A DNA stretch of 64,000 nucleotides from Eledone cirrhosa (lineage: Eukaryota), in NCBI GenBank assembly GCA_964016885.1, contig OZ024743.1, positions 234,670,001-234,734,000 on the forward strand, read 5' to 3'. The notes under the pieces were generated by a model, which was not told the DNA's origin, searched no databases, and was given only the letters and a program-made list of their open reading frames with translations. Made by a program: the position numbers and the translations under genes. Within the stretch, counting starts at the first letter, position 1, and each line of letters starts with the position of its first letter. This document shows positions 1-64,000 of this stretch, in pieces.

Positions 1-12700: not shown

Positions 12701-12976
12701 GTATGATGTTAAAAGACTGTTTAGTTTTATTTTAAATTTCTTTTTCTTGTATTTACTGGCTTTTGGGGTTTTTTTTTTTTTTTTTATTATGGTGTTGGAA
12801 AAAAAATAATGTGATACATCATACAGAAAAATGGAAAAGGGTGGAGCAAAATATTAATATCAAGTTGGATGCTTGTTTTGTTTTGTTTTGTTTTTTTCAA
12901 CCATTTTATTAACCGACTAAATCTTTTTTGCTATTGATACATTTACTATTGTTAAGGTTACACTGTTGTTATCAAT

Positions 12977-13233
<257 letters not shown>

Positions 13234-13244
13234 AAGGCAATGAA

Positions 13245-13465
13245 AGTGGCAGAAATGGTAGAACGCGTCATTTAAATAAATGCTTTGCAGTATTTGATTT
13301 TCATTGTTGTAAGTTCAAATCTTAGCGGGTTGATATTGCCATTCATCCTTCTGGAGTCACTACAATATGTACAATACATGAACTGCAGTTGATTTGCTTA
13401 AATGACTTTACACTTTCACTGTGTGTGTGTTGTGGCCTTGTGTCAGTGTTAGGAATGATTGTTAT
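13245..13465 (+). mobile_element. Diverged SINE family B copy
   Basis: tggcagaaatggtaga..aagttcaaatc..ttgccattcatcctt..ggccttgtg. Confidence 0.6.
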
Positions 13466-14121
13466 TGTTTATAAACGAGTCCTCCGTAGTGTTTGTATCT
13501 ACCATCCTATGAGGATTTTGAATATAGAGCAAAATATCTACACCTACACTTCTTTCATCTGTGTGGTTGCTCATCCTGTATAACTAATAGCCAAATTTCC
13601 TTCAGATTCCATATCCCTGTTTCAAAAAGAGAGGAATATATAATGTTATATACTTCCCTTCACCACCAGCATAAAAACATAAAGGATGCTCATGGTTGGA
13701 AAGCCTTTTGCATACGTCTGCTCTATCAGGGTTGACCTGGAGCTAAATGTTTATTCAGTGATTTTTACACCCTAGTCTTGTGCTGTTCCAGCAGTATTGC
13801 TTTATTAAACTTTATTATTGCATCCTCCCACAAGTTGTTTACCAATAATAGTTTTTATAATCCCTGAAGATAACCTACTTAGCAATAGTTTTAAATCTCA
13901 TAATTTTCATGTACTATGGATTGTTGAACTTTCTTTTTTCATACACCCCTTCCTCTGGCATTACAAGGTTTTCACACAGCACATTTTAATTCCTTTTTTT
14001 TCCAGCAGACAATCATAGGTTCAGTTTATCAGTTTATATATTGGCTATACATGTTTACAGCTATTAAAAAGATGGATGCTTATGTAAACCTTTCTTCTAA
14101 CTCCAGTTAAAGTTGTATGTC

Positions 14122-14157
<36 letters not shown>

Positions 14158-14503
14158 CACACACACACAGCAGCGTTTTTTTAGGCCATTTTCCTTGTTA
14201 AAGCTCAAGTAGGCCTTGTGGGTTCTATGTAATATTTAATGTTTTCAAGCCAATGTTTTATTGTTAAATGCTCTCCCTGACACCAACCCTTTTAGTCACC
14301 TCTAGTGGGAATACAAATGTGCCCATTCTAAACCGGACACACAGACGTTTGTGTGTTACTTATGAGTAAAATTGGGCAGTCATTTTATATAAGGCTTGAA
14401 TCAACTGAGGCTATGGTAAATGACACTGCCTAAGATGCCACATAGGTGGATTGAATCCATGGCAAAGCAAGTTTCTCAAACATTTGGCCATGTTGTGTTC
14501 ATA

Positions 14504-14534
<31 letters not shown>

Positions 14535-16039
14535 CCCATGAGCAAGACATGGTCACCTGATCTGGCTAGCCTCATAACATGACAGCTCATGTAACCCATG
14601 CAGGCATGGAAAATGGCTGTTAAATGGTGGTGATGTTGATCTTGCATCAGTGTCGCATTCTAAGGCCAGAAAGATCAGATGCCTTCACTCATACGTTCCA
14701 TTATGTCATGTTTTTTTTTATAACCACTTTGGTATGTACTGGGTGCTTTTTATCACGGCACCAGCACTATCACTTTACAGTGAGGGCTGACTACATCTTA
14801 TTATGGTATCTGCACTATGAAGTTTTAACACCAGGGCATTCATGAAGCTCTGAGTTTGGCCCTATTGCATTGCATCTTGAGCCCACTCAAGCCTAGTGGA
14901 TGAAATTGGGTAGGTGGAGGGTTTTTAAGCTTGTCAAATGGATTGTACCTACAATTCAAAGGTCTGCCTTGTCATATATTGTTGGGATACTGCCAGAGAA
15001 TTACATGTCTCCCTGGAATACTCAACCGCCTGCATGTTAATTCGTGTGCTTAGTTGATTAAACTTGTCATTCGTTGAGTGATGGAGGCTCCATCCATATA
15101 TATATATGTGTGTGTGTGTATATGTATTATATTTATTTATTATATGGAACAAAAATGCCTTGAAACCCAAGGTTTCAAGGCCCATGTTTGATCATACCTC
15201 CAGAATACATCAAATTAGTGACCTTTCTTCAAGCGCTTATACATATGTTTGTTTGTGTGTGTGTGTGTATATATATATGACCAAAATACTCTTTAGCTGT
15301 GTGTGTTCTGGTGAGGGGAGAGAACTCCAATAGCCTTGGCTGGTCCAAGTCTTTTGGAGCAATTTAAGATAATGCAGTACGAGGAAACTTTGTTTAGGAG
15401 TTGATTTTAATTACCATATTTCCCGGTGTTGAAGACGCTATTTTTTTTCCTAAAATAAGTCTCGAAAATCTACCGTGAATCTTGGCAGCCAAAGATTGCA
15501 TTTCTCATAGGCATATCATAACCCCAGAGGAAATTTATCTATGCTAGATAGTAATCTGAACTATATGTGACCTGAATGAAGTGTGTAAATTATACTTAAA
15601 GTAGTAAATATACAAAAGTATCGTAAAAAAAATTTTAAATATATACGCAATCATAAAAATTAATTTCCGTATGGGCAGAGTATGCTAACTGATAAGTGAT
15701 ATTTTTACATGTGTATCAATATTGCTAGTATTTTCACTCTCTTCAAACAGCCTGATTTTAAGGAAACATTATTAAGTGACAAAAGAAGTAAAACTGCAGT
15801 ATGTTAAAAGGGTTTACCAACAAATATTAACACTGGGACTTATTTCTATGTTTATCATTTTTTTTCTCTCCAAATTTTTGGTTGTCAAAATTGCAATGTG
15901 TCTTCAAAGGCACAGCATCTTCAATAACAGGAAATACGGTAGATATCACTCGACTGTATTTGTATGTATTCAGTTTAGGCAAAACACTCCTGTTAAGCAT
16001 TTTTGCCTCCATCCTCTATTGTGTGTATCTGTGTGTGTG

Positions 16040-16370
16040 TATATATAGTATGCCCGTTGAGATCTGCTCTTTGCACCTTGCTTCTGGCATCACTTGGCAC
16101 ATTTTCTCTCAATGATCATCATTGACATGCACCACGTGCCCATACCAGTGCAATCTTCTCTAGACTGCATCTGATGCCTCTTGTGCACATTTTCACCCCT
16201 ACTCGTCCATGCTATATTGTTCATGCACACTATACAACCATCAGAATATTGCTTAATTCCTTTCTCTTCAGTTTTCATATATCATCTGCAATCACTGGGT
16301 GTATCTTACTACCAGGCAACATCTAACTTCAAGTGTCACGCAATCTACCCTTTGCTCCAAGTGAAAATTC
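16040..16370 (-). mobile_element. Decayed RTE LINE C-terminal fragment
   Basis: Reverse complement resembles the RGIRC..QERRL.WYGHV region (ccataccagtgcaatcttctc). Confidence 0.6.
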
Positions 16371-16467
16371 TGTATATATATATATATATATGTGTGTGTG
16401 TCTAGCAGATGTTTGTATCATCATTTAATTACTGCTTTTCCATCCTGGTGTGGGTTAGATATACTTG

Positions 16468-16665
16468 TATGAGGGTTTACTGAAAAGTTTGTAGGCTGAC
16501 TATGAAGGAGTAATGCTAGAACTGTGAAATCTTGCATGCATTCATTTCAACTCTTATTAAGGACTGCACTGTTTCTTCCCAGAGACTATATTGAAAAATA
16601 AACCTCACTTGGTCATTCCAAGAGAGAATCTTGGCTAGTCTATGAACTTTTCAGCTGACCTTCAT
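16468..16665. mobile_element. Mariner-type MITE, inverted copy of 4270-4462
   Basis: Shares gaaatcttgcatgcatt..tttcaactct and the TIRs. Confidence 0.7.
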
Positions 16666-18464
16666 ATGTATTAAATGTGTGTACATGTGTTATGTTTATT
16701 GATTGATATCATCTGCATTTCATGCTTGCCAACCACTTTACAGTATTTACTGGGTGCATTCTATCAGGGCAACACCACTAGGTAGGTTTTTATAGCGTTG
16801 ATACATTTCAAGGATCCTTTCCACTATGTATTTTTTTCAACAACCATTTGAGAGATGTTTCCTCTGATTCAAAAGTGTGAATAGAAGGGGACTGATGACC
16901 AAATGGATGAAAGTTGAATGCATAAGTATGATTGCAGGAACTGTGAGAAAAAAAGGGAGAAACAGTAATAGCTTACATGTTGATTGTATTGAAGGTTGAT
17001 AACAACATGATGGGATCCCAATAAAAATGTTTTTTGTTGTAAAGGAGATCAAGCGATGGATCGGTGATGGTATGTGTGAACTGTAGATGTCATCTAGGCA
17101 TCACATAGGGGAGAGCGATAGGATGATGGTTAGCTGTAGAGGATATTGGTAGGGCTACTGAATATAAACAAATATGATAGAGTGGTAGTGACAGTGATAA
17201 CGGGAGATGGCGGAAGGACTGAATATGCACATATATAATTTAATTATAGAAAAAATTGAAAAATCATAATTTCTGAAACATTTGCCTCTTGTTGGCAGTT
17301 GGTCACTTAGTTGACCTTCTTAGAGGTTTTGGGGTTTAAATTTAATTCAAGAATTTGTGAAAATTACACAATTTTAAAGATTTTTTTTTTTTTTGTAGCA
17401 TGAATGAAGTTTAAATGAAAGTGAAAGTAAATGGTTCAGAACTGACTAGGGAAAGAAACTTTCCCTCCATATATACCTTTGCTCTAACCTGTCTGTCACC
17501 ATCCCCAACAAAAGAAACCTAACGATGTACATTTATGAAATGACAAAATCTAACTGCCTTCTATTCCTTTTAATTTCTGTAATCATGTTATTCTCAGTAA
17601 GTTTGGCTTCTGAAGAAGACCCCTCCCCACATACAACTGAGTTATTTGTTATACATATTAAAACAATTATATGTGAATGAGTAATGGTAATTTTTTTTTT
17701 TTTTTTTTTTTTCCCCCATTTTCTTTTTCTTGCTGGTGCCTTGATCTAGCAGCACAAAGTACTTGAACAGAATTTGTAACTTGCTTTAGATTTCTTGTTG
17801 TTGCTTTACCTAAGTAAATCATACTTTTGGAAGTGGCATGTCACAACTTCATTCCAGTGTTTGTCAGAAATCATTATAAAAATATTAACTAATGATATTA
17901 TTACAGCATTTTTTGTATTAATATATTTTGTTAGTAGCTAGATTAATCATATTTCTGATTAGTACAATTTATTGGTGTGGGATAATTGTAAAATGATAAT
18001 TCAGTTAAAAATTATGAACAATCAATATAACGAATTGATTGCTGTTAATTAATTTCACATATAAGTTCCTGCCAATGTGACATTGCTGCCTAAGGTTTTC
18101 TCTTATTGTTATGAACATAAGGATTTGACTAGTTTTTTTTTTTTTAAATCCCTTGTTAGAGTGAAATTAACAGTTAGCTAGATAGCATAGAATTAGATAG
18201 TGTGGCTATTGCCTTTACACGGCGTATCCTGTTGCTTTCTGTGTATTGAAATACAGAATGAAAGATAAAGTTGTTAATTTCTGAAGATATTGGTCCAGAA
18301 TATGTTATGTTAATGATATTAATTCAGGCATTACGGTCCTGGAATATATATAACTTACTTTGGACCTACCTAAAATTCTGATTGTTAAAAACTTTCTGCA
18401 TATAGTGGAGGTACCAGACTTACATTGACTTAGCCTCTCTCTCTCTCAAGGATATGTGTATATA

Positions 18465-18496
<32 letters not shown>

Positions 18497-20429
18497 AAAT
18501 ATACATTTAATGGTCATAGAATGTTATTTTTTCTAGTTTATTTATTACATAAAGAAATTATAAAAACTAGAAAATAAGCATTACAAGTTTCATTAAATGA
18601 TGTTGCTGAAATTTTATTAGATTTCATATACATGGCTGCTGCTGTTTTATTTACATGCACATACATATAAACAGCAATTGTGTGTGTGTGTATATATATG
18701 CATACGATCATTTTATGTTCCCTTTTTAATCTGGCATGGGTTCAACACACCAGAGGAACACAGCTCATTTGATGTGTATATGTAAATGCGTATGTAGCTG
18801 TGTTTGTACACTATGTATATATATGTGTGTGTGTGTGTGCACAGGTTACAGTGGAAATAAGTTACTCAGCCTTTGATCTGCACACAAGTTCATGCTGCAC
18901 AAGTTCATACTGTTTGCAAGTTCACTTACAGTTGTCGTTAAATAAGATAAAGAATGCTGAAATAATTCCAATTATTTCCAAATGAGGTTCTGGAAGTATA
19001 AATATCATTGTGATTTCTTTATGAAACGAACATATCAATTAGTGCTTTGAAATGACCACCACTAATTAATTAAATATGCTATTTTTAACAATAGGTTAGG
19101 TTTAGAACCAGCTGATAGAAAACTTCACACATATTTCCCACAAGAATAGTGTGTGCATATATAAATTCATGGCACTGCGTTGTCAGGAGGTACATTTTGT
19201 AGCAATAGTTTTGTGTCATACTCCAACAATGTGTATAACACCACTATTTGTATAGATACCAACCTAGCTTACATATGTTATCGATCATTTGCTGGTGTAT
19301 GTATTATGTAGTTTCAGGTTAAGTCTCTCTGAGTAGCACTTTTGGTTAGTGTCTTCTACTTGAACTTCTTGTTGACCAATGCCTTATAAGTGATATTGGA
19401 TAGATAGAAACTGTACAGAAATTTGTCGCGTGAGTCTATGTTTATGGTTTATGTCCTGTTACTTAGCAGATTGACAATTGATGGTAGCTATGTGTATACA
19501 TACTCACACGTGTTTGTGAATATAACATGCCTCTATATGTGTAGCACCTAGATATTCCAGTTGGTGTGTGTGTGTATACAAATGTAAACCTTCAACTTGT
19601 TACTAAGAGTATATATCTTTAGTCAGGTCTTCATTGATTCAGAAAGAATAGATATATATTTTATAGGTCTTCTCACTTAATAGTGATTAAAATCAGAGAA
19701 GCTCTATTATTTTGAAAGTGGTATTTCAGTCTTACCTATATATACTCAAATTGTTTTAAAGTTGACTTGTTATTTCCTGAACGATACTCCTTCAACAAAA
19801 ATTATAAATTTCCATTTGTTTTTTTTTATAGTCAAAATCTCAGTGCTGAAAGTAACCCTGTATTAGATTGAATTTTGGTGCAATTTGATTCAGGATATTT
19901 ACTCATCAGTTTTTACAACTAATCATTTATATATAGGTACACTTACTGATACCTTTTTATCATTACTTTTTATATTCAACTTAATTACTTATAAAATTTC
20001 TCTTTTTCATCATAAGTGGTGCCATATATATGCACACTTTTTCTTCTATAAATTTCTTCTATTTTTTTGTTTCACTGATTGCAAACATTTTTTGTAAAAA
20101 AAAAAAAGTATTTTAAGTTAATTAGGTATTGCATTAAAAATGCTACATTATTTTCGACTATTTAATTCCCCATCTTGACTTCCATACAATATGAAATATA
20201 TTACAGTCTTCTCATTCTTCACCTAATTTTGATTCCCATCTTATTTTATGATGTACTCACACACACCACCATACAAGTTACTCTTATTTCTTTGAGATAA
20301 TGTTGCGATACTTTCATTAACACATTTCATTTCTAAAGAAATACGCTACTTGTGTAGTTCAGTTTATTTTGAAAATAACAAGGATTTGGTGAGATAAATT
20401 CCTTTTTCATTATTTAGATTATGTTTAAG

Positions 20430-20630
20430 GGTGCGGTAAAGCGTCAAACATGCTTTGCAACATATAGTTACATCCCTTTACATTCTGAGTTCAAATCCCG
20501 TCAAGGTTAGCTTTGATTTCATTCTTATGAGGTTGATAATATAAAGTACTAGTAATGCACTGGAATTGATTTAATCGATGTTCCTCTCCCTCAAAATTGT
20601 TGGCCTTGTGCCTAATTAAGAAACCATTAT
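20430..20630 (+). mobile_element. SINE family B copy
   Basis: tctgagttcaaatcccg..aagtactagtaatgcactgg..ttggccttgtgcct. Confidence 0.75.
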
Positions 20631-21111
20631 TAAGATGTTTGAAACAACAAAAGTTATTAAATGGTTTGATTTTAAATATGAAGACTTTAAAATTAGGAGT
20701 ATTTAATAATACTTTGAGGTGGTTTTAGATAAATTGGTACCAAAAGGTTTGAAGATTGTTGTTTTCCGTGTAAAGATCTTCATTATGAAAAGATTAGTAA
20801 CATTTTAAATTGAATGAATATATTTAATGACATTGATAACTAAAAAAGAACAAAAGATTTGTTGTTGCTTACTTTTTGTTCTTGAAAATAGTTTTCCATG
20901 ATTAATTTATAGTGTTTAAATTTTATATATATACATACATGCACACACACACACACACACACACACATACATATATATACACACACATACAGTCTTGGCT
21001 GTGTAGTTAAGGGGTTTACTTTGCAATCATATATGATACCTTCAGCAAGTCGCCCTTCTGCTAGGGCCTTGGATTGACCATCATCCTGCACATGAAATTT
21101 GATTGAAGCAC

Positions 21112-21146
<35 letters not shown>

Positions 21147-22312
21147 TGTGTGTTTATACCACTTAAGTGAAACCAGTAAAATAAAAGCATATACACAGTT
21201 TCTCACATATTGTATATCAGATGTACATGTTGGTGGCCACATTTTAAACATATGCATATACTAGTTTGGGTACATTTATAGTGTTAATGATATTGATATA
21301 TACAGTGTACTTAGTAGTATTCTAAAGATAAAGAAACATTGATAAGTAGGTTTGGAAAATATATCTCTTGTATAATAATAGCTTTCACAATTTATTTCAC
21401 TTTCATAGATGGATAATCTAGTTAGAAGAAAATTATGAGGAAAAGAAGGAATTAAAAAATTAATTCAATCTTTTTTCTGTTTGTATTCCTCCATCCCTTC
21501 TGCAATTTCAACATCTTTAAATATATATACACAGCTTTTCTGAGAAAATAAGTTATAAATGAAATAATGTTCATCCAGTTCTCATTATATTCATATGTTA
21601 CTGATAACACTAAATTTACTGTTTGAAAATTCACTAATTTACCACTTTGTAAACACATAATTGCATCAGTATACCTCTCATATATATATATTTCTGTTAT
21701 CTAATTTCTTGTAGGTGTTTTCTATTACAGACTTTACCTCAGCTAAATCAACTGTATTCTGTTTAAAGTATTAATTTTGTAACAAGTCATATGTGTCTAT
21801 ACTGCAATATTAATCGTCTGTATTTAAGTTAGGTGAAGGGGCTTTTATATATATATATATATAAAAGCAAACTCAATATGATTGATTACTCAAATGAATA
21901 CTTGTGTATGATTTCTTTTAGATCTGTTCAATGTTCTCGAGTATGAATGATCTCTCAGCAAGCTTTTTACATTACATAAATTTTATTCAGTTCTTGCAAC
22001 ACTATACTACTTAGGACCCATAAGGGTTTTTACAGAGCAGGTCTATGTTCAAACTCCGGGTATTTGCACATCTTTTCGTCACTCACCTTGTAATTTCTGC
22101 AGCTGCCAAAACATGATCATTTAGTCAGGCCTCTATCTAGCACTAAGCTGTGCTCTTGCTAGTTAGAACAAGTGTTAATGAATTCATATGTACGTTGGTT
22201 TCTTTGCCTTTATTTGAGCATTATGTTTATAACTAGGATTGTATCAACTGTTTTGACTCCATGAAGTATTTTATTTTTTATTTTCCACGGATATCTTGTA
22301 TTTTCTCTCTTG

Positions 22313-22349
<37 letters not shown>

Positions 22350-22772
22350 CATCTAATGAGATGGGAGCAATTCGAAATAATTGACAATTGAATCCTTTGC
22401 CATATGAGATAGTTTTGGAGGATTAGTAATTTCTTTTCTTTCTTTCTTTTTTTTTTTTTCTTAGTTCCCACATTACAATACAGTTGGCAGCAAATCATAG
22501 CTAAAACATTTTACTCTTTCCAATACATTTATTGTTATTATCACAAAATTAGCTGCTTACTATTTCTTTCATTAAAACATCAAGTGGTAATAGAACTTAC
22601 TTTCAAAATTACATTATTTATTTTTCCTCCTGCATTATATATGTGTATTGGATTCATGCATGCACATGCAAAGTTATTTAAAATACAATTATACCATACA
22701 TTTTTATCACATCAAATCTTCAGTAATTGACATATTATAAAAGTGTTATATGCAGAAACTACACTCTTTCAT

Positions 22773-22993
22773 TTAACCCTTTAGCATTTACATATATTTA
22801 CTACTATATTTTCACGGGAAAGGCTTTACCTCACATAATTATCTCTCGTAATATTGAATCTATAAGATTTTGATATTATTTATTTTGAAAACTACCTTAA
22901 CATCAGTATAAGCGGCAAGTTACAGCCAGTTTGAACTGGAAGAGGTGAGAGAATTCTGACTGAATACAGCTGGTTTAAATGCTAAAGGATTAA
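22773..22993. mobile_element. piggyBac-like MITE
   Basis: TTAA-CCCTTTAGCATTTA ... TAAATGCTAAAGGA-TTAA. Confidence 0.85.
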
Positions 22994-25900
22994 AACATAT
23001 TTGCAAGATCAACTTTTTTTTTCTCTTAAAAATGTTTCACAAAATTTTACTGGGTTAAAATAAAATAACCAACTCTGGTTTTCTGAACATTCTCTTAGTA
23101 AGAAAACCTTAATATTTCTGCATACTATCTATATAACAATATTTCTATTTGATGAGAATGTACTTAATATAATTGCAAGGTTAGTACTGGAAAATGCTAA
23201 AAAAATAACTTTTTTACTGTAGCTTGTTTATTGCCTTTATAAAAAGGGACAATCAGATATTTTAAATATGTATTCACTTCGTAACTATTAGAGTTTTACA
23301 TTTATATAGAAAGTTTGCTTTTATTAAAACTTATTTACCTGCTAATTTCAATAGTTATTGTCTTTGAAATATGATCAAAAACCATAGTGGGGTTTTGTTT
23401 TGTGTGTGTATGAAGATATCTATTTCTAATTTAGTTTTTCTCATTGCATAAAAGGATTAGCTTGAGATATAATAATATTAATGAATCCTTTAAACAAGAT
23501 TCTTAGTTTAAAATTATACATGCATGTATTGTTGCTTCCTAATATGGTATATATATATATATATATATATATGCATACATACATAAATGAAACAGTAAAT
23601 ATGATGCTTTTTTTTCTTCCTCCCTTCAGCTACATTTATTCAGTTCATTCAATTGTTTGATAGGTGTGTGTATGCATACACAAATTCGTTTTGTTCTTTC
23701 CCCAGTCAGTTAAATAGAAAATTTGATTTTTACCATTATATTTTCATAACTTTAATTTCTATCATCATTTCTTTATATTTTTCTCCTTTCCATCCTTGTA
23801 TTTCTGTGCCACAGTCCTTATACAGCTATTACTTAATGAGTTACATATATTGAACTATTTAAGTTTGATATCCATATGTTAACTGCAAGAATAATTATAT
23901 ATCTTTGCTTTTTACATTAAGATTTTTAAGCAGACACATAAATTCAAGTGTGTTGTGAAAAAGATATTTATTTTTCTTGCTTTATGATCTTTTTTTTTTT
24001 ATTCTGTACAATTTTTATGAATTTATTCGGAACAAAAAGTTTACCTTTTTTGCACAAATGTGATAATTCTGTTTAAATTTTGAATTGGGTTTTATCTTGA
24101 AAGGAAAGAGGAATTACTATATGAGATTTGTTTTTAATATATAGACTTATTTTATTTTTTATTATATCAAGTTTTTTTATCTTGTCATATTAGTAACATG
24201 AAACTTGGAATGATGCTTTGTGATTTTTTTTCTTCTTTTTTTTTTATTACATGGTTATTGATGCTCTGAAATATTTTAGCTTTCTTGACTGCCATGAAAT
24301 TGAATGGGAAAGAGAGAAAGACTTGAAAATAAATATGGGGGAGAAAAACGTTTTTCCAGAGATCAACTTTTAACAATGAAATGGGGGGAAATGAAAATAT
24401 AATAATAATAATAATAATAATAATAAACCATTTAAAGTTTTATGATTTTCACAAATCTATTGACTTTATTTCAATCTGGTCATTTTATTATTTTTGAAAG
24501 ATGCTCAGATACAGATGTACCTCCCAGGGCCTTTATTTATTTAATGTTTTTTTTTTTGTTTGCTTTCCTTGTTGAGAAAAGGAAAACTTTCTTTTTTTAA
24601 GTGCATAATGATTCATAAAAGAAAACTGCTTGTTAGCAAATGCTACATATGACACTGGTAGCCATGGAGATTAAATAAAAAATATTCCAATGTGAAGTTG
24701 GACAGAGGTAGGTGTGTCTGTGTGCATGTATGTATTTTCTTTAAATTGACTTCTACAATTAACAGAATGATTCTTTACATCATTTGACAGTGATAAAAAT
24801 ACTTTATGGTATTTTTTTTGTAAGTGTATGTGTGTGTTATGATTTTTTTTTTTTTTTTTTGCTTTGGCTCTTATAATACTATTTCTGGCGTGAAGACTAC
24901 CTACTTCACAATTACACAAGCGTCATATATTATGGCACTGTTTTTGTTATTATATCATGTTGCTAAATCTCATCTCTTTTTTTGTATTCTTTACACTGTT
25001 TTCTTTACATCATTAAATACATTAATATTTGGTTAAAACTTTCTGCTCTTTGTGTCTTTCACCTTCCAATCTATTTATAGTTTCATTAGACCTTGTTATT
25101 GTTATGTAGTTTTCTTAGTGTTATCTTAAATACTTCCAGTGTATAAAACAAAAGAGATAAGTCTTAAGTCACATATCAGCATTGTTAGTTTCTTCTGAGA
25201 TTTTCAGTTCTTCAATCAGTATATCATGTAACAATTTAAATAATTCTAAATACAAAGACCAATGCCAACAAATTGAAAGTCTCTAAAACTTGTAACACCA
25301 AATAGTGTCCCCAAAACTATTGTTTAAAATGATGCTATATACTGCATAAACAGTAAGAGTATCACTTGTTAATGTCCTTTCAGAATCTCAGAGGAAGCTC
25401 CTGCTTTTGTTATACAGTCTAAAATCTGCTCATGCTCTTTGAACTTCCTTGTTGACCTCCTTTCTTTTATTGTTGCCACACCAACTCCAAGCTGGCGATC
25501 AGTGACATGGTTAAATGAATTCTACTACAAGTGATGGATTTTCATTTTTGCAGAGTACTTGTGGCAATCTGGATAATTAGAACGCCTCCTGTATTATAGC
25601 ATCAGCCTCATCTGCTTTACTGAGCACAAGAGTCTTTGAAACAACTGAACTCTTCAGTACACAATTTAGATTTATTTGGATGACCAAGACATTGGAGTCA
25701 TTTTGTTCATATTACCTTCAACAAAGAATATAAACCCACCTCATGAAGATTCATCTTCCAAACTGACAGAAGTGGCATCAGCATAGCAGTTAATGTTCAG
25801 ATCTGAAAGATTTCCCCATCTTTGGAAATGATAGGGAACCTTTCATAGATTCAAGCTTCAGATCTTCACTTTAGGATGTTTCCTAGTACTATTTGTTTTA

Positions 25901-27959
25901 CAGGCATCAAATGATGCACCTGAATTAGACTACTTGGATACCCACATCATCATCTGGCCTGCAGATTTCTTATCAGATATCATTTTCCTCCAATGACCTT
26001 TCTTTATTTGTATTGTAGTATGGATGATATGTCATCATCGTCATTGTTTTAATGTCAGCTTTCCCTGCTATCAAGGGTTGGAAGGGTCTACATAAACCAA
26101 GTCAATGCTGAAGTGGTGGCTACTGATCTTCCAGACAAGCCAGGGATCTGTCATCTCTCTTATGCGTGGTCTCATGTTCTACCGAATGCACAGGGGAGAT
26201 TGTCAAGTCTTTTACACAACTGAGGGTCTTTCCAACTCTTTGGAATATTAATCTATAGTAACTCCATCTTTGATTTGATTAACTTTCAAATGCTGCAGTA
26301 GACTTGCCCAATTGTACAATCACAGCTGCATTGTCATGGTCACAAACATTAAAAATAGTGGTGTTGGTGATGAAGGCTATGATTTACTCAAAACAGCTTT
26401 TTTTTATGAACCTGCTGATATCTACTACTATATGCTAAGTAACAGGGGAGGGAAAATGTGCATAGTTCACATTTCCATCACAATCTTCCGTTACTCACCA
26501 TCATCATTATTATCTCTATCACCACCTCTTACCTTGACATTGAATTTGACAGCTGTCAATCTCTAGTTCAGGCATCGCATCCCTATTGTAATCCTGTAAC
26601 ATTGTTCATGTTGCTTCCCTACTGAACTCCCAACTCGCCATTCTCATTCTTCCTCCTACCAAACCATCACTCTGTTTACCCCTTCATACTCAATTATACT
26701 CTCTCCTCTTTCAACTCATCATCACTCTCTTAGTTCCATTTTCCTTGGTGTGCAGAGATCTTAGTCTGGCACTGAACAAGACAACTTCTCTAGAATTGTT
26801 GGTACTACAAAATACTCCCAGTACACTCAGTAAAGAAATTGATGATTGGATTGAGATAACATAGAGTAGAAAGGAATCTTTGGTCTTGTCGAGTACATGG
26901 CAACCTCTCTAGCGCTCTAGTTTTGATAAAATAGACCTGCTCCACTCTGTAAAATGGTTGGTGTTATGAAGGACATCTAACTGTAGAAACCATGCCTGAA
27001 TTTGTAACATATGAGTGTGGCATACTGTCCCAACCCATTTATGAGGACACTAACTCTAAATAAATACTGACTCAGGTTGTGGCAACCCACCCTAGCATAG
27101 AAAATGGACATATAGTAGTGATAATGATGAGTCAATCCTAAATACTTGAACCTTCTACTTGCAAGTTGCTATGTTAAATTTCTTTTTTCATATTGCAAAC
27201 ACATCCTTATGAAACCATTCATTTCCAGAGAAAATAAAATCAACAATGTGCATTGTCAAAATACCAACCAAGTTCCTTTTTGGATCATGCCATAGACATA
27301 TAGTATTGTCCTAAATACTTAGTAATACCTCTCTCAGCTTAGTACTTGAATGAACTACTTGGACTATGACCAAAGATCATCATTCATTTCTTTAGCTTCC
27401 AAACCTTCAATTTTGGATGTAGACCAACATGGAGCTTAAGGAATGCCCATCTCTTTACTCACTGTTTAACCTTGCAAAACTGCTCAAGTGTAATCAAACC
27501 TCTGCTCTCACCAATTCATAACAGATATAGTTAACATTACTAACTACATGTTAGTCTGTTTTACGTAGATCACATATGAAATAAGACGAGCCTCCCCTTA
27601 GTCTTATTTTGTGTTTTACAGTAATCACTCATTTTGTTGATGTAATTTTTTGACCAGAATAGGTCACATATTTATATACGTATTGATTTTTCATATTTGG
27701 TATTTCTATGCTTAGCACCAATTACTTCTTTTACTTGATCATGTCAACAATGAATAAGAATACTTACTCCGATTCATGTAGTTCAACAGTTTCTTGTGTT
27801 ACTTCTCTCCATTAATTCACATGATTCCAAATTTAGCAGAAGTAGGATCTTCATTCTCCTGTTTCCATATTTAGCTAGTGACTGTTTCCTTTTGATTTTG
27901 ACTATGTGGTCATAGTTTTTCTTCTTTTCCACTCCTCATATGCATTTAGTTTCTTACAG

Positions 27960-28906
27960 CAAGCAAACAGCCACAGGAAACAAGTACCACCAATCTCTGG
28001 GAGGGCCCTGTAGAAACAGTAGACAGCTTCTGCTACCTAGGTGACCGAATTAGCAACGGAGGTGGGTGCTCAGATAGTACAATAACTAGGGTAAGAACGG
28101 GATGGAAGAAGTTTAGGGAACTACTACCACTGCTAGCTGCAAAAGGCTTCTCCCTCAGAATGAAAGGCAGACTGTATGATGCGTGTTTCCGAACAGCGAT
28201 GTTGCATGGTAGTGAGACCTGGGCGCTGAAGGTGGAAGACTTACGTAGATTAGAGAGAAACGAAGCCTGCATGCTCCGATGGATGTGTAACAGTAATATA
28301 CGTGAACGACAAAGCATAAAGGAATTGAGAGAGAGACTGAACATAAGAGGAATCAAATGTTGCGTGAAGGAGAGGCGGTTACGCTGGTATGGACATGTGA
28401 TGCGTATGAAGGATGACAGCTGCATAAAAAGGTGCAGAGCACTAGAAGTTGATGGAAACCGCGGAGTGGGGAGACCCAAGATGACTTGGGATGAGGTGAT
28501 AAAAGCCGACCTTACCCAACTACACCTCTCAAAGTCAATGACACACGACCGTGACTTCTGGCGTCACGCAGTAATACAGGGTACCCGACCTCCCATGGGT
28601 ACATGCTGAAGCATATAAACAATATGCCCCCACTCCCCCCACCGCAAGGTGGTCGTGGAGGTGCCACGGCAAAAAAGCACCCAGCCCACACTGTAAAGTG
28701 GACGTGTAGGCGCCACGAAAAAGCACCCAGCACTCACTGTAAATGAGGTTGGTGTTAGGAAGGGCATCCAGCTGTAGAAATCAAGCCAGATCAGTTCCTG
28801 TATGAGCAAGGCATGGTCAGCCGACCAGACACTGCCCACAACAGGACAACCCGTCTAACCCATGCTAGCGTGGAAGAACGGACGTAAAACGGTGATGATG
28901 ATGATG
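27960..28906 (+). mobile_element. 5'-truncated RTE LINE, ~99% identical to 47400-48343
   Basis: About 8 substitutions counted by eye over ~945 bp; (GAT)n tail. Confidence 0.95.
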
Positions 28907-30004
28907 ACTCTATCATTTTATTCTGACCTAGAATTTTTCAGTCCTCTCTCTTAAACCAGCAATAGTATCATTAACCTCATTGTGTATTTCATTCTCTCTG
29001 ATCCATGACCTAACTCTTCTCATTAGGTTGATCTTCATTCACTACAGCTGATCTGTAACCTAACCTTTCTCATTGGGTTCATATTCTTCACTACAACTAT
29101 CTTCCATACTACTTTTATTCCCTTATCACAACTTTCTTATCAGATTCCTTTTTTTTGTGCACCTTCATTGGTTGACATGTTCCTCCATATCTAACTAATA
29201 CAAATTGGCCTTAAATACTAAACACATTAGGAGGTCCAGACTATCCTTTTGAAATTCATTTGTAATTTGGTCACCAGCCTCAAAATCTTGATCACTATAT
29301 TTCCTTACATTAAATCTGTGCCCTTCAGATTCTTTTGGTAACCTTGGCTTCTTTGAAACCGTTTACATGTTATTTAGAGAGCATTAAAATTTGTGTCAAG
29401 TAACTAGTATATCATAATTATAATATCAGAGCCAAATGCAAATTGATTTGAACCATGCCTTGAGTGATTCTTGAGTGCATTTTATATATTCTCTGATATT
29501 CCATGACCAGGCTGTCTCCAAGTCACACATCTAATACTTTCTGCATTGCTTCAGCCAATATCAAGTTATGGCACTCCACAGTTGTTGATAATAATGATTG
29601 TTAAATTTACCTCCACCCCCCACTGTCACTTAAAACGTAACCAGTAGTTCCAAAATAAGATATCTTCATCAAAAATATATTCTTACTGATTTTTTTCCTT
29701 TTTCATCATTGCTATCATCATTTTGTCTGCTTCCTATGGTCCAAGGCAGTCCTAGTACAGAGCTACTGCATTCCTCGATGGATCAGAGGACAACATCTTG
29801 CTCCTACATTCCATTCTACAGTTGGATACTCTCACTGAGAAAGGCATTCAGCTCTTCTTGGTAATAAGCTTGCAACAGAGAATCTATCACTTATTTTGAA
29901 TGTGCTCCTTCAAAACAAGACAAATTGTGTCATTAAACTTATTCCCAGTAGAGTAATCCACCACCAGTTGCAGTGGATGCCTTTTAAATCTGACAAGTCA
30001 CAGA

Positions 30005-30413
30005 TTTCTTTAACGAGTTCTTGGAATTCATTATCGTTCTGAATTACAAAATCAATTTCTCTTTTGATGCAAGAGCAAAATGGTAGTGGTGTTTTTCAAC
30101 CTTCTCTACTCTAGAGCAGTGTGTTTGCAAGGAAAACAACCAGAACATCATCATCATCATGATTTAACGTTTGCTTTCTCTGCTAGCAAGAGTTTGACAG
30201 GTTTCTTTAATGAGTTCTTGGAATTCATTATTGTTGAAAATTTCATTCTTCTGAATTAAGAAATCAATTTCTCTTTTGATGCAAGAGCAAAATGGTAGTG
30301 GTGTTTTTCAACCTTCTCTATTCTGGAGCAGTGTGTTAGCAAGGAAAACAACCAGAACATCATCATCATCATGATTTAACGTTCGCTTTCTCTGCTAGCA
30401 AGGGTTTGACAGG
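30005..30413. repeat. ~200-bp tandem duplication including an inverted RTE-type 3' tail
   Basis: Copies at 30005-30201 and 30202-30413; the second has a short extra insertion. Confidence 0.9.
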
Positions 30414-30906
30414 TCTACATAGATCTTGTCAGTACTGAAGTTGGGCTACTGACCTCACAGACAGGCCGATGGGTGTGTGACCCACTTATAATAATTTTTA
30501 AAGTCGAGCAGTTTTCATTGATTCATGGCTTTAGAGCTGTGGTAAGTCATTTTTCACAATGTCTGCTTCAACATAAGTTGTCACTTGCTACAGTAACAGG
30601 AAACTCATCAACTTTACCTGTTACTCTATTACTGAGGTAGAAACTCCTCAGATTTAACAATCTTGACTAAACCTTTATCACTCAGTATACCTATAAAGAC
30701 CTTTAATTAGAGTTCTCCAGCAATTGTATGAGTAGATGCAGAGTTTAACACTGACTTACTAATTTTCTCTTTCACAAGGTTAGATATCTTTCTATCAGTC
30801 ATTAATCAGAGTATCTGCACGCTTATAGAGTGTTCCTGATACAGTGCTTTAACTTTGAAAAGTCATATGTACCTTATGAGTTTTTATAATAGTATTGTCT
30901 TTTCTT

Positions 30907-31092
30907 TTACCGGTGGATTGGCAGTATCGGTAGAGGGTAGGAAGCCATGCTTTCCAGCATAGTAACGTCCCTTTACGATCTGAGTTCAAATCCCGCCGAG
31001 GTTGACTTTGCCTTTCATCCTTACGGGGTCGATAAAATAAAGTACCAGTAATACATTGAGTAATTGCTGGCCTTGTGCCTAAAGTAGAAACA
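30907..31092 (+). mobile_element. SINE family B, full copy with 16-bp TSD
   Basis: TSD agtattgtcttttctt at 30891-30906 and 31093-31108. Confidence 0.9.
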
Positions 31093-31293
31093 AGTATTGT
31101 CTTTTCTTAGACAGTTTCTGGCAAAATACATACTGAACTTGGTACATTGCATGATTTTACCTTTACTGTTCATGGTATTTGACTTTCCACCACGATAAAA
31201 TTTCTATCAGGCCCACAGTAAAAGTTTACAATCTCTGGTTCAGATTTCATAGCTGGTATTACACCCTCACTTGATGAAATAGCTCAAAGTTCT

Positions 31294-31441
31294 TTAACCC
31301 TTTAGCATTTAAACCTGCAGTATCCAGCTAGAATTCTCTCACTTCTTTCTGTTCAAACTAGCCACTCATACTGATGTTAAAGTATGGCTTTCAAAATGAT
31401 ATCACAATCTCGTAGATTCGATATTATGTGAGATGATTATG
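31294..31441. mobile_element. piggyBac-like MITE, one end only
   Basis: ttaaccctttagcatttaaacc..agaattctctcac. Confidence 0.75.
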
Positions 31442-32455
31442 AATGGTATAATAATGTCACTTGTCAGATATCCTTGAAAGTTCATGTTCTCTGTTTGAAA
31501 TTAACACTAAGATCATTGCGATGTTAACTTTTAGATTTTGGATATGCTGCTTATGAGAACCATATCAGCACCTATAAGTGCTTTCTGGGTTAACCAGTTC
31601 TAAATACTTCTATTAGAGCCTCAAGAATTATAATAAATAGAAGGTGTGAATATAGTCCTGGTAAATGTTTAACTATGCATTGGCTTTTTCACTGGGCCTA
31701 ATCCCTTATCAGAGTAACACCAGACTGAGATGTACCCAGTGGTTCATTATTGAAATCCTATCATTCATTAAGATACACAATTCCAATCCAATCAGGCATA
31801 GCTACATATGTTGATGCTAGATAGTTAGTTTTGTTCAAAGACATCCCAGTTTTGATTAACCTTAATTTTTGTATATCCAGGACTACATTATTCATAGTGT
31901 CCTTATTTTTTCAAGACAATAGGGTGAGGTGGAGAGTTTGAATTAGTTCCCTTATCTAAGTCTGTGTCACTCTGCTTCCAGATCTTATACTAATTCTTTC
32001 TCCCTGATCTTAAACCCATGTTAATTATAATTAAACAATAACTGCACTATTTTTCATCTGAGTCAAATCTAAGTTGATGTTAAAATGAAATAAACATTGT
32101 CCTCCTTTCTTAGATTAATTAATGATAAGACTGACAGCCACTTTGGTGCTAGCATCATGATAAAATGCAATTTTTATACTCTGTAAAATGGTTGGTGTTA
32201 GTAAGGGCTTCCAACTGTAGTGTTAGTGCCTCAAAAAATGCCCCCCAATCCTTTGTCAGACCCTCTGCGATTGGTGGTAGGGAGGGTGGAAGGTATCCTG
32301 AAACTGGTGACCTGGCCTGAATGCTTGGAACTCTTCTAAAGGAACCCTGGAGATAAAAGAGACAAATATCTTTCATTGTTTAATAATTTATAGTTTTTGT
32401 TTTCTATTAAGTCTACTCAAAATAACATGAATGATTTGATGGGTTGTTTTTTACC

Positions 32456-32680
32456 TTAACCCTTTAGCATTTAAACCGTTCGTATCCGACCAGAATTTTC
32501 TCACCTCTTTCTGCTTAAACCATTCAAAACCAGCTGCTCGTACTTATGTTAAAGTATTGTTCTCAAAATGAATGATATCAAAATCTCAGATTCAATTTTA
32601 TGAGATAATTATGTAAGATAAAGCCTTTACCACAAAAATACAATAGTATATATAGAGTAATGTAAATGCTAAAGGGTTAA
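32456..32680. mobile_element. piggyBac-like MITE with perfect termini
   Basis: TTAA|CCCTTTAGCATTTA ... TAAATGCTAAAGGG|TTAA. Confidence 0.9.
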
Positions 32681-32760
32681 GATAAGTTCATTGAAATATG
32701 ATTGAGAAATAGGAAAAGAAGCAATTGAATGCAAGAGATTTTTGTATATAGGTGGAATAT

Positions 32761-33140
32761 TCATTTCATTTTTTTTTTTTACGTCCGCTTTTCCCTGCTT
32801 GCAAGAGTGGGACGGGAACTGATTCTGGCTTGATTTCTACAGCTGGATGCCCTTCCTAACACCAACCTCATTTACAGTGAGTGCTGGGTGCTTTTTTCCG
32901 TGGCGCCTACACGTCCACTTTACAGTGTGGGCTGGGTGCTTTTTTGCCGTGGTACCTCCACGACCACTTTGCAGTGGAATGATAGGGACCCCAGTCCCTA
33001 TCATCTCATTTCTACAGCTGAGTGAACTGGAGCGATGTAAAATAAAGTGTCTTGCTCAAGGAAACAACACATTACCCGCTCTGAGAATTGAACTCACAAC
33101 CTTTCGATTGCAAGGCCAATGCTCTAACCACTAAGCCGTG
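32761..33140 (-). mobile_element. SINE family A
   Basis: Reverse complement of 3883-4233 with one extra LINE 3'UTR module. Confidence 0.9.
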
Positions 33141-36100
33141 TGTGTGTGTCCCAGTTGGTTAAAATAATAATTCTTGCTTTGCAGCACAGCCGATCTAATG
33201 GCGATATTTAGAATTTTAACTTACCTAGCCCTTAAGTGCCATTAGTAGAGTCTAATCTTTTGCAAGCACTTGGGTTATGTGAGTCTGAGAACTGTTATAC
33301 AAAAAAGGTCAGGGCACTACCCTCCCACCTCAGCTTAAATAAATCTATTGTTTTTTTTATCTCATAGGAACTGTTTTAATATTTATGTCCTATACCATAT
33401 GAAACCATAAGACATTCTTGAAAAGTACAAAACAGCATTATGATTGCATCATCTTAAAGATTAGTTTATACTCTAATACTGTGAACGTTCACCATGATCT
33501 GGCTATTAATAAAGGCACTATAAACATGAATCAACAGACACCATTTTTACATATTTTCTGCTAAATCTTTACAGGATGTTAACAGTCAATTTTAAAATTA
33601 GTTTGCTACGTTCTCGTGTAGAAACATTTAATAGTCTACAAAGAGTTAAGAAGTTACTTCTGTGGGAGTTTAAATTATGAAAATCTATATACCCAGATCA
33701 ACTTTTTTAAAGCAGACCTCTCGTATAGGATTAATAGCTAGAAGTCAACATTTGTTAGCTCCAAATACGGATTCATTTGGGCTATTCTAACCAGCGATCT
33801 CTTAATTTCTCCTCTAGGTTTTATACATGTTCACTTTAAAAGTTTTCATTTCACAAGCTGCAGGGATCTTCTGAGTTAGTACTTAATTCTGATTTCTCAT
33901 CTATTAGGTAGATGAGACAAAATTGTACTTAGTGGTGAAATAGATGGGAAAATAAGGTCATGAGTGAAAATGTTCAACTGTTTTAACTAACCAACATATG
34001 TTATTCTAATAATATTTAATTTGCTAATTAAATGTGTTAAATCATATTTGAAAATGTATTTCATTGTTAATTGCCAAAAATGCTGGTTCCTCCGTTAGTT
34101 TAGTAAAAAGTTATTTTTTCTGTTATATTTTTATTTATTTTCTAATTAAATATAGCATAAGATTTTTACAAATACATATATTTGATTTTTTAATGAATTC
34201 TGTTGTCAAGTTGCCCCACCTAAACATCAAATAAAAAAAATAACAGGAAATATGTTTTTGTATAATGTATAAACGAATTTGGCAAGCATCCATTTCACTT
34301 GTAACTATGTCAATGCTGCAAAATGGAAAATACATGTATCATACAATACATTTAGATACAATGTATCTAAGTGGACAAAGCTATTGAGTTTTAAGTATAT
34401 TGACTATTAATTAACACAGCAATGCCTGTGGAGGGGTACAAACCATCAGACAAGGTTACAACTCAATCAATATGGCCAGCAGCAACAGTCACTGCAAATG
34501 AGAAAAGTGAGATTTTAATGGTTGGTTATGTAAAAGTGACAGAAATTGAGTACCAGACAAAATGTTAGTCAGTACTTACTGTATATACTCTAATATAAGG
34601 AAAGGAATATGTGACCAAAAAATCGATGTTAAAATGGTAGAGGGAGGTCTTATATATGCCATTTAAACAATGTGTTGATTAGCTACCTCGGCTTAGAAAC
34701 GTTTCAATTTTTGCCCATTTCTCAGAACTAAAATAGGAGTTGACTTATCTTCCGAGTGTAAACGGTAGTTTCATCAATCCAATAAAACCTATTACATTGT
34801 GAGGCCATCAGTGACGAAACTTGCATCTCCATCAGGCTAGTTTGATGGAAAGGTGTGTTAGAAACCCAGATGGGTTGACAGCAGTACAGAAATACTCATA
34901 TTAGTGACTAAGTATGCAGTAAGACTACTAAGGATGATGAGGTTCATTCTAGCCAGAGCATCCATCTAGATGAAAAGTCTAAAAAAATAGTCTCACTGTC
35001 TTGAGTACTAGGGATAAGAGAAAGCTGGATGACAGAAATGTTGGAATGGATCTGTGCAGAGAATTCCCATTCAAATTCTGCTAGGTCTCCAGCAACTCCT
35101 GCATCTAGCTGATTCAAAACAAGGCAGTGTAGATGTTTCACAAATTTTCTAATATTTAAAATTAGTTCACAAGCAAATCATGACTGGGGCTCTACTGATA
35201 TGAACTTTTTTTAACTATACACTGGACTATTTGTTGTGGTGGTCAGAGTATTGTGCACGTCTGCAACAATGAAATACCACCACTTCAATAGTTTCCTCGC
35301 TTGTAAGGACAAGTGAAAGGTGCAATATATGCCGCAGTCCTCTGTACAGCAGTATCCTCTGGTGAAGTACCGCATAGCTGAAGTCAGTTATCATCGATTA
35401 CCAGTGGACGAATATGACGACTTAGTTTCATCTCTGTATTTTGAGGTCAAACTCCTAAGTCGACTTAGTCTTTCCCATCCCCTTCTTCCCCAGTTTTGAT
35501 AAAATAATACATCAACGATACAACTCTCTCCCTTGTTAATGTTTGAATACATTTTGTTAAAAGGATAAAATTTTCAGTTTGAAGAAAGGGAAAGAAATTA
35601 CACAAGCATTCTTTCTTATACATAATGTATACCTGTTCTCGGTAATTGATTTATTTCATCGATCAGTTTTTCGGAACTGAATGGCTTCTGTGTATCACCT
35701 TCACCCAGCCTAGATTATGTTAATGCACGGCGAAGAATCAACTCTCTCTCTCTCTCTCATTTGAAACTTCGATTCACCCACGATGTGTGGTGTGGAATAG
35801 AATGAGAGGTTGGGAGTTATTTTAGAAATCTTTTCTTGGTTTTTACATAGCTTATGGAAGAGAATGAAGTTCGTGCTTTTTGTTTTTTTAATTTGCTTCT
35901 TTTATATAAATAAATAAATGGTTTAATGCCTCTGTAATAAGGATTACTATTATTAATGTATATATTTTCCTCGTGTAATTTTCGAATAATCGTAGTGGTG
36001 ATTCTGTTAAAGAAAGGACTTCATCCCTTTTTTTTCAAAGTCGCCATTTTTCTCCTTTCGATCGATTCGTTCTTTTCTCCGCTCGTTTATTCCATCACCC

Positions 36101-36854
36101 ACTTAGTTGTATTATCACCACAAGCTAAGCTACACGCACGCACACACACACATATATATATATACATATATATATACAGACCGAGTTGTCTATACTACTG
36201 TTGGCTCCCCTTTCACGTAGGTAGAAAGCATTCACTCACCCACTTAGTACACCAACTATCAAAACCGGCTGACTAATACTGATTACGAATACTTAGTACT
36301 ACTTCTCCTAATTGCATATTACTCTTTAAAATTCTGCAAAGAGTTAAAAACAAGCAAATGCACCCTAGCAACACATTTGTTAATGCAAAAAATGCAAAAA
36401 AGAAATAATAATAATTTGCAAGCTATATGAATGTATCCAGAGAAAGTCTTTCCTACGTTACTACTGTATTGAAAGAAAATCACCCACGGCAAGTTAGCTT
36501 AGCAATATATATAGTCATTGTCTCTTTTCTTCTTCTGTTAATGTGTTGATAATAGCAATATCTACAAGTCCAGTATTGACTGTTTATTATTTATTAACTG
36601 TTATTACTATTATTTAAAAACTGATGATTTATTTGTATATTTTACACGAACTCGCATTCCCGTTTACGGTTCTATTACTCACCCATTTATAAAAAGAAAT
36701 ACACAATCATAGCTGTTATCGTTAGTCAACTTTTTTATTCCTCCTTTCTTCTCTTAAGAAATCTAACTTTTAAAGCTTTTTTTTTTTTTCTAAATTCGTT
36801 TGTTATTGTTGTCTAATTATAAAATCTGGTCCAATTCCTCCAAATCGGTTCACA

Positions 36855-37214
36855 ATGCCCCAATGTAAGGCGTTTGGCTGTTCAAGTCACGATGGCCGAC
36901 TTCCTCGTCATATCAGGCTACACTGCTTCCCCAAAGATCGCAGCGTGTGTAGGATTTGGGCACGGAACATGGGTATCGATTCCTACCTGATTGAGAACTT
37001 TCTCGACATGGCCTGTTCGGATAACCAGAATATACGGCGCCGGTTTCGAATCTGTACTCTGCATTTTGAACTTGACTGTTTCGAACAAAACATAGAGTTA
37101 ATGGCTAACCCACGTATCTTGCTGAAACCGAATGCCATACCAACATTATTCCAGAAGAGTAATGCTTTCACAGCGAAATGGTATACCAAGCTGAAACTAA
37201 GCTGGCCAACTGAC
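36855..37214 (+). CDS. THAP zinc-finger (C2CH) first coding exon
   Basis: MPQC.AFGC..LHCFPKD..W..RICTLHF..CF..LLKPNAIPTLF is a complete THAP signature with AVPTIF box; donor gac|gtaagg, 360 nt, phase 0; unspliced ORF stops at 37253. Confidence 0.88.
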
Positions 37215-37265
37215 GTAAGGAAATATTTTATTTTTGAAGATGATTTTTTTTAAATATTTTATTCT

Positions 37266-37326
<61 letters not shown>

Positions 37327-37336
37327 GTGTATATAT

Positions 37337-38320
37337 CATCATCATTGTTGTTTTAACGTCCGCCTTCTCTGCTAGCAAGGGTTGGACAGGTCCATATGAA
37401 CCAAGTCCGTACTGAAGCAGGCCAGTGATCTGTGCGCTTACGTACGGTCTCAAGTTCCACCGAGCCCTAAGGAGACGTTGTCATGCCTTTGGGTCCTCGT
37501 GTGTGGTTGTGGGGGTGGGGGTAGTGGAGTTGAAAATAACTGTTAGGGAGTGCTAGTGGAAGTTGGGTAGGTCAGGTCACAGTGTAAGCTGCAGGTCTGG
37601 TCTTCCTTAGCACTGTGCAGTGCCAGCCCTCACAATCTTTGGTTATTTCTGGTGTAAGGTTTAGCTTTCTAAGATCATCCTTACCACCTCATCCCATGCC
37701 TTCCTGGGTCTGTCACTGGGATTTCTCTGCATTTCTTTATGCAGCTGCCATCTTCCATGTGCATCACATGGCCATACCAATGCAATCTTCTCTCTTGCAC
37801 ACTACAACCAATTCCTCTTATGCCAAGTTTTTCCCTCAGTTTGCTTATGCTGTTGCTCATGCACACTAACACTACACATCAATCGGAGCATACTCAACTC
37901 ATTTCTTTTTAGTGAAACATGGGTCTTCTGCAGTCAAGAACCCATGTTTCACTGCCATGTAACATTGCAGTTCGCGCACGTCTACCCTGCACTCTGAGAG
38001 AAAAGCATTTTGTTGTTAGCAGTGGTAATAGATCTTTGCCCATGCTTAAAATTTTGCTTTTAACTCTCCTACAGACTCAGCTATGAGGACTTGGTTGTCA
38101 ACATAAAGAAGCTCCCATGTAGCTCCAATTTCAAACTCCTCAGTGATGGTCTGAATTGCAATGATAAATAGAAGTGGACTGAGGACTGATCTCTGGTGGA
38201 TGCCCACCTGCACTTCAAATTCATCACTGTATTCATTTCCAACTTTCACTCACTTGGTTGCTCCTCTTTACATGGCCTGCATGGCTTTCAGAAGCCATTC
38301 CTCTATGCCTAGCTTCCTAC
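37337..38320 (-). mobile_element. Decayed RTE LINE with internal deletions, tail at 37337
   Basis: Peptides KVGNEYSDEFEVQVGIHQRSVLSPLLFII and RGIGCSVQERRLHWYGHV. Confidence 0.85.
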
Positions 38321-38882
38321 ATATATGACGATCATCATCATCGTTTTACGTCCGTTCTTCCACGCTAGCATATGTATCTGTATATATATATATATATATA
38401 ATGATGATATATGTGTATATATAAATAATAAAAATATGGACGAGGTGTCAAATTTTCATTACATTTATTGAGGTGTGAGGCGTGTTTCGTAATTGATCAG
38501 CTGATGGTTTGATCTGTGTTGATCGAGCCCGACTCTGGAATCAAAAGCTCATCAGATTTCTTTTACCGAATGATTCCCGTACATCATTAAGAAAATATAT
38601 ATTTCTTCTCATTCATTTATGGTGATCAATTTTACTTTGTTTCGATTTATATATATCTCCGGGTAACAAAATCAGGGGGCAGTAGGAAGAAAGGAGATAA
38701 ATAAGGCAGAGAGGAAATAGGGAAAAGAAATGAAAACCAGAGATGAAGCTACCTTGGAATCGATTTATTAGTCCCTATATTTTGAATTTTTTATCCATCA
38801 TGTATGTATATATTATGTATATGTATATATATGTATATTAAGAGAGTAAAACAAAGAAGCCTTCAATACATCAAAAGTCTTT

Positions 38883-38927
38883 ATTAGCCGACAATGTTTC
38901 ATCCTATTAAGGACTCATCAGGGCAAT
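38883..38927 (-). ncRNA. Minimal type I hammerhead ribozyme motif
   Basis: Minus strand: attgcc-CUGAUGA-gtcct(taat)aggat-GAAA-cattG-UC-ggctaat; full catalytic core, stem II, GUC triplet and short stem I. Confidence 0.7.
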
Positions 38928-39204
38928 TCAAACAACAAGAAGTAATAACGGCAGATACAAGCCAGAAGCTCCGAAGAATATGGAGTGTACATATACTAAA
39001 GTATTGCAAAAATATATAATAAAAATAAATAAAAATATATAATGAAAATTACTAAGGATGTATGTGACATTAAGAACCATATTACAAATATAGTCCAAAG
39101 CAAAAAAACCTAGAGCTAGACAAAGGTGGTTATATAGATCAGGAAACATATATAATATAATATAATATAATATAATTATACTTTTACCAACATTAAAGTT
39201 ACAA

Positions 39205-40941
39205 TACCTAGCTAAAAGTAAACCCCTATACTTAGCTTTCGTCGACTTGGAGAAAGCCTTCGACAGAGTCCCCCGTTCCATTATCTGGTGGTCTCTTAGA
39301 AAACTAGGTGTTGACGAATGGCTTGTGAGAGCTATACAAGCCATGTATAAAGAAACAGTCAGTAAGGTTAGAATTAACAACGAATATAGTGAAGAGTTTA
39401 GCGTAAAAGTTGGTGTCCATCAGGGCTCTGTTCTTAGCCCCCTACTATTTATTATTGCCCTTCAGGCTATAACAGAGGAGTTCAAGACCGGCTGCCCATG
39501 GGAACTCCTATACGCAGATGATCTAACGCTCATAGCTGAATCAATGACCGAACTAGAGAAGAAATTCCAAACATGGAAGCACGGCCTAGAATCAAAAGGC
39601 CTTAAAATTAACCTGGCTAAGACTAAAGTTCTAGTTTGTAGGAAAGAAAATAAGGCGGCGGTCCCATCTGGGAAATGGCCATGCTCAGTGTGTAGGAAAG
39701 GCGTAGGTAGAAACTCCATTTTATGTCCCAAATGCAAAGTATGGGTGCATAAAAGATGTAGTGGGATCACAGGTAAGCTAACTAAGAACATAGATTTTAC
39801 ATGTGGCCAGTGCTCTGGTGCAATAAGTAGCAGCAAGTGCCCACAAAATACTAGCTCCTTCAACTGCGCAGAGGGTTCTATAGAAATAGTGGACAGCTTC
39901 CGTTATCTGGGTGACAAAATCAGCAGTGGGGGAGGGTGCTCTGAAAGTACAGTAGCTAGAGTCAGAACTGGATGGAAAAAGTTCAGAGAGCTTATACCAC
40001 TATTAGCCGCTAGAGGGTTCTCCCTAAAAATGAAAGGCAGGTTATACGATGCCTGCATACGAACAGCAATGCTGCATGGCAGTGAGACCTGGGCATTGTG
40101 TGCAGAGGATATACGCAGACTAGAGAGGAACGAAGCTTGCATGCTCCGCTGGATGTGCAATAGTAATATACGTGAACGGCAAAGCATAAACGAACTAAGG
40201 AAAAAATTAGAAATAAGAGGGATCAGATGTTGTTTACTCGAGAGAAGGCTACGTTGGTACGGTCACGTGATGCGCATGAAAGACGACAGCTGTATAACAA
40301 AGTGCAGGGCAATAAAGATAGACGGTAGACACGGAGTAGGCAGACCCAGAAAAACATGGGACGAGCTGATAAATTCCGACCTCACACGCTTACACCTCTC
40401 CAAGACAATGTCACTGGACCGAGACCTTTGGCGGTACTCAGTAATAGAGAAGACCCGCCTTACCTAAATACAAAGTAAAAACCTACTACAGTCAGTAGGC
40501 ATCTCTATCAAAACACACCCCCGTCCCACCACCTCCACGCCACCCACACCGCCCCTTTCAACGTAAAGTTATGTTGGTCCCACAACATCCAGGCCGAAAC
40601 AAATGAGATCGTGTAGGTGTCACGACAAAAAACACACAGTCCACGCTGTAAATGTGGCCGTGTAGGCAACCCGGTAAAAACCTCCCAGCCCCACACTGTA
40701 AATGTGGTTGGTGTTAGGAAGGGCATCCAGCTGTAGAAAACCCGCCAGACAGTCCACGCTGTAATGTGGCCGTGTAGGCAACACGGTAAAAACCTCCCAG
40801 CCCCACACTGTAAATGTGGTTGGTGTTAGGAAGGGCATGCAACTGTAGAAAACCCGCCAGACAGTCCTATGCGAGCAAGACAACCACTCTTGCCTCAAGT
40901 GGGAAAACCCCCATGCAAGCGTGGAACACGGACGCTAAACC

Positions 40942-40970
<29 letters not shown>
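39205..40970 (+). mobile_element. 5'-truncated RTE LINE (second subfamily) with open RT-PHD-C-terminal frame to 40467
   Basis: FVDLEKAFD, GVHQGSVLSP, YADD, C4HC3 finger; ~113-bp duplication in the 3'UTR; (GAT)n tail. Confidence 0.95.
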
Positions 40971-40972
<2 letters not shown>

Positions 40973-41013
40973 TGGAAAATCAAAAGGTACATTATGCATA
41001 TGTATATATGTGT

Positions 41014-41045
<32 letters not shown>

Positions 41046-42464
41046 ACACCTACAACAATACACACATCTATCTTCAACTGCACAAATTTAACCTTATCAA
41101 GAGTTTGAATATGAAAATGAGCATGATAGGAATGAGAATAATAATAATGATAATACTAATACATCTACCCAATATACATGGGGTAATAATATGATATAAT
41201 TATAAGTAGCATATATAATCAATAATAAACAATACAATTATATACTATATAATACAATATAATAGAATGGATAATTTCCGGTTAATTTACACAAACAATA
41301 TAGATGTCACAATAATAATATAATTATAATATAATATGACGTACCAAGATGTATAATATACAATATACTAACACTTATAATCAACAATATATAAGTTAAC
41401 AAATCAATTCATATTGGGTTACAGAGTAGGCGAGGAAAAAAAATAAATTGTACAATATCCCCAAAGGAATTTTGTTGGTACAAAAATACAAAGATCCTAC
41501 ATGATATATAAAGTTTAACATATCATAATGTTACATATAATTAACGGTAAGTGATAAGGATCAATATTACAATAAAAAATACAATATAATATAATATATT
41601 ATATAAAATAAGTTAACATAATATAATATATAATTACTTATAATTACAAGGTTGGTAGACATACATATATATGGATGAGTGAGTAAATGCCAGACAGTAA
41701 ATGCAATGCACAATATTAATAAAATATACAGTATAAAATATAGAATAAAATAAATAAATAAATAAATAGAATCACCCGGAGATTAAAAAAACAAAAACAA
41801 ACGTATGCATTTAGGTCTCACATGCAGTTAAGTATTTAAGTAAAACCTAAGGAAATAACACGTGAAAATGACTCGAAAACCCTATTTAATAAATTAATAT
41901 TAAAAATATTTAAACTATCTAATAAGGCAGTATAATATTAGCTATAGTTTAAGTAATTAAAGTTTATAAACATTAATATTTCGTTACAAATGTTTACAAA
42001 AAGGAATGAAAATTTTTTCCTATCATATACATAACAATACCTAAAAAATGTTCAATATAATTTTTCCTAGTATCAAATTATGGTAATTCTTATTTCACAG
42101 GTTGGAAGTATTTGTAGTAGTAATTTCATAGATTAGTTATTTATTATTATTAAATTGTAATCTTTGTATGTTTTTATAAATATTTCTTTCTAATATCTGC
42201 CAGAGAAAGTTTGTTTCTTAACCTGGCACTAGTCGTAGGAGATCCTACAAGCCAACAATACTTTTAAACTGCTTCTTTCGCCCTCTAACCAGGCACTGAC
42301 CATAGAGGCACACACGTAAATTAGTTGAAGCAATGACTTCATAATTCTGTTCAGATGGGGAGGGGGCTTTTTATCGTGGGTCAAACTGCAATTTATTGAC
42401 CACTTAACATCTATTATTGATCGGAATATTGTGGAGGCAAATTTACAGAAGTACAAAATATTAT

Positions 42465-42682
42465 CATCACCATTTAACCCCCATTTTTCCATGCTAGCAT
42501 GAGTTAGACGAGTTGTCCCCTTGCGAGACAAGTCAGATCAGGTGACTGTACCTTGCTCATACAGAAATGCTTCTGGTTTGGTTTCTACAGCTAGATGCCT
42601 TTCCTAACACCAACCACATTTACAGTGTGTACTGGGTGCTTTTTGCTGTGGCACCTAAACTACCACTTTACAGTGTAGGCTG
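42465..42682 (-). mobile_element. RTE 3' UTR fragment
   Basis: ccatgctagcatg..tcctaacaccaaccacatttacagt. Confidence 0.75.
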
Positions 42683-42721
42683 GAGACTAGTATGTATGTA
42701 TGTATGAATGAAAAGTGTAGT

Positions 42722-43053
42722 TCATTCATTCATCATTCCGCTTTTCCCTGCTTGCAAGGGTGGGACGGGAACTGATTCTGGTTTGATTTCTATAGCTGGA
42801 TGCCCTTCCTAACACCAACCTCATTTATAGTGAGTGCTGGGTGCTTTTTTGCCGTGGCACCTCCACGACCACTTTGCAGTGGAATGATAGGGAACCCAGT
42901 CCCTATCATTTTATTTCTACAGCTGAGTGAACTGGAGCAATGTGAAATAAAGTGTCTTGCTCAAGGAAACAACACATCACCCAGTCTGAGAATTGAACTC
43001 ACAACCTTTCGATTGCAAGACCAATGCTCTAACCACTAAGCCATGTGCCTCCA
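42722..43053 (-). mobile_element. SINE family A
   Basis: Reverse complement of 3883-4233. Confidence 0.9.
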
Positions 43054-43769
43054 TTGAATTAAACAAATACTACTGCTGCTTGAGACATAAAAGGCAAAGT
43101 TAATTTTAATGTTTAAATAATTATTATAATAATCATTTTTGATAGAATATGTTTTGTATATAAAGTTCTTTTGAAATTGCTTTCAACTGGACCAGAAAAA
43201 CAATAACAATTTGTAATCTATATTTATAATAAGAGCGCTGTCCCATCTGTCTGCCACACTTACTTTATATAGATAGAGGGAGAGTGCCAAGTGAGAGATA
43301 TGTACATAGAGAGAAATCGGAACATTGTGTGTTTTCAAGGTGGCAGAAAGAGGTAGATAGACAGAAAATTACGACACCGCCCTCATCCATATATAAAAAA
43401 GGGAGTCAAACAAAAGAGATGTACGTAAATAGAGAGAGAAAAGGAACATCATTTGTTTAGAGACAGAGCAAATGTGTGTGATAGAAAGAGGGGGAAGACA
43501 TTGCCCTCATCTAGTTATTATATTAGATATTTCATCTTTTTTTAATGTATTTTTAAATTATTTTAGTCTAATATCTAAGTTGATAACTCTATATTTTTAC
43601 ATTTTCAAAGAATGCTTAAAAAGAAAAGGGTGGGCATATGTAAATGTGCGAATAACATTTTGGTTGTTTCTTTAATAAGTGAAGAAGTATCATCAGAACA
43701 CAAACCTTAGTGAAAATGTCGACCTTAACGTTTGTGTCTAAAGTCTGTCTTAAACCAGAAGGCTCATTT

Positions 43770-43966
43770 AGCCAGTGCTTATGGTTTCATGGTGTGAAGT
43801 GACTGAGAGTACAAGACTCCTCCCTGGACAGGAGGCCTGTCCATCACAGGGTTAAACCCCCAGCTACTGCTGGTACTCGTTTTCAGCTGAGTATACTGGA
43901 GCAATGTGAAATGAAGTGTTTTTGCTCAAGAACACAACACACAACCCAGGAATCGAACCCACAACC
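43770..43966 (-). mobile_element. Related SINE sharing the family A core but with a different tail
   Basis: cagctgagt..ctggagcaatgtgaaatgaagtgt..tgctcaag; B-box complement gaatcgaaccc. Confidence 0.6.
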
Positions 43967-44020
<54 letters not shown>

Positions 44021-44092
44021 CATGTATAATATGGACCCTGGTAGATTTCAAAGAATGGACGTACCAGTTTTTCAATCAGAATTTTTCAATCA

Positions 44093-44671
44093 AATTTTTC
44101 CAGCCATCCATCTAATCTACGAAGGTATTTTAGCCTACATATTGTCGTTAATATTATGATGTTCCCTGCTGTATTAGCGTTAAATTTTCCCTGCTGTATT
44201 AGCGATAAATTTTCGAGGGTTTCTCTTAGTAGTTTTTCATGACGTTATTATTGTTAATTTTACTGATGTAGTATTAACTTGGATATTTACCATGCAGTAT
44301 TCTAATCCTATTGTATCTCTCTCAGTTCCTACCCCCCCCCCCCTCTCTATGCACTTCTTTAAGGCCTACTACCCTGTCTTTAACCTAATTCATTCAATCT
44401 GAAAATATTGAAGAGATAAGACACTTTCCCATTCTTCTCTGCTAAAATGTATCACTAGAGTTGATTCCAATTTTTCCAGCCATCCATCTAATCTACGAAG
44501 GTATTTTAGCCTACATATTGTCGTTAATATTATGATGTTCCCTGCTGTATTAGCGTTAAATTTTCCCTGCTGTATTAGCGATAAATTTTCGAGGGTTTCT
44601 CTTAGTAGTTTTTCATGACGTTATTATTGTTAATTTTACTGATGTAGTATTAACTTGGATATTTACCATGC
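44093..44671. repeat. Two apparently identical 203-bp direct repeats (44093-44295, 44469-44671) upstream of the LINE ORF
   Basis: Direct comparison; each contains an internal ~25-bp tandem (ttccctgctgtattagcg). Confidence 0.9.
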
Positions 44672-44938
44672 GACCCTCAGTTCCTACCTCACAATTTCCC
44701 TCCCCCCCCCCCCCCCCCACCCCCATACACCACCATAGTCTATTCGACCAATCAAACCTAGCATGCCATTTCCACTGCTGCTGCTACTACCTGCCTAACT
44801 AACTCTCTCCTCCTCTGGCGCATCCCAACACACCCTGCCATTACCCCACCACCACTGTTCTTCTAGCCCTCAATTTTCCCACCATTATGGATGGATGAGC
44901 TGGGAATACACAAGCAACTCTGAATCAATAGATGAAAT

Positions 44939-47900
44939 ATGAATCTGCGAGCTACCAAGCACCCACGTGAAGCGCCAACCCAGAGACCCTCCCCTACGAG
45001 TGTCGACAAATGCCCAAAACTCCGAGTTGGTACCATCAATGTAGGCTCAATGAAAGGAAGAGCAGGAGAAATCGTAGAAATGCTAGAGCGAAAGGAAGTT
45101 GATGTATGCTGTGTGCAAGAGACTAGATGGAGAGGAGGGTCTGCTAGAGTCCTTGTAGGAAAAAGCCAGTGCTACAAATTTTTCTGGGTGGGAAATGACG
45201 ATGGGATGGGTGGTGTAGGTATACTATTAGCTGACAAGTGGGTAGATAAAGTAATCTCAGTGTACAGGGTAAATGCAAGAATCATTAAACTCAGACTAGT
45301 CCTGAATAAGACAATTACCACAATAATATCAGCTTACGCACCCCAATCGGGGCTGCCAGACGAACTTAAGGATAGGTTTTACGAGTCCCTAATACACACT
45401 ACTGCTCTAACAGACGACAAGGACTTCCTAATCATTGCAGGAGATTTTAACGGACACGTAGGTAAACACTGCGACGGCTTCAATAGAGTACATGGAGGCG
45501 GCACAAGGAATGAGGAAGGATTCAGACTTCTAGAATTCTGCGACGCCAATGACATGTCGATATGTAACACAAACTTTAAAAAACCCGACAACCACCTGAT
45601 CACCTATAGATCAGGGGAGCACTCTAGTCAGTTAAATTTTATCCTCATCAGAGGACGTGACAGATGGACGGTCGTAAACACAAAAGCCTTCCCTAGTGAG
45701 GAATGTACATCCCAACATAGCTTAGTTGTCAGCGACCTCACGGTCAGAACTAGACGAGCCCTGAAACAGAGGCCAACCTGGAGAAGAAAGATCTGGAAGC
45801 TGAAAGTCCCCTCAACCAGTAACAGATTTAAAGATATTTTACTCAACGCCTACGACAGTAAAGAAGAACAGATAGAGACATTTAACGTAGAAGAGAACTG
45901 GGAGTTCCTAAAAAATAACTTACTAGAGGCGACGGATGAGGTTTGTGGCTGGAGTAAGACCTCAAGCAGGAGGAGAGTGACTTGGTGGTGGAACAATAAG
46001 GTAGATGAAGCAGTCAAGGCCAAGAGACAGGCATGGAAAGAATGGAAGAACAGGGGGAGCAGGGTACATTACATAGAGACCAAGAGGGAAGCTAGGCGAC
46101 AAGTATACTTAGCTAGGAGGGAAGCAGAGGATAGAAAATTCAAGCATGTTTTACAACGTGAGGACCAGAAACAGGAGGTATTCAAGATTGCGAGGCAGTG
46201 TGTCAGAGATAGTTGTGATGTCATTGGAGAGAAGTGTATCCGGAATGATAAAGGTGAGCTTGCCCTCACAAGTGCTGAGAAGAAAGATGCATGGAAGAGT
46301 CATTATGATAGATTACTAAATGAGGAGAATGCATGGGAAGAAGAGACCCTACCCCACGTAGACCCTATACAGGGACCAGCAGTACAAGTCAGTGGCAGCG
46401 TAGTAAGTAAGGCAATCAGAGATATGAAGATAGGGAAGGCAACCGGTCCATCGGGTATAGCTGCCGAGATGCTGAAGGCATCTGGGTCTGTAGGTCACAC
46501 TATAACCACACGTATCGTTAACCAGGTAATACTAGAGGGGGCCATACCAAAAGATTGGTGCAGTAGCATCATTGTCAACTGCTACAAAGGTAAAGGCGAT
46601 GCACTAGATAGAGGAAACTATAGAGGTATAAAGTTGATGGACCAGGTCATGAAAGTAACAGAAAGAGTTATAGCACAGCTGATTAGGGACCGGGTGAATA
46701 TAGACGAGATGCAATTTGGGTTTGTACCAGGGAAAGGCACCACTGATGCCCTCTTCCTTGTGAGGCAATTACAGGAAAAGTACCTAGCTAAAAGTAAGCC
46801 ACTCTACTTGGCATTTGTCGACCTTGAGAAAGCCTTTGACAGAGTTCCACGTGCAGTAATCTGGTGGGCTCTTAGAAAACTAGGAGTAGATGAATGGCTT
46901 GTGAAAGCGGTACAAGCCATGTATAGGGGAGCAGTCAGCAAAGTTAGGATTGGCAATGAGTATAGCGAGGAATTTAGCGTACAGGTTGGGGTCCACCAGG
47001 GCTCTGTTCTTAGCCCTCTCCTGTTCATCATAGTCCTGCAGGCAATAACGGAGGAGTTTAAGACCGGATGCCCATGGGAACTCCTGTATGCTGATGACCT
47101 CGCACTCATAGCTGAATCTATGGTAGAACTAGAGAATAAATTCCAAACCTGGAAGCAGGGACGAGAGAGAAAGGGCCTCAAAGTCAACATGACAAAGACT
47201 AAGGTCCTTATAAGTAGACGAGAAAACAGAACCCAGATCCCCTCAGGGAAATGGCCTTGCTCAGTATGTAGGAAAGGTGTAGGTAGGAACTCCATTCTCT
47301 GCCCCAAATGCAAACAATGGGTACACAAGAGATGTAGCGGGATCTCAGGAAGCTTAATTAAGAATGTAGGATTCACATGCAGCAGCTGTGCTGAAACAAC
47401 AAGCAAACAGCCACAGGAAACAAGTACCACCAATCTCTGGGAGGGCCCTGTAGAAACAGTAGACAGCTTCTGCTACCTAGGTGACCGAATTAGCAACGGA
47501 GGTGGGTGCTCAGAAAGTACAATAACTAGGGTAAGAACGGGATGGAAGAAGTTTAGGGAACTACTACCACTGCTAGCTGCAAAAGGCTTCTCCCTCAGAA
47601 TAAAAGGCAGACTGTATGATGCGTGTATCCGAACAGCGATGTTGCATGGTAGTGAGACCTGGGCGCTGAAGGTGGAAGACTTACGTAGATTAGAGAGAAA
47701 CGAAGCCTGCATGCTCCGATGGATGTGTAACAGTAATATACGTGAACGACAAAGCATAAAGGAATTGAGAGAGAGACTGAGCATAAGAGGAATCAAATGC
47801 TGCGTGCAGGAGAGGCGGTTACGCTGGTATGGACATGTGATGCGTATGAAGGATGACAGCTGCATAAAAAGGTGCAGAGCACTAGAAGTTGATGGAAACC

Positions 47901-48049
47901 GCGGAGTGGGGAGACCCAAGATGACTTGGGATGAGGTGATAAAAGCCGACCTTACCCAACTACACCTCTCAAAGTCAATGACACACGACCGTGACTTCTG
48001 GCGTCACGCAGTAATACAGGGTACCCGACCTCCCATGGGTACATGCTGA
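44939..48049 (+). CDS. RTE LINE protein: APE endonuclease + reverse transcriptase + PHD-like finger
   Basis: GTINV, VQETRW, SAYAP, GDFNGH (EN); NYRGIKL, QFGF, DLEKAFD, QGSVLSP, YADD (RT); C4HC3 at 47258-47389. Confidence 0.97.
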   Translation: MNLRATKHPREAPTQRPSPTSVDKCPKLRVGTINVGSMKGRAGEIVEMLERKEVDVCCVQETRWRGGSARVLVGKSQCYKFFWVGNDDGMGGVGILLADKWVDKVISVYRVNARIIKLRLVLNKTITTIISAYAPQSGLPDELKDRFYESLIHTTALTDDKDFLIIAGDFNGHVGKHCDGFNRVHGGGTRNEEGFRLLEFCDANDMSICNTNFKKPDNHLITYRSGEHSSQLNFILIRGRDRWTVVNTKAFPSEECTSQHSLVVSDLTVRTRRALKQRPTWRRKIWKLKVPSTSNRFKDILLNAYDSKEEQIETFNVEENWEFLKNNLLEATDEVCGWSKTSSRRRVTWWWNNKVDEAVKAKRQAWKEWKNRGSRVHYIETKREARRQVYLARREAEDRKFKHVLQREDQKQEVFKIARQCVRDSCDVIGEKCIRNDKGELALTSAEKKDAWKSHYDRLLNEENAWEEETLPHVDPIQGPAVQVSGSVVSKAIRDMKIGKATGPSGIAAEMLKASGSVGHTITTRIVNQVILEGAIPKDWCSSIIVNCYKGKGDALDRGNYRGIKLMDQVMKVTERVIAQLIRDRVNIDEMQFGFVPGKGTTDALFLVRQLQEKYLAKSKPLYLAFVDLEKAFDRVPRAVIWWALRKLGVDEWLVKAVQAMYRGAVSKVRIGNEYSEEFSVQVGVHQGSVLSPLLFIIVLQAITEEFKTGCPWELLYADDLALIAESMVELENKFQTWKQGRERKGLKVNMTKTKVLISRRENRTQIPSGKWPCSVCRKGVGRNSILCPKCKQWVHKRCSGISGSLIKNVGFTCSSCAETTSKQPQETSTTNLWEGPVETVDSFCYLGDRISNGGGCSESTITRVRTGWKKFRELLPLLAAKGFSLRIKGRLYDACIRTAMLHGSETWALKVEDLRRLERNEACMLRWMCNSNIRERQSIKELRERLSIRGIKCCVQERRLRWYGHVMRMKDDSCIKRCRALEVDGNRGVGRPKMTWDEVIKADLTQLHLSKSMTHDRDFWRHAVIQGTRPPMGTC

Positions 48050-49518
48050 AGCATATAAACAATATGCCCCCACTCCCCCCACCGCAAGGTGGTCGTGGAG
48101 GTGCCACGGCAAAAAAGCACCCAGCCCACACTGTAAAGTGGACGTGTAGGCGCCACGAAAAAGCACCCAGCACTCACTGTAAATGAGGTTGGTGTTAGGA
48201 AGGGCATCCAGCTGTAGAAATCAAGCCAGATCAGTTCCTGTATGAGCAAGGCATGGTCAGCCGACCAGACACTGCCCACAATAGGACAACCCGTCTAACC
48301 CATGCTAGCGTGGAAGAACGGACGTAAAACGATGATGATGATGAATTACCTACTGAAAGTATTAACAATTAACAAACAGGAAGGTATGTAAGATGGGGGT
48401 GGCAAATTTTACACTCTTGTTTAGGTGGTGCATCTTAGCTGCACCCTACAGACATGATGGTGAAAGCCATCACCATCCACTTACATTGGCATTTCCACCT
48501 CACAAGGCTCCTTCCTTGGATGGGATGCATTCCTCTCAATTTTGCAGAGGAAATGAGCATTCTGGGGAGCAGGGTCATCCAAAGGTCTTGAGAGCAGCTG
48601 GTCAAAGCCAGCCTGTGAGTTGGTTATCTGCCACTCATCTGTGTTGCAAGCAAAGATGATCAGATTTGTAATTAAGAAATGGGTTATCCCCTGGCATCTA
48701 TTATTACTAAAGTCGAAGTTAACAGGATCCAATGTTGACAGGAATCCTGACATGTCATGGCTTCTTCTGTTGTTCAAGGTTGCCTACCAAGGGAACTCAC
48801 TTGCACTGTGGCAACAAGTGAGCTACTATGGTCTGAACTTGTCAACCAAGAGTTTACAATGACCTTTGTATAACGCGCGCACAGAGGCCAAGGCGCAAGG
48901 ACACTGATGCAGGTGCACTCATCTTCAGACAGTGTGCTGGTTGAAGAGGGTACTGAATTGAGTTGAGTGCCGTTGTTTGGTAGTAAAGCAAACCGGAAGC
49001 AGGCAAGACATTGTTGAAAGATTCAGTCTTCTTGCAGGTTGAACTGTATTCAATGTCATTGCTCTTGTGTTAATATCCTGCATAGTGAGCCATTGTCAAT
49101 CCAAGGGGCCAGAGCAGACACAAGTTCCCAGTCCAAACTGTTGCTAGCCTCTATTGTGTGATAGAGCTGAGAGTTCAACTAACATATAGTCTAGCTGCTT
49201 GGGCTGAGACACTAAATAACAAATATAGTCTGTCTGATAGACCTCCACCGTGAGATAAAGCTGACACCTCAAATAACAGATATAGTCTCTGATAGACTTC
49301 CACGCAGTTTCCATCTAAACATATTTCATTCACAGGGTTTCGATCAATCTAAGACTAGAAGTCATTTACACTGGGTGCCAGAGATGAAATCCATGTACGT
49401 GTACATAAGATGCAATTGTTTTTTGTACTGAATACCGAAGTAGAGTTTTAATATTTATTTTATTAATGCTAAATACTGAGTCTTGTTACTCTGGAGTTTC
49501 GCCCGTGATAAACAGTAA

Positions 49519-49550
<32 letters not shown>

Positions 49551-50039
49551 GAGGCCAGTAGCTAACATATTGTGAGTTTCCAGATCCTAAAATGTTAAAC
49601 TTTGACTACTTTTAATTATATTGAATTTACCGTCTGTGCGCGTACATGAATATACAATTTTATTTTAGATCATTAAGAGTACGTGTATATATACGTGTCT
49701 GTATATATAGATGTATATACAATGTGTATGTGTTATGCATATAGATATGTGCGTGTGTGTTTGTATGTTTTCCTTTAGAAAACCATGGTTTAAGTAAGGT
49801 ACTCAATAGATCAGGTCGAGGGAAATTTGTATTTAAAATATAAGTGACTTCTACAAGACTGTTTCATTCTGTGCTGAAGGCCCGGGTGTACCTCATTATT
49901 TATACAGAGTTAGTCGGTCCTGTTATAAACAATCTAGCTTTTAATGCAGATAAGATTTTTTTACATAATTATTTTATTAAGCTGACGAAAGAAGAAAAGT
50001 GCAAACTAGTAGCAGTAAATAACCGTTTCCTTGTATCTA

Positions 50040-50600
50040 GTAGGTAGATTATTGATAGCAGCAGACGTGAAATGTTTATATATCGCTACCGTAACAACAT
50101 GCTTTGGTTTTGTGATAAATCATCGGACTATATACGTGTTTACTTGGAAGAAGCACTATTTTAATTGGTAGACAACATAGAACTTGCTACTTTTACGTCA
50201 TCAATTTGTGTAGTAAACGTTATACGAACATTAGGAATACTACTTATGTTCAGGCTTGTTATCACGATCGGCTTTCTATAACAATCTGATGTCGGCAAAT
50301 ATCGCATCAGTCGTAAGCAACGCAGCTAGCCTTCAGCCATTCCTTTTGTTTCCTGCGGTGAATCTGGTTATTTGTATTGGAGTATATTCAGTTGGTATCT
50401 TCTTTTCTTAGGTCTGCTGTGGAATGTTTCAACCGACGCACTCATTCTCGCGGCGCATTGTTTCGCTATCTGTTAACTTAGTCTATTATCACCCACTATG
50501 TCATAATACTAACTCTTGTTTTCGGACTATATCACACATCTATCTTATCACTCCGCCTGACAATTCGCACAAATTGAACTAGTTCTCAACTATTTACACG
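50040..50600 (+). promoter_or_regulatory. CpG-enriched promoter-like island upstream of the DUF3504 exon
   Basis: X-box-like GCTACCGTAACAAC (50085-50098), CRE-like TTACGTCA (50193-50200), many CpGs. Confidence 0.45.
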
Positions 50601-51103
50601 TGTTTATAATCCCGTTATTTTTCTTTTTAATACATAGATATATATTTGTTTGTATCTTTTTGAGTATGCTTAGTATAGTATCAATTATTATTTGTTGTGA
50701 TTTGAATGAATGTTATAACAATTAAGCAACGTACTACTACTGCTACTGTTATCACATGAATAACAAGTTTAGATATCAAGGCACCAATGACTACTTTGCC
50801 CAGTTCGGTGTTAGTAATGATTTTAAAGCTATGTATTGACTGCATTTATCATCTGACATAGTTTTTGTTATTGCATACATGCTATAAGGATTCCCATCTC
50901 CTTTAAAACCAGGCGGTTGAATAATGTAAATAATGCCACGTCTCTTCGGCTTAGACTTGTCTGTTAACTCGGCTATAAAATGCTTATTTTCTTTTTAAAT
51001 ACATCGTAAAGAATAACAAACGTATGAAGATATTGTTTTAAATGATATATCTTTAGTGTTACGATTTCTTAATTTGTTTAATATTTTACTTGATTCATTT
51101 ACT

Positions 51104-52198
51104 ATGATGGCAACTCAAGAGACACAATGTGAAAGTGCCGCCAATATTGAGGCTCATTCTACAAAGCGCGCCGAAGTCAGTGCCTGCGAGAAATTTGGCG
51201 AATATATATTTTCCAAAGGAGAAAAATTGCGACTCCACCAGTTGTTGTCACGAATTTCTCTTGGTGATATGGAGGCCAAACATCGCTTAAAAATTTATCT
51301 TTGTAGTTTTTTCCCCGATTTACGTAAAGACGACGGTACTTGGTATAAACATGCCGGTCTACGAGGCATTCGTTACGGCCTTTATCGTTTCATACTCAAG
51401 AGAGGTATTGATATATTAAATGATCCTTATTTTATAGAGGCTAACAGAGTGTGGCAGAAACATTCCTTTAGTCTACAGCAAAAGTTCTCAGCTGTCGCGA
51501 ATGTCAAATCCACACTAAGCCTAGCTGATTTACAAAAAGCCTACAGTTGGTGTAACAGTGATTTAAATAACCCAAACAAACTCCAGAAGCGTGTCTTTAT
51601 GGACATCGTTTTGCTTTTTGGTCGCAACGGTTATAAATGCCTCTCGCAATTAACAAAGCGTCATTTTGCTGTTAATACGAATCAGAAGTCCGGTTTGCAA
51701 TGTATAATTCTCACAGAAAATATTGTCGACGATGGTGATAAATCTTTAACAGAATTGAGTAATACAAGTTGCAGAATGATACACGAAGTTCCGAACGAAG
51801 CATTGTGCCCTGTAAAAATATTCTTGAACTATTTGTCAAGATTGCACCCACAGAGCGATAAGTTCTTTTGTCAACCCCGTTTTGGAGATGTGACAAATTC
51901 TCCCACCTGGTACACTCTGCAACCACATGGTGGCAAGAATATTGCTAACTTTATGACAGAAATTTCTTCCAGAGCGCACCTCTCACATACATACACTAAC
52001 CAATGTCTTCGTGCCACGCTCAACAATCTCATTGTCTCGGATAAATTAGATTTGAAAAGCATACAGAAAGTAATCACTTTTCGGTTACCTAGGCGAAAAT
52101 CGGACAGTGGCTTTTCAGAGAAACCACCTATTGATGCGAGGCAGCAACACTTGAAGAGATTGATCTCAGTTGATTCTTTACACTCAGGGATGTTTGAG
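51104..52198 (+). CDS. Crypton-derived DUF3504 / tyrosine-recombinase-fold protein exon (KCTD1/ZMYM/QRICH1-type domain)
   Basis: Motifs LRKDDGTWY..LRGIRYGL.RF, P.KLQ..VF..I.L.FGRNG, CPVK.F..YLSRL.P..DKFF.QP, WY..QPHG...I.NFM..IS..A.LS..YTNQCLRAT; ATG 51104; donor gag|gttagt, 1095 nt, phase 0; unspliced stop at 52231. Confidence 0.85.
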
Positions 52199-52795
52199 GT
52201 TAGTTCAATTTTCTGTCTTTCATGTAAATAAAGCTTTTAGTTCAGACCAAAACTTAACAGGAGATAGTTTTGCTTTCATTTCTCAGCAATAATGTAATTT
52301 ATTGATATTTTTCTAACGCTATGACACTGACGTTTTCTCTCTAGTTAAAACAAAAATAGAAAGAGCATTTGTCTGAGTTTTAAGAGTGATGAATTCTGCC
52401 GGATTTAGTTTTGTCATGCAAGTCTGTTGAATTTATCCATATAGGGCTGAAGTGTGGACAAGTAATTTTCTACAGTGATTAAGTCATCTATACAACTATG
52501 GCCTAAAGAACTGGGAGACTATTCAATGATGACAATGAAAAGAAATATTTCCTATTCTGATGCTTTACTTAAAAAATTGCATAATGTTTATCATCATTGT
52601 TGTGTCTTCTTTCCATGCTGGCATGATTTCTACGATTGGATACCTTTCCTAATAACGCCCATTTTACAGAGTGCATTTTCATGACACCAACAGCCAACAG
52701 TAGCAAGCTCGTAATTAATATGCTTCTTGCAACTCCCCCCCCCCCCCACTTAGCTTCTGTCATGGGGGGGGGGGGTATGTCCATGACTTTTTTTT

Positions 52796-53000
52796 TTAAC
52801 CTTTTAGCATATACTTTACTCTATATATACTATTATATTTTCACGGTAAAGGCTTTACCTCACATAATATCGAGTCTATGAGATTTTGATATTATTTATT
52901 TTGAAAACAATACCTTAACATAAGTATGACCAGCTGGTTTGAACAGAAAGAGGTGAAAGAATTCTGGCTGGATATGGCTGGTTTAAATGCTAAAGAGTTA
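52796..53000. mobile_element. piggyBac-like MITE
   Basis: ttaaccttttagcat ... aaatgctaaagagtta. Confidence 0.85.
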
Positions 53001-54061
53001 TGTCGTTACAGACTCGTAAGATTAGAGGCGTTAATATTCCAGTTAAATAATTGACTACAGGAAAAAGACCTGCAGGGAGGGAATTCCAAGGGCCCAATTT
53101 CTGGAAAGAAAAGACTGGTTGCAGTAATTTGTGTAGGATCAGAAGGGTGGTGGGTTAGGGTGCAAGTAGATTGTGAGTGTTTGGGTGGCACAGCTCTGCA
53201 AGAGAGGGCATTTCATAACTGAAGAGACAGCATATTTTGGGGGGGGGGGGGGGGGATTCTGTGACTTTGTACCGTCATTTCATTTCCAACATCATACACC
53301 ACGACAGAGAAAAAAATATAATTCCATGCCGGCTTTACCCTTGACACCCAAATGCCAAAATCAATCCACCCATCGGTGGTCTATTAGGCAACTCTTTAAC
53401 CTACTTCATAGTATCTCGAATAGTTATACGACACATTAACAGCCAACAATTTCAAGAGAAGGTTCATTCAGTATATGAACTCCTTCATATCTAGGCACAG
53501 GGAAAACTCCACCTTTTTCATGTAATCCCAGTACTATAATAATTAAAATCTATTTTGGGATTGAGTTTCTTTTCCTTTTTGTAAATTCAAACTCCATATA
53601 ATATATAATAAATGTGTGTGTATTCATCATTATTTTTTCATTTTACATCCACTTTTTTCATGCTCGCATAGATTGGCCCAAGACTTGTGATAGGTTTTCT
53701 ACAGCTCAATGATAACATATCTTATTCTAAGTATAATATATTAACCACTAAATGTTTGATGAACCAATACACTGCAGGTTGTATTTTTTATGAGGAACAA
53801 ACAATGTCACCACTCGCTTTTTTACATATGGTGTCCTGTTGATATAAATTTGTGGCAACTGACACACACACGCATGCATACATACATACATACATACATA
53901 TTCCTTAATGTTTCTCTTCTACCAGATTCACTCATAAGGGTATAGTAGACAATTGCTCAAAGTACTAAACAGTGAGACTGAACTCAAAACCCATAGATCT
54001 ATAGCAAACTTCTTATCCACACAGTAATGCCTGTGCATATATATATATATATATAAAGGAC

Positions 54062-55004
54062 AGATCCTGAACACTATAGATCTTTCCTGCAATCAGACCT
54101 GGACACAATGCAGCAATGAATCATGGACTGGCAACTCAACTGGCTGTGGACAAGTGTACCACCATGCATTTTGGGAGGAAAAACCTAGCGTCCACGTACT
54201 CCCTCCACAACACTAACTAATATCAAGAAGTCTTCTTGTGAACTTGACTTGGGCATGGGCATTACTGTCAGCAGTGATTTGTGTTGGGCAAAGTACATCT
54301 CTAAAATTGTCAAGTAGGTCGCGGGAGTCTTAGCATCACTCAGCAAGACCTTTCTCAGCCACTTTCCAGCTATCTATTTAAAGCTGTATATAGCTATGCT
54401 GTGGCCACACTTAGAATTTGCATCGCCAGTCTGGAACCCCTATCTTGCTCAGAACATTGATCTCCTGGAAACTGTTCAGAGACTTGCAACCAAGCGAATA
54501 TCCTCCATCAGGCATCTACCATACTCTGAACACCTTGCTTCCTTGCGCATGGATTCATTGAAGCTCCGACGTCTGACAACTGACTTGGTAAACACCCACA
54601 AAATTATTAACCATCTTGCCAACAACAACTCTGAGCACCTTTTTGAATTCCATGTGTCTAACACACATGGGCATGCCTACACAGTCAGAAAACAGCACAG
54701 CTCCCATGACTTTTGGAAACATTTTTTCATGTTCAGAGTTGCTGAAGCATGGAACAAACTACCTGCATCAGTTGTTAGCTGCCGAGACACTGCATCTTTT
54801 AAAACCCCCATGCTTCTTGAAATTTACCAACCCTACACGTGATATCCCCCCTCCATACACACGCACACATGTATATCATGACTCGTACTGTTCACTTTCC
54901 TGACATTTGTACACTATTCTATGTACTATACTACATGCACTTTTGATGAGTTGTAGTGCACCTGAGCACTGTACTCAATAATTTCATTATTATTATTATT
55001 ATTA
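54062..55004 (+). mobile_element. 5'-truncated CR1-clade LINE
   Basis: PHLEFASPVWNPY..IDLLETVQRLATKRI..LPYSEHL..L..RR..DL and FF.FRV..AWNKLP; (ATT)n tail. Confidence 0.88.
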
Positions 55005-55121
55005 TATACAGAGAGAAAGAGCTATATATTGTTTGAAAAACATAGTATTTTGTACATATATATATAAAACAAAATATTTAGGAAAACATATACTTTAAAG
55101 TTCCTTATATGTTATGATACC

Positions 55122-55335
55122 TCAACCCTTTAGCATTTAAACTAGTCATATCCGGCCAGAATTCTCTCACTTCTTTCTGTTTAGACTTGCCATAACCAGC
55201 TGCTCCTAATTAGGTTATGGTATTGTTCTCAAAATAAATATCAAAATCTTGTGGATTCGATATTATGTGAAATAAAGTGTTTACCGTGAAAATACAATAG
55301 TAAATATAGAGTAATGTAAATGCTAAAAGGGTTAA
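55122..55335. mobile_element. piggyBac-like MITE
   Basis: aaccctttagcatttaa ... aaatgctaaaagggttaa. Confidence 0.85.
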
Positions 55336-55742
55336 ACTTATATATGTATAAAGTCCCTCATATATTGATGTTAGTAAAGTCGTCATAGTTACTAGTTACT
55401 CTCCTTGTTTTATAGAATTATATTATTGACAACTAATGTTTATATCTAATTTTGTTGCATGTCATGTATTGCAATGGTTCATTGTTGTAAATACATGGTG
55501 AACTGACATATATATTGTGTGGCTATTGTAACAATTTGAAGCATGAAGGTTTATAACTTTCAGGTATACATTGAAATTTGTATATTACATTGGTCAACAT
55601 TTTAAGGTTAGCTAGTTTGTGATTTTATGTTGTTGTTTAATATATAACTATGTTTGTGGTTAGCTGTAATACATGTATTCTGTTATGACTTATTCATTCT
55701 ATGATATGGATGCATTTGATTCCTGTAGTATATGTGCAGCAT

Positions 55743-56600
55743 ATCATCGTTTAACGTCCATCTTCCACACTAGCATGGGTTAAACGGGGTTGTCCTACTT
55801 GATGCAAGACTGGTCAGGTGACCGTATCTGGCAGGTTTTCTACGGCTAGATGCCCTTCCTAACACCAACCACATTTACAGTGTAGACTGGGAGCCTTTTT
55901 ACCGTGTCTCCTACACAACCACTTTACGTGGACTGGGTACTTTTTACCGTGTCTCCTACACAACCACTTTACGTGGACTGGGTACTTTTTACCGTGTCTC
56001 CTACACAACCACTTTACGTGGACTGGGTACTTTTTGTCATGACACCTACACGACCACTTTACAGTGTGGACTGGATGTTCTGTGGTACAACATAACTTTA
56101 TAGAGAAAGGGTGATGTTGGTGGGAGTGGGAGGATGTAGTAGGGTGGGGTATATATTTGGTTAAGAGGTCTTCTGTATTACTGCATAGCGCCAAAGGTCT
56201 CGATCCAGTGATGTTGTCTTAGAGAGGTGTAAGTGTGCAAAGTCAGTTTTTATCATATCGTCCCAGGTTTTTCTGGTTTCTACCTACTCCATAGCTTCCA
56301 TCAATTTTTATTGCCCTGCACTTTTTTATACAGCTGTCGTCTTTCATGCACATCACATAAACATACCAACCTCTCAAGTAAACTGCATCTGATCCCTCTT
56401 ATTTCTAATTTCTCACTTAGTTCGTCTGTTTTGCCGTTCATGTATATTAGTTACACATTCAACAGAGCATGCATGCTTTGTTCCTTTCCACTCTGCGCAG
56501 GTCCTCTGCACACAATGCTCAGGTCTCACTGCCATGTAACAAACATCATACAATCTGCCTTTCATTTTTAGAGAGAAACCCTTTGTGGCCAACAGCGGTA
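55743..56600 (-). mobile_element. Decayed RTE 3' portion with a 45-bp tandem array (~55895-56070) in the 3'UTR
   Basis: Reverse complement of an RTE C-terminus/3'UTR; unit ctttttaccgtgtctcctacacaaccactttacgtggactgggta x3-4. Confidence 0.85.
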
Positions 56601-56983
56601 TATATATATATCATCATCATCATCATTTAACGTCTATCTTCCACGCTAGCATGGGTTTAGACGGGAATTGTCCCACTTGAGGCAAGATTGGTTGTCTTGC
56701 TCATGTAGGACTATCTGGCAGGTTTTCTACGGCTGGATGCCCTTCCTCAAGGATTTTTTCTACAGCATTTGCTGTTGGCAATCCAAGTGTGTAGAATATG
56801 ATTTTCTGAAGAGGTCTAATAATAACCAAACACGTCTTGTTTTGACTAGTTGATTTTAAACACGAAACCCACTCTAATCTGTATTCTATATTTCAAGTAA
56901 CCAATTTTATTGGCATTATCTATGTTGAGTATTAAACAAATTATTTCATGTGCTGTGATAACACTATGTATTGGACATTGCCA

Positions 56984-57102
56984 TTCTGAGTTCAAATCCC
57001 GCCAAGGTTAACTTTTCCTTTCATCCTTACGGGGTCAATAAAATAAAGTACCAGTAATACACTGAGTAATTGCTGGCCTTGTGCCAAAAGTTGAAACAAT
57101 TA
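56984..57102 (+). mobile_element. 5'-truncated SINE family B
   Basis: tctgagttcaaatcccgcc..tttcatccttacggggtc..gctggccttgtgcc. Confidence 0.85.
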
Positions 57103-57649
57103 TTTTATTGCTATTAAGCATTCATTAATAATTTTTACTTCAACTGTTCCTCACATGTTTTGTATTTTTCAATTAAATAGCTGTTTTTCTAAAGAAGAGA
57201 ATTGAGTCTTCATGTATCCACACATTAGCTCAGCCCCTGCAGGGAATGTAGAATCAGCTATAAGTTGAAATTTACAATTAGGATGTATTAAGTTAAGGTC
57301 TAATCCAGTTCCATATTGTCTATCATAATTTTGACTTGTAAATATCAATGATGTGATGGGAGGGGATTCTGTCCAGGCACAATCCCATTTCATAAGAAAA
57401 TACAGGACTATGGCTGATTAGCTTCACCCAAACTTCCTGGATTGATGAAATAAGTATTAATTACCTATTGATTATATTGAGAACTATGGTGTCTTTGGTC
57501 CATGGACTCATTTTTCTTCATTTAATTGGGAGGAGAACCATGAGTTGGAATGACTGATGCAACAGGCAATGCTGGATGTTATCTGTGGCAATTCTTTCAC
57601 CATCTTATCCATGGGGTGCAGCCAAGTGTTTAGAGTTTGCTCCCTTCTA

Positions 57650-57786
<137 letters not shown>

Positions 57787-58044
57787 TCTATGTTAATATA
57801 AATTGATTATGAAATTTTGATTCATTTTATTGCCCCGCATTTTACGAATGGCTACTGTAGTTTCGGAACACGCTCCTCCACTGCTGATTTCATCACCCAG
57901 GTAATGGAAACTGTCAACTATTTTTATAGAACTGACTGGGCATTTGAAGGAGCTAGTATCCTTTGGGCACTTGTTACTTATTGTACCTGTGCATCAGCTG
58001 CCTGTAAACCTACATTGTTTGGTAGCCTGCCTGTGATCCCACTG

Positions 58045-58627
58045 TAGCTTTTATGTACCCTTAGCTTGCATTTGAGATCAGAATGGAATTTCTACCTACT
58101 CGTTTCCTGCACACTGAGGAAGGCCATTTCTTAAAGGGAATCTGGGCCATTTTTTCTTTTCTACATACTAGGACTTCAGTCTTTGACAAGTTTACTCCAA
58201 ATAAGACCTTTTGATTCTAGGCCATGCTTCCAGGTTTGGAATTTCTTCTCTAATTTTGCCATAGATTCAGCTATGAGGGTTAGATCATCTGCATACAGGA
58301 GTTTCTATGGGCAGCCAGTCTTAAACTCTTCTAAAGAGAGCATCTGTGGTACTTTTAACTGGCACAAATCCAAGCTGCATTTCATCAAGGTTAATTCAAT
58401 CCCTAATCAGTTGTGTGATAACTCTTTCATGACTTGGTCAACCAAGTTAATGTGTCTATAGTTTTCTTTGGCTAGAGCATCTCCTTTGCCCTTGTGGCAG
58501 TTGACGAAGATACTGCTATGCCAGTCATTGGGTATGACTCCATTTTGTATTACTTGGTTTACAATACGGGCGACTGTGGTGTGTCCCACCATCCCAGATG
58601 CTTTCAGCATTTCAGCAACTATCCCCA
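58045..58627 (-). mobile_element. Internally deleted RTE RT fragment
   Basis: MLKASG.VGHT..RIVNQVI..G.IP.DW.SSI.VNC.KGKGDAL matches the 44939 ORF. Confidence 0.85.
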
Positions 58628-59225
58628 GTCTATTTATGCATTACTCTTTCTGTCTATGTATCCCTATCTATCTATCAACGTTGTGGTAACTGGTTTTGCT
58701 AGAAATGACAGCGAAATAAAACACTAACTTCTTCAACACACACACACACACACACACATTGATTTGTACCTATCTATGTATTACTCTTTCTGACTCTATA
58801 TATTCCTATCAATCTACCCATCTCCATGTACAGAAAGCATTCTTCAAAAGAGAATCAACTGGATTTGTCTAGTATCTATCTATATATATATATCCCTAAG
58901 CAAGCGTTTGTCGTGGAATCACTATTATTAGACTAACATGTATTTCTTGAATAATCTGGTAGTGTAGTTGTGACAAGGCGTCATCCATTTCGAGTCTATA
59001 TTTAGATTTAGTGTGTGACAGTTCTATTATCTAGTTTTGTAAAGAGTGTGGAATTTCAAAAATATAGTCTAGGTCTTATATATTTTTCCGGTTTATTTTG
59101 ATCGAAGTCAAATCGTTATTTTCCCATTGTTATCATTTTTTGTTAATTACATACGAAACTAGTATGACAGTTTACGGTGTTGCTGTTGTGGATTATTTCC
59201 CTTGCTGAGATGACGGACAGCGTAA

Positions 59226-59809
59226 GCCAATCAGCAGTGAGCGTCTGCGTCATATGATTGTGTCTGTGCTGCTAACTCAGACAAACATCTCTGTCTGCGC
59301 CATCTCTCATTTATATTTTTAACGAAATCTGTTCCTAATCATTATCGATTATCATACGATACAGGACACGTTGTCTGACTATAAAAGTACTGATTTTCTT
59401 TCGGGCACCGTCATCTTCGTGATACGATGGTTAAACGGTGCTGTTACGGTACATGTAACATTCATAATAGATTTCTCGAGAGGCTGTCGGGCAGTGTGCA
59501 GTTTATACCTTTTCCGAGGCCAATCAGTAGTGAGCTCCTGCGTCATCTGATTGTGTCTGTGCTGCTAACTCAGACAAACATCTCTGCCTACGCCATCTCT
59601 CATTTATATTTTAATGAAATCTATTCTTAATCATTATCGTTTATCATAAGATACAAGACACGTTGTCTGACTATAAAAGTACTGATTTTCTTTTGGGCAC
59701 CGTCATCTTTGTGACACGATGGTTAAACGGTGCTGTTACGGTACATGTAACACTGACAATAGATTTCCCGAGAGGTTGGCGGGCGGCGTGCAGTTTATAC
59801 CTTTTCCGA
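59226..59809 (+). repeat. ~292-bp tandem duplication of promoter plus THAP 5' end
   Basis: Units start at gccaatcag (59226 and 59519); ATGs at 59427 and 59719. Confidence 0.92.
59427..59518 (+). pseudogene. Truncated duplicate of the THAP exon 5' end
   Basis: MVKRCCYGTCN..NRF.ERL.G.VQFIPFP, then runs into the second unit's promoter sequence. Confidence 0.75.
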
Positions 59810-59919
59810 AACCCAAACAAAACCTGGAAAAGTGTCTGCGATGGATTCTGTGTTGTGGTAGACCCTACTATCAGTTTAACGTCAATCGTGTCAGCAGAGC
59901 AACATATATTTGTACTAAG
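59719..59919 (+). CDS. Second THAP zinc-finger first coding exon, split before the His ligand
   Basis: MVKRCCYGTC..FIPFPKP..RW..CGR..TYICTK; donor aag|gtataa, 201 nt, phase 0; expected HF continuation not found in the window. Confidence 0.8.
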
Positions 59920-62329
59920 GTATAATTTTACATCCTTTTAACTAATTTTATCACGGTTTTATTTTACATAATTTATATTTGTCTTAAGTTTTGAACAGAA
60001 CAGCTACCTCTGACAGATCGTTCTATACATTTATATATTTCATATATATATGTGTGTGTATATGTATATATCTATATATATCTATGTGTGTGTGTATAAA
60101 CATATATATATATATGTGTGTGTGTGTGTATAAACATGTATATATATGTGTGTGTGTATAAACATATGTATATATTTGTGTGTATATAAACACAGACATG
60201 AGTTAACACTTTGAGCAAATATATAACTTCTAAAACCTACATTTGATCAATGCCATGTGAAAATTTTGGTGGACGGAAACTAGAAGCCAGTCCTGTGTGT
60301 GAATGTATATTATCCGCACGCACGCACGCGCACACACGTCTGATTTGTGTGTGTGTGTATATATATATCCTGCAAAATCTACTTTAAATTTTATTTTTGT
60401 GTGTATGTGCATGCATGGAATTGTTATAATGGTACATTACAACAGAAGCTTTTCTTTAAAATGTAATTCATACTACTACCATTACATTTCAATATTTATT
60501 GAGCTATTTTATCCCATTTTTAATTTGAAGGAAGATAATGAATGGTTTCCTCATATTCATATTACACATTTGTTAAACTATTCAAAACCAAGACACGCGG
60601 TAACTCACTTCAACTAAAAATTAAAATCCTTTGATCCATTTTTATACCCCATATTTTTCTAAGAATCAGCAATTAGTCAATATGTTTGTTTTTACCTGTT
60701 TAAATTATTGGCAGTAGAAATATAAGTTGATTTTAGCAATATTAAATTAAATATTTGCAATAATATATACATACTACATACCAGAATGTATCATACTTAC
60801 TATCTCCACTTCCTCTGTAGATATGCCTTAATATAAACAATAGCCTTGTTGATAACAACAGGTTTCGTAAGCAAAATATGATGCAGTTATCACCAATTTT
60901 AATCCTTTTTGTTTCATGTTTCCAACACTACAAGGCTTGTCAAGCTTGCCAGATCCAATTCAGTTACCAATGAAACCTTTTCAGAGTTTTGATAATTCAT
61001 GCAGTAATTTCCAGCTTGCCCTCAAATTTCTACTGCAACTCAATACAAGAGTTACATAGACTGCCACTGACCAACAAAGTCAGTACTTAATCAGATCTGG
61101 AACCATTCAATTCCCTACTACAACTCCAATAGAAGGGTTACCACTGACCAACCTACACAGTACTTAATAGGATCTCCAGATCATCATGGCATCAGCAGTA
61201 GGGAGGTTGTCATGTTTTAGACAAACTGAGTAGCCGCCTTCTTGCCTCTTAGTTTGGCTGGATGCCCTTTTTAATGCCAAATTTTAATGTAATTTTCCCA
61301 CAAAAGCTTTTTCTTTCTTCTGTCAGTATAAATATATTCATGAAATTTCATTCATTGCTTAATGGACATTTTTCGCTGCTATGTCTCCTCAATTGTCTTG
61401 AAAAGTCATAAGCTTCCCTTAAAAGTCATACCTATAGTCAAGCTGAAGCTATTCATTTTCTTACATAAAAATGCCTATGTTCTTAAAGGAAAATGTACTT
61501 TTATTCTGAATCCAATTAACATATTTAGTGGCAATTTTTTTTAAAATTAGCTTATGGTTGGTTGATGATTTTCTAAATTTAGGATAGTTAAAGCAGACAT
61601 TTTGCAATCATTTGCTCTTTAACAATAATTGCTTACAAAAATGTTGTACCTTGTTTCCTTAGTGTTGACTATTGCATTTAGTAATGTACTGGCTTTTTAA
61701 AACTTTGACAGTAATTGTAATTTTGTTCCATAAGTGCTATACCTGGCAAATATGTATTCCTACTAGTTTTAAGATTGAATGTAAACAAATGTTTGATTTC
61801 TGGTAGTATCCATTTCACTAGACTTGCACAAATATGTTGGCGTTTGCACTGTGCAGAAACAGTCCTATACAAGCGAGAAACGGTCCCCCGACCCAACTTG
61901 CCTCAAATGGGACAGCATGTCTAACCCATGCTAGTGTGGAAGATAGACATTAAACGACGATGATGGTTTATAATTTAGAGCTGTTCACAAAACCTGTTCG
62001 TAACGTTGAACACGGCAGATATGCTTTGCATGGAAAAATATATATTAATCCAATTCAAGTACTAATATACAAAAAATGTTCTACTTATAAATAGTTACTG
62101 AAATCATATGATTCTATAATTTAGCAAACTTGGACATTTTGTTTTTCTGTAAAATACCATTCCAATGTTAACCAGTTGATAGTTCTACAAACTCGACAAC
62201 ATGAAATCTTGAAAACATCTTGAAATTTGTTATCTACCACTGTTCTTCATTCAAACATTAGCATTTAGAAGTCAAGCCAAGCACATCTACATCAGTTTTC
62301 CAAATATCTTGGGGCTTGCAAAAATCATG

Positions 62330-63130
62330 CTACTAATCTCTGAAGGATCTTTGGAATAACGTTACTCGGTAGAATTAAGAGAGCACAGCTCTGATACTAT
62401 GGGCATTTGGTTAGAATGTCTCAGGAAAGAATCACTAGACAGATTTTACGGACAAAACCAATCAGCAGGAAACCCAGGGGTAGACCCCGAGCAAGATGGA
62501 TAACATCCATGAGCTCGGGTGGTCTTGCTTGGTGATCCAGCCAGATCAGTTGGAAACTGTTGCTTCTGACATGACCTGCTGGAAGGAGTGTTTGTGGACT
62601 TTGCCCCCACGGCCCTCTCAAGAATAAGTGATTGAAGAAGGTTTAGATATTGTTAAGTTCCACATATGAATATATAGATTTTGAACCTAACAAATGTCAT
62701 TGAGCTGACAACTAAGTTTCAATTCTCATTTAACACCAGTGCCTCATGAAGTTTGCATAAATGAACATAACTAGGACTTTCTCTGTAACATATTTTTTGA
62801 GTGTCTGTAACATAAATGAATGGTTAGGGTTAGGTTATATGGTCTTGATTGTGTTAATTGGACGACAAGGTCACTTCAGAAGCTCTCTACATTCCAGAAC
62901 CACATCATGAGACTTATGACTGGCAAGCAGCTCAGCAACCGTATCTGTATCAGTGAGCTGCTCAACATTACCAGACTTAGACCAATTACATCAATTGTCA
63001 AGAATACTCAAACTATACAGTCATATAAAAAGATCAACTCATGTGAGTAGGTTATGGCTGGTAAGAGAAGCAGAGGCCAGCAGCCAAAACGATGGCTTGG
63101 TAATGTCAACCTATGGACTGGACTTGATCT
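62330..63130 (+). mobile_element. Decayed RTE-like C-terminal fragments
   Basis: KPISRKPRGRPRARWI and LYGLDCVNWT..KLSTFQNHIMRLMTG. Confidence 0.55.
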
Positions 63131-63424
63131 TTGCTCTTTAAACTCTGTTGTTGGTGATTGAACTTTATGGAGAAAAATATCTCATGCTGATGCGTAGTCT
63201 GCAACTGGCACAGTTTAGCGTCAAAGTAGTAACATAAATGAAACAAAATGCCTACACACTCAAATTGAATTTAGATCCTGAAATCTGTTCAATTGTAGTG
63301 TCTTTACTCTATTGAGTGTTAATGAGAGCACAATATATATTATATGAATAGCAGTGTGGATGAGCTGAGTTTGGTTCACTCCGGGTTCAACTATAGGCAG
63401 TAATATAGCAGTTAATTCAACTAA

Positions 63425-63545
63425 GTGTGGCTGAAATGTTTAGAGCGTCGGACGAAATGCCTTGAGGTTCTAAGTTGGAATCCTACAGAAGTCAACTTTC
63501 ATCCTTCTGAGGTCGATAAAATAAATTATCGGTCATATATTAGGA
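63425..63545 (+). mobile_element. Diverged SINE family B
   Basis: tggctgaaatgtttagagcgtcggac..tttcatccttctgaggtcgataaaataaa. Confidence 0.6.
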
Positions 63546-63739
63546 TTGCTTTATATTACTTTAAAATTCACATATGAATTATAATAAAAGTCTACTTTTC
63601 CTTGGAAAAAAAAAAAAAGCTTGTGCTAAGGTGAAATTATCATCTTCAATGCTGTAAATATGTAAAGCTTTAGAATTGAAATTGAATATCGGAAATGTAT
63701 TTGAACTATTTTCTATTTATAAATAAATGATCTTCTTTC

Positions 63740-63985
63740 CTCTTCGTTTTTCGTCACTCATAAGCCGTCCCTATATTTTCCGTTGTTACTTAGCAACACG
63801 CTCTTCCTATTGGTTCAAATACAAGTTATGTGCCATATGACCCAATGATTCATAATCACAGACTCAAGATTGGGTCGTGATTGTTGTTAGTTTGTTACAC
63901 TACTGTATCCTTCTCTCCGCTGCTGCTATTTCGGTAACCATTTGTCTCTGATGCTTACTTCAGTTATTATTTTATTTGTATGTAT
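63740..63985. promoter_or_regulatory. Promoter-like cluster: RFX X-box plus three CCAAT boxes
   Basis: GTTACTTAGCAAC (63785-63797); ATTGG 63809, CCAAT 63842, ATTGG 63869 spaced ~30 bp; CpG-enriched. Confidence 0.55.
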
Positions 63986-64000
63986 TTAATATATATTATA

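What the first reader, a model, noticed from the sequence alone, without database searches (positions are those of the whole stretch)
51104..52198. Domesticated, catalytically dead Crypton tyrosine recombinase
Seen: 365 uninterrupted codons. The first Arg (FGRNG) and second Arg are retained, but HxxR reads QCLR, the usual TGH box reads ITFR, and no Tyr occurs after YTN, so the nucleophile is missing. Known: KCTD1, ZMYM2-4, QRICH1 and KIAA1958 carry domesticated Crypton domains. Inference: an independent or lineage-specific domestication acting as a DNA/chromatin-binding module.
Basis: partly seen in the sequence, partly recalled or inferred. Interest (0 to 1): 0.7.

Follow-up and report, generated by a model that had tools for sequence, protein, structure and literature searches.

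The report
Dead recombinase as swappable BTB head
This octopus-type exon encodes a transposon recombinase that has lost three of its four core catalytic residues, and it is one of about thirty alternative front ends, mostly transposon DNA-binding domains, predicted to be spliced onto one shared BTB protein body, so that one gene likely makes many different gene regulators.

Summary
The ORF is real: a single-copy, intronless Crypton-derived DUF3504 domain with a tyrosine-recombinase fold. The Arg of FGRNG is not the catalytic one; only R303 of R-H-R-Y survives.

It is not a stand-alone gene. It ends at a phase-0 splice donor. RefSeq models of Octopus sinensis and O. bimaculoides (86-87% identical) join the orthologous exon at this point to a shared small exon and a constant BTB region 60 kb downstream.

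It is one of about 30 same-strand 5' exons (THAP, CENP-B, psq, FLYWCH, Brinker, three DUF3504), most in their own CpG-rich island; 19 match annotated isoform starts. The layout also appears in cuttlefish. The three DUF3504 heads come from different Crypton lineages (AU p = 3e-93). All 8 intronless relatives tested lie upstream of such a BTB.

It works like Drosophila mod(mdg4)/lola in mirror image and converges on vertebrate KCTD1. It is not a WOC/ZMYM orthologue.

No RNA of this genome and no dN/dS could be tested. This scan noted the same locus before from adjacent DNA (e1-8668573). Seven paper searches found no description of the layout.

The parts
51104..52198 (+). Variable 5' coding exon: Crypton-derived DUF3504 / tyrosine-recombinase fold (core-binding domain about aa 18-133, catalytic-type domain about aa 140-311); R->N175, E->K178, H->Q300, R303 kept, no GH box or Tyr
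   Evidence: orthologues P0011 (XP_029634399.1) and P0060 (XP_014782191.1), 86.6% and 85.5% identical
52199..52204 (+). Phase-0 splice donor GTTAGT. Its predicted partners lie beyond the window's end: a shared 32-codon exon at G000:C4:234758190-234758285, then three constant BTB-region exons at C4:234781861-234784811
50100..52100 (+). CpG-rich island (observed/expected about 1.0-1.2; flanks 0.2-0.4) covering the upstream 1-1.5 kb and the exon; likely this exon's own promoter (inferred)
5742..5791 (+). Shared 'collector' exon (phase-1 acceptor, phase-0 donor) used by the more upstream heads
36855..37214 (+). Neighbouring variable exon: THAP domain, ATG to phase-0 donor; matches isoform X13 start (74%)
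59719..59919 (+). Neighbouring variable exon: half-THAP ending at a phase-0 donor (its last zinc ligand would come from the shared exon); a truncated duplicate lies at 59427. Eighteen more heads follow beyond the window's end (C4:234734343-234780495)

Best explanation
The ORF is a catalytically dead, Crypton-derived recombinase domain that is predicted to serve as one of about thirty alternative first exons of a single cephalopod BTB gene, likely giving that isoform a DNA- or chromatin-binding head. Shown: recombinase fold, loss of R/E/H/Y, single copy, phase-0 donor, a same-strand array of transposase-type DNA-binding exons, and constant BTB exons downstream. Annotated in relatives: the splice to the shared exon and BTB (931 aa). 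Inferred: each head has its own CpG-island promoter and splices to the next downstream collector or constant exon, whose acceptor phase matches. Inferred: the head clamps DNA without cutting it, and isoforms pair through the common BTB. Inferred: the array grew by repeated capture of transposon 5' ends, at least three separate Crypton lineages at this locus.
For: Junction: P0011 and P0060 run from the orthologous exon into the shared exon and BTB at the codon of our donor. Isoform labels of LOC106877732 run to X36. 13 isoform starts map on C4 and 6 on contig C581, at 74-100% identity. Strand: 25 of 25 profile hits to DNA-binding exons in 404 kb are on the + strand. CpG: 19 of 21 heads have o/e > 0.8 in the 800 bp upstream, against 4 of 72 background windows (Mann-Whitney p 3e-11). 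Paralogues: 8 of 8 intronless DUF3504 exons tested lie upstream of a same-type BTB exon pair on the same strand. Logan contigs of at most 4.6 kb and 3.2 kb encode whole DUF3504+BTB proteins (P0099, P0098) whose G000 counterparts span about 17 and 9 kb, so they are probably spliced transcripts. Age: Sepia P0081 has two of the THAP heads (92% and 99% identical), the shared exon and the BTB. Conservation: 108 of 116 and 151 of 172 residues identical in the two folded domains, 41 of 54 in the tail. Fold: top matches are QRICH1 in Zincore on DNA (Z 13.2, rmsd 16.7, 240 aligned) and Cre (Z 12.9, rmsd 5.9, 257 aligned). Tree: one clade of the three local heads is rejected, p-AU 2.8e-93.
Against: No RNA of this genome was available. 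The junction for this exon rests on RefSeq predicted models, whose read support I did not see. Short database forms read through the donor into the intron (P0061 387 aa, P0062/P0063 374 aa). Acceptor-like AG sites exist within 200 bp upstream of many heads, ours included (crude score 14, versus 14-15 for true acceptors), so 'first exon' is not proved. CpG richness is only a proxy for a promoter. DNA binding is untested, and the closest structure, QRICH1, acts in a complex with zinc-finger proteins. The 24 outside rows of the tree were picked after a first FastTree run and are unnamed, so some may themselves be domesticated mollusc exons.
Confidence: 0.78

Rival explanations
1. Same gene model, but the dead recombinase head is a protein-docking or DNA-shape module, like QRICH1 in Zincore, rather than a sequence-specific DNA binder.
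For: Best sequence-profile and fold match is QRICH1 in 'Zincore (SEPHS1:QRICH1) binding to ZFP91 on DNA'. The phosphate-contacting Arg and His are gone, and the distant orthologue P0002 has also lost R303.
Against: Nearly all sibling heads are known DNA-binding domains. The core-binding domain is the best-conserved part (108 of 116) and the exon is basic (pI 9.4). Identity to QRICH1 is only 16%.
Confidence: 0.25
2. The heads are mutually exclusive internal exons (or trans-spliced units, as in mod(mdg4)) fed by one shared upstream leader, not separate promoters.
For: Acceptor-like sites lie upstream of many ATGs. The front of the array lies on another contig in this assembly.
Against: Each head has its own ATG and CpG island while constant exons are mostly CpG-poor (shared exon 0.20, last exon 0.24; the first constant exon is an exception at 1.03). 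Nested collector exons with matching phases fit 'splice to the next acceptor downstream'. All heads are on one strand.
Confidence: 0.12
3. A stand-alone single-exon domesticated gene that reads through to the stop at 52229; the BTB fusion is an annotation artefact or a minor product.
For: The frame stays open 10 codons past the donor. Read-through proteins exist in UniRef and Logan.
Against: Two RefSeq annotations give the fusion at the same codon. 8 of 8 relatives tested sit before a BTB. Short Logan contigs encode fused paralogues.
Confidence: 0.06
4. A decayed mobile Crypton copy lying neutrally in an intron.
For: Intronless ORF in a transposon-rich intron, 3 kb from a near-intact LINE.
Against: One DNA match in the genome. 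Open frame and 86% identity in other octopuses, with a 49% relative. No stops in any of the 8 family exons.
Confidence: 0.02

Closest known systems
Drosophila mod(mdg4) and lola (PMC11426971, passages read)
   Same: One BTB gene with 20-30 isoforms, each carrying a different DNA-binding domain.
   Different: Mirror image: here the variable part is 5' and N-terminal and the BTB constant part 3'. Heads come from many unrelated transposase families, not mostly FLYWCH or C2H2. No TTK FxLRWN motif. No sign that trans-splicing is needed.
Vertebrate KCTD1 long isoform (PMC3212892, passages read)
   Same: A Crypton inserted upstream of a BTB gene became an alternative N-terminal DUF3504 exon.
   Different: One capture and two isoforms, versus about 30 heads. 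KCTD1 keeps the His, ours does not. Ours hits PF00651 only; that KCTD BTBs are the T1 type PF02214 is recalled. The paper places the KCTD1 capture in early vertebrates, so this is convergence.
KIAA1958 (PMC3212892, passages read)
   Same: Alternative, intronless, highly diverged DUF3504 exons in one gene.
   Different: Two isoforms, no BTB reported in the passages read, no other transposase domains.
QRICH1 / ZMYM2-4 / WOC
   Same: Dead DUF3504 domain; best fold match.
   Different: Their DUF3504 is C-terminal. The G000 WOC-like gene is intron-split on C26 (48-63% identical to an insect ZMYM protein, ours 22%).
Octopus THAP-BTB and CENPB-BTB proteins in Mukherjee & Moroz 2023 (PMC10027918, passages read)
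   Same: Noted that most Octopus THAP and CENPB proteins carry a BTB.
   Different: Treated BTB as a transposon source and counted genes. The main text has 0 hits for isoform, promoter and Crypton. Supplements not read.
Clustered protocadherins / UGT1A (recalled, no call)
   Same: Many variable first exons with their own promoters spliced to constant exons.
   Different: There the variable exons are tandem duplicates of one host exon; here they are unrelated captured transposon domains.

Membership tests
Active CryptonA transposon | DUF3504 / tyrosine-recombinase domain | tested here: met
   Pfam; fold
Active CryptonA transposon | R-H-R-Y catalytic tetrad (PMC3212892, PMC13465315) | tested here: not met
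   1 of 4 kept (R303)
Active CryptonA transposon | Multiple similar copies | tested here: not met
   1 DNA match (the tool gives lower bounds); read depth equal to flanks; nearest paralogue 41%
Active CryptonA transposon | Terminal repeats | tested here: inconclusive
   Only short or microsatellite repeats in 49000-54300; Crypton ends are variable
Domesticated DUF3504 genes (Kojima & Jurka 2011) | DUF3504 without the catalytic Tyr | tested here: met
Domesticated DUF3504 genes (Kojima & Jurka 2011) | Single-copy, conserved orthologue in a conserved gene context | tested here: met
Domesticated DUF3504 genes (Kojima & Jurka 2011) | Expressed | tested here: inconclusive
   RefSeq isoform models only
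Domesticated DUF3504 genes (Kojima & Jurka 2011) | Purifying selection by dN/dS | not testable with these tools
   Only proteins of the orthologues were available
WOC/ZMYM/QRICH1 orthologue | Closest genomic match to WOC/ZMYM, C-terminal DUF3504 | tested here: not met
   C26 exons 48-63% versus ours 22% to P0090; ours is N-terminal
KCTD1 orthologue | N-terminal DUF3504 plus C-terminal BTB | tested here: met
   P0011
KCTD1 orthologue | KCTD15-like T1 BTB (type recalled) | tested here: not met
   Only PF00651 listed at E <= 0.05; structure neighbours are ZBTB, Kelch and mollusc BTBs
KCTD1 orthologue | DUF3504 groups with KCTD1 in a tree | not tested
mod(mdg4)/lola type | One BTB gene, tens of isoforms with different DNA-binding domains | tested here: met
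mod(mdg4)/lola type | Constant N-terminal BTB, variable C-terminus | tested here: not met
   Order is reversed
mod(mdg4)/lola type | TTK FxLRWN motif | tested here: not met
   Absent from the BTB start as read by eye
mod(mdg4)/lola type | Trans-splicing | not testable with these tools
   No RNA reads
Protocadherin-type promoter-choice cluster (recalled) | Own promoter for each variable exon | tested here: inconclusive
   CpG proxy positive for 19 of 21; start sites not mapped
Protocadherin-type promoter-choice cluster (recalled) | Variable exons are duplicates of one ancestral exon | tested here: not met
   At least six unrelated domain families; even the three DUF3504 heads are not one clade

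The most novel reading that the evidence does not exclude
Coleoid BTB genes are a long-lived transposon-capture platform. Any DNA transposon 5' end landing upstream with its promoter and a phase-matched donor becomes a new head, and cell-specific promoter choice plus BTB heterodimers give hundreds of two-headed regulators from one locus, a transcription-factor analogue of the protocadherin code. One sister head (C21) keeps R-H-R-Y in both octopod and decapod lineages and could be a live host recombinase tethered to a BTB.
Probability: 0.2. Interest if true: 0.92.

Novelty: new variant of a known kind. Interest (0 to 1): 0.76.

Why it matters
It recasts much of the reported octopus 'expansion' of THAP and CENP-B factors as isoforms of a few BTB genes. 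It shows transposase capture repeated about thirty times at one locus, by promoter-side exons and in mirror image to mod(mdg4)/lola. It adds several independent Crypton domestications and a convergent KCTD1-like fusion. Eight DUF3504 heads ranging from a full tetrad to one residue, on similar BTB bodies, make the open question of what dead DUF3504 domains do directly testable.

Tried and rejected
Expression: no RNA holder was listed. The three runs laid were genomic, of one sample, and may be the assembly's source; no evidence either way.

The first homologue search at near length gave 1 hit. The alignment search for longer proteins covered only 913-2605 aa and gave 2 hits, so it could not have found KCTD1, KIAA1958 or QRICH1.

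The crude acceptor scan did not separate heads from true acceptors. My donor picker chose wrong sites for at least two CENP-B heads (83571, 99570; checked), so I made no phase statistic from it.

240 kb upstream on C4 held only two heads or head parts; six more isoform starts were on contig C581. Starts of isoforms X5 and X18 and the THAP part of X4/X7 were not found in the G000 stretches fetched.

Several CpG peaks (about 9-11 kb, 85 kb, 105 kb) have no assigned head. No terminal repeats were found.

The abalone claim of earlier notes was not tested; the Atlas gave only a lead, a mollusc BTB cluster named 'isoform X16' with zf-Tnp_2 in 52% of members. No complex prediction was run. The Cosby 2021 paper was not held; the Zincore paper did not appear.

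Full report
Coordinates outside 1-64000 are 'window-extended': G000:C4 position = 234670000 + the number given.

OBSERVATION. Window 51104-52198 (+) translates to 365 residues without a stop. It hits Pfam DUF3504 at 36 bits, cut-off 29.7. An AlphaFold2 model from a 12-sequence alignment (mean pLDDT 73.9, pTM 0.53) matches tyrosine recombinases over both lobes. Foldseek ranks QRICH1 in Zincore first (E 2.6e-6), then Cre. The wide search gives QRICH1 Z 13.2 (rmsd 16.7, 240 aligned), Cre Z 12.9 (5.9, 257), XerA Z 12.5 (13.3, 227). The window is C4:234670001-234734000 of a 3.0 Gb genome; homologues name octopuses. The DNA has one match in the genome. Three DNA runs of one sample cover it at flank depth with no variants listed in the ORF.

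ACTIVE SITE. I aligned 152 domains from the best 150 of 13,682 profile hits with the cephalopod exons. 64 of 152 keep H..R...GH...Y. In these the column of N175 is Arg in 62, that of K178 is Glu in 61, and that of R174 is Arg in 47. H300 is Gln, R303 is kept, and no GH box or Tyr follows (last Tyr Y297). The same changes stand in O. sinensis and O. bimaculoides; the distant orthologue P0002 (49%) has also lost R303.

GENE STRUCTURE. The ORF starts at ATG and ends at GAG|GTTAGT, a phase-0 donor. Neighbouring DNA holds a series of ATG-to-donor exons. Pfam on 109 candidate ORFs plus controls names THAP, CENP-B_N/Tc5, psq, DUF3504 and weak zinc-finger hits. Local profiles over 404 kb gave 25 hits, 25 on the + strand. 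Of these, 21 lie between -626 and 111861, one of them a truncated duplicate; with two zinc-finger exons this gives 22 heads on C4: CENP-B -566, 74150, 83571, 99570; THAP 36855, 59719, 64343, 71853, 73370, 75272, 95615, 97574, 100312, 101012, 106557; DUF3504 51104, 69002, 107319; psq 86338, 104337; zinc-finger types 109399, 110139. Contig C581 adds 7, so about 30 in all. Downstream lie three constant exons (111861, 112488-112794, 113738-114811); the first opens with a phase-0 acceptor and no ATG, and the second and third encode a BTB.

A search with the last constant exon returned 30 proteins, the named ones all from cephalopods. P0011 (O. sinensis XP_029634399.1) and P0060 (O. bimaculoides XP_014782191.1), both 931 aa, begin with the orthologue of our exon (86.6% and 85.5%). 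They leave it at the codon of our donor for a 32-codon shared exon (G000 88190-88285) and then the constant region. Isoform labels run to X36; I saw 15 of the 32 members of the largest cluster. Nineteen isoform starts map to G000 heads, 13 on C4 and 6 on C581; two others and part of a third did not map. The heads fall in nested tiers. Each splices to the next collector downstream (C581:41789, window 5742, 88190, 111861), and the donor phase matches where checked: phase 1 before 5742, phase 0 after. These are predicted models; that RefSeq variants rest on RNA-seq is recalled, not checked.

PROMOTER SIGNAL. CpG o/e in the 800 bp upstream exceeds 0.8 for 19 of 21 heads (median 1.06) and for 4 of 72 background windows (median 0.33), p 3e-11. 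I left out the truncated duplicate, the psq exon at 104337 (which has an acceptor) and an unclassified exon at 94481. Around our exon the island runs from about 49.6 to 52.1 kb, with 0.2-0.4 on either side. This fits a promoter per head (inference). Against it, acceptor-like sites occur upstream of many ATGs, and the first constant exon is also CpG-rich (1.03).

FAMILY AND AGE. The protein search finds 8 intronless DUF3504 exons, all with open frames. All 8 lie upstream of a same-type BTB exon pair on the same strand: three here, two on C11, one each on C10, C21 and C23. A ninth intronless DUF3504 ORF (C11:4.12 Mb) was not tested for a BTB. Logan proteins P0099 (926 aa, 24 contigs, longest 4,568 bp) and P0098 (813 aa, 4 contigs, longest 3,212 bp) carry DUF3504 and BTB. 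Their G000 counterparts span about 17 and 9 kb, so these contigs are probably spliced transcripts. Sepia pharaonis P0081 holds two THAP heads at 92% and 99% identity plus the shared exon and BTB, so the array predates the octopod-decapod split. The genome's WOC/ZMYM-like gene is separate and intron-split on C26.

TREE. IQ-TREE, LG+G4, 42 of 165 rows: 8 G000 exons, 10 near orthologues, and 24 others chosen from a FastTree run. Our exon groups with its orthologues and the C11:676k head (100/100). The 69002 head groups with C21 and Cryptons that keep the GH...Y box (100/100); the 107319 head groups with other intact Cryptons (100/99) (motifs checked). AU tests reject one clade for all 18 cephalopod rows (p 1.3e-26) and for the three local heads with orthologues (p 2.8e-93). 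The groups were defined by locus, but the outside rows were chosen after a first tree and are unnamed, and the simpler non-mixture model was used.

MECHANISM. Shown: dead recombinase exon, donor, array, constant BTB. Annotated in relatives: the splice. Inferred: a promoter in the island drives a transcript that splices from 52198 over 36 kb to the shared exon and on to the BTB exons, skipping the intervening heads. The 930-aa product would bind DNA or chromatin through the retained two-lobed clamp (core-binding lobe 108 of 116 identical, pI 9.4) without cutting, and would pair with other isoforms through BTB (general knowledge of BTB domains, untested here). The main functional rival is a QRICH1-like adaptor role.

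COMPARISON. It works like mod(mdg4)/lola (PMC11426971, 12 of 37 places read) but is not a member: reversed order, no TTK motif. It parallels KCTD1 isoform b and KIAA1958 (PMC3212892, 12 of 21 places read) but is not their orthologue on the features tested. PMC13465315 (12 of 23 places) confirms the tetrad criterion and has no hit for cephalopods or BTB. PMC10027918 (12 of 15 places and 2 of 2) saw Octopus THAP/CENPB with BTB but not the isoform layout. PMC12062965 (7 of 7 places) covers transposase-domain capture by F-box genes, with no octopus hit. Searches found no description of this layout; the library lacks most subscription papers and I read no supplements.

EARLIER SCAN NOTES. My reading was on record before I saw them. 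They describe the same locus and sister loci and are not independent evidence. One led me to look for the array's front on another contig.

VERDICT. New variant of a known kind; interest 0.76.

Noticed in passing
L003:1318-2499 (G000:C21:7741528): This sister DUF3504 head keeps R-G-x-E, H-x-x-R and the downstream Tyr (second His is Gln). The same pattern stands in the BTB-fused P0099, which clusters with a Sepia protein. It may be a catalytically competent recombinase on a BTB.
   Followed up: partly
window 11747-12706 (+): 319-codon open frame with internal repeats, CpG-rich, ending in a stop inside an intron of the BTB gene; no Pfam hit above cut-off and no match among session proteins.
   Followed up: partly
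window 44936-48049 (+): Near-intact LINE ORF (1037 aa) with endonuclease, reverse transcriptase and an inserted PHD finger; fragments at 27950 and 39166 and many elsewhere.
   Followed up: no
window 52808-53041: Short element with contig depth up to about 1.2 million against 5 for the flanks; a very high-copy repeat just behind the exon.
   Followed up: no
window 59427-59919: Truncated duplicate of a half-THAP head directly before the intact one; several half-THAP heads end at the third zinc ligand and are completed by the shared exon.
   Followed up: partly
L015-L018 (window-extended 126614-163199): A second copy of a BTB exon, then Brinker/Tc5, FLYWCH and Tc1-type HTH exons: probably heads of tandem sister BTB genes (FLYWCH matches LOC106877745).
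   Followed up: partly
L084:574-2424 (G000:C11:4.12 Mb): A further intronless 617-codon DUF3504 ORF, dead, of another type; gene context not examined.
   Followed up: no
L012:481-657 (window-extended 94481): Short, very basic ATG-to-phase-0-donor exon without a Pfam hit; probably another head.
   Followed up: no
G000:C581:77467-77761: Frameshifted relative (62-83% identical) of the CENP-B head of isoform X10.
   Followed up: no
L020 (window-extended -14706 to -11317): Broken LTR-retrotransposon-like ORFs (reverse transcriptase and integrase, recognised by eye) upstream of the window.
   Followed up: no
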